Below, in pieces: positions 1 through 64,000 of a stretch of DNA of 64,000 nucleotides; positions within the stretch are counted from its first letter, which is position 1, and each line of letters starts with the position of its first letter. This DNA is from Candidatus Poribacteria bacterium (GTDB lineage Bacteria; Poribacteria; WGA-4E; PCPOR2b): NCBI GenBank assembly GCA_965215015.1, contig OZ244042.1, positions 2,912,001 through 2,976,000 on the forward strand. The letters are read 5' to 3'. A program made the translations under genes and the position numbers. The notes below the pieces were generated by a model that worked only from the letters and a program-made list of their open reading frames with translations, ran no database searches and was not told the origin of the DNA.

Positions 1-834
1 ATTGGTCAACTGGGTTAGTTGACCGTCTGAGAGACGGAACCTGTAGATATCCCATTTCTCACCTTCCTTCCTCAAAGCAACGAGAATTGACTTCCCATCG
101 GCGCCCCATGCGGCGGCTGTCAAATCCATTTTCGGCAGCGGCACCGGCTCACGCTTGACCACCTCACGCCTTATCGGTGCGAGTGTAGCGATAATCATGG
201 TTGTGTCTGTCACCAAAGCCCCGATGGCTTCAGCATACAGAATCTGTTTCCCATCGGGCGACCACCCGTCCACAAACATCACGGCACCGGGTCTCGGTTG
301 GCTGACCTGCCATCGCTGGGTGCCGTCGGCGTTCATCACATAGACCTGGCGTCCCTGGTCTATGACCCCCTCAAAGGTGATGTGCTTCCCATCAGGAGAC
401 CACCGAGGACGTGAGGCAAACGCCAAACGAGTCAGTTGCTTCACGTTGCTGCCATCGGTGTCCATCACATAAATGTTCAGGGCACCATCCCTGTCGCTTG
501 CAAAGGCAATCTGCTTCCCATCGGGCGACCAGTTAGGGGAGGACTCAAACGCTGGATGACGGCTCAGGTTGCGCGGGTTGCTGCCATCGGCGTCCATCAC
601 ATAAATCTCCTGATTCTCATCCCGCAGACTCGCAAAGACAATCTCGCGACCGGTGGGGGACCAGGAGCATTGAAAATCCCCTGCCTCGTTGTGTGTCAGT
701 CGGGTTTGACCTTTTCCCGTTGAACTCATCACGTAGATTTCAGAATTTCCATCCCGAGAAGCTTTAAACACGATTTTGCTGTGGATGGTGCTCGTTATCA
801 ACCAAAGGCTGATAACGAGAGCTGGGAATCGCAT
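1..834 (-). CDS. TolB-like (PD40 repeat) beta-propeller protein, copy D, truncated by window edge
   Basis: Manual translation from ATG at 834: MRFPALVISLWLITSTIHSKIVFKASRDGNSEIY...AGDFQCSWSPTGREIVF...AFESSPNWSPDGKQIAF... The frame stays open to position 1. Paralogue of the three full copies. Confidence 0.9.
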   Translation of the reverse strand, partial: MRFPALVISLWLITSTIHSKIVFKASRDGNSEIYVMSSTGKGQTRLTHNEAGDFQCSWSPTGREIVFASLRDENQEIYVMDADGSNPRNLSRHPAFESSPNWSPDGKQIAFASDRDGALNIYVMDTDGSNVKQLTRLAFASRPRWSPDGKHITFEGVIDQGRQVYVMNADGTQRWQVSQPRPGAVMFVDGWSPDGKQILYAEAIGALVTDTTMIIATLAPIRREVVKREPVPLPKMDLTAAAWGADGKSILVALRKEGEKWDIYRFRLSDGQLTQLTN

Positions 835-836
835 AA

Positions 837-983
837 CTAATCCTCTTTTGTAAATCGGACGTTTACAGCATTTACCTGTCCATCCCCCAGATGGTCATTT
901 CCGTCAAAGAGTGAAACCCGTGTATACGCTGTAATATCATATTGTACGCCCTCATCTAAATTAGCCACACTGACTCCCCGCCA
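837..983 (-). pseudogene. Orphan 3' fragment (last ~48 codons) of the 176-aa membrane protein, module D
   Basis: WRGVSVANLDEGVQYDITAYTRVSLFDGNDHLGDGQVNAVNVRFTKED; nearly identical in DNA to 4310-4456. Confidence 0.8.
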
Positions 984-1048
984 AGCTGAAAATTTTTCTG
1001 TTCGCATCAATACGAACATATAGGATTCATTCTAACTTCTCAGTGTTA

Positions 1049-1987
1049 TTATGAGTTTGACTTGATATCTCCCCACGGCTTTGGAGCCACCCCCTGTGTC
1101 GAGACCGGCAGCTGGCTATTCCATTCGTTGGGGGAGCCGTCACCCGCCGGATGATTGGTCAACTGTGTCAGTTGACCGTCTGAGAGGCGGAACCTGTAGA
1201 TATCCCATTTCTCACCCTCCTTCCTCAAAGCAACGAGAATTGACTTCCCATCGGCACCCCATGCGGCGGTTGTCGAATCCATCTTCGGCAGCGGCACCGG
1301 TTCATGCTTGACCACCTCACGCCTTATCGGTGCGAGTGTAGCGATAATCACGGTTGTGTCTGTCACCAGGCCGCCGACGGATGCCTTATACAGAATCTGT
1401 GTTCCATCGGGCGACCATCCCGCCGTAAACATCAAGGTGCCGGGTCTGGGTTGGCTGACCTGCCATCGCTGGGTGCCGTCGGCGTTCATCACATAGACCT
1501 GGCGTCCCTGGTCTATGACCCCCTCAAAGGTGATTTGCTTCCCGTCAGGAGACCACCGAGGACGTGAAGCAAACGCCAAACGAGTCAGTTGCTTCACGTT
1601 GCTGCCATCGGTGTCCATCACATAAATGTTCAGGGCTCCATCCCTATCGCTTGAAAAGGCAATCTGTTTCCCATCAGGCGCCCAGTCGGGGGAAGACTCA
1701 AATGCTGGATGACGGCTCAGGTTGTGCGGGTTGCTGCCATCGGCGTCCATCACATAAATCTCCTGATTGTCATCCCGTAGACTGACAAAGACAATCTCTC
1801 GTCCGTTGGGAGACCAATCGGGGATAAAATCCGCGGCCTCGTTGTGCGTCAACCGTGTTTGAGCTCTTCCCGTTGAACTCATCACGTAGATTTCATTGTT
1901 TCCATCCCGAGAAGACCCGAACACGATTTTGCTGTGGACTTGATTCGTGACCAGCAAAAAGCTGGTCACGAGAATTGAGAGGCGCAT
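1049..1987 (-). CDS. TolB-like beta-propeller protein, copy C
   Basis: 312 aa; signal peptide; repeated WSPDG..I.F.S.RDG..IYVM.ADG PD40 units. Confidence 0.92.
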   Translation of the reverse strand: MRLSILVTSFLLVTNQVHSKIVFGSSRDGNNEIYVMSSTGRAQTRLTHNEAADFIPDWSPNGREIVFVSLRDDNQEIYVMDADGSNPHNLSRHPAFESSPDWAPDGKQIAFSSDRDGALNIYVMDTDGSNVKQLTRLAFASRPRWSPDGKQITFEGVIDQGRQVYVMNADGTQRWQVSQPRPGTLMFTAGWSPDGTQILYKASVGGLVTDTTVIIATLAPIRREVVKHEPVPLPKMDSTTAAWGADGKSILVALRKEGEKWDIYRFRLSDGQLTQLTNHPAGDGSPNEWNSQLPVSTQGVAPKPWGDIKSNS

Positions 1988-1989
1988 CG

Positions 1990-2164
1990 CTATTCTCTCC
2001 TCTTTGTAAATCGGACGTTTACAGCATTCACCTGTCCATCCCCCAGATGGTCGTTTCCATCAAACAGCGAAATGGTCGTTTCCATCAAAGAGCGAAACCC
2101 GTGTATATGCTGTGATATCATAATCCGTGCCATTCTGTAAATTAGCAACACTGACTCCTTGCCA
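1990..2164 (-). pseudogene. Degenerate orphan 3' fragment of the 176-aa gene, module C
   Basis: Variant VSVANLQNGTDYDITAYTR. A 25-bp tandem duplication (2047-2071/2072-2096) shifts the frame; ends FTKRRE. Confidence 0.75.
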
Positions 2165-2215
2165 GCCTGAAAATTTTTCTGTTCGATCAATACAAACATA
2201 TAGGATTCAGTGATA

Positions 2216-3154
2216 TTATGAGTTTGATTTGATATCCCCCCACGGCTTTGGAGCCACTCCCTGTGTCGAGACCGGCAGCTGGCTATTCCATTCGCTGGGG
2301 GAGCCGTCACCCGCCGGATGATTGGTCAACTGGGTCAGTTGACCGTCTGAGAGACGGAACCTGTAGATATCCCATTTCTCACCTTCCTTCCTCAAAGCAA
2401 CGAGAATTGACTTCCCATCGGCACCCCATGCGGCGGATGTCAAATCCATCTTCGGCAGCGGCACCGGCTCACGCTTGACCACCTCACGCCTTATCGGTGC
2501 GAGTGTGGCGATAATCATGGTTGTGTCTGTCACCAAAGCCCCGATGGCTTCAGCATACAGAATCTGTGTTCCATCGGGCGACCACCCGTCCACAAACATC
2601 ACGGCACCGGGTCTCGGTTGGCTGACCTGCCATCGCCGGGTGCCGTCGGCGTTCATCACATAGACCTGGCGTCCCTGGTCTATGACCCCCTCAAAGGTGA
2701 TACGCTTCCCGTCAGGAGACCACTGGGGGCGTGAAGCAAACGCCAAACGAGTCAGTTGTTTCACGTTGCTGCCATCGGTGTCCATCACATAAATGTTCAG
2801 GGCTCCATCCCTATCGCTTGAAAAGGCAATCTGCTTCCCATCAGGCGACCAATAGGGGGCAGCATCAAACGCCGGATGACGGCTCAGGTTGCGCGGGTTG
2901 CTGCCATCGGCGTCCATCACATAAATCTCATCGTTCCCGTCCCGGAGACTGACAAAGACAATCTCTCGTCCGTTGGGAGACCAATCGGGGGTAAAATCCG
3001 CGGCCTCGTTGTGCGTTAACCGTGTTTGACCTTTTCCCGTTGAACTCATCACGTAGATTTCAGAATTTCCATCCCGAGAGGCTTTAAACACGATTTTGCT
3101 GTGGACGGTGCTCGTTATCAACCAAAGGCTGATAACGAGAGCTGGGAATCGCAT
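2216..3154 (-). CDS. TolB-like beta-propeller protein, copy B
   Basis: 312 aa; PD40 repeats; signal peptide. Confidence 0.92.
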   Translation of the reverse strand: MRFPALVISLWLITSTVHSKIVFKASRDGNSEIYVMSSTGKGQTRLTHNEAADFTPDWSPNGREIVFVSLRDGNDEIYVMDADGSNPRNLSRHPAFDAAPYWSPDGKQIAFSSDRDGALNIYVMDTDGSNVKQLTRLAFASRPQWSPDGKRITFEGVIDQGRQVYVMNADGTRRWQVSQPRPGAVMFVDGWSPDGTQILYAEAIGALVTDTTMIIATLAPIRREVVKREPVPLPKMDLTSAAWGADGKSILVALRKEGEKWDIYRFRLSDGQLTQLTNHPAGDGSPSEWNSQLPVSTQGVAPKPWGDIKSNS

Positions 3155-3156
3155 AA

Positions 3157-3303
3157 CTAATCCTCTTTTGTAAATCGGACGTTTACAGCATTCACCTGTC
3201 CATCGCCCAGATGGTCATTTCCATCAAAGAGCGAAACCCGTGTATACGCTGTGATATCATAATCCGTGTCATCCCGTAAATTAGCAACACTGACTCCCTG
3301 CCA
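3157..3303 (-). pseudogene. Orphan 3' fragment of the 176-aa gene, module B
   Basis: WQGVSVANLRDDTDYDITAYTRVSLFDGNDHLGDGQVNAVNVRFTKED. Confidence 0.8.
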
Positions 3304-3368
3304 AGCTGAAAATTTTTCTGTTCGCATCAATACGAACATATAGGATTCATTCTAACTTCTCAGTGTTA

Positions 3369-4307
3369 TTATGAGTTTGACTTGATATCTCCCCACGGCT
3401 TTGGAGCCACTCCCTGTGTCGAGACCGGCAGCTGGCTATTCCATTCGCTGGGGAAGGTATCATTCGCCGGATGATCGGTCAACTGGGTTAGTTGACCGTC
3501 TGAGAGACGGAACCTGTAGATATCCCATTTCTCACCCGCCTTCCTCAAAGCAACAAGAATTGACTTCCCATCGGCACCCCATGCGACGGTTGTCGAATCC
3601 ATCTTCGGCAGCGGCACCGGTTCATGCTTGACCACCTCACGCCTTATCGGTGCGAGTGTAGCGATAATCACGGTTGAGTTTGTCACCAGGCCGCCAACGG
3701 ATGCCTTATACAGAATCTGTGTTCCATCGGGCGACCATCCCGACGTAAACATCAAGGTGCCGGGTCTGGGTTGGCTGACCTGCCATCGCTGGGTGCCGTC
3801 GGCGTTCATCACATAGACCTGGCGTCCCTGGTCTGTGACCCCCTCAAAGGTGATACGCTTCCCATCAGGAGACCACTGGGGACGTGAAGCAAACGCCAAA
3901 CGAGTCAGTTGCTTCACGTTGCTGCCATCGGCGTCCATCACATAAATGTTCAGGGCTCCATCCCTATCGCTTGAAAAGGCAATCTGTTTCCCATCAGGCG
4001 ACCAATAGGGGGCAGCATCAAACGCCGGATGACGGCTCAGGTTGCGCGGGTTGCTGCCATCGGCGTCCATCACATAAATCTCATCGTTCCCGTCCCGCAG
4101 ACTGACAAAGACAATCTCTTGTCCGTTGGGAGACCAATCGGGAGTAAAATCCCCTGCCTCATTGTGTGTCAGTCGTGTTTGACCTCTTCCCGTTGAACTC
4201 ATCACGTAGATTTCAGAATTTCCATCCCGAGAAGCTTTAAACACGATTTTGCTGTGGACGGTGCTCGTTATCAACCAAAGGCTGATAACGAGAGCTGGGA
4301 ATCGCAT
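3369..4307 (-). CDS. TolB-like beta-propeller protein, copy A
   Basis: 312 aa; PD40 repeats; start 2 bp after the stop of the 176-aa gene. Confidence 0.92.
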   Translation of the reverse strand: MRFPALVISLWLITSTVHSKIVFKASRDGNSEIYVMSSTGRGQTRLTHNEAGDFTPDWSPNGQEIVFVSLRDGNDEIYVMDADGSNPRNLSRHPAFDAAPYWSPDGKQIAFSSDRDGALNIYVMDADGSNVKQLTRLAFASRPQWSPDGKRITFEGVTDQGRQVYVMNADGTQRWQVSQPRPGTLMFTSGWSPDGTQILYKASVGGLVTNSTVIIATLAPIRREVVKHEPVPLPKMDSTTVAWGADGKSILVALRKAGEKWDIYRFRLSDGQLTQLTDHPANDTFPSEWNSQLPVSTQGVAPKPWGDIKSNS

Positions 4308-4309
4308 AA

Positions 4310-4840
4310 CTAATCCTCTTTTGTAAATCGGACGTTTACAGCATTCACCTGTCCATCCCCCAGATGGTCATTTCCGTCAAAGAGTGAAACCCGTGTATAC
4401 GCTGTAATATCATATTGTACGCCCTCATCTAAATTAGCCACACTGACCCCCTGCCAGCCCCAATGGTCGCTGTATCCATTTGCAGGCACATCTGGTCCGA
4501 ATTCTTCGATGATATCCTGCTTAGGGCTGCCATCTGTGTTGTAAGTATTCGTGCCGTCGGTATTGACGATAGTATGATTAAACTCATACTTCACATCGAT
4601 TGCAAAGGGGCCATTTTCGATCAGATAGTGATGGAAACTCTCCGTGCGTTGGGTTGAGCCGCCGATATACCTGAGCTGGCTCGCTGTGGCACTCCAACTG
4701 ATACCGTCAATGGTGCCGCCGTTCGGTGATCCGGGGATGTTTCTAACAATCAACACACCTGCCATCCCCAAGACCAATATGCCGAGACCTATAAACACTT
4801 TAGGGTATTTCTTTGCCAATTTCATGAATTGTTGGTTCAT
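4310..4840 (-). CDS. Hypothetical N-terminally membrane-anchored protein (176 aa)
   Basis: Basic N-terminus, hydrophobic helix VFIGLGILVLGMAGVLIV, then a polar, probably beta-rich domain. First gene of the array operon. Confidence 0.75.
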   Translation of the reverse strand: MNQQFMKLAKKYPKVFIGLGILVLGMAGVLIVRNIPGSPNGGTIDGISWSATASQLRYIGGSTQRTESFHHYLIENGPFAIDVKYEFNHTIVNTDGTNTYNTDGSPKQDIIEEFGPDVPANGYSDHWGWQGVSVANLDEGVQYDITAYTRVSLFDGNDHLGDGQVNAVNVRFTKED

Positions 4841-4937
4841 AAGTGCCAGATGGTAAGCTCAAACCTTCTATGCGGCAAAAGGTTTAAGCCCGATAGATAT
4901 ACCCAAACCGTAACTGTTTTACGTTGGGGTATATGAC

Positions 4938-4967
4938 AGCGTACATCAGACATATGCTTCTAGTCAA
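4938..4967 (-). promoter_or_regulatory. Possible sigma70-type promoter for the array operon
   Basis: TTGACT-18 nt-TACGCT on the minus strand. Confidence 0.35.
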
Positions 4968-5012
4968 GCAAAAAAATAGGGTTCTCGTTTTAGTATGTGA
5001 AGATTTTTTCTA

Positions 5013-5040
5013 TTGACAACATTTGTCCATTGGGTATAAT
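5013..5040 (+). promoter_or_regulatory. Consensus sigma70 promoter
   Basis: TTGACA (5013-5018), 16 nt, TATAAT (5035-5040). Confidence 0.7.
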
Positions 5041-5046
5041 GAACGA

Positions 5047-5192
5047 ACTGGCAGCACCCGGACCTGACTTGGGCAAAGATGTGGCTGTGCAATACCGGAT
5101 GGTTGATCTCCGACCGGCTTTTCGAGACAGCAGAGCCGGGGCGGATGAAGCAGATTCAACCGCAGAGGGAATTGGGGTAAATTACTGCACAC
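5047..5192 (+). ncRNA. Candidate structured non-coding RNA
   Basis: Follows the consensus promoter; nested stems 5086-94/5183-91, 5101-06/5156-61, 5114-21/5132-39; no credible ORF. Confidence 0.3.
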
Positions 5193-5231
5193 AAAAATTT
5201 AATTGAATCTATACCTGTTTATTAGAACCTA

Positions 5232-5300
5232 ATTGGAGAGGCTACCAAGTTGTTAGGGGTTAATCCTCAAACATTACGGCGTTGGGTGGAGTGTATATGA
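5232..5300 (+). pseudogene. Remnant of a MerR-type HTH (IS607 TnpA/excisionase-like N-terminus)
   Basis: Reads IGEATKLLGVNPQTLRRW then VECI-stop. Confidence 0.55.
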
Positions 5301-5588
5301 CCTCAAGCGTGGGTTCAACAGCGTCAAAGATGAGCTCTTCCCATGATGGTGCCGCAACTTTCACAGAATGCGTCAAAGAATGTTATTCATGACCTTGCTG
5401 ATGTTATTAAACGCTGGAGAAAAGGACAGAACCAGTTTCCCCGTTGCAAAAAATGATTGTAGTAAGAGGATACCAGACAAAAGCTGAGGGGCACTGCAAA
5501 AGGACTTCGCCTCTGGGAAAGGTTAGCCGCTGGCAGGCAGTCGGAATACCACTGACAAAAAACTTCGCAAATCGAAGGTATAAACAGC

Positions 5589-6866
5589 ATGATCGAAACG
5601 ACACTCTTTGATTTAACCTACGAAAGTCGGAAGCGTCCCCTGTTGAAACAGGTATTGGAGAGATTACGTCCAATCTACTCTACGGACGAACTGAAGGTCT
5701 TACGCATTGACAGTGAAAGTCGAGATGTTCTCTCTCTCCGTTCTGGGCGAGGATTTGTCAATCGAGATATTCTCGAAACGGTGCTCGGCAACCTATTGGA
5801 ATGTGTAGCCCCCGGTTCCCACAACGCCCCGCGTCCAGAAAATCATAAGGGCGAACTGTCGGAAGCAATCGAAGAGGTCGCGGACCAACTGTACGCGGTG
5901 ATTGCCCAATCCTTCTTGGCAGTCACCGACGAAAGCGAGTTGGAAAGCCGTGCATTGGACACAACGTTTGCGCTGCTCTGGGAGTTGCCTCGACTGAAAC
6001 AGCGCGCCCTATGGAACCGTTTTGCCTCGCTGAAAGATCCGGCGGTGTGGGATGCCTATCTGCTCCACAGTGGAGTTTCCCGTGAAAAACTTGTCGAATT
6101 GGACATCAGGGCGCAGGTAGATGAAGCCATTCTAAAACGGGAGTTCCAACCCTATCGAAATCTCTTGGACACTCTTGATTTGGCTTTCGCTTTTGACTAC
6201 CAGATGCAGTTGGTTGTCAGTACGTACCCCGGTTGGCGAGTGCTCTTCTACCACGATGTTGGCTATCTCTTAACTCGATCCGGTCCCATTAAGGGCACCA
6301 TCAATCTCTACCGAACCCCTGTACCGCTTTTACCCCGCGCGATTTCTGAACTTGGGGGCCGTTACTACCAAGCAGATCTCCACCCCGAAACACAGATTGG
6401 TGATGCTAATTTCTTGGAGCATCCCCATCGCGGCTTCACCACCGGACAAACCGGGGTTATTGGCTCTGGCTGCGTCATCTATCCGTGTACGCTTGGTGGC
6501 TTGAGTGTGAGGGTCAAACAGCGTCACCCGATTCTTGGCGACTTCGTGCAGATTGGCACGGACGCAAGTCTGCTGGGGCCGGTACGAATCGGGGACCACT
6601 CTACCGTCGGCACAAATACAGAGATCTACGGTTTTGTTGAGATAGATACCAGCTGCCATATCGGTTCTTCAGTGGTCATCGGGACCATCCGGAGCGAATC
6701 CATCAAACCGGGCGTGATTCGTCTTGGCAAGAACGTTTCGGTGGGCGACGGGACGATTATCGAAAACACCTTGGCGATAGATTTGATTATTCCGGATCAG
6801 TCAGAGATTCCCGCACGCAGCCATGTCTCTAACGATGGTTTTGGACATCCCAGATATGTCGCATAA
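5589..6866 (+). CDS. Divergent serine O-acetyltransferase-like protein (left-handed beta-helix) with long N-terminal extension
   Basis: C-half follows the CysE pattern: YPGW..LFYH, DLHPETQIG..NFLEH, TLGG...QRHPILGDFVQIG..ASLLGPVRIGD. Confidence 0.7.
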   Translation: MIETTLFDLTYESRKRPLLKQVLERLRPIYSTDELKVLRIDSESRDVLSLRSGRGFVNRDILETVLGNLLECVAPGSHNAPRPENHKGELSEAIEEVADQLYAVIAQSFLAVTDESELESRALDTTFALLWELPRLKQRALWNRFASLKDPAVWDAYLLHSGVSREKLVELDIRAQVDEAILKREFQPYRNLLDTLDLAFAFDYQMQLVVSTYPGWRVLFYHDVGYLLTRSGPIKGTINLYRTPVPLLPRAISELGGRYYQADLHPETQIGDANFLEHPHRGFTTGQTGVIGSGCVIYPCTLGGLSVRVKQRHPILGDFVQIGTDASLLGPVRIGDHSTVGTNTEIYGFVEIDTSCHIGSSVVIGTIRSESIKPGVIRLGKNVSVGDGTIIENTLAIDLIIPDQSEIPARSHVSNDGFGHPRYVA

Positions 6867-6877
6867 AGGGAGGATGC

Positions 6878-8443
6878 ATGAAAAAGATACAACGCGCCCT
6901 AATCAGTACCTATGATAAAACGGACCTCATAAATCTTGCCAAAAACCTTGTTCAGAAAGGGGTGGAAATCTTTTCCACAGGCGGCACCGCAAACACGCTC
7001 CGCGAATCGGGGATTGAGATTCATGAGGTGTCCGACTATACCGGTTTCCCGGAAATGCTTGATGGGCGGGTGAAAACGCTCCACCCGAAGATTCACGGTG
7101 GTTTGTTAGCAATCCGGGATAATCCCGACCATGTGGCTCAGGCATCAAACCAGGGAATTGAATTTATCGATCTCGTCGTTTCCAATCTCTATCCATTTGA
7201 GGCAACAATTGCTAAGGAAGGGGTCGAACTCGCCGAGGCGATTGAAAACATTGACATCGGCGGGCCCGCAATGATTCGGGCGGCTGCCAAAAATTATCGT
7301 GATGTCGCCATCCTCACGGATCCACAGCAGTACCTCGATATCATCGCAGAACTTGACGCAAACGATGGTTGCCTTTCAGAGGGGACCCGGTTTCAATTGG
7401 CTAAAGCAGCGTTTGCACATACCGCCCATTATGACGCAGCGATTTCGCGTTACCTCGCTAATTTGGATGCTCCCGATGCGGCCTTTCCAGATGCGCTCGA
7501 TCTGCAGTATGAGAGGGCCCAAAGCCTCCGGTATGGTGAAAATCCCCATCAGCGTGCGGCGTTCTATCGGACCCATGCTTCACCTGAACCGTGTGCGGCG
7601 TGGGCAAATCAACTGAGTGGTCAACCGCTTTCGTTTAATAACATCCTCGACTTGGAGGCGGCGATCGAAATCGTTAAGGACTTCTCCGAACCGACCTGCG
7701 TGATTATCAAGCACAACACCCCGTGCGGATTGGCAACTGCCGCTAGTTTGGAAGGGGCATTTAACGATGCCCTCGATTGCGATCGAACCTCCGCGTTTGG
7801 TTCCATCATCGGTTTGAATCAAAAAGTCTCCTTAAAAGTGGCAAACACCATTCGTAAGGCAGCAAACGCAGGCATCAAAGTTGATGCTATTATCGCTTCA
7901 AGCTACACGCCGAAAGCATTGAGTGCGCTCTCCCGCGTGAAGCGTCGACCAATTCTCGAAATAGGTGAACTTCGGCAAGATTCCTCAATTAAGCAGATTC
8001 GGAACGTTATCGGCGGAGTCCTTGTCCAGGACCGGGACCTCCATGAAATGACACCCGATGACCTAAAGGTTGTCACAGAGCGTCAACCGACAAACGAGGA
8101 GATTAAATCCCTGTTGTTTGCGTGGAAAGCGTGTAAGCATGTCAAATCAAACTGTGTGTTGCTTGCTCAAGGCTCAAAGACGGTCGGCATTGGTGCTGGG
8201 CAGATGAGTCGCGTTGATTCGTGTATCATCGCGGCGCGGAAGGCAGGGGACCGGGCGAAAGCATCCGTCCTCGCTTCCGATGCCTACTTTCCATTCCCGG
8301 ATGGCGTTGAAATCGCCGGTGAGGCAGGCGTGCGGGCAATCATTCAACCCGGTGGCTCGGTGGGCGATCCGCCTGTGATTGAGACCGCAGATCGGTATGG
8401 TATGGCGATGGTCTTCACCGGCGTCCGGCATTTCCGGCATTAG
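6878..8443 (+). CDS. purH: Bifunctional AICAR transformylase/IMP cyclohydrolase
   Basis: [70 protein letters not shown]. Confidence 0.98.
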
Positions 8444-8526
8444 GAAGTTATGTGAGAAGGTGACACCGCTAATTAAATCATCAAACTTAACAATAGAGAT
8501 AATCCCAACACTGTGAGGAAGAATAG

Positions 8527-9300
8527 ATGGAGACAATCCGACTTGTATCAGGTTATGAAATCCCCGTTCTGGGGCTTGGGACATGGAACTTGCGGGACGA
8601 ACAGTGCAAAACAGTTGTAAAAAAAGCCCTTGAACTCGGTTATAACCATATTGACACCGCTTGGATGTACGCCAATCAAAAGGAAATTGGGGATGCCTTG
8701 CGGGAAATCGGTGCGGTCAGGGAGGTGCTTTTTATTACGTCCAAGATTTGGCACACGCACCTAAAGTACGACGAAGTGCACTCCCAGTTTGATGAATGCC
8801 TAGCGGATTTACAAACCGATTATGTAGATCTGTTGCTGGTTCACCATCCCGGCGATGGAACTGTCCCGATGGAGGAAACCCTGTCCGCATTCAACGAGAT
8901 ACATGATGCAGGCAAGGCAAAAAATATCGGTATTAGTAACTTTAGTATTGAACAGGTGGATCAGGCAAGGGCCATTTCTCAGGCACCTATCACTACCAAT
9001 CAGGTGGAATATCACGTCCATAGTCAACACGAAAATCTCTTGCAGCATTGTCATGCACTCCAGATTCCCTTGACCGCCCATCGCCCATTAGCAGTCGGTA
9101 AAATCGTTAGCGATCCGGTTCTAGAGAGGATTGGGAGTGAACGTGGAAAAACAGCAGCACAGGTCGCCTTGCGATGGCTGCTCCAGAAAGGCTTAATTGT
9201 CATTCCCAAAGCCAGCTCTGACCCCCATTTGAGAGAAAATCTTGACCTATTTGATTGGGAGCTAACCCCTGAAGAGATGGAAACAGTCAATAATCTTTGA
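8527..9300 (+). CDS. Aldo/keto reductase
   Basis: LGLGTW, HIDTAWMY, FITSKIW, IGISNF, IPKAS. Confidence 0.93.
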   Translation: METIRLVSGYEIPVLGLGTWNLRDEQCKTVVKKALELGYNHIDTAWMYANQKEIGDALREIGAVREVLFITSKIWHTHLKYDEVHSQFDECLADLQTDYVDLLLVHHPGDGTVPMEETLSAFNEIHDAGKAKNIGISNFSIEQVDQARAISQAPITTNQVEYHVHSQHENLLQHCHALQIPLTAHRPLAVGKIVSDPVLERIGSERGKTAAQVALRWLLQKGLIVIPKASSDPHLRENLDLFDWELTPEEMETVNNL

Positions 9301-9363
9301 AAAGGCAAGCAGTATAAGGACTTCTCACTACCTTCACATTGATTTAACAATAGGAGGGACTCC

Positions 9364-10080
9364 ATGATCAGACCCACCGAAGCCCAAACGACGCAATGGG
9401 AAGACAAAGGTTACCTTGTCTTCGAGAACGCGATTCAGGGTGATGAGTTGAAGCGACTTCAAGATGCTTTTGATTATTGGGCGGATGAGTGCAAGCCCGC
9501 GTGGTTAGACCGCGTGGAGGCAGGCGAAGCGGCTGCATCGTTTTATGACATCTCCGATCCCTTTGCAAAAGATGAAATCTTTGTAGATATAATCGATCAC
9601 CCTAGCTATTACGGCAGCCTGATGGCATTTACAGATGATGATCTGATTCTGCTAGGCCCGCAGGTTCGCACTGTCCCGCCGGGCCCCGTCTGTTATTCCG
9701 GTTGGCACCCCGATGTCCCACAGAGCAATCCGCTGCACATCAAAGTCCAAGTTTACGTGAACGATGTCGAACCCGGGGCAGGAGAATTTGCTTTTGTGCC
9801 CGGGAGCCACAAACCCGATGCGGGCCCTTACTCCAGAACGCATCGGCTAGAAGCGATGCCCGGTCATAAACGGTTTCCGGGAAAAGCAGGCACCGCTATC
9901 ATGTTCAACTCATACGGTTGGCATACCGCCATGGACAACCACACAGACACGCCACGAAAATCGATCATCCTCATTTACGAGAAACGGACGCCGGGCCGCG
10001 TAGGTCCAAAGCGGTTTGTCTCGATTGCTCACCTCTGCACGACACCGGAACGGCGCAAACTTTTCGGTTTGGAGGAATGA
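9364..10080 (+). CDS. Phytanoyl-CoA dioxygenase (PhyH) family Fe/2OG dioxygenase
   Basis: WEDKGYLV, WHPD (HxD), VPGSHK, distal WH. Confidence 0.88.
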   Translation: MIRPTEAQTTQWEDKGYLVFENAIQGDELKRLQDAFDYWADECKPAWLDRVEAGEAAASFYDISDPFAKDEIFVDIIDHPSYYGSLMAFTDDDLILLGPQVRTVPPGPVCYSGWHPDVPQSNPLHIKVQVYVNDVEPGAGEFAFVPGSHKPDAGPYSRTHRLEAMPGHKRFPGKAGTAIMFNSYGWHTAMDNHTDTPRKSIILIYEKRTPGRVGPKRFVSIAHLCTTPERRKLFGLEE

Positions 10081-10976
10081 TGACTCGAATAGATTCCCAT
10101 CTCCACGTTTTCGCCAAGGTTTCCGCAGAATTTCCGAGAGAACCGACCCCGGTCTGCCCGCCGGATCGGGAAGAGACTGCCGAAAAACTATTGGGCGAAA
10201 TGGAAGCAAATGGCATTGACCAAGCAATGCTAGTGCAGACCGGCGGTACTGAGATTAAATACCATGCTTACCTGCTGCACTGTTTGAAAACGTATCCCGA
10301 CCGTTTCCTCGGTATTGGGCTCATACCCCCAGATCTCACTGAACCGGCAGATCACATGGACAGGCTTACAGACGGGACCGGGATTATCGGTTTTCGGCTC
10401 TCTTCGATTGGTGGTCCAAGAGATCCGTTTGCTCGAATCAACGTCAAAGAAATCAAAACCTACCGTGTCTGGAAGCATGCTGCGGAGGAGGACTATGTCC
10501 TCTGGCTCTACCCACGAGCGGTTGATGCACACCTGCTTCCTTATCTGATGGCAGCCTTTCCCCAAGTCCGGGTCGTCCTGAACCATCTTGGCATCTGTCC
10601 CGGCAAAGGTAAATTCTCTTGGGATGCGAAGGGGCGTCCGCGGATTGAAACCGTTGAGTATAATCCTGCCTTTCACACGACGCACCGGCTCGCCTGCTTT
10701 GAAAATGTAACGATGCATATATCAGGTCAATACGCCTTCAGCAATGAAGTGTATCCCTATCGGGATCTTGCCCGATGGCACCAGCGAATTCTCGACCTTT
10801 TCGGTGCAAAGCGTCTAATGTGGGCAACCGATTTTCCGTGGATTTTGGAAGACCCCGGTTACAGTCAGCTTACCGGTATCCTCAAAGTGTTATTGCCAGA
10901 TTTACTCGACAACGAATACGATGACATCATGGGCGGGAATGCGAAGCGGTTTCTAAGGTTTCCCGACCATGCGTGA
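10077..10976 (+). CDS. Amidohydrolase_2 family protein
   Basis: Start at 10077 after GGAGG, overlapping the PhyH stop; IDSHLHV, VVLNHLG, RLMWATDFPW. Confidence 0.88.
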   Translation: MMTRIDSHLHVFAKVSAEFPREPTPVCPPDREETAEKLLGEMEANGIDQAMLVQTGGTEIKYHAYLLHCLKTYPDRFLGIGLIPPDLTEPADHMDRLTDGTGIIGFRLSSIGGPRDPFARINVKEIKTYRVWKHAAEEDYVLWLYPRAVDAHLLPYLMAAFPQVRVVLNHLGICPGKGKFSWDAKGRPRIETVEYNPAFHTTHRLACFENVTMHISGQYAFSNEVYPYRDLARWHQRILDLFGAKRLMWATDFPWILEDPGYSQLTGILKVLLPDLLDNEYDDIMGGNAKRFLRFPDHA

Positions 10977-12124
10977 TAGTGCGTCCAACCCCCCTCAGTC
11001 CCCCCGCAAGCGGGGGGAGGGACAAACAGGATCTAATTCGAGCCTTGCTTGGAACCAAACTCAGTCCCCCCGCAAGTGGGGGGAGGGACGCGGAGCGTGT
11101 CTACTCCTGTCGGATTAATTGGAGTTGCCGGATTCATCGGGCGTCGTGAGTCGTTTAGATACCAACGACGTTGCAGGACGGATCCAGGTTCAATTCACCA
11201 AACACGAGTGTATCCCTATCGGGATCTTGCCCGATGGCACCAGCGAATTCTCGACCTTTTCGGTGCAAAGCGTCTAATGTGGGCAACCGATTTTCCGTGG
11301 ATTTTGGAAGACCCCGGTTACAGTCAGCTTACCGGTATCCTCAAAGTGTTATTGCCAGATTTACTCGACAACGAATACGATGACATCATGGGCGGGAATG
11401 CGAAGCGGTTTCTAAGGTTTCCCGACCATGCGTGATAGTGCGTCCAACCCCCCTCAGTCCCCCCGCAAGTGGGGGGAGGGACAAACAGGATCTAATTCGA
11501 GCCTTGCTTGGAATCAAACTCAGTCCCCCCGCAAGTGGAGGGAGGGACGCGGAGCGTGTCTACTCCTGTCGGATTAATTGGAGTTGCCGGATTCCTCGGG
11601 CGTCGTGAGTCGTTTAGATACCAACGACGTTGCAGGACGGATCCAGGTTCAATTCACCAAACACGAGTGTATCCCTATCGGGATCTTGCCCGATGGCACC
11701 AGCGAATTCTCGACCTTTTCGGTGCAAAGCGTCTAATGTGGGCAACCGATTTTCCGTGGATTTTGGAAGATCCCGGTTACAGTCAGCTTACCGGTATCCT
11801 CAAAGTGTTATTGTCAGATTTACTCGACAACGAATACGATGGCATCATGGGCGGGAATGCGAAGCGGTTTCTAAGGTTTCCCGACCATGCGTGATAGTGC
11901 GTCCAACCCCCCTCAGTCCCCCCGCAAGCGGGGGGAGGAACAAACAGGATCTAATTCGAGCCTTGCTTGGAACCAAACTCAGTCCCCCCGCAAGTGGGGG
12001 GAGGGATGCGGAGCGTGTCTACTCCTGTCGGATTAATTGGAGTTGCCGGATTCATCGGGCGTCGTGAGTCGTTTAGATACCAACGACGTTGCAGGACGGA
12101 TCCAGGTTCAATTCACCAAACACG
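10748..12124. repeat. Three tandem copies of a 459-bp unit (amidohydrolase 3' end plus downstream hairpin region)
   Basis: Units 10748-11206, 11207-11665, 11666-12124, differing by a few SNPs. Confidence 0.95.
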
Positions 12125-12436
12125 GTCGCACAACATACCGGGTATTTGATGAATCACCGAGGATACCGGGACTCTTGCGCTATAATCATGGCTTAACCCA
12201 TCATAAACATTGCGCGCCCTTTTCTGGTGTTGGCTTTGAGCGTTCAACTGCGTAAGTCCTACCTGGTATTACATTGCGCGCGAGAGTCCGGGTGTTTTGG
12301 CGAAATATGAATCTCAACCTACTAATGAACTCTTGAACTCAATAGCAAGTTGCCCTACTGTCGGTTGATTTTCCAAAATTGACAGTATTGCTCCCCCCTC
12401 ATCATGTATCCCATACAGCCTTAGGTTCACGTATCC

Positions 12437-13861
12437 ATGAGACAACAGACACAAGCCACAGCACCGAATATTGTTAAGGAAATTCAAGCCGGCAAGGTGC
12501 GTCCTGTCTATTTGTTGTGCGGCGAAGAACAGTTTCTTGTAGAGAGCACCCTCAAGCAGATGCTTGAGAATCTTCTGTCACCTGAGACTCGTGACTTCAA
12601 TCTGACCCGCCTTGATGGCGCGGAAGCCTCTGTTCGCGAGATTCTCAGTGCCGTGGAAGTTTACCCCGTGATGGCAGATTGGCGCGTTGTTATTGTAAGC
12701 GAGGCTACAGTATTCATGCGGCAGCAAGGTCCATCACCACCGGAGATAATACAGAATGCCGCTGAAGCCGCCGAAGAAGGAAATCCGCGGAAGGCAATCG
12801 CACTGATGGTCAAAGTTTTGGGCGTTTCAGCACAGGATATTGCTGATGAGAATAGTGTCTTTAGAGACGCCCTCAGCGGTTTCCTTGAAGAAAACGAAGC
12901 AGGCTTGAGTCCCGAAGACCTCGAATTTCTCCGTGATCTACCACAAATCATCACGCAGGTTGATGATTTCCCACATATATCAGGCGCAGCTGACGATACC
13001 GAAATCCTGATCGAGTGGCTAGATGGGAAGTTACCCCAAGCGAGCGTTCTAATCTTTACTGTCAAGGGAAACGTTGATAGACGAAGCCGGCTTGTTAAAT
13101 TGATTGGTCGTGTCGGCAGGTACGTTTCGTTTGCTTCGCTAGAATCCGGAAGATCGAGTCGGCAAAATCGGGTCTACCAAGGTGTTGCCAGAAAACTCGA
13201 AACATTCGGGAAGAAGATTTCGCCCAGTGTCTTTAATCTCCTTCAGAAGCGGACAGGAAACGACATGCACCTGATCGCTGAGGCCATCGAAAAGATAATC
13301 GCTTTTGTTGGGGACAGGACGCGGATCGACGAACGAGATATCGAAACCGTCATTACCCAGAGCAGTTTTGAAAACATTTTCGCGCTTACAGATGCGCTTG
13401 GAAAAAGATCCGTTTCGCAAGCGTTGTCGAGTCTCCACAGTGTTCTAGAAAGCGGCGAACCACCGATTAAAGTCAACGCGCTCATCGCGCGGCAAATCAG
13501 GCTCACACTCCAAGCAAAATTGCTTGCTGAGAAGGGAGAACTAAAACCGACGGTGGATCGAATGAATTACCAACGCTTCGCAGATACTGTCTTCAAACCG
13601 CTTGCCGCAAAGATGTCCAATTGTCTCCCGAATGTAGCGCAAGTCAACCTTCTCAAGCAGAATCCTTATGCCGCTTATAAAGTTATCCAAGCGATTCCTT
13701 TTTTTAGAACGGAAGAGCTAATCCGCGGATTGGAGCAAACACTGGAGGCGGATGTACAACTCAAGAGTAGTCAATTGGCCCCGGAATGCATTTTAGAACA
13801 GCTAGTCTATGAGCTTTGTACAAAGCCGGATACCAGGAGATTGGCGAGAAACAGAATATGA
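12437..13861 (+). CDS. holA: DNA polymerase III delta subunit with insertions
   Basis: PVYLLCGEEQFL, DFNL..LDG, RVVIV, NIFALTDALG, EADVQLKSS...LEQLV. Confidence 0.85.
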   Translation: MRQQTQATAPNIVKEIQAGKVRPVYLLCGEEQFLVESTLKQMLENLLSPETRDFNLTRLDGAEASVREILSAVEVYPVMADWRVVIVSEATVFMRQQGPSPPEIIQNAAEAAEEGNPRKAIALMVKVLGVSAQDIADENSVFRDALSGFLEENEAGLSPEDLEFLRDLPQIITQVDDFPHISGAADDTEILIEWLDGKLPQASVLIFTVKGNVDRRSRLVKLIGRVGRYVSFASLESGRSSRQNRVYQGVARKLETFGKKISPSVFNLLQKRTGNDMHLIAEAIEKIIAFVGDRTRIDERDIETVITQSSFENIFALTDALGKRSVSQALSSLHSVLESGEPPIKVNALIARQIRLTLQAKLLAEKGELKPTVDRMNYQRFADTVFKPLAAKMSNCLPNVAQVNLLKQNPYAAYKVIQAIPFFRTEELIRGLEQTLEADVQLKSSQLAPECILEQLVYELCTKPDTRRLARNRI

Positions 13862-14026
13862 GATGGGTATGTTCCAGCTAAACAGCAGAACCTCAAGTGA
13901 TTGGACCGTACGCTTTCTCTCGATGCAACCGAAGGTCTGCTTCCGAGCACTTATATATTTTCTTTTCGCTGATGTGTGCCCAGATTGTACTAATCACTTC
14001 AAGAGTGGCAAAAACCTTATATCCTA

Positions 14027-14156
14027 TAGGGCTTACGCAGTTGAAGGTAGCACCCCCCGGTATTTAGCGGGGGAAGGGGGGAGCATAGGGGGAATGCCGT
14101 AACCCTTACAGAGGCGCGATGAACGCGCGACTACAAACTCAGGGGCGTAACTCCTA
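14027..14156. mobile_element. MITE-like element
   Basis: Terminal inverted repeats TAGGGCTTACGC / GCGTAACTCCTA flanked by a TCCTA direct repeat. Related ends near 12244-12260 and at 55737-55894. Confidence 0.55.
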
Positions 14157-14250
14157 TCCTAATCCTAAAAGTGTTTGTAAGGAAATTGGTGAACCTTGAT
14201 GATTGGGCTGCACGATTCTAACCGTTAACATTATCAATGGAGGTTTGAAA

Positions 14251-14481
14251 ATGCCGGAATTAATTTTCTTTATCGGCGTGTTTATTGTTGTAATTGTAGC
14301 TATTCAAACTATTGGCGATATAGCGAAAAGGAAGTATCAATTCAAAAACGGAGCCGAAGTCAGTCAGGAGGTACTCGCACAAATCCAAGCAGACCTCAAC
14401 ATGCTCCAAAAGAGTGTGGATGAGATGAAGGAGTATCTCACAGACCTTTACATTCAACAGCACGATGAAAAATTAAAATAG
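14251..14481 (+). CDS. Small single-TM coiled-coil protein (paralogue 1)
   Basis: GGAGG RBS; MPELIFFIGVFIVVIVAI TM helix; heptad region; ends LYIQQHDEKLK. Confidence 0.75.
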   Translation: MPELIFFIGVFIVVIVAIQTIGDIAKRKYQFKNGAEVSQEVLAQIQADLNMLQKSVDEMKEYLTDLYIQQHDEKLK

Positions 14482-14542
14482 CGGAGTGAGCAACGCCATG
14501 TAAGGGATATATTGTTTTTTAAATAAGATGGAGGGTCAAAAC

Positions 14543-14782
14543 ATGGTAGAAGTTGTTGCAATTATCACATGTGCTACTGTTATAATTGTAGTCCTTACCT
14601 ATATTAAGGATTTACTTGAAAGCAAACGCAGTGCAAAAATCAAAGCGGTAGAAAAAGAGTCTGCACAGATGCAAGCGAATATTGACGATCTCCAAATAGA
14701 ATATCGTAAACTCCAAAAAAAAGTTGCCGAACTGCAAGAACAGATTGCTGAGCTCTACATTCAGCAGCACGATAAACGCTGA
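14543..14782 (+). CDS. Small single-TM coiled-coil protein (paralogue 2)
   Basis: GGAGG RBS; MVEVVAIITCATVIIVVL TM helix; heptads; ends LYIQQHDKR. Confidence 0.75.
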   Translation: MVEVVAIITCATVIIVVLTYIKDLLESKRSAKIKAVEKESAQMQANIDDLQIEYRKLQKKVAELQEQIAELYIQQHDKR

Positions 14783-14887
14783 ATTGGCAAACGGTCACAG
14801 CAACTGAAGTCTCCACATACAAAGGAAATTCGCAGCCATCAATCCGAATTTGCTATTAACCGAAAATAGACCGGCTAGCACCTTTAT

Positions 14888-16226
14888 TTCATTTACCCCC
14901 ATTTTTTTTTGGTTATAGATTTGAGATATTTTTATGATTTAGGATAGTGAGAATACCTGTCATTAAGGGTGTTTGCATGTATCTCCCCTGCACAGTGGGA
15001 GTGTGAACCATGGATTGAGACACCACCCGCTCCACGCCTCAGCCACCACTCGCTTTATCACGGTAATGAGTGAGTATATTTTAGTCCGTGTGTTGAATGT
15101 TTTTGCCCATCGATCGCCTGACTTTTGATAGGTGATAAACAGTAAGCCATAACTGATACAAGCTAAGAGCCATAACAGGTTGATGCGGGCTTTTGACGGT
15201 TTTTTGAGTCTCAAGCTGCCAAAGCCAAAACCGGTCTTGATGTCCCGAAAGCCGTGTTCAATCTGCATTCTTCGCTTATAATAGTGGTATATTTGACGCC
15301 CCGTCAGATGACTTGAAATCAGATACATCGGTTCAGCCAACCGCGCCTCTCTGACGACATACAGGTTGAGTCGAATCGGCTCGGTTAAGTGATAGAGAAT
15401 CTGTGGATAGAACCCCGTTTCCTGCAACTGTTCTGCCTTTTTAACAGTGCCCCAGACGGTCATGCGCGCGTTACGACACACGCGGATGATAAACGGAATC
15501 CGTTGTGTCTTGAGAAACTTTATCACATATTTAGCACGCGCGAAGCCTCTATCGAATATCAACGTGGCTTCACACGGGGGCGGTAAAATCGCTTCTGTCT
15601 TTTGATACAGTGTGAGACAAAAGCGTTGGATAATCTCATTATGGCTGGTATAGGTCAACTGTTGAATCTCAGCATCGGTGTAGAGGTGCCAGTAGATAGG
15701 AACCGCCCGGCGGCGGAACGGCACCGCGGCAACAATCGCTTTGAAATGGCCAAACACCTGGGTTTCATCCACTAAAATCAACCGGCGTCCGGCGTGACGT
15801 TCACAGACCCGGCGGAGCACAAAGCCCAACCAGCACCCCATCACCGCGTCAATAGGAAAGCGACGAGCTAAGAATCGAAGCAGGCGTTTCTGTTTCGTCT
15901 TTTGATGTTTGACGGCTACTGGCAAGCGTAAAGCAATTTCGTTTATCCGAAACTTCTGGGCCAACACAATGGCTAGGATCGTGAGTATCAGGTTTTTTAA
16001 CGCCGGTTTTTTCAATACGGGGTTGAAAATCTCGGTCAGAGTGGTTATCATAGAACTGGGATTCACCCGCTTATGGCGGTGGGTGCCTTTCATAATACCT
16101 CCTTGTTTAAAACAATGGTTATTTTATACAGGGAGGTATTTTACCATATTTGATAACCCTTTCTCACATCTAGACCTCGCAAAAACAACCAACATTACAA
16201 CTCTAAAAAAAATGGGGGTAAGTGAG
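14888..16226 (-). mobile_element. IS4-family insertion sequence
   Basis: Terminal IRs TTCATTTACCCCCATTTTTTTT (from 14888) and AAAAAAAATGGGGGTAAGTGAG (16205-16226) bracket one transposase gene. Confidence 0.85.
14963..16093 (-). CDS. IS4-family DDE transposase
   Basis: LVDET, IFDRGF, YKRRMQIEHGFRDIK (Y-2-R-3-E-6-K signature). Confidence 0.92.
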   Translation of the reverse strand: MKGTHRHKRVNPSSMITTLTEIFNPVLKKPALKNLILTILAIVLAQKFRINEIALRLPVAVKHQKTKQKRLLRFLARRFPIDAVMGCWLGFVLRRVCERHAGRRLILVDETQVFGHFKAIVAAVPFRRRAVPIYWHLYTDAEIQQLTYTSHNEIIQRFCLTLYQKTEAILPPPCEATLIFDRGFARAKYVIKFLKTQRIPFIIRVCRNARMTVWGTVKKAEQLQETGFYPQILYHLTEPIRLNLYVVREARLAEPMYLISSHLTGRQIYHYYKRRMQIEHGFRDIKTGFGFGSLRLKKPSKARINLLWLLACISYGLLFITYQKSGDRWAKTFNTRTKIYSLITVIKRVVAEAWSGWCLNPWFTLPLCRGDTCKHP

Positions 16227-16612
16227 GGGGGTCTGATGGGTTGTCAATAGTGACAACTTGGGTTATAATAACTTGTGCTGCACATAAATAGGCTTTGATG
16301 GGTATACTTCTCAACACCTCTCCATGCGTAGGATGTGGGTCTACCAACCCATCGGGCTTGGCAACCAAGCCCTACCATTGACCCAGGCCTCCTCGCTTGA
16401 ATTCCGCTATAATGTGTCTCGAATTATGCACACCCATCAGAATAACTTGTGCTGCCTTTTAAAAAAAAGAGAGCTTGCTATAGAGAAACGGTGTACACCC
16501 GCTTTTAACTTTATAGACACTTACCCTGACAAATTAGAATTTAGCTGTGCCTGATAACCTTATGAAGGGCGTAACCCTCACAAGGTTTTGGGACGCTCGA
16601 CATTGACACGAT

Positions 16613-17905
16613 ATGACAAGCGATTTAAATTCTTTCATTGAAACACTCGGACGAGAAGCATTGGTGCAGATCCAGCTAAAGAAGCTGCAGGTGATGCTTG
16701 CTCCGGTGTTAGCAACTAACCCTTTCTATCGGCGAAAATTGGGCAAGGCAGGAATAGGAAAACCGGAGGATATACAAACGCTTGAAGATTACCAGCAGCT
16801 GCCCTTTACTACAAAGGACGAACTCTCTGCGGATGGGAAGGCACACCCACCGTACGGCACAAATCTCACATTTCCCCTCGAACAGTATATCCGTATCCAT
16901 CAAACCTCTGGCACAACAGGCGAACCGCTGCGCTGCTTGGATACCGATGAGAGTTGGAATTGGTGGGCGCGCTGCTGGGAGGCGGTATATAACGCCGCCG
17001 GTGTGACTTCGAGGGATCGAATCTTCTTCGCTTTTTCTTTTGGTCCCTTTATCGGCTTCTGGAGTGCTTACGAAGGTGCACGGCGGATTGGCACACTGTC
17101 TGTTCCGGGTGGTGGAATGACTTCGCTTCAGCGGGTGCGTGCTATTTGCTCTAACGATATTTCGACACTAATCTGTACCCCCACATATGCCTTGCATCTC
17201 GCTGAAGTTGCCAAAGCAGAGGAGATTGATATCGCCAACGCTAGCGTCCGCGTGACTATCCATGCCGGTGAGCCGGGCGCAAGCCTACCGTGGACGAAAC
17301 ATCGCATCGAAAACGCTTGGAATGCCCGCTGTTACGATCACGCCGGTGCGACGGAGGTGGGGGCTTGGGGGTTTGAGTGTCAGGCACAAGCGGGAGTACA
17401 CCTGAACGAGGGGGAATTCATCTGCGAAGTTATTGACCCCGCGACCGGCGAACCCGCCAAAGAGGGCGAGTTAGTCATCACTAATCTGGGCAGGGTTGGG
17501 ACGCCGGTTATTCGATACCGCACCGGTGATCAGGTCAAGCTGGAAACGGAACCGTGTGAATGTGGACGAACATTTTGGCGTCTTGAAGGCGGTGTCATCG
17601 GGCGCATTGACGACGCGTTAATTATACGCGGCGTGAATATCTATCCGAGCACCATTGAAAACATCATCCGCCGTTTCGCTGAAGTCGGAGAATTTGCGGT
17701 AGATGTCTATCGGCAGGGGGCACTTGATGAGATGGAGATTCGGATCCAGACCAACAGCAGGGATCCCGACATGACTGCCCAAGCTGTCACCAAGGCAATT
17801 CGTGAATCTCTGGGATTGCGCATAGTGGTAAAGCCGGTGCCGCACGGGACATTGCCCAGCTTTGAGTTGAAGGCGCGACGGTTTACAGATCACCGCCGGA
17901 ATTAA
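16613..17905 (+). CDS. Phenylacetate-CoA ligase family protein
   Basis: HQTSGTTGEP, AGEPG, GATEVG, ELVITNL, PVIRYRTGD, GRIDD..IIRGVNIYP. Confidence 0.9.
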   Translation: MTSDLNSFIETLGREALVQIQLKKLQVMLAPVLATNPFYRRKLGKAGIGKPEDIQTLEDYQQLPFTTKDELSADGKAHPPYGTNLTFPLEQYIRIHQTSGTTGEPLRCLDTDESWNWWARCWEAVYNAAGVTSRDRIFFAFSFGPFIGFWSAYEGARRIGTLSVPGGGMTSLQRVRAICSNDISTLICTPTYALHLAEVAKAEEIDIANASVRVTIHAGEPGASLPWTKHRIENAWNARCYDHAGATEVGAWGFECQAQAGVHLNEGEFICEVIDPATGEPAKEGELVITNLGRVGTPVIRYRTGDQVKLETEPCECGRTFWRLEGGVIGRIDDALIIRGVNIYPSTIENIIRRFAEVGEFAVDVYRQGALDEMEIRIQTNSRDPDMTAQAVTKAIRESLGLRIVVKPVPHGTLPSFELKARRFTDHRRN

Positions 17906-18005
17906 AATCGGTTTGCACTATATCTTCAGGTGATTTGAGATAACTGCGGTATCTATATTGCTAGTGAGGAGAAAAAGGAAATATTTGAAACAGACAATTG
18001 GGGCT

Positions 18006-18908
18006 TTATTGAGCCAGCACCGACTTTCTTTTAGGCACCTCCACCCCTGATCGCCGCATGAAATCTCGCATGATTTCCAACTGGTCCTCTTGCCCACGGC
18101 CTGCATTGCAGAACCGCCTGAAAATATCTTCTACAAGTGGACCAAGTTCTATCGGTATATCGAGTTCTCTGCCAAGCTCAACCGCCAAGTGCACGTCTTT
18201 AACAGCAAGATCCGCAGCAGAATTGACATCTTCTCCCTCTAAGAGCAACCCAATTGTTCGGCGCAGGTACATGCTATCGCCTGTGCTGGTTTTAATCACA
18301 TCGAGCAGGGCTTGTGGGTGGATGCCCGCCTTGGCCCCCATCGCTATCCCCTCGTAGACACCGGCGAAATTGATGAACATTATGAAGTTGTTTACCAGCT
18401 TGGTCACGTGTCCGCTGCCTACCGGTCCCATGTAAGCGATATGGTCCCCGATGCTCTGAAATAGCGGTTGAAACCGTTCAAAATCTTCTTGTTCTCCGCC
18501 CACAAATATAGTGAGTGCCCCATCTCTCGCACCAAACACACCACCACTAACCGGCGCGTCGAGAACGTGAAACCCTTTTGACTCTCCAATTTCGGCGATT
18601 TTGTGCAGGGTTGCAGGTGAATTGGTGCTCAGATCGATATAAGCGCAACCCCTGTTCAATCCCGCGAAAATACCGTTTTCGCTCAGAACAACTGCTTCGA
18701 CCTCTTTGGGACCCGGTAGGGAGGTAAGCACCACGTCAGATTGGGCTGCTACTTTCTGTGGGCTTGTCTCCCACCTTGCACCGGCAGCTTCGAGGGAATG
18801 CCCCATCTCGCGGCGGCTGTCGTAGACCGTTAAGTTGTATTGAGCTTTAAGGAGGTTTGCTGCCATCGGATTGCCCATATTACCCAGACCGATGAAACCA
18901 ACTTTCAT
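18006..18908 (-). CDS. NAD(P)-dependent beta-hydroxyacid dehydrogenase (3-hydroxyisobutyrate DH family)
   Basis: GFIGLGNMG, DAPVSGG, KLVNN. Confidence 0.92.
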   Translation of the reverse strand: MKVGFIGLGNMGNPMAANLLKAQYNLTVYDSRREMGHSLEAAGARWETSPQKVAAQSDVVLTSLPGPKEVEAVVLSENGIFAGLNRGCAYIDLSTNSPATLHKIAEIGESKGFHVLDAPVSGGVFGARDGALTIFVGGEQEDFERFQPLFQSIGDHIAYMGPVGSGHVTKLVNNFIMFINFAGVYEGIAMGAKAGIHPQALLDVIKTSTGDSMYLRRTIGLLLEGEDVNSAADLAVKDVHLAVELGRELDIPIELGPLVEDIFRRFCNAGRGQEDQLEIMRDFMRRSGVEVPKRKSVLAQ

Positions 18909-19047
18909 ATCAATCCTTCCAAGGTGTGTTGTTAATTATTTTGACCGCGCCGCACGTCCATTGTTCCTGATAACCAAGCATTAGTCCCCCACATTCCCAA
19001 TGGCAGTTAGGAGTTTTGACGCCTTGTTTTAAATTTGTCAAGAATAC

Positions 19048-19434
19048 CTAACGCGATTCATCCTGTGTGGGAAACTCGGCGGGCATGGTGATTTCAATGA
19101 CCTCAAAGTCATCGGAATACTCTAACACCTCATGCTTGATTCCGGGCGGTTGATACCAAGCATCACCCGCCTCAACGCGAATCTCGCCGATGTCTTCAAA
19201 GTCAAGTCGTGCCCAACCCTTGAGCAGGTAATTCATCTGAAATTCGAGGGCATGGGAGTGGTAGCCCATGGGACCTTCACAAGATTGATTGGCGCGGATG
19301 ACGTGCGCCAGTACCTTGCCATTGGTGGCGGTGGTAATTCCCAGATCTCGGTAGACGAAATAGGGGCGTAACCCCTCGGTCCAGTTGGCCTCTTTTATAT
19401 ACGCAGCAAACGCTTTGGCTGTTTTTTCACTCAT
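19048..19434 (-). CDS. Cupin domain protein
   Basis: HSH..EFQ..YLLKG and GDAWYQPPGIKHE. Confidence 0.85.
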   Translation of the reverse strand: MSEKTAKAFAAYIKEANWTEGLRPYFVYRDLGITTATNGKVLAHVIRANQSCEGPMGYHSHALEFQMNYLLKGWARLDFEDIGEIRVEAGDAWYQPPGIKHEVLEYSDDFEVIEITMPAEFPTQDESR

Positions 19435-19736
19435 GTTGTAACTCCTTTTTGTATAAGATGGTAATATCCAATGCCTTTCATAAAATGGTGCTATTCCTGA
19501 TTGTGTTGTCCCGACCTGACTTACACAATCGTGGACTCACAATTTCGTTTGTCCCGCAAATACCAATACTATCAAACGACACTTCATCGTTCGTTGAGTC
19601 TAGAATATAGCACAATGTGCTAGGTGCCTTCGAGACAACGAAATCGGAATTTGCAGCTGTTGATAACGTAAAACGTGATGCGTGAAAACAGTTCTAATGC
19701 AGATTCTATAGGAGTGTCTTCCTTCAAATCAACGGG

Positions 19737-20711
19737 TTAGGTATTGAGGAATGTCTCAATTTCCGATGTCCTTGGTAAAGCAGGGATAACGCCGATTTTC
19801 TGTGTTGTCAAGGCGCCAGCTGCGTTGGCGTATCTCATGATTTCTTGGAGTTGATTATCATCGAGTTTAGGCAGTTCCCCCCCACCTCCGGCGGAACGCA
19901 TTATCTGTGTCAGCATTGCTGCGACAAATCCGTCGCCCGCCCCGAGTGGATCAACCACTTCAACCTTGAATCCATCGACATATCCTTGATGCGCGCCGTT
20001 ATTGTAATAACAACCGTACTCGCCTAGCGTCACAATGACCAGTTCCACGCCAGTCTCCAAGATACGCTCACTTCCACTTTCCAGTTCAGGGGTATCTGTG
20101 ATAAACTCCCACTCCTCGTCTGCGGCTTTGACGACATTCGCATAGGGCATGACCTCCCAGATCCAGCGTTTGGCCTCCTCTGGTGTATCCCACATCATCA
20201 GGCGCAGATTTGGATCGTAGGAGATGAATGCGTCGGAGGCCTTTGCATACTGAATCGCCCTCAACGTGGCATCGCGAACGGGTTGGTGACTTAAACTACA
20301 TGAACCGTAGTGAAATACCTCCGCAGATTGAACATATGCTGCATCAATTTCGTCAGGTCTGAGCAGTATATCTGCCCCCGGATTGCGATAAAAAAAGATG
20401 TCCTTCGCGCCATCTAAGCGGGTAGCAATAAACGCTAATGTTGTCCGGCGACCGGTTTCTGAGATAAGGTGAGCGGCATCAACACGGTTCTGTTCAAGCG
20501 TTTCTCGCAGGAAATCACCGAAGGGGTCATCGCCGATTTTGCCGATAAACCCTGAATCAACACCAAGTTTTGCCAAGCCAACAGCGACGTTCGCAGTTGC
20601 ACCGCCCGCTGCTTTCGCAAATCCCGGTGCTTCTGCAAGCGTAACATCAACTGTTGTGGAAACGAAATCAATGAGTAATTCACCGATACAAAGTGCTCTG
20701 GGCATCTCCAT
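19737..20711 (-). CDS. PfkB-family carbohydrate kinase
   Basis: GELLIDF, AGGATANVA, DPNLR, DPLGAGDGF. Confidence 0.92.
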   Translation of the reverse strand: MEMPRALCIGELLIDFVSTTVDVTLAEAPGFAKAAGGATANVAVGLAKLGVDSGFIGKIGDDPFGDFLRETLEQNRVDAAHLISETGRRTTLAFIATRLDGAKDIFFYRNPGADILLRPDEIDAAYVQSAEVFHYGSCSLSHQPVRDATLRAIQYAKASDAFISYDPNLRLMMWDTPEEAKRWIWEVMPYANVVKAADEEWEFITDTPELESGSERILETGVELVIVTLGEYGCYYNNGAHQGYVDGFKVEVVDPLGAGDGFVAAMLTQIMRSAGGGGELPKLDDNQLQEIMRYANAAGALTTQKIGVIPALPRTSEIETFLNT

Positions 20712-20761
20712 CCCCTCTGCCGGGACCTATTCCTATCTTTGTATTAAGATTGACGCTTGTG

Positions 20762-21325
20762 TTATTTTCCCTGATGTTGATCAACCGATATGAAAGATGA
20801 CGTTCGCCGATTAGAAGATAGGTGTGGTTTAGGGTATTGATTGATTGGGACAATCTCAAACTCTACGAGCAGTGCTTGTTCATCTCTCGGCGATTGGACA
20901 AGCGTCAGCACATTGTCCGACAGAAGCGGGAGTTGCGGTTGGTACAATGTGATACTTACAACTGTCGCAATCAACGCTAATGAGGTTACAACAGCATAGG
21001 GACGAACCCGTGTTCGGAAACTGTAACGCATCCATGCAAACGACGATTCCAATCGCCGTAAGATACGACGCACCGCAGAGATTTGCTCCTTTTCAATTAC
21101 AGTGATTGCTGCAGCTCGACACATCAGGTCCGGCAGGAAATTGTCAGATGGCTTCACTGGATCGAGCTGGTGAAGGATCTCGCTTGTCTGCCGGAGGCGC
21201 ATTACTTCATGTGCACAACTTGGACACCGCTTGAGGTGCCACTGAATCAGTTGAATCGTCCACAAGGGCATCTCACGGTCTATATAAGCGGATAGCTGTG
21301 GTTGAACATTTTCACACTTTAGCAT
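20762..21325 (-). CDS. Zinc-finger (ZAS) membrane anti-sigma factor
   Basis: C...LSAYIDRE...HLKRCPSC (HxxxCxxC), then a TM segment; overlaps the sigma gene stop. Confidence 0.85.
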   Translation of the reverse strand: MLKCENVQPQLSAYIDREMPLWTIQLIQWHLKRCPSCAHEVMRLRQTSEILHQLDPVKPSDNFLPDLMCRAAAITVIEKEQISAVRRILRRLESSFAWMRYSFRTRVRPYAVVTSLALIATVVSITLYQPQLPLLSDNVLTLVQSPRDEQALLVEFEIVPINQYPKPHLSSNRRTSSFISVDQHQGK

Positions 21326-21911
21326 GGGAACTCTCTCCAATTCCAACTTCTGTTAGGAGTGTTTTCATATTTTGGCGGGCGCGATGGATAAGTGATTTCA
21401 CGGCACTAACAGAGCACTCAAGAACTTCTGCGATTTCATCGTACCTTAGATTTTGATAACTGACAAGCGTCAATGCTAAACGCTGATTTTCAGGCAAGCG
21501 GTTAATTGTTTGTTGAATGATGATTTGTTGTTCCTTTTTTTCGTAGACTTCGTCGGGCAGCTGGCTGACATCCTGCATTAGCTCAAGATAGCTGAGGTCC
21601 TCATTGTCAGATACAAGATCATCGAGATAAGCCATATTCCGTCGCTTCCGATTCCGAATTTCGTTCCGGCATAAATTCGTTGCAATGAGATAGAGCCAAT
21701 TTTTGAATCGACACTTGGGCTCATACCGGTCCGCACTCCTGAAAACTCGCAGAAATGTCTCCTGCGCTAAGTCTTCAGCACGGTGATAGTCGCCTATAGA
21801 TCGATAGATGAAATTGGTGATGAGATCTTTATAACGCATCACAATTAGCTCGAAAGCACTCATGTCGCCGTTTCGACACTTCATCATCAATTCTTCGTCG
21901 GAGGTACGCAA
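21312..21911 (-). CDS. ECF sigma-70 factor
   Basis: DEELM...GDMSAFE, AEDLAQETFLRV, FKNWLYLIATN, YDEIAEVL..S...VKSLIHRAR. Start inferred at TTG after AAGGAG. Confidence 0.9.
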   Translation of the reverse strand: MRTSDEELMMKCRNGDMSAFELIVMRYKDLITNFIYRSIGDYHRAEDLAQETFLRVFRSADRYEPKCRFKNWLYLIATNLCRNEIRNRKRRNMAYLDDLVSDNEDLSYLELMQDVSQLPDEVYEKKEQQIIIQQTINRLPENQRLALTLVSYQNLRYDEIAEVLECSVSAVKSLIHRARQNMKTLLTEVGIGESSHAKV

Positions 21912-22160
21912 AACGCCTGCTCCTTCTTTTCGGTAGTAGGAATTTTGAGGCATTGATACAAAATTATAACATCTAAATAGCAACAGATCAATAATTTTAT
22001 AAACACCGTTGTCCCGCTAAAAGTTTCGCTCGGTGATTTTTGTTGACCAGCGTTTGATAAATTGGTAAGATAATTGTGTGTTCATTTCTAACTATAAAAT
22101 ATAACGTTGTCCGATGCTACACCCAAATCATAAAGTGTGAGAGTTAAAGGAGAGGTAGTA

Positions 22161-23636
22161 ATGAGAGTTGTTACTGGCGGGATCAGCCACGAGACCAGTA
22201 CCTTCACCACAGTCCAAACAGATTGGCAGAGCTACACGGAACGGTTTTATTTGCGGGGTGAAGATATGTTAAACACGTTCCGCGGCACCAACACCCCAAT
22301 TGGCGGATTCATTGACGGTGCGGAAACTCATGGCTTTGAACTGATTCCGACTGTTCTTGCCGAGGCACACCCCAGTGGACCCACCTCTCGAAATATCTTT
22401 GATGCCATTCTGGAGGAGATATTAAACGGAATTACTGAAGCTGGTACAATAGATGGGGTACTGTTTGAGTTGCATGGCTCGATGGTGGTTGGAGACCTTG
22501 AGGGACCAGATGGCATTGATGACCCTGAAGGTCATATACTGGCAGCGATTCGTAAGGCGGTCGGTCCGGAGGTGCCTATCCTTGCCCAATTGGATATTCA
22601 TTCCAACGTCTCTCCACAGATGGTTGATGCTGCAGATGTGTTGATTGGGCGAGAGACCTATCCGGAGATTGATATGGCGGAGCGTAGCCGTGAATGCGCC
22701 GATGTGCTGATGTCCATTGTGAATGACGGCAGACGCCCGACCATGGCACTGCATCAGATTCCAATGATCTGGGGAATACACCAAGTTACGGCGCACCCGC
22801 CGATGCGGGAGGCGATTGAAGAACTTCATCGTATCGAAGCCCAACCCAACGTCATTTGTGGTTCAATTGCGACCTGCTACTATTTGGCGGATGTGCCAAA
22901 TATGGGGGCATCGGTTTACATTGTGACCGATAACGATCGAGCGTTAGCCCAGACCTACGCCGACCAATTGGGGGAGTGGCTCTTTGAGCGGCGCGAAGTG
23001 TGGCACGGTCCCGCCCCTACAACCCGTGAAGCGTTGCAGATAGCGGAAGCAGAGGGAAAATTTCCGGTGATTTTTGCGGATCGTAACGATAACACCGGCG
23101 GCGGTTCTCCGGGTGATAGCACCGGCATGTTGCAGTGTTTCATAGAAGCGGGACTTCAGGATGCGTGCCTACTTTACATCGTCGATCCGGAGGCGATTGC
23201 ACAGTGCCAGAGGGCTGGTGTAGGCGCAACCTTAACCCTAGATGTCGGTGCTAAATCAACCCTTGCACAGGGGCAACCTATCCGCATGACAGCTGAGGTG
23301 ATTGCACTATCGGATGGCAGTTTCCGTTACGATGGACCGATGCTCGCTGGTTTGAGCAGCACCATGGGACCATCAGCGCATATTAAGCAGGATGGTATTC
23401 ACGTTCTGTTAGTCACACAACGGGAACAACCCTTTGATACCGCTTTTTCTCGAACGCTTGGACTGGAGCCGCGTCAGATGCGCTATATCGGCGTCAAATC
23501 TTCCGCTCACTTTCGCGCAGGATTTGAGGCGTGGGCGAGGGCAATCCATGTTGTGTCTGAACCTAGCGTCCACACACTGAGCAATCTGACTTTCAAACGA
23601 CTGGGTCGTAAGTTGTATCCCTTTGATAATATTTAA
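22161..23636 (+). CDS. M81 family (MlrC-like) metallopeptidase
   Basis: ISHETSTF, LHGSM, LDIHSN, DNTGGG..GDST, VKSSAHFRA. Confidence 0.9.
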   Translation: MRVVTGGISHETSTFTTVQTDWQSYTERFYLRGEDMLNTFRGTNTPIGGFIDGAETHGFELIPTVLAEAHPSGPTSRNIFDAILEEILNGITEAGTIDGVLFELHGSMVVGDLEGPDGIDDPEGHILAAIRKAVGPEVPILAQLDIHSNVSPQMVDAADVLIGRETYPEIDMAERSRECADVLMSIVNDGRRPTMALHQIPMIWGIHQVTAHPPMREAIEELHRIEAQPNVICGSIATCYYLADVPNMGASVYIVTDNDRALAQTYADQLGEWLFERREVWHGPAPTTREALQIAEAEGKFPVIFADRNDNTGGGSPGDSTGMLQCFIEAGLQDACLLYIVDPEAIAQCQRAGVGATLTLDVGAKSTLAQGQPIRMTAEVIALSDGSFRYDGPMLAGLSSTMGPSAHIKQDGIHVLLVTQREQPFDTAFSRTLGLEPRQMRYIGVKSSAHFRAGFEAWARAIHVVSEPSVHTLSNLTFKRLGRKLYPFDNI

Positions 23637-23876
23637 CACAAGTTGCTAGGTGCTGCTGATATTTGGGTGTCGAGATATAAATATAGATCCACAGGATAGC
23701 TGCCGGTATTAAACCGAGCGGGAGGAGTAGGCAGGTTAGGGTATACGGAGGACACCTACTACCTTCAGCCTACAGTACGATCACAGATTGGGAAACCTGT
23801 CAAGGGACTTTGGTCCGGGTAAGATGACCGTCCTACGGATATAGGGGATTGACTTTCAAACTAGCAACTTAGGTGA
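23634..23876. mobile_element. MITE-like element with CAAGTTGCTAG-type terminal IRs
   Basis: TAACACAAGTTGCTAG ... CTAGCAACTTAGGTGA with internal REP-like modules. Confidence 0.55.
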
Positions 23877-23915
23877 TATTTAAGTAGCCATAACCCGACT
23901 TTTAAGGAGGACCTT

Positions 23916-24926
23916 ATGAAAATTCCAATTCTATACGGAGCGCGAGATCTCCGCATGGAGGAGCACCCCCTTGATACGGATAACTTGAAACCAACAGACG
24001 TTTGGATCGAGACTGAGATCTCCGCCCTGAAAATCGGGACAGATCGTGGCAACTATGAAGGTGCGGAACAGGTTCCGGGCGCACCTAACTACCCCCGATG
24101 GGTAGGGGACAGCAACTTGGGGGTTGTTCGTGGTGTGGGCAGCGACGTGACCCGCGTGCAGGTTGGTGACCGGGTTGTGACCCGTCAACCTCATCAATCC
24201 GAATACATCACAGATGAATCGGCGAGCATTGTCAAAGTTCCCGATGGTGTACATCCAGAGGATGCTGTATACACCCATCTTTATGCCCTCAGTGGTCACT
24301 GTTATCGTAAAGCGCATTTCCAGCCTGGTGAAACTGTGGCGGTTGTCGGGCTAGGGGTGCTTGGATTGGGGGCGGTTGGGTTGGGACAACCCTTTGGAGC
24401 ACGGGTTGTTGGAATTGGTAATAGCCCTATCCGGTTGGAGATGGCAGAACGCATGGGTGCTCATGCCGCGTTCCTGTACGATGCCCCTGACCTTGATGCA
24501 AAGCTAGACGCATTTACCAACGGCATCGGTATTGATTTAGTTATCCTTACGGCAAACCCATGGACCGCTTTCCGAACGTCTGTACAGATTGTTCGGGATA
24601 ATGGTCGTGTATCTGTGGTCAGTCTACTTGGTCGTGGTGAACCCCCTCTCGATTTTAACCCGCTAGCGATGGAATGGTTCTATAACAAGGGGATTTCAAT
24701 CATTGCGGTGTCGGGGCCTCCGGGCTATCTGTATCCTACACCTGAGGACCGCTTTGGCAATGATCGGCACGGGGATTATATCATTTCTTTAATGGCAGAT
24801 GGGCTCGTTGAGCCGAAGCGGTTAATCACCCATCGCTTCCATTACACAGAGATAGTCAAGGCTTATGAGATGGCGTACCATCGGGAAAAATCAATGTTGG
24901 GCGTCATTTTTAATTGGAAAGATTAG
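23916..24926 (+). CDS. MDR (Zn-ADH-like) oxidoreductase
   Basis: GVVRGVGSDV..VQVGDRV, VVGLGVLG, LITHRF. Canonical catalytic Zn ligands are not evident. Confidence 0.8.
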   Translation: MKIPILYGARDLRMEEHPLDTDNLKPTDVWIETEISALKIGTDRGNYEGAEQVPGAPNYPRWVGDSNLGVVRGVGSDVTRVQVGDRVVTRQPHQSEYITDESASIVKVPDGVHPEDAVYTHLYALSGHCYRKAHFQPGETVAVVGLGVLGLGAVGLGQPFGARVVGIGNSPIRLEMAERMGAHAAFLYDAPDLDAKLDAFTNGIGIDLVILTANPWTAFRTSVQIVRDNGRVSVVSLLGRGEPPLDFNPLAMEWFYNKGISIIAVSGPPGYLYPTPEDRFGNDRHGDYIISLMADGLVEPKRLITHRFHYTEIVKAYEMAYHREKSMLGVIFNWKD

Positions 24927-24934
24927 GAGAATTC

Positions 24935-26356
24935 ATGTCCAGTACAGAGATATGCTTCCTAACCGCCACAGAGTTGGTGCGTTGTATCCGTGCAAAGGAA
25001 CTTTCTGTCAGAGAGGTCATGGAAGCACATTTGGCTCAAATCGAGCGCGTCAATCCAAAGGTGAATGCTATTGTCACCCACTCGGATCCTGCCGAAGTGA
25101 TAGATCTGGCAGATGCTGCCGATGCAGTGTTGGCAGGTGGTGAAGATGTGGGTCTACTGCACGGACTTCCCATCGCACATAAAGATCTCGTCGAAACCAA
25201 GGACATACGTACCACCTACGGTTCTCCAATTTTCAAGGACTTTGTGCCTGAACACGACGCTTTGATTGTGGAACGCCTGAAGAAAGCTGGAGCGATCACC
25301 ATTGGCAAGACAAATACGCCGGAGTTTGGTGCGGGATCGCAAACTTACAACGAGGTGTTCGGAGAGACGCTCAATCCGTATGATACAACCAAGACTTGTG
25401 GTGGCAGCAGCGGTGGTGCTGCGGTGGCGTTAGCGTGTGGTATGATTCCAATCGCAGATGGGAGTGACATGGGCGGCTCGCTACGAAATCCCGCCAACTT
25501 TTGTAATGTTGTGGGCTTCCGTACTTCGCCCGGCAGGGTACCTGTGTGGCCCGCCCTATTGGGTTGGTTTCCGATATCGGTGGAGGGGCCCATGGCACGA
25601 ACGGTACAGGATGCCGCATTGATGTTAAGCGCAATCGCCGGTCCCGATCGCCGTGCGCCTATTTCTATCAGTGAGTCGGGGGAGATGTTTTCTCGACCCC
25701 TTGAGCGTGATTTTAGTAGTGTGCATATCGCTTGGGATCGGGATTTGGGAGGCCTGCCCATTAATCCGCAGGTGACTGCCACTATTGACGCGCAACGCAG
25801 TACCTTTGAATCGTTGGGCTGTGTAATCATGGACGACGTACCGGATTTTACGGATGCGGATGAAGTCTTTAAGGTATGGCGTGCATGGCGTTTTGAACTC
25901 GCTTATGCTAAACTGTTAGAAACTCACCCGGACCAGATAAAGGATACTGTAGTCTGGAACATCAAAGCAGGTAGTGAGTTAGGTGGGCCACAGATTGGGC
26001 AAACAGAGATTAAACGGACAGCACTCTATCAGCGCGTACGAGAATTTATGGAGACTTACGAGTTCCTAATCCTTCCCGTGAACCAAACGCTTCCCTTTGA
26101 CGTAAAGCAACGCTATGTTACTGAAATCAACGGTGTGAAAATGGAGACGTATATCGATTGGATGCGATCCTGCTATTACCTCAGTGTCCTCGGTCTGCCT
26201 GCGATTTCGGTGCCCTGCGGTTTCACTCCGGAAGGTTTGCCGGTGGGTGTCCAAATTGTCGGACGACACCAAGATGATTTTGGTGTGCTTCAATTAGCTC
26301 ATGCCTTTGAACAAGCTACAGGTTTTTGGAAACAGAGGCCAACCGTGGTCAAATAA
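24935..26356 (+). CDS. Amidase signature family protein
   Basis: HGLPIAHKDL, GKTNTPEFG, GGSSGG, GSDMGGSLRNPA. Confidence 0.93.
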   Translation: MSSTEICFLTATELVRCIRAKELSVREVMEAHLAQIERVNPKVNAIVTHSDPAEVIDLADAADAVLAGGEDVGLLHGLPIAHKDLVETKDIRTTYGSPIFKDFVPEHDALIVERLKKAGAITIGKTNTPEFGAGSQTYNEVFGETLNPYDTTKTCGGSSGGAAVALACGMIPIADGSDMGGSLRNPANFCNVVGFRTSPGRVPVWPALLGWFPISVEGPMARTVQDAALMLSAIAGPDRRAPISISESGEMFSRPLERDFSSVHIAWDRDLGGLPINPQVTATIDAQRSTFESLGCVIMDDVPDFTDADEVFKVWRAWRFELAYAKLLETHPDQIKDTVVWNIKAGSELGGPQIGQTEIKRTALYQRVREFMETYEFLILPVNQTLPFDVKQRYVTEINGVKMETYIDWMRSCYYLSVLGLPAISVPCGFTPEGLPVGVQIVGRHQDDFGVLQLAHAFEQATGFWKQRPTVVK

Positions 26357-26412
26357 CATAACCTTCAAAGAAGGAAGTTTGTCTTACGCTCGTTACACAG
26401 AAAGGAGTTACA

Positions 26413-27753
26413 ATGTCTCAACTTACCCATCACGTTACCCGTTCTAATCAACTTTATAAGCGGGCTGGCGAAATTATCCCCGGCTGGACGCAACTGATCA
26501 GCCGACGTGCCAGCCAATTTGCCAATGGTGTCAGTCCTACCTATGCCCAACGTGCCAAAGGCTCCCGTTTCATTGATGTCGATGGAAATGAATACATTGA
26601 TTGGGTCAACGCTGTTGGGGCGATCATCCTCGGTCATGCGGATCCGGTCGTAGACATGGCGGTCAAAGACCAAATCGATCGCGGTAGCCTTTACACGCTG
26701 AATGGGCCGGTGGAAATCGAATTGGCGGAAGAACTGCTAGAGACCATTCCGAGTGCTGAGATGGTGCGGTATACCAAAGGCGGCGGCGAAGCTTGTGCCG
26801 TTGCGGCGCGCATCGCACGAGGTACAACCGGCAAAGATAAAATTGTGTTCTGCGGCTACCACGGTTGGCACGATTGGTATCAAGCAGCGAATTATGGTGT
26901 CGATCCTGAAAGCGGCGAATACCCGTTTGCAGGGATTGAACCAATCGGTGTGCCGCAAGCACTCGCCGGGACCGCAATCCCCTTTGTTTATGGCGATCTT
27001 GCTATGTTAGAGAGACTACTAGAGGAGCATCAAGGTGAGGTTGCAGCGGTTATGATGGAACCCGCCCGTTCCGAGTTGCCTGAGCCGGGATACCTAGAAG
27101 GGGTCAAAGCCCTTGCCCATAAGCATGAGGCTATTTTTATCTTTGACGAGGTATCTTGTGGTTGGCGGTACTCGGTTGGTGGTATGCAAAAACCTCTAGG
27201 CGTTATTCCAGATATGACTGTCGTCGCAAAGGCGATGTCAAACGGCTATCCGATGGGGGCTGTGGTTGGTTCACGAGAGGTGATGGAGCCGGCCAGTCGT
27301 ATGTTTATCTCCAGCTCCTATTGGAGCGATAATATTGGAGCTGTTGCTGCACTGACCACGATTCGTGAGCTGAGACGCCGGAATTCTGAGATTCGTTTTA
27401 AGGAACTTGGCGAGAATTTGCGTTCCGTCCTCAACGAAGTAATTGCCGCTAATGGGCTATCAGGTGCCTGTACCGGTCTCCATACCAGCCTTGCTGTTTC
27501 CATTGATTTACCGGATGAAACGCTGGCACCCGAAGTCAAAACACTATTTATCCAAGAAATGGCAAAGCGTGGTGTTCATTGTTATATGGGATTTAAGGGA
27601 ACTCTTGCTCACACTGAGGAAGATATCCGTTTGACTGCTGATGCGGTGGCGGGGGCATTGGGCGTAATTAAATCTGCTCTGGACGCAGGCGATGTGGACA
27701 GTTTGCTGGAATCTGACCTGAAGAAGGATCCGTTTCGCCGTTTGGTCCGGTAG
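26413..27753 (+). CDS. Class III aminotransferase (GSA aminomutase-like)
   Basis: DVDGNEYID, ILGHA, GYHGWHD, FIFDEV, AKAMSNGYP. Confidence 0.9.
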   Translation: MSQLTHHVTRSNQLYKRAGEIIPGWTQLISRRASQFANGVSPTYAQRAKGSRFIDVDGNEYIDWVNAVGAIILGHADPVVDMAVKDQIDRGSLYTLNGPVEIELAEELLETIPSAEMVRYTKGGGEACAVAARIARGTTGKDKIVFCGYHGWHDWYQAANYGVDPESGEYPFAGIEPIGVPQALAGTAIPFVYGDLAMLERLLEEHQGEVAAVMMEPARSELPEPGYLEGVKALAHKHEAIFIFDEVSCGWRYSVGGMQKPLGVIPDMTVVAKAMSNGYPMGAVVGSREVMEPASRMFISSSYWSDNIGAVAALTTIRELRRRNSEIRFKELGENLRSVLNEVIAANGLSGACTGLHTSLAVSIDLPDETLAPEVKTLFIQEMAKRGVHCYMGFKGTLAHTEEDIRLTADAVAGALGVIKSALDAGDVDSLLESDLKKDPFRRLVR

Positions 27754-27807
27754 TTACTCTTAAATTCTGTTCGTCTTTGATATACTGTTATTGGGAGATT
27801 ATTGCTT

Positions 27808-28881
27808 ATGCTAATTGTTGATGCTCACCTTGATCTTTCTTGGAACGCACTTCAAGGAAATCGAGACTTGTTGCGTTCCGCTTATACCATCCGCACACAA
27901 GAGGTCGGCACCCCAGGCAAGGGACGTGCCCAAGGCACCGTTGCGTTCCCGGACATGCGTCAGGGGCGACTTGCGGTATCTGTCGTCACCCTGTTTGCTC
28001 GCTGCACCGGACGACCTGCTCCCCATTCCGATTATGCGTCACCAACCCAGTCTTACGGGGTTGCCCAAGGACAGTTAGCTTACTATCGCGCTTTGGAGCA
28101 CGAGGGTCATATTCGCATTATCAAAAATCGAGCGAATTTGGATAGCCATATAGCGCATTGGGAGGCTTGGGAAAAGACGGGATCAGATGACACCCCACCA
28201 CTTGGGTTTGTAATTAGCATGGAGGGGGCGGATCCGATTCTAAACCCAGATCAGCTGGAGGAGTGGGTCGGAGGGGGCCTGCGTCTGCTCGGACTCACGC
28301 ACTATGGACCAGGACGCTACGCTGGCGGGACAGGCACCGAATTGGGCTTAACTGAATTAGGAGCACCGCTGCTCGCTGAAATGGAGCGGTTAGGCGTTAC
28401 CCTCGATCTCACTCACTGCTCGGATCAGGCGTTCTGGAAAGCGTTGGAGCATTATAAAGGATTGGTGTTGGCAAGCCATAATAACTGTCGTGCGCTGGTC
28501 CCCCATCAACGTCAGTTCAGCGATGAACAATTGCGAGCAATTTTTGAACGAGATGGTGTGATTGGTGCGGCTTTTGACGCGTGGATGTTGCAACCAGGCT
28601 GGGTCTCTGGACAAAGCACTAATGAAGGGGTCACGTTGAACACAGTCGTTGATCACATGGACTACGTATGCCAATTGGCGGGCAATAGCCGTCACGCTGG
28701 CATCGGCACAGATCTTGATGGTGGCTACGGACGTGAACAATCCCCTTCCGATTTGGACACGATTGCCGATCTCCAAAAACTTGCGGGTTTACTGGCGGAT
28801 CGCGGCTATAATGATGACGATATTACAGCCATCATGCACGGAAACTGGCTGCGTCTGCTACGCCAGGCATGGAGCAATTAA
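27808..28881 (+). CDS. Membrane dipeptidase (M19) family protein
   Basis: IVDAHLD, SMEGAD, LASHNNCRAL, GIGTDLDGG, GNWLR. Confidence 0.9.
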   Translation: MLIVDAHLDLSWNALQGNRDLLRSAYTIRTQEVGTPGKGRAQGTVAFPDMRQGRLAVSVVTLFARCTGRPAPHSDYASPTQSYGVAQGQLAYYRALEHEGHIRIIKNRANLDSHIAHWEAWEKTGSDDTPPLGFVISMEGADPILNPDQLEEWVGGGLRLLGLTHYGPGRYAGGTGTELGLTELGAPLLAEMERLGVTLDLTHCSDQAFWKALEHYKGLVLASHNNCRALVPHQRQFSDEQLRAIFERDGVIGAAFDAWMLQPGWVSGQSTNEGVTLNTVVDHMDYVCQLAGNSRHAGIGTDLDGGYGREQSPSDLDTIADLQKLAGLLADRGYNDDDITAIMHGNWLRLLRQAWSN

Positions 28882-28909
28882 CACAGATTGAAATAAACAG
28901 AGGAAAATT

Positions 28910-29713
28910 ATGAGTGCCGATGAACGCAGTGTTATAGATCTATTCAGCTTGCAGGGCAAAGTTGCGGTGATCACAGGGGCGTGTGGTTGGTTAGGGTCAG
29001 CGATGAGCCGGGGCCTCGCAGAAGCAGGGGCGCAGGTAGTAGTTACCAGCCGTGATGGTGGGCCGGCTGCCGAATTTGCTGCCACGCTGCCCGGAGATGG
29101 ACACCTGGGTTTGGGGTTCAGTCAGGGTGACACCGACACGATTCCCGGATTCGTCGCAGAAGTGGTGGAACGGATGGGTAAGATTGATGTGTTGGTCAAT
29201 AACGCTTACGGCGGTACAGCACCGGACATCGACAACGCTACAGCGGAGGACTTTAATCAAGCGTATCATGTCGGCGTAACAGCATATTTTTTGCTGGCGC
29301 GAGATGTGATGCTGCATCTACGCGAGAATCAGCGGCCCGGATCGATTATCAATATCGCCAGTATGTATGGTGTCGTTGCGAGCTATCCGAGCGCATACGA
29401 AGGATTGCCGGCCAACAGTCCGCCCAATTATCACGCGCTCAAGGGTGGTGTGGTACATTTAACCCGTCATCTCGCCGCGTACTGGGCAAGATACAATATT
29501 CGGGTCAATGCCATCGCTCCCGGACCGTTCCCCAAGCCAGCGGTACGCAACAGTGTTGAAGGTTTCATCCCTCGCCTAGAGGAGAAGGTGCCGTTGGGAC
29601 GCATGGGACGGCCAGAGGAATTGAAAGGGGCAGTCGTACTGTTAGCCAGCGACGCTGGCAGTTATATTACCGGACAGAATTTGTTAATTGATGGTGGGTG
29701 GACTGCCTGGTAG
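28910..29713 (+). CDS. SDR family oxidoreductase
   Basis: TGACGWLG, LVNNA, YHALKGG, RVNAIAPG. Confidence 0.92.
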   Translation: MSADERSVIDLFSLQGKVAVITGACGWLGSAMSRGLAEAGAQVVVTSRDGGPAAEFAATLPGDGHLGLGFSQGDTDTIPGFVAEVVERMGKIDVLVNNAYGGTAPDIDNATAEDFNQAYHVGVTAYFLLARDVMLHLRENQRPGSIINIASMYGVVASYPSAYEGLPANSPPNYHALKGGVVHLTRHLAAYWARYNIRVNAIAPGPFPKPAVRNSVEGFIPRLEEKVPLGRMGRPEELKGAVVLLASDAGSYITGQNLLIDGGWTAW

Positions 29714-29837
29714 GAAGCATAGATTGAGGGCGGATAGAATGATGCACCGCAGCGATCATAGGTTAGGAAACTTGTGCAGCGAGAGTGAGAACGAGACCTC
29801 ATATCAAATGCATAAATTCTGATAAATTAACCGTCAC

Positions 29838-30086
29838 TTATGTTGATTGACCATTTTGCAATGCTGCTACCTTCTCCTTCAAGGGACGATAGACATACTC
29901 ATTCATCACTGCGATTGCTCCGCGATCAGACTGGTCACGGACGACACCCGCATACGCCTCTAACGCCTGACGCGCGGTGGTCAATGCGATCTCTGCAGAC
30001 AGGATCGCTTCAGTAGATTTTCCGTCAGCTTCTGCAATCACAGCATGGCGAACTGCGGCGATCATATCTAGATAACCGATGCCAAA
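29838..30086 (-). pseudogene. Probable orphan C-terminal fragment of a larger gene
   Basis: Protein-like helical sequence FGIGYLDMIAAV...DQSDRGAIAVMNEYVYRPLKEK, with no RBS and an in-frame stop just upstream. Confidence 0.4.
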
Positions 30087-30208
30087 AGGTCAGGTGAGAT
30101 ATTCGCCAACTTATGCGGTTTTTTCTGCTCATAATCGATACTCTTCCTACTGTCTCCAGACCTACATTTATAATGCTAGGCGGGCTCGAACCGTTGAAAT
30201 AGTTGGCG

Positions 30209-31051
30209 TCAAGGGCATGTTAGGGTGACTGTTTCCTGTTTGACAATCTGTTTGACGTGCTTGTAGGGGGCAACCTCGATTAATTCCAGTGTCTCTGGCG
30301 ACAATTTTTCTTTAATTTTGTCTGGGAAGGAGTCGAAGCTCCCGTAGGCGGTGTACTGTGGCATGTATCGCAGTATCAGAAAGCGACGATCTCGATCTTT
30401 CGGTTTCCAGACGAGGACACCGTGGGTGAGCAGTTCCGAGATAATAACGACATCGCCAGCGCGTGGCGTGATATTGGTCACAGCTGGATGTGCCTCCGGA
30501 TCATTCTCATTATTGTCCGGGACAAACAGATTCGGTGGGCGTAAAAACTCACTTTTGTGAGAACCCGGAATTACAACGAGGCCTCCATCGCCGGGCATCA
30601 CATCGGTCAGGTAGAAGAAGACAACGAAAAAATCACAGTAAACCTGTCCATCTTGGCAGAAATAACGGGGCATTTCCGGTCCACCACCGCCTTCTCGTGC
30701 ACAGTGCAGCGGGTGAAATCCTTGTCCATGGGTATTTCGTCCCAACGTGCCACTGGTGAACCGGGGTTTGTCACCGGTCAACTCCCTAATGATGGGCCAA
30801 GTCCCCGGATGAAAGCAGAGAAACTCCAGTGCCTTATCAAATGCAAAGCCGTGGGAATAGGGGGTAAAGTCTGGACGCTCTAGATTTGCCCCGAATCCAG
30901 GTTCCCATTTTTCGGGTGGAGTGCAGATGTAACGGTCAGCTGCCTCTTGAGCCTGTTTCAATTCTTCAGGACTCAGGACGTTTTCTAGGTGGAGATAGCC
31001 GGTTACATCAAACAAGTAGCGTTGTTTGGGTGTCATTGAAGCCTCCGACAA
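30209..31051 (-). CDS. PhyH-family Fe/2OG enzyme with HxA motif
   Basis: FDVTGYL, LHCA in place of HxD, DGGLVVIPGSHKS, AGDVVIISELLTHG. Confidence 0.85.
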   Translation of the reverse strand: MSEASMTPKQRYLFDVTGYLHLENVLSPEELKQAQEAADRYICTPPEKWEPGFGANLERPDFTPYSHGFAFDKALEFLCFHPGTWPIIRELTGDKPRFTSGTLGRNTHGQGFHPLHCAREGGGGPEMPRYFCQDGQVYCDFFVVFFYLTDVMPGDGGLVVIPGSHKSEFLRPPNLFVPDNNENDPEAHPAVTNITPRAGDVVIISELLTHGVLVWKPKDRDRRFLILRYMPQYTAYGSFDSFPDKIKEKLSPETLELIEVAPYKHVKQIVKQETVTLTCP

Positions 31052-31095
31052 TGGTCAAATAGTGCAGCACTCTGTGGCAAGGGGTTTGGTAAATC

Positions 31096-31950
31096 TCATC
31101 CTGTCATCACTTCCTCTTGATCTGATGGGGAGTAAAAATAGGATCCGGGCTGCCATTCTCCAATATCTCCAAGCAACCTCCGCTGTCGAGGTTTACACCG
31201 CTTCAAAAGTTCTGGGGATGCCTCTTTATAATCGTAAGTACGGAAGCAGTGGTGGTTATAACAGTAAATGAGTGTTTTGCGTGCATAGCTCGATCTATTG
31301 ATCGCTGCACCGTGCCATAACGCATGTGGGAAAACCGCTGCGTCCCCGGCCTCCACGCAGAGCTGTACCGCTTCGGTGCTGTGAGGCCTTTCTGCGTTTC
31401 TAAGTTGTGCTGCTGGGAAGGGGCGGTAATGGCTACCGGGGACAACTGTGAAGTTCCCATGCTCGACAGCAGCGAGCGATGTCAGAAAATATTGAATCTT
31501 AATCTGCAATGGAAGGCTGCTTTTATCAACCCGTATGTGTTGCATTGCTTGACCACCATCTGGGTGAAGCGCATGTGCAAGTCCTTTTCCTTCCGGATTT
31601 GGCGGTCGAATCATGGCTTGAGACATACTCAATTGAATGAAGGGGCCGAGGAGTTCAAGTACAACCGGGAATGTTATGGGATGGTCCATCAGTTCGACGA
31701 AAATATCGTTGTCCTCAATGATATTCAGTTTATTGAGTCCGGTATACGGCTTCACGTCTAATCTATTTTGTGGGTCTTCGGAGCGTAGCTGCTTTCGATG
31801 TTCTTCATCTATCTGATCGATAACAGCTGTCAGGTTCTTGATTTCCTCTGCAGAAAGCACACCTTTTAGAACGAGATAGCCATCTTCTTTCCATTGACAT
31901 TTTTGCTTTTCGGTCAAAACTGCTATTTCCACGACGGTCTCCTCAAGCAT
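31096..31950 (-). CDS. PhyH-family dioxygenase
   Basis: WKEDGYLVL, LHPD, VVPGSH, AGDAAVF.HALWHG. Confidence 0.88.
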   Translation of the reverse strand: MLEETVVEIAVLTEKQKCQWKEDGYLVLKGVLSAEEIKNLTAVIDQIDEEHRKQLRSEDPQNRLDVKPYTGLNKLNIIEDNDIFVELMDHPITFPVVLELLGPFIQLSMSQAMIRPPNPEGKGLAHALHPDGGQAMQHIRVDKSSLPLQIKIQYFLTSLAAVEHGNFTVVPGSHYRPFPAAQLRNAERPHSTEAVQLCVEAGDAAVFPHALWHGAAINRSSYARKTLIYCYNHHCFRTYDYKEASPELLKRCKPRQRRLLGDIGEWQPGSYFYSPSDQEEVMTG

Positions 31951-32213
31951 CTAGCGTTTTATACTTTGTTACGCACAAATCTTTGACTATTTGCTAAGTC
32001 AAATGAAGAACTGCGTATCTTCTTACAACGGATTCTATAATTCTCCTTGTGTTTTGTCAACGCTTTCGATATAATAAAGGGACAAAACCTTGGTATATTA
32101 TTAACTATTACCATGGATTCCAAATGAGACTCAGATATTCCTCATTTGAAACGCAACAAATAGGGATCTGGGTCAATACCATATTCTTAACGATTATTGG
32201 GAGCGAAAATTTT

Positions 32214-32555
32214 ATGGCAACTGAATCGATGACCATCCGTGACAATGCGGAGGCAAAGATTATCGATGTGAATGAAGATTTGGGAAGTTACGCGGCTGCC
32301 GATTTACGAACAGCAATTGACACCCTGATTAATGAATCAGCTCAGCAGATTGTTGTGAATCTAAGCCAAGTCCAACATATTAACAGTACAGCCATCGGTG
32401 CGATGGTTGGCTCTGCAAAGCGGCTCCGCCAGAATGATGGCGATCTCAAGGTTTACGGTCTGGCGGATAATCTCAAACGGACATTTGATTTAGTGGGCGC
32501 CTCTAGCGTTCTAGAAATCTATGACGCGGAACATGGCGCGGTCGCTGCTTTCTAG
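32214..32555 (+). CDS. STAS anti-sigma-factor antagonist 1
   Basis: IVVNLSQVQHINSTAIG...GDLKV...FDLVG. Confidence 0.88.
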   Translation: MATESMTIRDNAEAKIIDVNEDLGSYAAADLRTAIDTLINESAQQIVVNLSQVQHINSTAIGAMVGSAKRLRQNDGDLKVYGLADNLKRTFDLVGASSVLEIYDAEHGAVAAF

Positions 32556-32690
32556 ACAGCCACTCAGATGCCGATGTAAGGCCCTAAGATTGGTTTAAGT
32601 TCAAAAGACCTCAAACGTTTCTAGGGATTGGGCGATTTAGTTGTATAATTTCCGCGCCAAGCCCTTAACCTGTCGAGTTGGTGTTCTGGT

Positions 32691-33152
32691 ATGACTCAAG
32701 CGCGAAAGGCCAAACAGGAAATTCTCAAACTCGCCGTACCTAGCTGTCTGAAGTATATTCGCCCAATTCAGGTGTTCATTGGACAACTAGCGCAACAGCT
32801 TGGGTTTTGCCGGCCCCGCATTTATGATATTGAGCTTATTATCGATGAAGTTTGTAGTAATGCCATCGAACACGGCTCAAAGACCCCTGATTCAGGAATC
32901 GATGTGACCCTGATGTTCGATTCTAGCAAGTTAGAAATTCATGTGCGAGACAAAGGGAAATCCTTACAGGAGAATTGGCTGGCAACGGGGAGACTGGATG
33001 AAGTTTCTCAAAAAATGACTCCCGGCAATGAACGGGGACATGGCATCTTTCTCGCTGAAAAGCTTTCCGATTCCCTCGAAATACTGCCCAACCCGCTTGG
33101 GGGGACTGATGTTCAAGTTGTTTTCCACCTTTCCGCAAGCGATGCTTTATGA
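32691..33152 (+). CDS. RsbW/SpoIIAB-like anti-sigma serine kinase 1
   Basis: EVCSNAIEHG, VRDKG, ERGHGIFLAEKLSD. Confidence 0.87.
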   Translation: MTQARKAKQEILKLAVPSCLKYIRPIQVFIGQLAQQLGFCRPRIYDIELIIDEVCSNAIEHGSKTPDSGIDVTLMFDSSKLEIHVRDKGKSLQENWLATGRLDEVSQKMTPGNERGHGIFLAEKLSDSLEILPNPLGGTDVQVVFHLSASDAL

Positions 33153-33429
33153 CCAACATCTAGGCAAGCCCAAGCCTTTATGCTTGGGCTCAATGGGTTA
33201 ATTTTGTTGATTTTTCCCGATAAATATGATAGAAATTGTCCCTACAGTTGGTCAGCTGGCTCTCATCAATTGAGATCGAGGATTAAAACTCTCCATGCTG
33301 CATCGAAATTAGCTGAGGGGTTTGAACAGTTCTTATCTCAAACGCGGAGGAAGTGAGTACTACGTTGGCAACCGGTTGAAGTGGCACAAAGAGATTAGAT
33401 GGAAGCGTCGTGGGTTGTTTATGATCTGA

Positions 33430-33852
33430 CTACCTCCTTGTAAGCCTCTTAACCATCTTGATGAGTGTACCGGACTTTTCGTAAGTAACGTCATCCATAC
33501 ACGATTCGATCAGAAAAAGCCCTCTGCCACTGCTTTTAAAGAGATTCTCGGGCTGCGTTGGATCTGGAACTAGTTCCCGGTCGAAACCCTGTCCCTGATC
33601 TTGAATAACAACCGTGAATCGATCTGGCTGAATAACGAATTCAAAATAAGCACGTTTCTCCGGATCTTCCTGATTCCCATGTTTTATGGCATTAGTGCCC
33701 GCTTCGACTACTGCCAGATTAATTTGGTCGCTCGATTCTTCGTCCAGCGGCATCTGGCTAAGAATTTCTGCGATGATAGCATGCAAGGTGTGAACCCACT
33801 GTAGTGAGCTGGGGAAATCTAGGCGAATCACTTGTGCAGTTGTTTGTCCCAC
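33430..33852 (-). CDS. RsbW/SpoIIAB-like anti-sigma serine kinase 2
   Basis: EAGTNAIKHG, IQDQGQGFD, SGRGLFLI...MDDV. Confidence 0.9.
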   Translation of the reverse strand: MGQTTAQVIRLDFPSSLQWVHTLHAIIAEILSQMPLDEESSDQINLAVVEAGTNAIKHGNQEDPEKRAYFEFVIQPDRFTVVIQDQGQGFDRELVPDPTQPENLFKSSGRGLFLIESCMDDVTYEKSGTLIKMVKRLTRR

Positions 33853-34027
33853 TTGCTCTCTTCTCCCATATCATTTGGTTAGCCACTGCCGGGGCGCAAA
33901 ATGGAGAGTGTACGATACTAAAGGCGAATGTAGGCAGGTATATCCATTTTTATTGTTATTTAACTTACTGATTTCAAAACACTTTCGCAGGAGCACGGGA
34001 ACATCATTGTGAAGAGGTAACAACCTT

Positions 34028-34369
34028 ATGTCCGAAGAATCATCGCGCATCCGCCAAAGCGCAGATATCAAAATTATTGATGTCAACGACTATTTGGGAA
34101 GTTACGCGGCTACTGAGTTACGCGAAACACTTACAGACCTTGTCAACCAAGATGTTCAGAAAATTGTTGTGAATTTGAGTCAGGTCGAGCATATTAACAG
34201 TGTGGCTATTGGGGCTCTTGTTGGTACTGCGAAGCAGCTTCGCCTCAAAGATGGAGATATCAAGATTTACGGTTTGGCTGAGAATATCAGGCGGACCTTT
34301 GATTTAATCGGTGCCTCTGATATTGTCGAAATTCATGACTCAGAAGATAGTGCCCTTTCCACTTTCTAG
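34028..34369 (+). CDS. STAS anti-sigma-factor antagonist 2
   Basis: Close paralogue of STAS 1; HINSVAIG. Confidence 0.88.
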   Translation: MSEESSRIRQSADIKIIDVNDYLGSYAATELRETLTDLVNQDVQKIVVNLSQVEHINSVAIGALVGTAKQLRLKDGDIKIYGLAENIRRTFDLIGASDIVEIHDSEDSALSTF

Positions 34370-34433
34370 GGCATGTTGATGAACTATTCGTCAATTGATT
34401 GAGGATGAGTACCCCAGCTCCATTTGCAGATTT

Positions 34434-35621
34434 CTACCACGTCGGTTCACAACCATCAATAGCAACGATTGTAATATCGTCATTTTTGGGTCTGCCACCA
34501 CTAAATTGATTGGTCGTGTTGAGGACAGCTTCAACAAGGACAGGTGCCGGTTGAGCGATTTGTTGCGTGATAACGTTCTGGATCCCTTGAGGCGTAAATT
34601 CCTCTCCCCGTGAATTTTGGAGCTCACAAGCCCCGTCGGTATAAAGGAATAGCCCATCGGAAGGGGTAAAAGGGTAGCGGTATGTTTGATATGTCGAATC
34701 TGGAAGCAGCCCTAACCCTTTCCCAACTAACCGGTTTTCAATAGGTTTACAAACATTGTGCTGACGTTGGACTAAAAATGGAAAAGGGTGCCCCGCGTTT
34801 GAGTAGTGTAGTGTCTGGTTGGCAAGATCTAGAACAGCACAGAATGCTGTGGCGAACATATATTGTTGTGAACTAATCATCTTGTTGAAGCGAGCGTTCA
34901 ACTCTTGGAGCAAGTGTCCAGGGTCGTCTGTCTGAACGCTCATCTCCTCAACAATCGTTTTAATAAACACAGTGATGAAGGCTGCAGAAACCCCATGGCC
35001 CATCACATCGGAGATGAAAACGCCTAATCGTCCCCGTTCAACCTCCCACAAATCGAAAAAATCTCCTCCTACCACAACTGCAGGTGTATAGTGTGAAACA
35101 ATTCGGAATCCCAATAAATCGGTAATTCCTTGAGGCATCAAGCTATCCTGAATCTCACTCGCCATCTGTAACTCTCTGTCCAAACGGTCGTTATGAATCT
35201 TGAGGTCGCGATTGGCTTGTTCGAGTGCATCATGGTATCTTTTAATACGCACCAGAGAGCTTACCCGTGCAAGTACCTCATGGCTGTCAAATGGCTTGGA
35301 GATAAAATCGTCCGCACCTGCTTCAATTGCCGTGATCCGATCCTCCTTGTCTGAAAGGGCTGTCACCATTACCACCGGGATAAATTGCGTAGACTCCTCC
35401 GCACGAATCCGCCGACAAACCTCAAATCCATTCATCCCTGGCATCATTACATCGAGCAAGATTAAATCGGGTGCCTCAATCTTCACCCGTTCAAGGGCTT
35501 CCTGACCGTTGGTTGCTGTGAGAACCGTGTATCCATCGGCTTGGAGCCGAATTTGAAGTAATCGGACGTTTTGTGGTTCGTCATCAACGACAAGGATTTT
35601 AGCGTTGAGTGGTTTATTCAT
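34434..35621 (-). CDS. Receiver-PP2C (SpoIIE/RsbU-type) phosphatase
   Basis: ILVVDD...LLDVMMP...SKPF; VGGDFFD, SDVMGHG, NAGHP, LYTDG, DDIT. Confidence 0.92.
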   Translation of the reverse strand: MNKPLNAKILVVDDEPQNVRLLQIRLQADGYTVLTATNGQEALERVKIEAPDLILLDVMMPGMNGFEVCRRIRAEESTQFIPVVMVTALSDKEDRITAIEAGADDFISKPFDSHEVLARVSSLVRIKRYHDALEQANRDLKIHNDRLDRELQMASEIQDSLMPQGITDLLGFRIVSHYTPAVVVGGDFFDLWEVERGRLGVFISDVMGHGVSAAFITVFIKTIVEEMSVQTDDPGHLLQELNARFNKMISSQQYMFATAFCAVLDLANQTLHYSNAGHPFPFLVQRQHNVCKPIENRLVGKGLGLLPDSTYQTYRYPFTPSDGLFLYTDGACELQNSRGEEFTPQGIQNVITQQIAQPAPVLVEAVLNTTNQFSGGRPKNDDITIVAIDGCEPTW

Positions 35622-35690
35622 TACCTTTGTGTCCTTTGAGAGGAGACATGGACGGATTCCAGTTACAGATTGGGAGAGTCTTTAGGAAAA

Positions 35691-36053
35691 TTATACCATA
35701 AATCTATCCCGATCTATACTATCCAGAGCCGCTAACGCTTCATCTTCAGTATCATACAAATCGAAGACATTATTGAGTTTCGTGATAAGCAACAGCGATT
35801 TGACAGATCTGTCGACATTTGAAAGTAAAAGCCGCACCTCGCGTCGCATTAGCGAAGCGCGCAGGGCAACTAGCATGCCTAATCCGACGCTGTCCATCAA
35901 GTCGACAGACTTGAGATTCAGAACGATATTTTTCTTGCCGCTATCAGCCAATTCCTGAATCTTGTCGCTCAATTGGATTCGATCATCGCCGAGAATACTG
36001 CCAGAAACCCTGAGAATGGCATTGTCTTTTTGATATGTGACTAAAAGATCCAT
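35691..36053 (-). CDS. STAS anti-sigma-factor antagonist 3
   Basis: VLNLKSVDLMDSVGLG, LLITKL..VF. Confidence 0.88.
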   Translation of the reverse strand: MDLLVTYQKDNAILRVSGSILGDDRIQLSDKIQELADSGKKNIVLNLKSVDLMDSVGLGMLVALRASLMRREVRLLLSNVDRSVKSLLLITKLNNVFDLYDTEDEALAALDSIDRDRFMV

Positions 36054-36346
36054 GAGGTAATCTACTCCTAACTAGAAATATACAATCAAGGGATATGGAT
36101 AACAGTTTATTGGAAAGTGCGACTTGTCGTACAGATTGCCCAATCTGTGACCATCAGAATCATAAGCTAGAAACTTGTGTCACAATTAATCTACTCCATA
36201 ATTAAGCACATTTTTCAGTTTATCACAACCTTGTGTTGAGAGTCAATTATTTTTTTTATGGACCGTCCCGCTCTCCACTTCGCTTGGATCCCTGGAAAGG
36301 TGCAATCTATTTGTATAGGTTTATATAAAAAGAAAGTGCAAAACGC

Positions 36347-36518
36347 AAAACGCGTGAAACGTGAAAACCATTGGTTCATTGGTGCTGTTAGGCTAGGAAG
36401 CCCGACCTACGGGGCTTATAAAAAAATCCAAAACCGAAGAGAAATCGTAGGGGCGGGGTTTCCCACCCGTACTTGGCAAAAAATCGGTTTCTGTTGCACG
36501 ATTTCTTTACATGAGCCT
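36347..36518. repeat. Dispersed ~175-bp REP-containing repeat, copy 1
   Basis: Colinear with 49262-49436; contains a GTAGGGGCGGGGTTTCCCACCC hairpin. Confidence 0.8.
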
Positions 36519-36530
36519 TTGTATATTTGC

Positions 36531-36899
36531 TCAATTTAAATAATATTCCACCAACTCAACAAGCGCGTGCGTGTTAACCGGCTTGCTGATATAGTCATCA
36601 CAACCCGCGTTGCGAAACTGTTCCTGCTCTCCTTTCATCGCTGCAGCAGTGAAGGCGATGATTGGCACATGAGACCACTCTGCCTTGGCTTTAATCTGCC
36701 GAGTCAAATCCTCGCCACTGATACCGGGAAGCGCAATATCCATCAAAATCAAATCTGGCAACCCAGTTTGTAATATCGCAAGTGCCTCATTGGCATCAAC
36801 TGCCTCAAGCACTTCATAGCCTTTCGCCTTTAACACAATGCGTACAACCTTTCGGTTTATTTCCATGTCTTCAACCACTAGAATCCGTTGGGTGCTCAT
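36531..36899 (-). CDS. Single-domain response regulator (DivK-like)
   Basis: ILVVED, ILMDI.LP, FTA.AMKG, YISKP. Confidence 0.9.
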   Translation of the reverse strand: MSTQRILVVEDMEINRKVVRIVLKAKGYEVLEAVDANEALAILQTGLPDLILMDIALPGISGEDLTRQIKAKAEWSHVPIIAFTAAAMKGEQEQFRNAGCDDYISKPVNTHALVELVEYYLN

Positions 36900-39559
36900 G
36901 AGCGTGTCTCCGCTTTCTGGCTTGGTATTCGCAAACGTTCGATTCTTTTGATCGCTGTTAATAGTTCTGCCTTGACGTTGCCTGTCTTGGGGATGACTGA
37001 CTGAATCTGACCGTTGAGCCGGTCGCGGTCTTCGTCAGTGAGATCCAATGCTGTGCAGATAATAATTGGGATGTCACGGGTCCGCGGATCATCGGTTAAA
37101 CGCCGAACGACTTGGAATCCATCTACTTGCGGCATCATCATATCAAGAATAATTAGATCTGGCGATTGAGAAATTGCTGTTTCAATCGCTTCGCTGCCTC
37201 CGTAAACCTTCAGGACTTCATACCCATCGCTGGTCAGTACAGTGGACAACAATCGTACTGTCTGTGGGTCATCATCAACAACAAGGACGCGAGTCGAACC
37301 ATCCCGGCTGGGAAGTTTCAGAGATCGGATTGAAGCGATAAGGGCCTCCTTATCAATGGGTTTGACTAGATGGTCCACCGCCCCCAATCCAAATGCCAAT
37401 TGACGTTCTTCCGTTGCCGAGACGATGATGACCGGAATCGATCGCAAATTGGGTTTCATCTTCATCTCTCTCAATACTTGCCAGCCATCTTTCCTCGGCA
37501 GTAGAATGTCAAGCGTAATTGCAAATGGGTGAATTTCCGAGGCTTTGACAATGGCTTCTTCGCCATCTGTAGCATACTCTACTTGGTATCCTGCTTCTGT
37601 TAGGTAAATTCCCAAAAGCTGGGCGGCTTGTTCATTGTCTTCAGCAACTAAGATGGTGCGGTTCTTGCTAGTGCTAGGAGGAATAGCAGTTTCAGGGCTG
37701 GAAGCCTCTGGCGCAGTCACCTCTCCCTGCTGGCGTAACGGGAAGGTGAAGGAAAAGGTGCTCCCTTTTCCTATCTCGCTTTCGACCCAAATCTTTCCCC
37801 CATGCAATGCAACCAGTCGATTGGTCAACGCCAGTCCCAGCCCGGTACCACTATGTGCGCGGGTCCTTGAAGCATCGAGTTGTGTGAAGGGTTGAAATAA
37901 TTTCTCTCTGTCTTGTGGCGAGATGCCCACGCCGGTATCGGTCACCCGAGTTAGTAACGCTGAACCCGAGTGCTCAAACGTCATCGTAACAACCCCACCT
38001 TCATCGGTAAACTTGATCGCGTTGGAAAGCAGATTGTAGAGGATTTGCTTGAATTTGGTTTTATCTGCTTCTATCAAGACATCCTGATCAAATTCGAGAG
38101 AGAGTCGAATCTGTTTCTTATTTGCAAGGGCAGCAATAACCGCCTTGATTTCCTCCATCGCCTCCTGAAGGGAGAAATGCTCCAGTTGCAACTCCATTTT
38201 ACCAGCCTCGATTTTTGACAGGTCGAGGATATCGTTAATCATGGTGAGGAGATGATGTCCACTAGTATGGATGTCGAGGACTAATTCTTTCTGATCATTG
38301 TTAATGGTGCCTAGGATTTCATCCCGCAAAATCTCAGAAAATCCGATAACCGCATTTAACGGTGTGCGGAGTTCGTGACTCATGGTGGCGAGAAATTCAC
38401 TCTTGGCGCGGTTTGCATGCTCAGCGGCTTCTTTGGCTTCCTGCAATGCTATCTCAGCTTGCACCCGATCGGCGATGTCAGTGTTAATACCGACCCAGTT
38501 GATAATGTTGCCCGAAGTGTCCCGAACAGGGGTGCCAATAAAAATAAAAGTTCGATAGGAACCATCTTTGGATCGAAACCGGCACTCACCGCTGTATGTC
38601 TCGCCGTGCTTATATGCGCGTTCCCATTTTGCAAGTACCGCCGGAAGATCTTCCGGGTGCAACGCTTCTGCCCATCGCGTGCCCAATGATTCCTCCTCGG
38701 TGAGTCCAGAGAACTCATGCCAAGCTTTGTTTAGAAGGGCAACCTGACCATCAGCGTCTGCAACCCAAATTACCTGTGGAGCTGCTTCAATGAGTGTACG
38801 ATAGAGTGCTTCTTGGGAAGCGAGTGCCTTTTCCGCCTCCTTCTGTTTGGTTACATCCCGCCACGTTGACCGACTCGCGACAATCTTGCCGGTTTCGTCG
38901 CGCATCGGTGTCGCTTGCAGAAGCACCTCAATCGTGCTGCCATCTACCCGGCGAAGGGTCCGTTCCTGTCTGATAATTTCGCCCGTTTCAATGAAGGTCA
39001 AGGACGTTTGTCGTGCAGCCTCTAGCGAGTCTGGGGTATACAGATTCAAGAAGGAATCGCCCATAATCTCCTCTTTGCTGCGCCCGATAACATCTGCAAG
39101 GGTTTGGTTACATTCTAAAATCCTTCCGCTAACTAAATCAACGACTGCCATCATATCCGGCGCGTTTTCGTACAGGTCACGGTAGTGGGCTTCTGCTTGT
39201 TTACGTTCGGTAATATCTCGTGCAACGGCATAATACAGCTGCTCTTCAAGGTATACCGTTGAACTCCATAAGAGCCATTTATACGAACCATCCTTGCATA
39301 GATATCGATTTTCAAAGGAAACGACGTCTTCGCCGGTTGTCATAATCTTTTGGGCTTCAGCAATTGTCGTCTCTTGGTCTTCAGGGTGAACAAACTCGAT
39401 GAAGGGCTTTGCTTTAAGTTCGTCAACTGTAAAGCCGAGTGTTTTTTCCCACATTGGGTTCAGTTCCTTGAAGTAACCGTCGAAACCGGCGATGCACAGC
39501 ATATCCAGCGATAGGGTAAAAAAACGATCGCGCTCAGTGGTATCGGCAGGAATAGTCAT
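36896..39559 (-). CDS. Hybrid histidine kinase: PAS-PAS-PAS-HisKA-HATPase-REC-REC
   Basis: Three PAS/PAC blocks, MSHELRTPLN, NLLSNAIKFT, DTGVGI, GTGLGL, two receiver domains. Confidence 0.93.
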   Translation of the reverse strand: MTIPADTTERDRFFTLSLDMLCIAGFDGYFKELNPMWEKTLGFTVDELKAKPFIEFVHPEDQETTIAEAQKIMTTGEDVVSFENRYLCKDGSYKWLLWSSTVYLEEQLYYAVARDITERKQAEAHYRDLYENAPDMMAVVDLVSGRILECNQTLADVIGRSKEEIMGDSFLNLYTPDSLEAARQTSLTFIETGEIIRQERTLRRVDGSTIEVLLQATPMRDETGKIVASRSTWRDVTKQKEAEKALASQEALYRTLIEAAPQVIWVADADGQVALLNKAWHEFSGLTEEESLGTRWAEALHPEDLPAVLAKWERAYKHGETYSGECRFRSKDGSYRTFIFIGTPVRDTSGNIINWVGINTDIADRVQAEIALQEAKEAAEHANRAKSEFLATMSHELRTPLNAVIGFSEILRDEILGTINNDQKELVLDIHTSGHHLLTMINDILDLSKIEAGKMELQLEHFSLQEAMEEIKAVIAALANKKQIRLSLEFDQDVLIEADKTKFKQILYNLLSNAIKFTDEGGVVTMTFEHSGSALLTRVTDTGVGISPQDREKLFQPFTQLDASRTRAHSGTGLGLALTNRLVALHGGKIWVESEIGKGSTFSFTFPLRQQGEVTAPEASSPETAIPPSTSKNRTILVAEDNEQAAQLLGIYLTEAGYQVEYATDGEEAIVKASEIHPFAITLDILLPRKDGWQVLREMKMKPNLRSIPVIIVSATEERQLAFGLGAVDHLVKPIDKEALIASIRSLKLPSRDGSTRVLVVDDDPQTVRLLSTVLTSDGYEVLKVYGGSEAIETAISQSPDLIILDMMMPQVDGFQVVRRLTDDPRTRDIPIIICTALDLTDEDRDRLNGQIQSVIPKTGNVKAELLTAIKRIERLRIPSQKAETRS

Positions 39560-39772
39560 GGTGTTTTATCTCCTTCATTTTTCGGACTCGAATCTTGATA
39601 ATCCGGGAAGCGAAAACTCGAACTTATAAAGTCTCTGTGAAAGGACTAATGAAGCTCTCCAAAGATTGGTTAGGCAAAAATTACCCTATACACTCTCTAA
39701 GATTTTTTGAATGTCGTAGGTTCTCCATTCTTCTTACTAATACTCATCATTGATAATCCCCATAACTATGCT

Positions 39773-41596
39773 TCATTTCTTTTTTAGCACCATTAATGTC
39801 AAATCATCGAAGCGTTGGGCTTCTCCTTGGAACTCTAGTGCTGCGTTATAAATTTCCGCGCAGATTTCGCTAGCGTCTGCGTAGCGTAGTTGGCTCGCAA
39901 GCTCTTCTAACCGTTCTTCATCATACATCTCTTCGTAGATATTTTGGGTTTCGGTGACACCATCAGTATAAAATAATACTATGTCTCCGCTGTAAAGTTG
40001 AATCGTTTCTTCTTCATATTCCGATATCTGACGAAGCATATCGTCAGGATACATACCTATCATTAGGCCGCCTGCCTCTAGCCGTTGTATGCTGCCATCT
40101 TGCCGAATAACGAGGGGGAAGGTGTGTCCCGCATTCAGTGAGGTGAGTTTACCTGTTTCTGGCTGCAATCGTGCGTAACTGAGCGTCGCGTATTTGTCAA
40201 TTGGGCTGCTTTCACGGATAAGGGTATTCAGGGCCATTGCCCTTGCTGGCAGATTTGCTTGCTTAGCAACCTCTGAGAGCACGGCTGCACGAAGTGTTGC
40301 CATCAACAAAGCTGCCTGCATGCCTTTGCCGGCAATATCAGCAATGACCAATCCCCACGAACCATCTGGCTCCTGAATGTAATCATAGTAGTCTCCCCCA
40401 ACGCCGTCATGATGTGGTATACTCATCCCAGTAATTTCATAGCCTGGAATCTCTGGAGACGCTTTTGGCAGAAGATTTTCTTGGATTTTTGCTGCTTCCT
40501 CCATTTCTGCCTGTAATCGCCGTCTCTCAATTGCTTCCTGATAAAGCCTTGCATTTTCGATTGCTACGCCAACTTGTGTAGCAAAGGCTTCAAGTAGAAT
40601 TCCATCTTCATCGGTAAACCCTAATGTGCGGCCGGCTCTACTTTCCTTACTGAAAACAACGAGTATCCCGAGGATTTCGCGTCCAAAAACTGGGACTGCT
40701 ATTAGATTTTTAGCACCAAATAGTGCAGCTGTCTCCTGGTCGTTGTGAATCTGTGTTTTCCCTTCCATTGCGACTTCATGAAGCATAGAAAGTGTGGGGT
40801 GAATTCTCTGGTCAGCTGCTAAAGGAATCGAAAAATATTTCGGGTCAGGGACAAATTTTAAGTCAAGCGCGAAGGGGTTTTTCATTTCAAGCTGCTGTGT
40901 AATTGGGTTAATAAGCATCAGACAACCTGCGCTGGCGTCTAGAAGGTTGACAGCATGATTGACGATTTCCTCCTCCAATTGGTCTGTATCTAATAGTTTG
41001 GCAATTTGGGCAGTTGTGTCGGAAAGCATGAAAAGACGGAATTTAGCGGCGCGCATATCTTCTTGAGAGCGCGAATGTGCAATCGCAACTGAGATATGAT
41101 CAGCAAAGACACTTAATAGTTCTCGAATCCACTCTGCCGCTTTATAATCGCCCAAAAATTCACCAATACTGATGACGCCTAGAAATTCCTCGTGAATCTT
41201 TAACGGAGCCCAGAGGGTTGGATTTAGAGCCTGCAGCTGTGGCTGCATCTCATCCAAAAACGATTTTAAAGAGGAAGGAGGTTGAGAAAAGTCAAGGGGG
41301 GAGCATTGAAGCATGACACCGATTTCATCGGATGTAACCGGAATGGCCAACGCCTCATTCACAGACTCATCTGCGATATTAATTGATGATTCAATACCAA
41401 GCAGACTCTCTGCTGGATTGTAGCGCAATATGGCACCCTTGGCTGCCTGCAATGTCTTAAGAACTATTCGCAGATAGGTCTGGCTTGATGCACCAAAGCT
41501 GCTCTGCCCGGAAACGAGGGCTTTACCAACCTCTCCAATCTCAGATAGACCCAGAATGAGTCGCTGCGTGGTTTGTTCAGCTAAATCAGGCTGCAT
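39773..41596 (-). CDS. GAF-GAF-PP2C (RsbU-like) phosphatase
   Basis: VAIENARLY, VGGDYYD, ADIAGKG, NAGH, FYTDG, DDLT. Confidence 0.9.
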   Translation of the reverse strand: MQPDLAEQTTQRLILGLSEIGEVGKALVSGQSSFGASSQTYLRIVLKTLQAAKGAILRYNPAESLLGIESSINIADESVNEALAIPVTSDEIGVMLQCSPLDFSQPPSSLKSFLDEMQPQLQALNPTLWAPLKIHEEFLGVISIGEFLGDYKAAEWIRELLSVFADHISVAIAHSRSQEDMRAAKFRLFMLSDTTAQIAKLLDTDQLEEEIVNHAVNLLDASAGCLMLINPITQQLEMKNPFALDLKFVPDPKYFSIPLAADQRIHPTLSMLHEVAMEGKTQIHNDQETAALFGAKNLIAVPVFGREILGILVVFSKESRAGRTLGFTDEDGILLEAFATQVGVAIENARLYQEAIERRRLQAEMEEAAKIQENLLPKASPEIPGYEITGMSIPHHDGVGGDYYDYIQEPDGSWGLVIADIAGKGMQAALLMATLRAAVLSEVAKQANLPARAMALNTLIRESSPIDKYATLSYARLQPETGKLTSLNAGHTFPLVIRQDGSIQRLEAGGLMIGMYPDDMLRQISEYEEETIQLYSGDIVLFYTDGVTETQNIYEEMYDEERLEELASQLRYADASEICAEIYNAALEFQGEAQRFDDLTLMVLKKK

Positions 41597-41911
41597 TTAA
41601 AGACCTTTGTTCTGATGTAGCCGCGCACCTAGGGGAAAGAAACCGAGTTTTTCACACGGGAAAATGCCCATCTGTTCGGCAAACTGCGTCAGTCAACAGG
41701 ATAGTAGGTTGTGCTTGAGTGCCAGCTACGGCTTTAGCGAGGACTGCTATATCTCGATTAGAACCTTGGCAGCCAAGCACCTACTATCGCCCTGAATCGA
41801 TACATTTTCTGCGCTTACTTTGAATTTGGTAGCGTGTCTCCTATATCTTCGGTGGTCTAAGACATTGGGAAACAAGTATGTATACATCTGTCTCGACAGG
41901 GAAGGTAATTG

Positions 41912-42262
41912 TTATCCATCAGCAAGTGCGGCAATTGCTTCATCCTCACTGTCGAAATGTTCAAATGTGGAGATTAATCGGCTTCTGATAATGAGACTCT
42001 TGACGTTCTTCTCGCTGACATTGATGACAGCGACTCGTCCACCCTTCTGTGCAATGGAGACATGTGCTCCCAGCAGGGTTCCGAGCCCGGAACTGTCCAT
42101 CACTGAAACATCAGCAAAATCAAATAAAAATTTCGGCGAATTGGAAATTCTTGCATTTTCCTCATTAATCGCCTCACTGAGATCGCGAACAGCCCTTCCG
42201 ATAATCTTGCCCTTGGGTTTTAAGATGATTACATCATCTCTTTGACGAATATCGACAGCCAT
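41912..42262 (-). CDS. STAS anti-sigma-factor antagonist 4
   Basis: FDFADVSVMDSSGLG. Confidence 0.9.
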   Translation of the reverse strand: MAVDIRQRDDVIILKPKGKIIGRAVRDLSEAINEENARISNSPKFLFDFADVSVMDSSGLGTLLGAHVSIAQKGGRVAVINVSEKNVKSLIIRSRLISTFEHFDSEDEAIAALADG

Positions 42263-42517
42263 TGGCTTGCCTCCTATCTCTTGACCTTAATATATGCTGT
42301 CCACCGCCAGAAATTGCGCCTTTCTTCTATCATTTTGGGGCTTCAAACCCATTATTGCACAAAGCGAAACATCTCAGATTAGAGATATTTCACGAAACCA
42401 GCCCTTGAATGAGATTTCAGAACCTGAACGGTACCTGTTGAGGCGATGATCGTTGCCTCCAAAAACGCAATTTTACTTGACGCTGGGTATAATTTTTTGT
42501 TCCACCAAGCATCTTCT

Positions 42518-42546
42518 ATTCTAAAAGAGATATAATTTTTTGTCAA
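42518..42546 (-). promoter_or_regulatory. sigma70-type promoter for STAS 4 and downstream genes
   Basis: TTGACA-17 nt-TAGAAT on the minus strand. Confidence 0.6.
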
Positions 42547-42697
42547 GCCTTTAATTTTTACAGTTAAATGCCACCTTTTTAGGTTAACTTAGGTTTGCAA
42601 GACGATTCATTCCAAATGAGTATTCCGCTTGACAAGGGGTTGTGAGGTATAATAGAATTTATAGAATGGGGAAACAGCTGACAGAAGGGGAGACATT

Positions 42698-43378
42698 ATG
42701 GCGAAAATAAATCAGACGGATGCGACATGGAGTACGATTTTTGATAGAAAGAGTAAAGCGAAGGTTGAGCGGAGCATTATTGATGTTCTCAAGGCGGTCC
42801 CCGTTTTTGAGGAATTGAGCAATCGCGAAATTCAAAATATTGCACGTATTGCCTATCAGCGACATTATAGTGCAGGGGAAATCATTATCCATGAAGGACA
42901 GAATGCGGCAGGGATGTATATTATGGTGGATGGACAAGCAGAGGTCACCAAATCCTTAGAAGATGGTACAACCCTCCACCTAACAACTTTAGAAAATAGC
43001 GGATTATTCGGCGACGTTGGATTGTTGGATAGCTCTCCACGGACGGCCACAGTTACAGCTACCCGTGACTCAAGTATTATCGGCTTTTTTCGTCCGGAGC
43101 TACTTGAGTTAATCAATTCAAATCCAAGGTTAGCGTCCAAGGTGATTTTCAAGTTAGGCCAAATCCTCACAGCACGCTTCCGGTTTATAAACAATGAATT
43201 TGAGAAGGCACAGGCAGAAATTGGTCGTTTGAAGACACAACTTACAGCGGTGTCAGGCACAAATGGGGAGGAGAGAAGCACAATTTTCAATGAAACTGCC
43301 ATCAGTGGATCAGAGGTGAAGGTTAAAGCCCCAGATTCTATTAGTCCTGATGCAGCCGGAGAAAGGGAAAACCAATGA
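42698..43378 (+). CDS. Cyclic-nucleotide-binding domain protein (no obvious HTH)
   Basis: LKAVPVFEEL, IIHEG...MYIMVDG, FGDVGLLDSSPRTATV. Confidence 0.85.
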   Translation: MAKINQTDATWSTIFDRKSKAKVERSIIDVLKAVPVFEELSNREIQNIARIAYQRHYSAGEIIIHEGQNAAGMYIMVDGQAEVTKSLEDGTTLHLTTLENSGLFGDVGLLDSSPRTATVTATRDSSIIGFFRPELLELINSNPRLASKVIFKLGQILTARFRFINNEFEKAQAEIGRLKTQLTAVSGTNGEERSTIFNETAISGSEVKVKAPDSISPDAAGERENQ

Positions 43379-44988
43379 ACGAATCTGGCAGCCAGAATAA
43401 AACGCCGCATCAGTCCATTGGGGAAGCAGCCTCGTCCGGTGCAGTCGAACCTCCTAGTCAAATAGAGACGGAGCACGTACACACACAAACAGCCATACTT
43501 GCAAGAGAGACACTTATTCCGTTGACGCAAAATACTGAGGCAATGACGTCGGATATCCGGTTGATTGCTCGTGAAAGCCGCGAACAGACACGTCAAGCAC
43601 GAGTAGCAAATGCCTCTCTGAAAATCATCGCTTTTGGTACAATACTGATTTCGCTTGCAATTCTGGTCGGCGTTGTCTACCTACTCAAGGACATCCTTGC
43701 GCTAGTAGTGGTCTCGTTCCTAATTGCCTACATTTTTAGTCCAATTGTAGATCTAATTGAGAGAACAGGAATCAACCGGACCCTTGTGGTCATTGTCATA
43801 ACGTTATTAATGCTTAGCGGTTTTGCCGTTCTTTCAACAGTGACTGTTAACAGCATCACCGGACAGATTTGGAAGTTGTTACCACTAACTGTGGAACTGG
43901 ACTTTGAAGATGATTTAGACCGTGGCGAAATCCCGGAGGGTTTGCGACAGAAGTTCGTGGAGGGCGGTGTTACACTCTCTCAGGATGCAATGATTGAGAT
44001 TGAAGAGACGGGTAACAGGTGGAAACTGATCGATACAGGAAATCACCGGACATACGATATTAGAAAAAAAGAAGATCAACTCAAGGTTTACAAAACACTT
44101 GAATATCTCGTAGATCTTGAACATCTTGTCAATTCAGCGACAACAGGATTGAACCGAATCCCAAAATCCCTTCGTACACCCTTGCTCAACTATCTTGAGG
44201 GAACTGAAGATATGAAGGCTTCGACGGACGTTTCTGCGAGAGAGCCCGTTCAAGCCATTGACCGTGAACGAGTGAATGCCCTTATTGAACGGGCACAAGA
44301 CAAAATTTCGGGATTTGTGTTTGGACAATCCCAGTCAATCTTCAATGCAATTAGCACTTCTGCGCGAGGGGCGTTTTCGGTATTTACAACCGGCGTTATC
44401 ATCCTATTTTTAACCTTTTTTCTCCTAAACGGTGGACGACAGATGAAGAAAGCCTTTATTCAGATTGTGCCGAATCGATTCTTCGAGCCCGCTTTGGTGT
44501 TGATTGAGGAACTCGATCGGCAACTAGGAGAATACCTCCGTAGCCGTCTGATTCAGACAATTATACTCTCGATAATTGCCGCAATTGGATACTGGATTTT
44601 GGGACTACGATTTGCACTCCTCATAGGGATTATTGCTGGACTGGCGAATCTGATTCCCTATATTGGTCCATTCATCGGGGCGATTCCTGCAATTATTGTT
44701 GTTTTCCTAGGTGCCCGATTCGGGCTTGGTTGGAGCTTGTTAGCAGTTATCATTTTAACACTTGTGATACAAATCATTGACAACGCCATTATTACGCCAT
44801 TGATAATAGGCAAAAGTGTTGAGTTGGGACCTGTGACAACAATTGTGGTGGTATTACTTGGCGAGCAATTACTTGGCTTAACCGGTCTGCTAATGGCGGT
44901 TCCGATTGCGGCAATGTGTAAGTTAATCATTGAGGAAGTGTGGACCGAATTTAAGGGATATTCACAGTCAATTCTTGTGGGACACTGA
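43375..44988 (+). CDS. AI-2E family transporter with large soluble insertion
   Basis: IAYIFSPIVD, FFLL.GG, ANLIPYIGP, IDNAIITPLIIGKSV.L.P, GLLMAVP; 4-bp overlap with the upstream gene. Confidence 0.88.
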   Translation: MNESGSQNKTPHQSIGEAASSGAVEPPSQIETEHVHTQTAILARETLIPLTQNTEAMTSDIRLIARESREQTRQARVANASLKIIAFGTILISLAILVGVVYLLKDILALVVVSFLIAYIFSPIVDLIERTGINRTLVVIVITLLMLSGFAVLSTVTVNSITGQIWKLLPLTVELDFEDDLDRGEIPEGLRQKFVEGGVTLSQDAMIEIEETGNRWKLIDTGNHRTYDIRKKEDQLKVYKTLEYLVDLEHLVNSATTGLNRIPKSLRTPLLNYLEGTEDMKASTDVSAREPVQAIDRERVNALIERAQDKISGFVFGQSQSIFNAISTSARGAFSVFTTGVIILFLTFFLLNGGRQMKKAFIQIVPNRFFEPALVLIEELDRQLGEYLRSRLIQTIILSIIAAIGYWILGLRFALLIGIIAGLANLIPYIGPFIGAIPAIIVVFLGARFGLGWSLLAVIILTLVIQIIDNAIITPLIIGKSVELGPVTTIVVVLLGEQLLGLTGLLMAVPIAAMCKLIIEEVWTEFKGYSQSILVGH

Positions 44989-45089
44989 ATTTGGATGACT
45001 CGTCCCCCTTTCCAAAATCGACAATGCCGTGTCGATCGACGGAGCTTGACCTACGCCCATTAATCTATATTTGATGGACAACTATTCTT

Positions 45090-46808
45090 ATGACAAACGA
45101 AGAAGTAAAATCCGCGCTGCATCGCGGAACCGCTTTCTTAATGCAGCAGCAAACCCCATCTGGAAATTTTGAAGGGCAACTCTCTGCAAGTACTTTTCCT
45201 ACTTGTGCCTATGCTTGGGTATCCCTTGCCCAAGATCAGTTGCCGGATGACGCATTAATTGATTGGTTGATTAAACACCAGAATCCGGACGGCACATGGG
45301 GCCTTGATGCCGCCAATCAGCCGAACCGAGAAGCCACCTTATTTGCACAACTCATTTTAGAGCAGGTTTGGCAGCGGAAACCCAGTCCGCAAATTGCCGG
45401 GGCACTTGCACGCCTCCCCGGCTATTCGCTAAAACTTGCCTTGATTAAATTATCCTATGCAGCCTTCGGCGAATTCGATTGGAACAAGCTAACATTACCG
45501 CAACATCTGCTCCCTATGGTAGCACTGATGAAAAAGCTGCTGACAAAATTCCCTTTCCTGCAATCGTTCCTCAAGCCGCCGACCCATCTTCTTCCACCAG
45601 TAGACCTCTTCAACACTCCAACTTTTGAGAAGCTGTTTATCGCAGAGCAGCACACGCTCGTGCCTGTTTTTATCCTAATCGAACTGAACACCACGCGCCG
45701 TCCAGAAATCATTGATTCATTGACCAGTTGGCTAAAAGCACATAAGCTTTCTGATAACAGTTGGTTTCGCGTGAACTACATTACAGCATTGTCAGTGTTA
45801 GCACTCATTGAGCTTCAAAAGGCTAAAGCAAATTCCCAAGCTACTTTGGATTCCGAACCATTGGAGCTTACTCAATCAGAGGAGCTCCAACCGTTGATCG
45901 ATGGCGGAATCGCATGGCTGCAATCAACACGCAATCCAGATGGTGGCTGTCGGGAAGCGTTGAATCTCAACATTTGGGATACGGCATTAAGTGTACTTAC
46001 GCTCATCGATATTGGTAATGCAAACGCGAATCACGCTCTTCAACGCGCTGGCAAATGGTTTATTGATAATCAGAATCCGGATGGCGGTTGGGCGTTTTCG
46101 GCGATGGGAGGAGGGGGTAGCCTGCCGAGTGATGCCGATGACACGGCGTTAGCTACACTTGCCCTGCTGCGGTCTAAGATTCCCGACAGTACTGAAGCGA
46201 TTCAGCGGGGGATCGATTGGCTGAAGGCGCATCAAAGTCTTGATGGGAGCTGTAGCACGTATCTTCCCGGTCAGGGCGATGTCGGGTGTGTGAGTATTAC
46301 TGTTCACGCAATCGAGGCATGGTGTGAAGCGACAGGAATGGAAACGCAGGTCGATCGGGCTTGTCAATGGTTGGAAAGTCAGATTTCCAAAGAGGGGTAT
46401 TGGTCAGATCTTTGGCTTGCCAAGCGGACGTATGGAACAGCTTGTGCTATTACCGGTTTAATCAAAGCGGGGAAGACCACCTCACCAACGATTGCGCGCG
46501 GGGTTCGTTGGCTTGAGTCGGTGCAAAATAGCGATGGCGGTTGGGGCGAGGATATGTTCGGTAATTTAACCGATAGCACGGTTGAGCAAACGGGTTGGTG
46601 TACCTACGCCCTATTGCTCGCTGACCCTGAGAGTGCCATTGCCCGGAAGGGATTGGAGTTTCTGCTCGATCGCCAGAGACCGGAGGGCTCATGGGATGCG
46701 AGTTGTGTCGGCATCTATTGGGAGATTATCGGTGGTTATGCCGATCCGATTTATGCTGCGGTTTTCCCCCTGCTCACGCTGAATCAGTATTTGAAAGGTG
46801 TCAGGTGA
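45090..46808 (+). CDS. Class II terpene cyclase (squalene-hopene cyclase-like)
   Basis: Multiple QW motifs (QNPDGTWG, QNPDGGWA, QNSDGGWG, QRPEGSW), IWDTAL, catalytic DADDT. Confidence 0.8.
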   Translation: MTNEEVKSALHRGTAFLMQQQTPSGNFEGQLSASTFPTCAYAWVSLAQDQLPDDALIDWLIKHQNPDGTWGLDAANQPNREATLFAQLILEQVWQRKPSPQIAGALARLPGYSLKLALIKLSYAAFGEFDWNKLTLPQHLLPMVALMKKLLTKFPFLQSFLKPPTHLLPPVDLFNTPTFEKLFIAEQHTLVPVFILIELNTTRRPEIIDSLTSWLKAHKLSDNSWFRVNYITALSVLALIELQKAKANSQATLDSEPLELTQSEELQPLIDGGIAWLQSTRNPDGGCREALNLNIWDTALSVLTLIDIGNANANHALQRAGKWFIDNQNPDGGWAFSAMGGGGSLPSDADDTALATLALLRSKIPDSTEAIQRGIDWLKAHQSLDGSCSTYLPGQGDVGCVSITVHAIEAWCEATGMETQVDRACQWLESQISKEGYWSDLWLAKRTYGTACAITGLIKAGKTTSPTIARGVRWLESVQNSDGGWGEDMFGNLTDSTVEQTGWCTYALLLADPESAIARKGLEFLLDRQRPEGSWDASCVGIYWEIIGGYADPIYAAVFPLLTLNQYLKGVR

Positions 46809-47037
46809 AACAACATCTGAATGGGCTTATGAGTTAGATCCCTTGATTTATTGGGAATTTTATCCGCTTAGGACTGTGGCACATGACAATTACAATCCAA
46901 TCGTGGCATACCTTCGCAGGGGAACCCCGATTTCATCGAGGGTAGTAGGCTCTACGGGACGATTACAGGTTGGGAAACCTATGCCACGGTCGTTTTGCTT
47001 TATATTAACTGCATAATCCTAACGCGGTTCACGTCGC

Positions 47038-47709
47038 ATGATTTCTGTTATTATTCCGGTTCTCAACGAAGCCGAGGTTTTAAACCAATCGCTATCTCGA
47101 CTTACACCTCAGCTAGAAGGACATGAGCTGATTATCGTCGATGGGGGCAGCACTGACGAAACCCCGTTGATTGCGAAAAGGTATGGGCAAGTGATTTCTT
47201 CCGAACGTGGGAGGGCTTGTCAGTCAAACGCGGGTGCTGCTGTGGCAAGGGGAGATATCCTCCTTTTCCTGCACGCGGATGTGTGGCTTGATCCCGGAGC
47301 CATTGAAGGCGTTGAAACCGCAATCTCAGCGGGCTGTGCCGGTGGAGCGTTCAAACAGCGAATTGAAGGAGAACACCCCCTGTATCGGTTGATTGAGCGT
47401 GCTGCCAATTTCAGGGCAAAACGGCTGCGGATTTTCTACGGCGATGGTGGAATCTTCATTCACCGTACCCACTTTAATCGAATTGGCGGCTTCCCTGATA
47501 TTCCGATTATGGAAGAAGTGGGGTTTTCTCGAAAACTCCGTCGGCATGGCGAGGTAACACTTGTTGAGCCGAAGATTTATATTTCTGCGCGTCGCTGGCA
47601 AAAGAACGGCATCCTCCGCACCACCTTAACAAACTGGCTTATCACCCTACTCTATCTGCTACGAGTTTCTCCGAATCACCTCGCAAAGCTGTATCGGCAC
47701 ATTCGGTAA
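47038..47709 (+). CDS. GT2 glycosyltransferase (TIGR04283-like)
   Basis: ISVIIPVLNE, VDGGSTD, LFLHAD, YGD..IF, GGFP.IPIMEE, SARRW. Confidence 0.85.
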   Translation: MISVIIPVLNEAEVLNQSLSRLTPQLEGHELIIVDGGSTDETPLIAKRYGQVISSERGRACQSNAGAAVARGDILLFLHADVWLDPGAIEGVETAISAGCAGGAFKQRIEGEHPLYRLIERAANFRAKRLRIFYGDGGIFIHRTHFNRIGGFPDIPIMEEVGFSRKLRRHGEVTLVEPKIYISARRWQKNGILRTTLTNWLITLLYLLRVSPNHLAKLYRHIR

Positions 47710-47953
47710 TTCGTTGTTTAGATTTTATTGACATTTTGGTGTAGAGATATGAATCTCGACCGACAGGCTATCTGCCAGTATTGAACAGATTGGGAGGGGC
47801 AACGGGCAGGGTGTTGTTGAAAAGCGTAGCTTCTATTGTGTTTGATCGGAATTTGCTTTTACCGTTCAACTCAACTCCGTTCCGAGAGTCTTCGATCTAC
47901 GTACCGTCAAATTAACAAACCTAGCCCCTTGATGCGGAGCCTGAGGTCGGAAC

Positions 47954-49213
47954 CTACTCCCGATACCCCTGCTTTGCCCAAACCTCCTTTGCAAATGTGA
48001 CCGCTGCTTCTGAAGGCTTAATATCACCAAGGATGCTACTTGGTGGTTGATCCTCTTTATTACGCTTTGGGTCCGGGGACCAGTCGTCATTTTCATACGG
48101 CTTACGTGCCGATTCTACGCGAAAATCGGGGACTTCAATTGGAACAGAATCGTTGAGAGCGGACCGCCAGGCGAGAATACCAACAATGCTCATGTCAATA
48201 CCTCGGTAAACGTCCAGATAGGGTTGTTGACCCGTCTGAATTGCCTCCGCAAAGTGGTAAGAGGTAAAGAAATCCCCGCCACCATGCCCTGCGCTTATCG
48301 CCTCGTTATGATGGATTGGAAAGTCTGGTTTGTAAACAATCTCGGTTGGCTCCCCTATATCTTTCTCCCACGGCTCGCGCCAAACACGCAGGCGGTGTTT
48401 GTCACCATGACGGCTATTTTCCATCAGTCCTTTATTGCCGTGGATGCGGACATAGTTTCCGTGCCCACGCAGTGCCCCATGAAGCGATTTCATCACTGCT
48501 CCGTTATCCATTCGACAAATAATAACGCCGCAAGTGTCGCTGCGTTTCATGTGCATGATCTGGGTTAGGTCCTCGAAGTCGTAGGGCACCACAAAGCCAT
48601 TTACCTTCACGGGACGGGTGTCCGTGATGTACATCACCGGTGCGATGGAATGGGTACAGTAGTAAGTGGATGGAATCCAATTTCGCCAGTGATTGACTCC
48701 ACAACTTCGAGCGAGTTTGACTTTAGCAGGATCTGGGTGCACATACTCCCCTTCACCGTACTTGAATTCGCCGATTCGCCCCTTTTTGTACAAGCGATGC
48801 ATCTCCTGATTATAGGCCATATACGGATAGTTCTCGGCGAATAGATAAATCTTCCCACTTTTTTCAAACGCACGCGCTAATTCTACCCCTTCCGCCATTG
48901 TGTGACAGGCAGCGCACTCGCTCATCACATGTTTGTCTGCTGCAAACGCCTTGATTGCGAAAGGCGCGTGTTCGTGAAAATAGTTAGCGAGCACGACTGC
49001 GTCCATGTCGTGTTCGAGGAATTTGTCGTAGTCAGTGTAAGTGGTCACATGGAGTTGATCGCCGACCTGTTTCAGCTTCTCCTCCCACGTATCGCAGATT
49101 GCCACCAACTCAAGCCCGACCGCTGTTGCAGATCGCATAAAGCTCTGCCCGCGCCCTGCACCGATAACTCCCACGCGGATAGGTTTACTCTCCAGCTGCC
49201 ATACGGTTTCCAT
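47954..49213 (-). CDS. Gfo/Idh/MocA family oxidoreductase
   Basis: RVGVIGAGRG, HAPF, KHVMSE, AENY, HGGGDF. Start after GGAGG. Confidence 0.88.
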   Translation of the reverse strand: METVWQLESKPIRVGVIGAGRGQSFMRSATAVGLELVAICDTWEEKLKQVGDQLHVTTYTDYDKFLEHDMDAVVLANYFHEHAPFAIKAFAADKHVMSECAACHTMAEGVELARAFEKSGKIYLFAENYPYMAYNQEMHRLYKKGRIGEFKYGEGEYVHPDPAKVKLARSCGVNHWRNWIPSTYYCTHSIAPVMYITDTRPVKVNGFVVPYDFEDLTQIMHMKRSDTCGVIICRMDNGAVMKSLHGALRGHGNYVRIHGNKGLMENSRHGDKHRLRVWREPWEKDIGEPTEIVYKPDFPIHHNEAISAGHGGGDFFTSYHFAEAIQTGQQPYLDVYRGIDMSIVGILAWRSALNDSVPIEVPDFRVESARKPYENDDWSPDPKRNKEDQPPSSILGDIKPSEAAVTFAKEVWAKQGYRE

Positions 49214-49261
49214 ATCAAATGCCTCCAATAAAATAAGGTAGTTCATGTAAACAGAAAGTGT

Positions 49262-49436
49262 AAAACGCGTGAAACATGAAAACCATTGGTTCACGGGTTC
49301 ATTGATGTAGTCGGGCTAGAAAGCCCGACCTATGGGGCTAATAAAAAAATCCGAAGAGAAATCGTAGGGCCGGGGTTTCCCCGCCCGTACTTGCCAAAAA
49401 GTCGGATTCTGTTGCACAATTTCTTAACATGAGCCT
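49262..49436. repeat. Dispersed ~175-bp REP-containing repeat, copy 2
   Basis: Colinear with 36347-36518. Confidence 0.8.
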
Positions 49437-49693
49437 CATAGAAAACCGATGGAATTTCAACAACACCGGCTTGTGGATCACTTGTGAGATTTCAACCGGA
49501 ATTGCCCCTCCAACCCCAATCGTGATGTGTGGCATTTTTCATCGGTTGCGTTCAACCCAACCCCGTTCCGAGGGGCTTCGACCCACGAGCTGTCAAATGT
49601 CAATAGAACCTAGCAACTTAAGTTAAAATAAAAAACCTTGCGAAGGTCTGAAACCGTCGCAAGGTTGGGATTTTCAACTCAATTTGGCTATAT

Positions 49694-49935
49694 AAACACA
49701 AGTTGCTAGGGAGCCCGTAGGTCAAGTGTCCATACTCGACAAATGCTAGAAGGGTTGCTGTGCTAGGAGCGTTATTTTTTTCGATGTATCGTGCATCAAC
49801 CCAACGCAACACACATATCGCCTCGCTGGGCTTTGAGGGTCGGGCTAGCAGCCCCGCGCTGCCAACTATTAAGGTCAAATAAATAACTTGATCCACTGGT
49901 ATACAGAGGTTATAGCATACGGAGTATGCCTACTA
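49694..49935. repeat. Partial CAAGTTGCTAG-type MITE
   Basis: Shares the left IR and GTAGGTC(A/G)AG REP with 55683-55730, and an internal segment with about 55950-56110. Confidence 0.55.
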
Positions 49936-49998
49936 TTTTAAGTAGATAGACTTCTCTACAGCAAAAACGCGAATATCGAAACACTTCAATCTAACGTC

Positions 49999-51939
49999 CT
50001 ATTTCTTATTATCATCAACAACTTCATAATCAGCGTCAATGACTTCGCCATCAGGCGATGAAGCTGTGGACTGTGGTTCATCTGTTGGCGTGCTCTGATA
50101 CTCTGGTCCTGCCGATGGCCCACCACCAGTCTCAGCGGTTTGCTTATAGAGCTCTTCCGAAGCCTGATGCCAGACCTGCATTAGACTTTCGGTTTTTGCT
50201 TTAATATCTTCGGTATTCCGGCTTTCTAGGGCTTTCTTAAGCTCCTCAACCGCATTTTCAACACTACTCTTGGTTGCTGCATCAACCTTATCGCCAAACT
50301 CGTTGAGATTTTTCTCCGTTTCATAGATTAGCGAATCCGCCTGATTATGCACCTCCACCTCTTCGCGCTTCTGCTGGTCTTCGGCGGCGTGGGTTTCGGC
50401 ATCTTTGACCATCTGATCAATTTCCGTTTCGGACAGACCCGATGAGGCAGTAATGGTAATGTGCTGTTCCTTACCTGTCGCCTGATCTTTTGCGGAAACA
50501 TTGAGAATACCGTTTGCATCAATATCAAACGCTACCTCAATCTGCGGCATACTGCGCGGTGCCGGTGGAATACCATCGAGTTGAAAACGACCAATCGTTT
50601 TGTTGTAGACAGCCTGTTCCCGCTCACCCTGCAACACATGTACATCAACAGTAGTCTGATTGTCTTGCGATGTTGTAAAAATTTGTGATTTCTTGGCTGG
50701 AATCGTTGTATTCCGTTCTATGAGTCGAGTGAATATCCCGCCCAACGTTTCGAGGCCCAACGATAAGGGAGTTACATCAAGGAGTAAGATGTCCTTCACC
50801 CCTTCGTCACCAGAAAGGACACCGCCTTGAATTGCGGCACCAATTGCAACAACTTCGTCGGGGTTCACCCCCTTATGTGGTTCCCTGCCAAATAGCCGCT
50901 GTACCGCCTCTTGGACCTTTGGCATTCGTGTTTGTCCACCAACCAATATAACTTCCTCAATGTCACTCGCCGATAACCCTGCATCTGCAAGAGCTTTCCG
51001 ACACGGTTCAAGCGATCGTTCAATGAGGTCATCAGTAATCTGCTCAAGTTTTGCACGGGTCAGGTTGACATTGAGGTGTTTCGGGCCGCTTGCATCTGCG
51101 GTGACAAAAGGCAGATTAATATCAGTTTGCATAGCGGTTGAGAGTTCACATTTCGCTTTCTCTGCAGCCTCTTTCAACCTTTGCAATGCCATATTGTCCT
51201 TACGGAGATCTATTCCCTGCTCGCGCTGAAATTCCTCAGCAAGCCAATCGATGATTTTCTGATCGAAGTCGTCACCACCAAGGTGGGTATCGCCGTTGGT
51301 ACTCTTGACCTCAAATACACCGTCGCCGATTTCAAGGATCGAGATGTCAAAAGTTCCCCCGCCCAAATCGTAGATTGCAATATTTTTATCTTTCTGATTG
51401 TCAAGTCCGTAAGCCAATGATGCAGCGGTTGGCTCGTTGATGATGCGAAGTACTTCCAATCCGGCGATTCTACCCGCGTCTTTTGTCGCTTGACGCTGCG
51501 AATCGTTAAAGTAAGCAGGGACCGTAATGACAGCCTGTGTCACCGTCTCACCGAGGTAAGATTCTGCGGTCTCTTTCATTTTCTGAAGAATCATCGCAGA
51601 AATCTCAGGGGGTGCATGCTGCTTATCCGCAACTTTAATAGAGACATCCCCGCTTTTATCGCTCACAGCCTCGTAGGGAACGCGGTTTATTTCTTGACTA
51701 ACCTCTTGGTACTTGCGTCCCATAAATCGCTTGACGGAGAAGATTGTATTTTTCGGATTGGTAACGGCTTGCCTTTTGGCAACTTGTCCGACCAACCGCT
51801 CCTCCTCTTTGGTAACAGCAACAACAGATGGCGTTGTTCTAGCACCTTCAGCGTTTTCCAGAACTTTCGGCTCACCACCTTCTAAAACGGCGACGCACGA
51901 ATTTGTGGTTCCCAAATCAATTCCAATGACTTTACTCAT
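49999..51939 (-). CDS. dnaK: Chaperone DnaK
   Basis: [44 protein letters not shown]. Confidence 0.98.
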
Positions 51940-52003
51940 CCGAAATCCCTCCATAAAAAAATAATGATAATTGTTGATTGATTATAGATATAGGGTCTGC
52001 TTG

Positions 52004-52498
52004 TTACTTATGTCTAATAATCCGAATCCATCGGAAAATACTTAATCTTTTAACCTGAAGTGTCTGGGTGTTCCGATTCGTTGAAGCACCCTGCCGACTG
52101 CCTTGATGACGTACTATCGACTGTTGTTTGAAATCTAAGGCGCGGGAAACAAATCCCAGCAATTGTGGTAAATCTATAGGTTTTGATATGAAGGTGTAGG
52201 CACCCGCTTCAAAAACGTCAAATTTTACGCCCTGTGATGTGTTTGCACTCATAATGATGGCAGGCACACCCGGCTGAAATAGCTTAATCTGTTGAAGCAA
52301 TTCTGCTCCTGTTGTGTCCGGAAGATTAAAATCTAGGAGAGCGAGATCTATCGAAGCTTCTCGAACAATTTCTAAGGCTTCATATCCACTCTCTGCAGAC
52401 ACAGCATCGTAACCAGCACGAGTCAAAACCTCGCACAAGACTTCCAAAGAAGCCATATCATCATCAACTAGAAGAATTCGATAACTGTGTCGGATCAT
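52004..52498 (-). CDS. Response regulator receiver protein with basic C-terminal tail
   Basis: ILLVDDD, LLDFNLP, ISKP. Confidence 0.85.
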   Translation of the reverse strand: MIRHSYRILLVDDDMASLEVLCEVLTRAGYDAVSAESGYEALEIVREASIDLALLDFNLPDTTGAELLQQIKLFQPGVPAIIMSANTSQGVKFDVFEAGAYTFISKPIDLPQLLGFVSRALDFKQQSIVRHQGSRQGASTNRNTQTLQVKRLSIFRWIRIIRHK

Positions 52499-52576
52499 CT
52501 GTTAGTGTTCCTCCCATTCCCAATGATACATATCTCCTGACGGACGACGAAGTCCTAGTTCACGTAGCAGCTTATT

Positions 52577-52593
52577 AGCAATACACATGCCAA
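52577..52593 (-). promoter_or_regulatory. sigma54 (-24/-12) promoter
   Basis: Minus strand TTGGCATGTGTATTGCT fits TGGCAY-N5-TTGCW. Confidence 0.6.
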
Positions 52594-52959
52594 CACAACA
52601 AACATAGGCAGCAACGCATGCGACAGCCGGAGGTTTCCTAGAAATGCCAGAATGGCAATATCACATTTTGGATTTCCTGTCAATATGACGCACCCTATTC
52701 ACCCAAATACACCAACACTTCGTCTCCTGCCTCACACCAATTGAATACACAATTAAGTCTACTACCGAGCAACAGTTATTTTATGGATTTACCGATAACG
52801 AAAAGTCCCGATCATTGCCTTCCAATATGATAATTTTGCTCTAATTGACCTCCCCCGCAGATAATAGAATGTACTGCAAAAACGAGCAAAAATCAAGTTG
52901 AAAATCCTTGTTTTCGATAGAAGTACAAGGCCCTAACTCAGGAAGCAAATGAACCGTCA

Positions 52960-55662
52960 TTACTTTGCTTCGAGCCAATTTGCTCCTGCATGGATATCAA
53001 CTTTGATTGGCACATCAATCTGACAGGCATTCTCCATCAGGCGTTTGATTTCTGTTAAGACCTCATCCTGCTCGGATTTTGGTGCTTCAAATACTAGCTC
53101 GTCATGGACTTGCAGTAGTAATTTTGTCTGCTTGCTATTTTTAATTAGATAGTCATGAATTCCAAGCATGGCAAGTTTGATGAGCTCCGCAGCAGTGCCC
53201 TGCATCGGTGCATTGATAGCAACACGTTTGCCAAATTCTTGCGTGTTTCGATCCGCAGCTTGGATCTCCGGCACATAGCAGCGGCGTCCGAGGAGCGTCG
53301 TGACATATTCTTGCCTCTGTGCTTCCGCAACGATTCGGTCAAAGTATTCCCTGACACCAACATAGGTCTGAAAGTAGTTGTTGATCAACTGTTGGGCTTC
53401 GTCAAACTCGATTTGCAGCTCGTTGGAAAGACGGAACGCCCCCACGCCGTAGATGATGCCATAGTTCATTGTTTTTGCTTGGCGACGCATGTTAGCATCG
53501 ATGTCCTCCGGCGGTAGCCCAAAGATAAGAGAGGCGGCTTGTGCATGGATATCCAAATCTTGCTCAAAGGCTTCCCGTAGTCGGTCGTCTCCAGAGAGGT
53601 GGGCGAGGATACGCAATTCAATCTGTGAGTAATCAGCAACAATCAGCACACGGTCGTCATCGCTGGCGACGAATGCTCGGCGGATCTCCCGTCCTTCGGT
53701 GGTGCGTACAGGAATATTCTGTAGGTTTGGATCGCTACTGCTAAGGCGTCCCGTCCGGACACCGGCTTGGTGGAACGATGTGTGGATGCGCCCTGTGTCC
53801 GGGTTGATTAGCCCGCCCAGTGCATCGGTGTAGGTGGATTTGAGCTTGGAAAAAGATCGATACTCCAAAATTAACTCCGGCAGCGGGTGGTGTGGTGCTA
53901 ATCTTTGTAAAACCCGGATATCGGTTGAATAACCCGTTTTCGTTCGACGTGTCAGATTCTTTGGCAGATCGAGTTTTTCAAATAAAATCTGCCCAAGCTG
54001 TTTTGGTGAATTGATGTTAAATTCCTGTCCTGCTTCTGCGTAGATCTGATCCATTCTCTGATCGAGACGTTCTTGAAATTCCTGCGATAGTTGTCTGAGG
54101 TAATTGCCATCCACCTGAATCCCTGTCAACTCCATATCAGCAAGCACAGGAATTAATGGCATTTCAATATCGCGGAAAATATCCGTCAATCCTTCTGCTG
54201 CTAGCTCCGATTCAAATTTATCCTTGAGTTGCAGCGTAATGTCCACATCTTCACAAGCATACTCAGTAATCTGTGGGAGCGGCACCAGATCCATCGTAAT
54301 CTGTTTCGAGCCTGTGCCGATAAGGTCCTTAATCGGAATCATTTTGTGGTTCAGATGGGTAAAGGCAAGGTCATCTAGACCGTGGCTGGATGACGCTGGA
54401 TGTAACAGTGCAGAAGCGACCATCGTGTCAAACGAGATGCCCTTCAAATCTGCACCGTGCCGTTTGAATACCTTAAGGTCATATTTAATATTTTGTCCCA
54501 TTTTTTGATAAGACGAATCTTCAAGAACGGGGCGGAGAATTTCCAAAACCTGATGCTGAGAGGGCAAAGAGGGTGTATCAAGGAGGAAACTCAGAGTGGG
54601 AATGTAATATCCCTCATGCGGAGCAGTGGTAATGGCAACACCGACGATGTCGGCCTCAATTGGGTTGGTTGAGGTTGTCTCCAAATCTAAGGAAAATTCC
54701 ACGTCCGCCTTGAGTTTCTCAATGAGATGCTTCAAGCCAGTTTCATCCGTGATCATCTGATAGTTTGTGTCCGGTTTCGGCATTTCCTGATTTGTTATGA
54801 TCTGGTCAAGTAGACTGTGAAACTCAAGTTCACGGAAAAGTGCTAGCAACACTTCGTTGTCTCTATCTCCAACTTTGCACCCTTCGGGTGTAATGGGTAG
54901 CTCAAGGGCGGTTTCGAGGGTTGCCAGTTTTTTGCTCAGTAGCGCGTGCTCCTCCCCTGCTTCCAGCTTGGTGCGGAAACGTTTTGGCACTTCGTCAAGG
55001 TGTTGGAGGAGGGTTTCGATCGTGCCAAATTCAGCGAGCAGTTTCGGGCTGGTCTTTTCTCCAATGCCACTGACGCCGGGTATCTGATCAACACTATCTC
55101 CCGCCAGCGCGAGGTAATCAGGGATTTGATATGGTTCTATCCCGTAACGCCTTTTGCATGCCGCAGCGTCATAGATTTCATATCCACCACGCGGATTGAC
55201 ACGATGCACCTTAATCTTCGGAGAGATCAACTGGAGCATATCTTTGTCATTGGTCATAATCAGCACATCGAACCCCACCGCCTCCGCTTGCTTCGCCAAA
55301 GTTCCAGCGACATCATCCGCTTCGTAATCGTCCATTTCCACGGTTGGAATGCCGAGTGCATCAACAATTTTCCGCACATACGGAAATTGGGAAATGAGGG
55401 CGTCCGGGGTTGGGGGGCGATCTGCTTTATAGGCTGCATACAGTTCGTCTCTTTTGCTTTTACCGCCTTGATCAAAGCAAATCGCTATATACGCATTGCC
55501 TTCTTCCAGAAGTTTTAGCAGCGTTCTCGTGAAGCTAAGAATTGCGGCTGTTGGTTGCCCCTGGGAGTTGGTTAATCGTTGTTGCATTCCAAAAAATGCG
55601 CGATATACAAACGCTGTACCGTCAATGATTATCAATTGCTTTGCGTCGTTTTGTTCTGTCAT
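52960..55662 (-). CDS. polA: DNA polymerase I
   Basis: 5'-3' exonuclease (YEADD, GDSVDQIPGV.GIGEK), DLETT, TGRLSSSDPNLQNIP, ADYSQIELR, QVHDEL. Confidence 0.98.
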   Translation of the reverse strand: MTEQNDAKQLIIIDGTAFVYRAFFGMQQRLTNSQGQPTAAILSFTRTLLKLLEEGNAYIAICFDQGGKSKRDELYAAYKADRPPTPDALISQFPYVRKIVDALGIPTVEMDDYEADDVAGTLAKQAEAVGFDVLIMTNDKDMLQLISPKIKVHRVNPRGGYEIYDAAACKRRYGIEPYQIPDYLALAGDSVDQIPGVSGIGEKTSPKLLAEFGTIETLLQHLDEVPKRFRTKLEAGEEHALLSKKLATLETALELPITPEGCKVGDRDNEVLLALFRELEFHSLLDQIITNQEMPKPDTNYQMITDETGLKHLIEKLKADVEFSLDLETTSTNPIEADIVGVAITTAPHEGYYIPTLSFLLDTPSLPSQHQVLEILRPVLEDSSYQKMGQNIKYDLKVFKRHGADLKGISFDTMVASALLHPASSSHGLDDLAFTHLNHKMIPIKDLIGTGSKQITMDLVPLPQITEYACEDVDITLQLKDKFESELAAEGLTDIFRDIEMPLIPVLADMELTGIQVDGNYLRQLSQEFQERLDQRMDQIYAEAGQEFNINSPKQLGQILFEKLDLPKNLTRRTKTGYSTDIRVLQRLAPHHPLPELILEYRSFSKLKSTYTDALGGLINPDTGRIHTSFHQAGVRTGRLSSSDPNLQNIPVRTTEGREIRRAFVASDDDRVLIVADYSQIELRILAHLSGDDRLREAFEQDLDIHAQAASLIFGLPPEDIDANMRRQAKTMNYGIIYGVGAFRLSNELQIEFDEAQQLINNYFQTYVGVREYFDRIVAEAQRQEYVTTLLGRRCYVPEIQAADRNTQEFGKRVAINAPMQGTAAELIKLAMLGIHDYLIKNSKQTKLLLQVHDELVFEAPKSEQDEVLTEIKRLMENACQIDVPIKVDIHAGANWLEAK

Positions 55663-55682
55663 TGTCTATTTCCTATGTATTA

Positions 55683-56141
55683 TAACGCAAGTTACTAGAT
55701 AGCCCGTAGGTCGAGTTTCCATACTCGAGACTGATTGGAGTTATGCACTTCAGTAGGGAACAACAATCGTCGTGCCCTACGGGATCCTTGATGGGGCTCC
55801 TGTCGTTATCCGATTCATCGGGCGTTGGGAACGGTGTCCAGCGGCGATAAATCGCTGAACTACAAGGCCTTGAACCTTCAACTGCACAAGTCCTAACTTC
55901 CTAAAAATAACCAAATTTAGTCAGATCAGGGGTACTGAACTACGAGCAATGATTTTCTCAATCTATCGTGCATCAATCTAATGCGACACATGTCACCCTG
56001 CTAGGGCTTTGAGGTTTAGGCTAGGAATCCCACGTGTCAACTATCAGGATAAAATAAACAACTTGATCAACTAACAGGCGCAGGTTACGGCATACGGCGT
56101 ATGCTTACGACTAGCATAGGTTACACTAGCAACTTGGGTTA
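55683..56141. mobile_element. Composite MITE with a second MITE nested at 55737-55894
   Basis: Outer IRs TAACGCAAGTTACTAG / CTAGCAACTTGGGTTA; inner ends GGAGTTATGCA / TGCACAAGTCCT. Confidence 0.55.
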
Positions 56142-56270
56142 TTGTAAATAAACTATGATAACGCTGCTCACTATGGTATTGATCAATCCATCGAAGCTAA
56201 ACCGAACAGCGAACGATCTGCTTCGTCGTTGGCGGATTCGGTTATTTCGGAGGTTGTCGATATAGCATGG

Positions 56271-56903
56271 TCACAATGCTAACTGAAGTACCACTGCTGT
56301 ATTTGCAATAGCGATTGGTGCGGCAACAATAGTTTGAAGGAACGTGTGTCTTTTCCGGTGCACCCTTGCCCACGCAATGAACGGTAACAGGATGAACAGA
56401 TAGACAAATTGGCTGCTGATTAACGTCACAAGCCCTGTCATACATCCCGCTGCAACGCCACTGTGGAAGCTGATTTTCCAAACCTGTGTAATTAAGGTAA
56501 GAACGACTCCGTTAATGACACAGGCAATGCAGAGCCAGATAATTTCTCGCGGTGCATTGAGGATGTGTAAAATGCCGCTGCCAACAAGGGCACTCACAAG
56601 CGAAAACATCAAAGGTTTGGCACGTTGTTCCCTGACTGTTAATCGAAAATCGCTCAGCTGTCCGAAACGAAAAAGCATTAAAATAAAAAGCATCGGCAGC
56701 ATACTAGCAAACAGTATAACAATCACCATCCACAACAATCCCTGCTGCACCGTTGTAACAGACATACGGACTATTAGTAGGATTGACGCAATCGGCAATA
56801 GGAATGGACTGAAGAGCACAGATATAGTAACCGCAATTCGATCGAGCATTTGTGTATTTAGCATGTGACGCATTATTTTAGAGCTAGAGCTGACCTCAGG
56901 CAA
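56271..56903 (-). CDS. PAP2-like integral membrane protein
   Basis: Multiple TM helices; WKISFH and WARV..KRHT..Q motifs. Confidence 0.7.
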   Translation of the reverse strand: MPEVSSSSKIMRHMLNTQMLDRIAVTISVLFSPFLLPIASILLIVRMSVTTVQQGLLWMVIVILFASMLPMLFILMLFRFGQLSDFRLTVREQRAKPLMFSLVSALVGSGILHILNAPREIIWLCIACVINGVVLTLITQVWKISFHSGVAAGCMTGLVTLISSQFVYLFILLPFIAWARVHRKRHTFLQTIVAAPIAIANTAVVLQLAL

Positions 56904-57281
56904 GATCGACCATTCCTGACAATTTATGCCGGAGCCAAGGAATCTTTCCGCTACTCCATTCCCAACAGATTAGGGAAGCATCTAATACTAACAATCCGTC
57001 ATGGAGTAACCACGTGACCAAGCCATACAGCACCAAGAACCTCCCGATTGTTATGTGCTGAGTCAACCCGTTATTTAGTTCACCAACGGCCCACTGGCCT
57101 ATGTATAGCCTGAAAATATAGCTTGGAATCAAACCTAAGGTCGGAGGAAAAACCAGCACCCCTGTGATAATCATTAACCCTATTGATCATATACGGACAA
57201 TACCAGTAAACCTGTGAACACTAACGTTAGGATCCAATTAATGGTAATGGCTACAAGTGTGTCTTGTACAAAATCAAGCAT
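56896..57281 (-). pseudogene. Frameshifted membrane-protein gene
   Basis: GAGGAGG RBS, then MLDFVQDTLVAITINWILTLVFTGLLVLSVY. One missing base near 57188 would join it to SIGLMIITG... (span 386 nt = 129 codons minus 1 nt). Confidence 0.6.
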
Positions 57282-57733
57282 CCGCAAACCCTCCTCGTTT
57301 CGGATATAACGAAAAGATGGTATTTATTGTATCATATCATCCGCATCAGCGCACATCAAATGCACTATTTTCTCTTGACACTCCCCCCCATTTCTGCGAC
57401 AATATTTTGATAGAAGTCTGTACCCTACCCTGAAAGCTCAATAAACTATTAATATCATTATGTTAATATTTGGATGTCGAGATATGAATCTTGACCTACA
57501 GGCTATCCGCCGGTATTAGACTGAGCGGGAGGATTGGGCTTAGGAAGCCCGTCCTACGGTTTTGCGTTGGGTTTCACTCTATTTATAAAAGGGTGTTGTC
57601 GAAAAGCATAGGTACTCTCGTTGTTGATAGGGACTCACCTTTATTATTTAACCCAACCTACGGGCTGAAGGTTCACTAAATTGCTAACTAATATCGTTAG
57701 ACTTCAATCATATCAATCTAGGAAGGGCTTTGT

Positions 57734-59317
57734 ATGATTTGTATGAAACGACCGTATCGATACATCTTTGCAACTTTTTTGTTTTTAATATTTTCTGTTT
57801 ATATTGCTAACGCCAAAGTGATTGGTGGTACGTTGATTTTTGGACGGGGCGGCGATTCCGTTGGCCTTGACCCTGCACAGGAAGAGGATGGCGAATCCTT
57901 TAAGGTGTGCGAGAATATCTACGACAGACTCATACAGTACAAGGACGAGAGTACCGAGGTGGAACCGGCGTTAGCAGAATCGTGGGAGTCATCGGAGGAT
58001 GGGTTGACGTGGCGGTTTAATCTCCGCAAAGGGGTTAAGTTCCACGACGGCACCCCTTTCAACGCGGATGCAGTGCTTTTTTCTCTCGACCGTCAGCACG
58101 ATCCCAACCATCCCTTTCATAACGTTGGTGGTTCCTATACCTATTGGTCGTATACCGGATTAGCCGAGATAGTAGAGGAAATCAGTGCGCTAGATGCGTA
58201 TACAGTCCAAATCATTCTCAAACGTCCCTACGCTCCTTTCATCTATACTATCGCAATGACACCTTTTTCGATCGTCAGTCCAACCGCCCTGCAGAAATGG
58301 AATACGGATTTTAAGAATCACCCGATCGGCACAGGACCGTTCAAGTTTGTACGTTGGGACCGTGAGGATAAGGTGGTCTTGGAGGCGAACGAAGACTATT
58401 GGGAAGGACGCCCACCGCTTGACCGAATAATCTTCCGATCCATCCCCGACAATTCGGTACGCCTTATCGAGTTGCAAAACGGAAGTATTCACGCAATGGA
58501 ATTTCCGAATCCGGATGATCTACCCCAGATCCGTGCAGATGCCCAACTCAGGATTATCGAACAACCCGGCATGAATATTGGTTACCTTGCGATGAATTTA
58601 GATAAAAAGCCTTTCGATAATATCAAGGTTCGTCTCGCGGTCAACCATGCGATTAACAAGCACGAGATTGTTACAGAGCTTTATCAAGGCATGGGCATCC
58701 CCGCCAAAAATCCTATCCCGCCGACGATGTGGAGTTATGACGATTCAATTGAGGAGTACACCTATGATCCGGCAAGAGCGAAAGCGTTGCTCGCAGAGGC
58801 AGGTTACTCAAACGGCTTTGACACGACACTGTGGGCATTGCCGGTGCCACGTCCTTATATCCCCGATGGAAGTGCCCTTGCTGCGGCTATTCAATCAGAT
58901 TTGCGCCATGTTGGAATCAAAGCGAAGATTGTGACCTTTGATTGGGGCACATACCTGGAAAAGACTAAAAACGGTGAGCACGATACAGCAATGCTCGGTT
59001 GGTCGGCTGACCTGGGCGATCCGGATAATTTCTTTTATTACCTTTTAAGCCAGGAAGCGGCGCAAAAGCCGGCAGGGAACATCGCATTTTACCGTAGCGA
59101 TGAGATGCAGGATGTTCTTGTTCAGGCACAGTCAATCACTAACCAAGCCAAGCGGATCGAACTTTATAAAAAAGCCCAAGCCCTTTTTCATCGCGATGTT
59201 CCTTGGGTTCCGCTAGCACACTCCAAACAGATTTTAATCATCAACAAACAGATTAAGAATCTCAAATTACACCCGACGACGTGGAAATATTTTCGGCAGA
59301 TCTGGCTTGAGAAGTGA
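57734..59317 (+). CDS. dppA: Dipeptide ABC transporter substrate-binding protein
   Basis: EPALAESWE.S.DG..W.F.LRKGVKFHDG, PIGTGPFKF, LWALPVPRPY. Confidence 0.88.
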   Translation: MICMKRPYRYIFATFLFLIFSVYIANAKVIGGTLIFGRGGDSVGLDPAQEEDGESFKVCENIYDRLIQYKDESTEVEPALAESWESSEDGLTWRFNLRKGVKFHDGTPFNADAVLFSLDRQHDPNHPFHNVGGSYTYWSYTGLAEIVEEISALDAYTVQIILKRPYAPFIYTIAMTPFSIVSPTALQKWNTDFKNHPIGTGPFKFVRWDREDKVVLEANEDYWEGRPPLDRIIFRSIPDNSVRLIELQNGSIHAMEFPNPDDLPQIRADAQLRIIEQPGMNIGYLAMNLDKKPFDNIKVRLAVNHAINKHEIVTELYQGMGIPAKNPIPPTMWSYDDSIEEYTYDPARAKALLAEAGYSNGFDTTLWALPVPRPYIPDGSALAAAIQSDLRHVGIKAKIVTFDWGTYLEKTKNGEHDTAMLGWSADLGDPDNFFYYLLSQEAAQKPAGNIAFYRSDEMQDVLVQAQSITNQAKRIELYKKAQALFHRDVPWVPLAHSKQILIINKQIKNLKLHPTTWKYFRQIWLEK

Positions 59318-59325
59318 CGTGACGC

Positions 59326-60348
59326 ATGATTGTCTATATCCTGCATCGACTCCTTTCAATGGGGTTATCGCTCTTTGGTGTTTCGTTGCTCGTTTTTTTT
59401 ATGGTGCATCTGATTCCCGGTGATGCTGCCCTCGCAATTCTCGGTGAACGGGCGACAGAGGAGGCATTGACACAACTCCGTCGCCAGATGGGATTAGATC
59501 AGCCGCTGTATAAGCAGTACGGGCTGTTTCTGTGGGATTTGGTGCATTTAGATTTGGGACGCTCGTTTAAGACAAACCAACCGGTCATTGACGAAATCCT
59601 CCGCAAATTTCCTGCGACAGTAGAATTGACGCTTGCAGCGATGAGTTTCTCAATTTTTTTCGGCATCACCTCAGGGATTATCGCTGCTGTTAATCGTGGG
59701 AAGTTTTGGGACTATACGACGATGTTCGGGTCATTGGCAGGGATCTCAATACCAATCTTCTGGCTTGGTTTGATGCTTATCCTGCTACTGGCTTACACCT
59801 TCCCGATTTTTCCGAGCTCACAACGGCTCGACGCTGTATTAGATCTTGACATTCAGCACCGCACTCACTTTTACCTGATTGACACCCTTCTCGCAGGCAA
59901 CTTTGCTGCGTTTCGAGATGCAATTGCACACCTCATCCTCCCCGCGATAACACTTGGCACAGTGCCGTTAGCTATTATCGCTCGCATGACACGGTCTAGC
60001 CTCTTAGAGGTCCTCAACCAACAGTACATCGTAACCGCCTACGCAAAGGGGCTACCCAAACGGGTCGTAATTCTCAAGCATGCCTTAAAAAATAGTATCA
60101 TCCCTGTGTTGACGGTGATTGGTCTGGAATTTGGGTATCTAATGGGGGGTGCAATCTTAACGGAGCATATTTTCTCTTGGCCCGGATTGGGGTCGTGGCT
60201 GCGGGCTGCTGTCGAAGCGCGTGATATTCGTCCAGTCCAGGGCGGGGTTCTCTTTGTCGCTACGGTTGTCATGACGGTGAACCTGATCGTTGATTTACTT
60301 TACGCATATTTTGATCCGCGTATCCGAATCGGGAGAGGGACAACATGA
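59326..60348 (+). CDS. dppB: Dipeptide ABC transporter permease
   Basis: LIPGD, FPATVEL, RMTRSSLLEVL, HALKN, DPRIR. Confidence 0.88.
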   Translation: MIVYILHRLLSMGLSLFGVSLLVFFMVHLIPGDAALAILGERATEEALTQLRRQMGLDQPLYKQYGLFLWDLVHLDLGRSFKTNQPVIDEILRKFPATVELTLAAMSFSIFFGITSGIIAAVNRGKFWDYTTMFGSLAGISIPIFWLGLMLILLLAYTFPIFPSSQRLDAVLDLDIQHRTHFYLIDTLLAGNFAAFRDAIAHLILPAITLGTVPLAIIARMTRSSLLEVLNQQYIVTAYAKGLPKRVVILKHALKNSIIPVLTVIGLEFGYLMGGAILTEHIFSWPGLGSWLRAAVEARDIRPVQGGVLFVATVVMTVNLIVDLLYAYFDPRIRIGRGTT

Positions 60349-61187
60349 GGGAGCATCGTCGTCAATTTTATCAAGAGCTGCTGCGTCAGAAATCGGCGGT
60401 AATTGGCGCATCTATCTTGATCATCTTCATTACCGCCGCCATCTTTGCCCCACTAATCGCAACACATGACCCTCGTGATGCAGATGTAACGTCCCGTCTC
60501 AAAGGTTGGTCTCAGGAACATTACTTCGGCACCGATAAGGTCGGGCGGGATATTTTCAGCCGCATTGTCTATGGCTCGCGGATCTCGATTAAAATCGGAT
60601 TGGTTGCGATGACGTTTTCGATATCGATTGGCGCACTATTGGGCATCATCGCCGGCTATTATGGGGGTTGGCTCGATAACACCATCATGCGGATAATGGA
60701 TATGATGCTTGCCATGCCGAGTATCCTCCTGGCAATGGTTATCGTTACCATCTTGGGGCAGAACCTGACGAATGCGATTATTGCTGTCTCGATTGTTTAT
60801 ATCCCACAATATGCGAGGATCCTTCGTGCGTCTGTCCTCACCATCCGCGAGCAGGATTATGTAACCGCTGCACACGCTATCGGGGTGAGTGATTTTCGCA
60901 TTCTGACCCGTGCGATTTTGCCCAACTGTCTTGCTCCCTTGATTGTGCAGGCAACGTTGGGCATGGGTGCAGCTATTTTGGATGCTGCCGGTCTTAGTTT
61001 TCTTGGACTTGGTGCCGAGATTGGCGAACCGGAGTGGGGTGCCATGCTCAATGAGAATCGGGCATTGATTCGTCGTGCGCCGTGGACTGTTATGACGCCG
61101 GGGATTGCAATTTTTCTGATTGTTTTGGGGTTTAATCTCCTAGGTGATGCGCTGCGAGATGTATTGGATCCGCAGGTGAAGACATAG
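60345..61187 (+). CDS. dppC: Dipeptide ABC transporter permease
   Basis: GTDKVGRDIFSRIVYG, LSFLGLG..PEWG, LGDALRDVLDP. Confidence 0.88.
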   Translation: MREHRRQFYQELLRQKSAVIGASILIIFITAAIFAPLIATHDPRDADVTSRLKGWSQEHYFGTDKVGRDIFSRIVYGSRISIKIGLVAMTFSISIGALLGIIAGYYGGWLDNTIMRIMDMMLAMPSILLAMVIVTILGQNLTNAIIAVSIVYIPQYARILRASVLTIREQDYVTAAHAIGVSDFRILTRAILPNCLAPLIVQATLGMGAAILDAAGLSFLGLGAEIGEPEWGAMLNENRALIRRAPWTVMTPGIAIFLIVLGFNLLGDALRDVLDPQVKT

Positions 61188-61424
61188 ACTGAGAGTGAAA
61201 CGTGAAAAGAATTTGTTTATTAGTACATTGGTTGATTACCTACGCATATTGCCCTGTTGGGATTTTGGAGGGCAACTTAGGTGAATATATAGATATGGAG
61301 TGAGGCAATGGGAACTGTACTTGAAAACTGTTAAAAATTAGTCGATGAATGATTAAAACAGAGGTTGCAGCATACGGAGTATGCTTACTACTAGTTCACA
61401 CAAGTTATATAAGAAAGGGCGCAA

Positions 61425-62558
61425 ATGAAAATTACAGATGTAAAACCTTTGCCGGTATGGGGAGGGGCTAGGAATTTCTTTTTTGTTAAGGTCGAAACCG
61501 ATGAAGGTCTCTATGGAATCGGTGAAGGCGGAATCACTTGGCGGGAACTTGCAGCAACGGAATGTGTCAACCATCTTAAATCTGTCCTAATCGGTGAGGA
61601 TCCACGTCGTATTGAACACTTGTGGCAGGTGATGTTTCGGGGTGGCTTTTTTCCTGCAGGGCGGATTGCTTGCTCTGCGATCAGTGCCATCGATATCGCG
61701 CTGTGGGATATTCGTGGGAAAGCATTGGGCGTCCCTGTCTATGACCTGCTTGGTGGACTTGTCCGCCAGAAGGCTGTATGCTATCCCCACGCTGGCGGTG
61801 ATTCTGCGGAACAACTCGCGGAACACGCACGGACACTTGTGGCAGACGGATGGAAATTTGTCCGTTGGGGTGTCCCTCAGCAGGGCGATGTTCTAGATCC
61901 ATCGTGGGCAGTCCGGGAAACTATAAAGCAGTGTGAAGCCGTTCGAGATGCTGTCGGGGAGGAGATTGAGATCTTGATTGACGTCCATACGCGGCTAGAC
62001 CCGCCCCATGTGATTCCGCTCTGCCGTGCTTTGGAGGGTTATCGTCCCTATTTCATCGAAGACCCACTGCGTTCTGAAAATATGTCCACATACCATCAGT
62101 TAGCGCGTCACGTTGCTGTACCGTTGGCGGTGGGCGAGCAGTACGCAACAAAGTGGGAATTCCGCGAATTGGTTGAACAAGAGTTGATGCAGTACGCGCG
62201 GATTGACCTTTGTATTGTTGGGGGGATTACAGAGGCGAAGAAGATTGCCGGTTGGTGTGAAGCGCACTACATTGATCTGGCACCACACAATCCGCTCGGC
62301 CCGGTTTCGACAGCAGCGTGTCTCCACCTTGACCTCGCTTCGACAAACTTTGGTGTCCAAGAGCTCCCAAGCAAGCCGGGGACAACGCTGCCCGATGTCT
62401 TCCCGGTGCAGTTAGCGTGGGAAGACGGTTATCTGCTGCCCCCGACGAGTCCGGGGTTAGGTATCGAATTTGATGAGGCAGCGGCGTTGGCTAACCCGTA
62501 CCGTGAGGTTGATGCGCCCCAGTTGCGTCGGCCCGATGGGGCGTTTACGAATTGGTAG
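61425..62558 (+). CDS. Mandelate racemase/galactonate dehydratase-like enolase superfamily protein
   Basis: VKVETDEG..GIGE, AIDIALWDI.GK, DVHTR, FIEDP, VGE, APHNP.GP. Confidence 0.9.
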   Translation: MKITDVKPLPVWGGARNFFFVKVETDEGLYGIGEGGITWRELAATECVNHLKSVLIGEDPRRIEHLWQVMFRGGFFPAGRIACSAISAIDIALWDIRGKALGVPVYDLLGGLVRQKAVCYPHAGGDSAEQLAEHARTLVADGWKFVRWGVPQQGDVLDPSWAVRETIKQCEAVRDAVGEEIEILIDVHTRLDPPHVIPLCRALEGYRPYFIEDPLRSENMSTYHQLARHVAVPLAVGEQYATKWEFRELVEQELMQYARIDLCIVGGITEAKKIAGWCEAHYIDLAPHNPLGPVSTAACLHLDLASTNFGVQELPSKPGTTLPDVFPVQLAWEDGYLLPPTSPGLGIEFDEAAALANPYREVDAPQLRRPDGAFTNW

Positions 62559-62690
62559 GCGTGAAAATAGGGGCAAAGCAACCACAAGGGGTATCCCCAC
62601 AAAAACCCGGTTTTTGAGAGCAGGGTGGATTGAGCCTAGAATCCTAGCACAATGTTGTTGGTATCTTAGGGATTCAAAAGCAATCTGAAT

Positions 62691-63406
62691 CAGGATTTTC
62701 AGAATTCAAGGATTTACAGGATAGAGACCGTGAAGTCCCGTATTGCCCTGCTGAGACTTTTATGCGTTTGCACGATTTCTGAACATGCGTACACATTGAT
62801 TAGGAAAGCTCCTTAGGAGCACAAAAAAGCGGTACCATACCCGTGAAAAAGGGCGTGATACCGCTTTTTATATTGATTTAAGATACACTCCTACCGTGTC
62901 GGGGACACCGCTTCATCTGACGCGGGACGGACAGACAGCTTGCGTCGCTTCTGCTCAACTTGTGCTGCAGCTTCAGGGTCAAATTCCCTCCACCGGCGGA
63001 GTCGCTCCTCTGTGCCGTATTGGTCAAAGGACTGTTTTGCCTCCCCTCCAGGATTTTCAGAATTCAAGGATTTACAGGATAGAGACCGTGAAGTCCCGTA
63101 TTGCCCTGCTGAGACTTTTATGCGTTTGCACGATTTCTGAACATGCGTACACATTGATTAGGAAAGCTCCTTAGGAGCACAAAAAAGTGGTACCATACCC
63201 GTGAAAAAGGGCGTGATACCGCTTTTCATATTGATCTAAGATACACTCCTACCGTGTCGGGGACACCCCCTCATCTGACGCGGAACGGACAGACAGCTTG
63301 CGTCGCTTCTGCTCAACTTGTGCTGCAGCTTCAGGGTCAAATTCCCTCCACCGGCGGAGTCGCTCCGCTGTGCCGTATTGGTCAAAGGGCTGTTTTGCCT
63401 CCCCTC
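62691..63406. repeat. Two tandem copies of a 358-bp unit
   Basis: 62691-63048 and 63049-63406, differing by a few SNPs. Confidence 0.93.
62823..62869. terminator. Bidirectional terminator-like hairpin (repeated near 63181-63227)
   Basis: AAAAAAGCGGTA...TACCGCTTTTT. Confidence 0.5.
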
Positions 63407-63512
63407 GTTGTTCCGACAGCAACCCTGCCCAACCTTGTGCTGCCGGGGTTACCGCAGTTTCCAACCGGCTGTTCTGGTCCTCTTCCCGCTCTTGTTCAAT
63501 ATCTCTCCTGAA
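63249..63512 (-). pseudogene. Orphan C-terminal gene fragment (partly duplicated at 62891-63048)
   Basis: ...FDQYGTAERLRRWREFDPEAAAQVEQKRR... Preceded by an in-frame TAG; no convincing RBS/start. Confidence 0.4.
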
Positions 63513-63522
63513 CTAATGTTTC

Positions 63523-64000
63523 TCACGTTTCACGCTTAACCTCGCCAGCATTGACCCCCAACCCTCGGCGATATGCCTCCAATGACATTAGGTCGGCGGG
63601 CACGACATTGCCTAGGTTGACCTCTGAACCGTATCGATCGATAAGCTGACGACGAAGGTGATGGATGCCATGTGCGGTTACCCCGGCAATCCACGGACCG
63701 GGCAACTCAAACATGAGTTTCTCTAATCCAACGAGTTCCACAACCTCCTCAACTGCTTTCGCTGTGTCAACATCTTCGCTGACCAACTCAGCAGCCTCTA
63801 AGAGTACGAGTGCTGCGCCGGCATCGAGACACCCCTGTGCATCGTCAGCGAAAGGAATTTCGCTTGCAAGCCCTTCCTTCTTGCCGACCTCACCCATAAC
63901 TTGTAAACCGTGTACTTCGGTCGCTTGACGAATCATCTTTCGCTTCCACGCAACCGAAACGGCTCCTAAATTATCCGATACCTCAGCCCAACGATAGCCG
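63523..64000 (-). CDS. comA: Phosphosulfolactate synthase (partial, 5' end outside window)
   Basis: AEVSD, GEVGKK, LDAGA..VLLEA, LMFE.P, YGSEVNLGNV...D.MSLEAYRRGL. Confidence 0.8.
   Translation of the reverse strand, partial: GYRWAEVSDNLGAVSVAWKRKMIRQATEVHGLQVMGEVGKKEGLASEIPFADDAQGCLDAGAALVLLEAAELVSEDVDTAKAVEEVVELVGLEKLMFELPGPWIAGVTAHGIHHLRRQLIDRYGSEVNLGNVVPADLMSLEAYRRGLGVNAGEVKRET

Follow-up and report, generated by a model that had tools for sequence, protein, structure and literature searches.

Unequal crossing-over and gene conversion shape some tandem families of paralogous genes in bacteria, such as bab of Helicobacter pylori and opa of Neisseria, which encode outer-membrane adhesins of pathogens and for which phenotypic switching has been shown. 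In systems of the pilE/pilS and vlsE type, one expression site is instead accompanied by truncated, promoterless donor cassettes. Among propeller-repeat proteins, the HNWD/HET WD-repeat genes for non-self recognition in Podospora anserina diversify via recombination between paralogous repeats, according to the part of the source drawn on here (PMC2873952). Sponge microbiomes are enriched in "TolB-like beta propeller" and WD40 domains, as given in the corresponding part of a second source (PMC5735121).

The array analyzed here lies on a chromosome of the Poribacteria, a sponge-symbiont group, at the start of a 64,000-nt stretch of DNA (the window). It consists of a gene for a small anchor protein followed by four propeller genes, A to D (Table 1). 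The locus as a whole is probably best explained by a tandem amplification, specific to this lineage, of the downstream gene in a two-gene module, after which the copies became mosaic.

Layout of the array and its repeat unit

The coordinates and motifs of A to D in a first-pass annotation agree with the open reading frame listing and the translations. Front type 1 (LRDGNDE, AFDAAPYW, RPQW) is carried by A and B and type 2 (LRD[D/E]NQE, AFESSP[D/N]W, RPRW) by C and D, and the sequences likewise bear out the assignment of rear block X to A and C and of rear block Y to B and D. In the genome, D is full length (312 aa; window positions -101 to 834 plus the stop codon) and extends 104 nt past the window start.

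Table 1. Features of the propeller array (window positions; partitions are written as AB/CD for A with B and C with D)
Feature	Position	Strand	Basis or remark
Anchor gene, 176-aa protein, first in unit	4310..4840	-	ORF listing; stop codon 2 nt ahead of propeller A start
Propeller A, 312 aa, front type 1 + rear X	3369..4307	-	ORF listing and sequence
Propeller B, 312 aa, front type 1 + rear Y	2216..3154	-	ORF listing and sequence
Propeller C, 312 aa, front type 2 + rear X	1049..1987	-	ORF listing and sequence
Private divergent leader tract of C	~1896-2001	-	Four-unit alignment
Propeller D, front type 2 + rear Y	1..834 in window	-	Cut by window edge
Private tract of D, codons 55-68	631-672	-	Four-unit alignment
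Anchor-gene remnant (last 49 codons) ahead of B	3157..3303	-	Array junction = 3303/3304
Anchor-gene remnant ahead of C	1990..2139	-	Includes 25-nt tandem duplication, 2047-2097
Anchor-gene remnant ahead of D	837..983	-	Protein 96% identical to real gene end
Front block, codons 72-101	A 4005..4094; B 2852-2941; C 1685-1774; D 532-621	-	Partition AB/CD
Interval with front/rear breakpoint, codons 152-179	A 3771..3854	-	Unit alignment
Rear block, codons 180-257	A 3537..3770; B 2384-2617; C 1217-1450; D 64-297	-	Partition AC/BD
C-terminal tract, codons 273-284	A 3456..3491	-	Partition AD/BC

Self-comparison revealed a single direct repeat, from window position 4456 to -151, whose units are 89-92% identical, lie head-to-tail and share an identical breakpoint at all three internal junctions. 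Specifically, the amplified unit (~1153 bp, or ~1.15 kb) runs from codon 128 of the anchor gene to approximately 66 nt beyond the propeller stop codon, and because of this span every new copy retains the native ribosome-binding region. That the unit also includes the last 49 codons of the upstream anchor gene is a new observation; the remnants correspond to residues 128-176 of the 176-aa protein. In runs of two studies, identical 155-nt contigs span the A/B junction with no difference. A silent-cassette system of programmed antigenic variation was considered and rejected: all four copies are full length, and each has a start codon, a leader and its native upstream ribosome-binding region.

The propeller and anchor proteins

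The propeller protein matches the PD40/WD40-like beta-propeller repeat PF07676 (117.9 bits vs. a gathering cut-off of 20.9, E = 1.3e-34). Its AlphaFold2 model (pLDDT 87.3) has 24 strands in six blades, and Foldseek matched TolB propellers (2W8B, 1C5K and 2HQS; TM 0.74-0.77, ~20% identity). The leader read from the sequence is of the plain Sec type, without a lipobox cysteine, and a short conserved C-terminal tail is confined to paralogues of the propeller family. The earlier description of the copies as exported TolB-like propellers is supported by the profile, by the model, in which they are six-bladed, and by the structural match. Like TolB, a periplasmic protein of the Tol-Pal system, they are six-bladed PD40 propellers with a Sec leader; unlike TolB, they have 31 full-length paralogues in this genome, in several arrays. 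From 27 to 222 propeller matches were found per genome of the genus, and few protein families of this Poribacteria genus are as expanded as the exported TolB-like propellers.

Identity with the TolB of Tol-Pal was rejected. TIGR02800 (TolB) was the best NCBIfam match, at 310.7 bits under a curated cut-off of 343.15, and a profile search found no place anywhere in the genome that exceeded this cut-off. The matches span only profile positions ~200-407, the propeller part. In the model, the mature protein begins directly with blade strands, and at 312 aa the N-terminal alpha/beta domain of TolB is absent. Nor are the copies located in a tolQRA-tolB-pal cluster: their neighbours are the anchor gene and, among the flanking genes examined, a hexapeptide-repeat protein gene, purH (purine synthesis) and menaquinone (Mqn) genes.

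The anchor protein is predicted to have an N-terminal membrane helix (residues 13-33) and a beta-sandwich domain (strands 40-173; AlphaFold2 pLDDT 87). It has no Pfam or NCBIfam family, and its model had only generic sandwich matches in the PDB, to ApaG and arrestin (TM 0.35-0.54). The family comprises 126 clusters among 1.84 billion representatives. In 10 of 18 genomes of the same genus, homologues immediately precede propeller genes, and it is this gene neighbourhood that suggests a functional link between the two proteins.

Recombination among the four copies

In the aligned 1.15-kb units, 64 sites have a 2:2 split (AC/BD, 27; AD/BC, 23; AB/CD, 14). These informative sites fall into 12 runs, compared with a mean of 42.2 and a minimum of 27 in 10,000 permutations of site order. 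Neighbour similarity is 0.825 vs. 0.345 when permuted (permuted maximum 0.571), the z-value of a PHI-type score is -14 to -18 (0 of 10,000 permutations as low) and Hudson-Kaplan Rm is 11 for the four copies. For the coding sequence alone, with 52 informative sites, 0 of 2000 permutations were as low. The PHI-type score is a test of the kind that the first-pass annotation had proposed, and with the clustered incompatibilities and the 12 runs it upholds the claim that the pattern requires the copies to have undergone recombination or gene conversion with each other. A breakpoint had been forecast near FEGV.DQGRQVYVMNADG, and the switch from AB/CD to AC/BD does fall inside that segment, between codons 151 and 180.

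The mosaic is finer than two interchangeable blocks. AB/CD has three additional sites beyond the front block, up to codon 151. The third partition, AD/BC, went unnoticed earlier and occupies the upstream remnant and two coding tracts, at codons 45-52 and 273-284. Two private tracts are also newly recognized, one of 37 sites in C (signal peptide to approximately codon 31) and one of 13 sites in D (codons 55-68). Singleton sites number 13 in A, 11 in B, 42 in C and 34 in D, and the copies differ by 7-11%. As all three possible 2:2 groupings are present in tight runs, together with two private tracts, recombination among the four copies is certain, and segments have been exchanged. In the genome's other large array, incompatibilities are not significantly clustered (as low in 259 of 2000 permutations).

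Origin and possible function of the block variants

Copy number and block make-up vary among relatives, in line with the comparison that the first reading had called for. At the syntenic locus of genome G017, of the same genus, the flanking genes have 83-95% protein identity and there is one anchor gene (65%) and one propeller (77-81%); G012 has one anchor and one propeller, without matching flanks. Among 20 genomes of the genus, only these two have an orthologue of at least 80%, in one copy each. One 19,079-bp contig carries two alleles. Three further alleles are exact protein mosaics of A-D segments; they come from two other contigs, for which short-read assembly could lower copy counts or mix alleles. 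Run X6 has two alleles by its rear block, which is found on two contigs that differ from B at 1 and 24 positions and have equal depths of 22.9 and 25.3, respectively, while its front is a single D-like contig (depth 46.8) and type-1 front is absent. With four copies here, the array appears to be lineage-specific. Close relatives bear the names of Candidatus Poribacteria MAGs.

Of 114 nt compared in codons 105-143, 1-6 differ between the copies and 23-30 between the copies and the outgroups. In the front block, types 1 and 2 differ by 14-16 nt of 105 (16-22 to outgroups; 1 between A and B), and the rear block has 25-32 differences in 189 nt between X and Y (28-34 between X and outgroups). The corresponding dS is 0.05-0.18 for the backbone, 0.24 for X vs. 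Y, 0.35-0.46 for the front types and 0.6 for the C leader vs. the others. The C leader is like that of G017, and the A/B/D leader is like the G012 one, from which it differs at 7 of 57 nt. AFESSP, AFDAAP, LRDENQE and LRDGNDE reappear in orthologues P0003-P0010, and the B/C-type remnant is identical to the real C-terminus of an anchor protein (P0126) on another contig. A search of the rest of the genome for a donor of the block variants found none above 83% identity. Judged from these comparisons, the block variants are old, their alternative motifs being common to orthologues of other species.

The proposed history would begin with a two-gene module encoding a small membrane-anchored beta-sandwich protein, then a Sec-exported six-bladed PD40 propeller. 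In one lineage, the propeller gene would have been amplified in tandem from one to four, and unequal crossing-over with short-tract gene conversion would then have exchanged segments, leaving a patchwork of near-identical backbone with few divergent islands. On balance, the islands seem to be old alternative versions of the locus, also present in the orthologues of other species, which duplication captured side by side and which were then reshuffled, as opposed to having newly evolved in the array.

Within this history, rear block Y would have accumulated amino-acid replacements in a burst, located in blades 4-5, before returning to constraint. When changes were assigned to branches via outgroups (8 of 63 codons were ambiguous and dropped), the Y branch had 9.5 non-synonymous vs. 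0.5 synonymous changes and the X branch 0 vs. 6. The dN/dS is 0.56-0.65 for X vs. Y, 0.09-0.11 for X vs. orthologues and 0.22 within Y. Because the burst would have been followed by restored constraint, the X and Y copies probably differ in what they bind. Relaxed constraint may lie behind the burst, as 9.5:0.5 is not significantly above the neutral expectation of ~2.9:1, two of the Y-branch replacements (codons 211 and 241) are also in copy C and every pairwise dN/dS is <1. The variable positions have a mean family entropy of 1.82 bits vs. 0.87 elsewhere (Mann-Whitney p = 2e-11); by a crude strand-register method, 31 of 49 variable residues lie on one propeller face vs. a background of 140 of 268, which is not significant (p = 0.11). 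Since the variation falls on family-variable positions and protein change is accelerated in one block, functional divergence of the copies is plausible. Tentatively, the propellers could be binding proteins, periplasmic or exported, that act together with the anchor protein, with the variable loop positions as their ligand surface.

Three other explanations were weighed. That only two alleles are real and the mosaics are chimeric assembler joins is very improbable. The public Logan contigs are too short, at 114-403 nt, to phase the blocks; what links the blocks inside each copy is the single-contig assembly, and the three extra alleles are exact A-D mosaics of a kind that a graph assembler could yield. 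The genome, however, is one contig of 5,943,281 bp, presumably built from long reads that would span the 4.6 kb. The 7-11% divergence and the private substitutions in each copy are impossible from two alleles, and the three partitions and two private tracts require at least four distinct sequences. Moreover, contigs of runs from two different studies reproduce the A/B junction exactly, and X6, lacking any type-1 front, represents a different real configuration and not a mis-assembly of this array. A rather unlikely alternative is that the array is old, its variants having arisen in place after an early duplication, with gene conversion homogenizing most of the sequence, islands left by chance and other copies lost from the single-copy relatives. 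Incomplete homogenization would account for a backbone dS of 0.05-0.18 beside an island dS of 0.24-0.6, no donor above 83% identity is present elsewhere in the genome and the order X, Y, X, Y fits a doubled X-Y pair such as that in X6. Yet the two close species that have an orthologue carry it only once, single-copy orthologues in other species share the alternative motifs and leader classes and the B/C-type remnant survives elsewhere as a living anchor-gene allele; circulating allele classes therefore fit better than divergence within the array.

The third explanation, a selected combinatorial repertoire in which balancing or diversifying selection keeps the block alleles and deliberate reassortment provides many specificities for host, kin or phage recognition, is in our view improbable. 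The complete 2x2 set is not evidence for it: two copies per front type and two per rear type can be assorted in 6 ways, and 4 of these yield every front/rear combination by chance. Pairwise dN/dS values below 1 and the non-significant face enrichment over all variable sites argue in the same direction, although 18 of 23 block-defining residues are on the same inferred face and the variation lies on positions that are hypervariable across the family. No surface-display signal was found in the leader or C-terminal tail, PADLOC defence models matched neither protein (0 families for the propeller, 0 for the anchor) and the flanking genes examined include no recombinase or diversity-generating element. 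Such a repertoire would agree with the replacement burst on the Y branch, the persistence of the same alternative motifs across species, assortments that differ between populations and the 31 paralogues in several arrays. It is more doubtful still whether the islands represent trans-species classes of alleles for a ligand-binding face, kept by balancing selection, captured in tandem behind a shared membrane anchor and continually reshuffled; if so, a sponge symbiont would have several binding specificities at once, in effect as a combinatorial set of germline-encoded receptors.

Under the amplification history preferred here, the locus is a clean, datable case of family growth by duplication, with old segments recombined and one segment showing a burst of protein change. 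It links the propeller family to an undescribed small anchor protein, and its X and Y copies are natural pairs for comparing ligand specificity. The recombination mechanism is ordinary; it is the anchor/propeller family pair that is uncharacterized. As in bab and opa, full-length paralogues of the expressed type swap short tracts, so that alleles become mosaic and copy number changes from strain to strain; unlike bab and opa, the products are predicted to be soluble exported propellers, of an uncultured symbiont group. In the Podospora HNWD/HET system, as far as the cited part of the source describes it, repeats are exchanged inside and between fungal NLR-like genes (PMC2873952), whereas here whole-gene tandem copies swap blocks. 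The domain class and the kind of community are the same as in the sponge data, the consulted part of which gives domain abundance and does not describe arrays, an anchor partner or mosaic structure (PMC5735121). With direct repeats that share a junction, clustered incompatibility and a copy number that varies among close relatives, the locus has the features of a concerted, mosaic tandem paralogue array.

Layout of the amplified unit

The four TolB-like propeller genes, designated A to D, form a single direct repeat in the source genome G000 (one contig of 5,943,281 bp; the window is G000:C1:2912001-2976000), with units that are 89-92% identical in self-comparison. D runs across the window start; its full ORF is present in the genome, and there is no fifth copy beyond it. 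The repeat unit starts within the gene for a membrane-anchored protein (the anchor gene) upstream of A and stops approximately 66 nt past the propeller stop codon. Because it starts within the anchor gene, a remnant of the last 49 anchor codons is found at all three internal junctions. The anchor stop codon lies 2 nt ahead of the propeller start. The repeat also takes in the purine-rich stretch that precedes this start, so every copy keeps the native translation-start region. The array arose by tandem amplification, with a translation-start region included in each amplified unit.

Coordinates of the array and neighboring features (negative positions lie before the window start)
Feature	Position	Strand	Size	Remarks
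Direct repeat	4456 to -151		units of 1153-1164 bp
Anchor ORF	4840..4310	minus	176 aa
Propeller A	4307..3369	minus	312 aa
Propeller B	3154..2216	minus	312 aa
Propeller C	1987..1049	minus	312 aa
Propeller D	834..1 within window	minus	312 aa (full ORF)
Putative ORF, remnant before B	3157-3339	minus	60 aa	ATG in spacer
Putative ORF, remnant before C	1990-2310	minus	106 aa	GTG inside end of copy B
Putative ORF, remnant before D	837-1019	minus	60 aa	ATG in spacer
Tandem duplication, remnant before C	2047-2097		25 nt	2 copies, 96% match
Sigma-70 type consensus	5013-5040	plus		TTGACA-16 nt-TATAAT, 12/12; faces hexapeptide-repeat gene at 5589
Sigma-70 match upstream of anchor gene	5019-4992	minus		9/12 only
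Sigma-70 match upstream of anchor gene	5001-4973	minus		9/12 only

Among the three junctions, B/C has changed most, as it combines the tandem duplication with a 13-nt deletion after the B stop codon. All three remnants are open-framed, and each frame ends at the native stop directly before the next propeller start. No terminator-like site was found inside the array. The flanks contain biosynthetic genes (Mqn genes, purH and an aldo-keto reductase). The flanking genes examined include neither a recombinase nor a mobile element, and nothing suggests a dedicated diversification machine.

Mosaic structure of the copies

Variable sites were counted on an alignment of the four repeat units. Sites with a 2:2 split were distributed among the partitions AC/BD (27), AD/BC (23) and AB/CD (14), while singletons numbered 13 in A, 11 in B, 42 in C and 34 in D, and seven sites were multi-state. 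Together, the 2:2 sites number 64 and are grouped in 12 runs. From the upstream end, these include AD/BC runs in the remnant (11 sites) and at codons 45-52 (5 sites), an AB/CD run at codons 72-101 (10 sites, with 3 further sites up to codon 151), an AC/BD run at codons 180-257 (24 sites) and an AD/BC run at codons 273-284 (6 sites); five isolated sites show various partitions. When the site order was permuted 10,000 times, the mean number of runs was 42.2 and the minimum was 27, and the observed neighbor similarity and PHI-type score were matched in 0 of 10,000 permutations. When the test was restricted to the coding sequence, none of 2000 permutations gave so low a value. Two private tracts were also identified: C differs from the other three copies at 37 sites between 14 nt upstream of the start and approximately codon 31, and D has 13 such sites at codons 55-68. 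Substitutions within the blocks are of all types, and neither they nor the flanking genes examined point to a diversity-generating retroelement or a site-specific inversion. The copies have repeatedly exchanged segments.

A first-pass annotation had described the copies as combinations of a front block (type 1 or 2) and a rear block (type X or Y), giving A=1X, B=1Y, C=2X and D=2Y. This description is correct but incomplete, as it omits the AD/BC runs and the private tracts of C and D. A breakpoint had been predicted in the FEGV.DQGRQVYVMNADG segment, and a switch was indeed found between codons 151 and 180. The argument that a set of all four combinations demands recombination also holds, in that the set shows that recombination happened. 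However, the completeness of this set cannot be read as a sign of a selected repertoire: given two fronts and two rears of each type, four of the six possible assortments hold all four combinations, so the set is not special and provides no evidence for selected combinations.

With respect to the other arrays of G000, 40% of site pairs are incompatible in the five-copy array near 4.94 Mb, but clustering of the incompatibility was not significant (259 of 2000 permutations were as low). The three-copy arrays have no informative sites for this test.

Origin of the blocks and variation among relatives

G000 encodes 31 full-length paralogues of these propellers, one with an in-frame stop, in arrays of two to seven genes. 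A single-standing paralogue (G000:C1:5790220-5791197) is interrupted by a TGA in frame at codon 2 and is thus probably either a pseudogene or read from a later start. A to D form one clade in the tree of paralogues. The same-genus genome G017 shares the genes on either side of the array (83-95% protein identity) and has between them a single anchor gene (65%) and a single propeller gene (77-81%). G012, a second genome of the genus, likewise has one of each. As these were the only two of 20 genomes of the genus with an orthologue of 80% or more, the four-copy state is specific to this lineage.

Divergence among the copies is very uneven along the unit, and dS shows the same pattern.

Divergence along the repeat unit
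Segment	Between copies	To outgroups
Codons 105-143 (114 nt)	1-6 nt	23-30 nt
Front block (105 nt)	14-16 nt between types; 1 nt A vs B	16-22 nt
Rear block (189 nt)	25-32 nt X vs Y; 5 nt within each type	28-34 nt (X)
D-private tract (48 nt)	14-15 nt from other copies	13 nt
dS, backbone	0.05-0.18
dS, rear block	0.24 X vs Y
dS, front block	0.35-0.46 between types
dS, leader	0.6 C vs others
dS, whole gene		about 0.7 (G017)

Recent conversion from another paralogue was rejected because a blastn search of the whole G000 genome with 16 block sequences identified no donor outside the array with more than about 83% identity. It is possible, though rather doubtful, that the block variants diverged inside this array. 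We lean slightly towards the alternative that old allele classes were captured and then reshuffled, which is favored by the lack of an in-genome donor together with the recurrence of the alternative states at this locus in other species. The motif pairs AFESSP/AFDAAP and LRDENQE/LRDGNDE recur in various combinations in the orthologues P0003-P0010, C has a leader similar to that of G017, the A/B/D leader is similar to that of G012, and the B/C-type remnant is protein-identical to the real C-terminus of an anchor protein, P0126, on another contig.

The 90%-identity cluster containing B, C and D includes three more alleles, each of which is an exact mosaic of A-D segments at the protein level. 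P0002 and P0121 are recorded on one 19,079-bp contig and have a D-like first half in common, but are distinguished by the rear block (Y versus X). P0125, from a 69,678-bp contig, is also D-like and carries rear Y. Both contigs may have been influenced by short-read assembly. Logan contigs of four sequencing runs from four studies were aligned to one repeat unit. At 114-403 nt, these are too short for block phasing, with no contig reaching from the front block to the rear block. Contigs of X1 and X5 (runs from different studies) cross the A/B junction with no difference, and those of X8 with approximately 6% divergence. For X6, two contigs cover the rear block at equal depth (22.9 and 25.3; 1 and 24 differences from B, respectively) and one D-like contig (depth 46.8) covers the front, with type 1 absent; this pattern fits a two-copy array of one front and both rears. 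Copy number (one, two or four) and block make-up thus vary among relatives, and the array has undergone turnover. A scan of JGI metagenomes with an alignment of seven alleles returned distant relatives only (best segment 56%).

Whole-gene dN/dS among the copies is 0.21-0.44. In the rear block, this ratio is 0.09-0.11 for X versus orthologues, 0.56-0.65 for X versus Y and 0.22 within Y. With changes polarized by the outgroups, 9.5 non-synonymous and 0.5 synonymous changes fall on the Y branch, compared with 0 and 6 on the X branch (of 63 codons, 8 were ambiguous and left out, and two of the Y replacements also occur in C); a site-wise count gave 11:0 and 0:3. The two branches clearly differ. 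Because the excess over neutrality on the Y branch is not significant, the burst may reflect positive selection or a period of relaxed constraint. The later return to a low dN/dS favors a change of function.

The propeller and anchor proteins

The 312-aa protein matches PD40 (PF07676, 1.3e-34). An AlphaFold2 model based on an alignment of 53 homologues (pLDDT 87.3) has 24 strands in six blades, with the leader and the last 17 residues disordered. In Foldseek comparisons, it superposes on the TolB C-terminal propeller (TM 0.74-0.77, ~20% identity). The protein is not TolB itself: it scores 310.7 against TIGR02800 (cut-off 343.15), only the propeller part of this profile is matched, and none of the neighboring genes examined is a tol or pal gene. 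Nowhere in G000 is the curated cut-off reached or the N-terminal part of the profile spanned; the candidate frames reach at most 442 aa (an ORF near 5293274-5294026). With a basic start, a hydrophobic core, a VHS end and no cysteine, the leader reads as an ordinary Sec signal rather than a lipoprotein signal. The disordered but conserved C-terminal tail (EW..L.V..Q....P..WG.IK) ends 10 PD40 paralogues of G000, and its residues W289, W305 and K309 are invariant, including across the 53-sequence family alignment. A general sorting tag was rejected, as a narrow motif search of G000 matched these 10 paralogues and no other kind of protein.

In the mature protein, the 49 residues that vary occupy positions that are variable family-wide (1.82 versus 0.87 bits, p = 2e-11). 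Strands were assigned using the PD40 profile register on a WD40 repeat protein (the best match in a profile search of solved structures) and WD40 strand nomenclature. By this register-based assignment, the D-A/B-C loop face carries 31 of the 49 variable residues (enrichment not significant, p = 0.11) and 18 of the 23 block-defining residues, so a concentration on one propeller face is suggestive only.

The anchor protein has no match in Pfam, NCBIfam or PADLOC. Its AlphaFold2 model (pLDDT 87.1) shows one membrane helix (residues 13-33) followed by a beta-sandwich (40-173), for which Foldseek returned only generic beta-sandwich folds of the ApaG or arrestin type. A protein atlas search gave scores of 0.79 or less, and a search of a genome contig collection gave no relative. 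A 21-member profile identified 126 clusters among 1.84 billion representatives, most of 150-190 aa. The sandwich profile also matches 7 to 14 stretches in each of the giant proteins P0168, P0187 and P0222 (2072-3460 aa), indicating that this domain also exists as tandem repeats in very large proteins. Anchor homologues lie directly upstream of four other propeller arrays in G000. Of 18 same-genus genomes, 10 likewise have a homologue immediately before propeller genes, and a single-sequence query detected no homologue in 12 genomes of other genera.

We propose that unequal crossing-over and short-tract gene conversion would have acted on old allele classes as raw material, and that X and Y copies may have diverged in their binding properties. 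The anchor protein and the propellers are putative partners that may act jointly in the cell envelope. Sponge microbiomes are reported to be enriched in TolB-like propeller and WD40 domains (PMC5735121). The literature searched on Poribacteria and PD40/TolB/WD40 propellers contained no description of the arrays, their anchor partner or their mosaic structure. The recombination outcome is already known in kind, as mosaic tandem paralogues are a well-known result of recombination.
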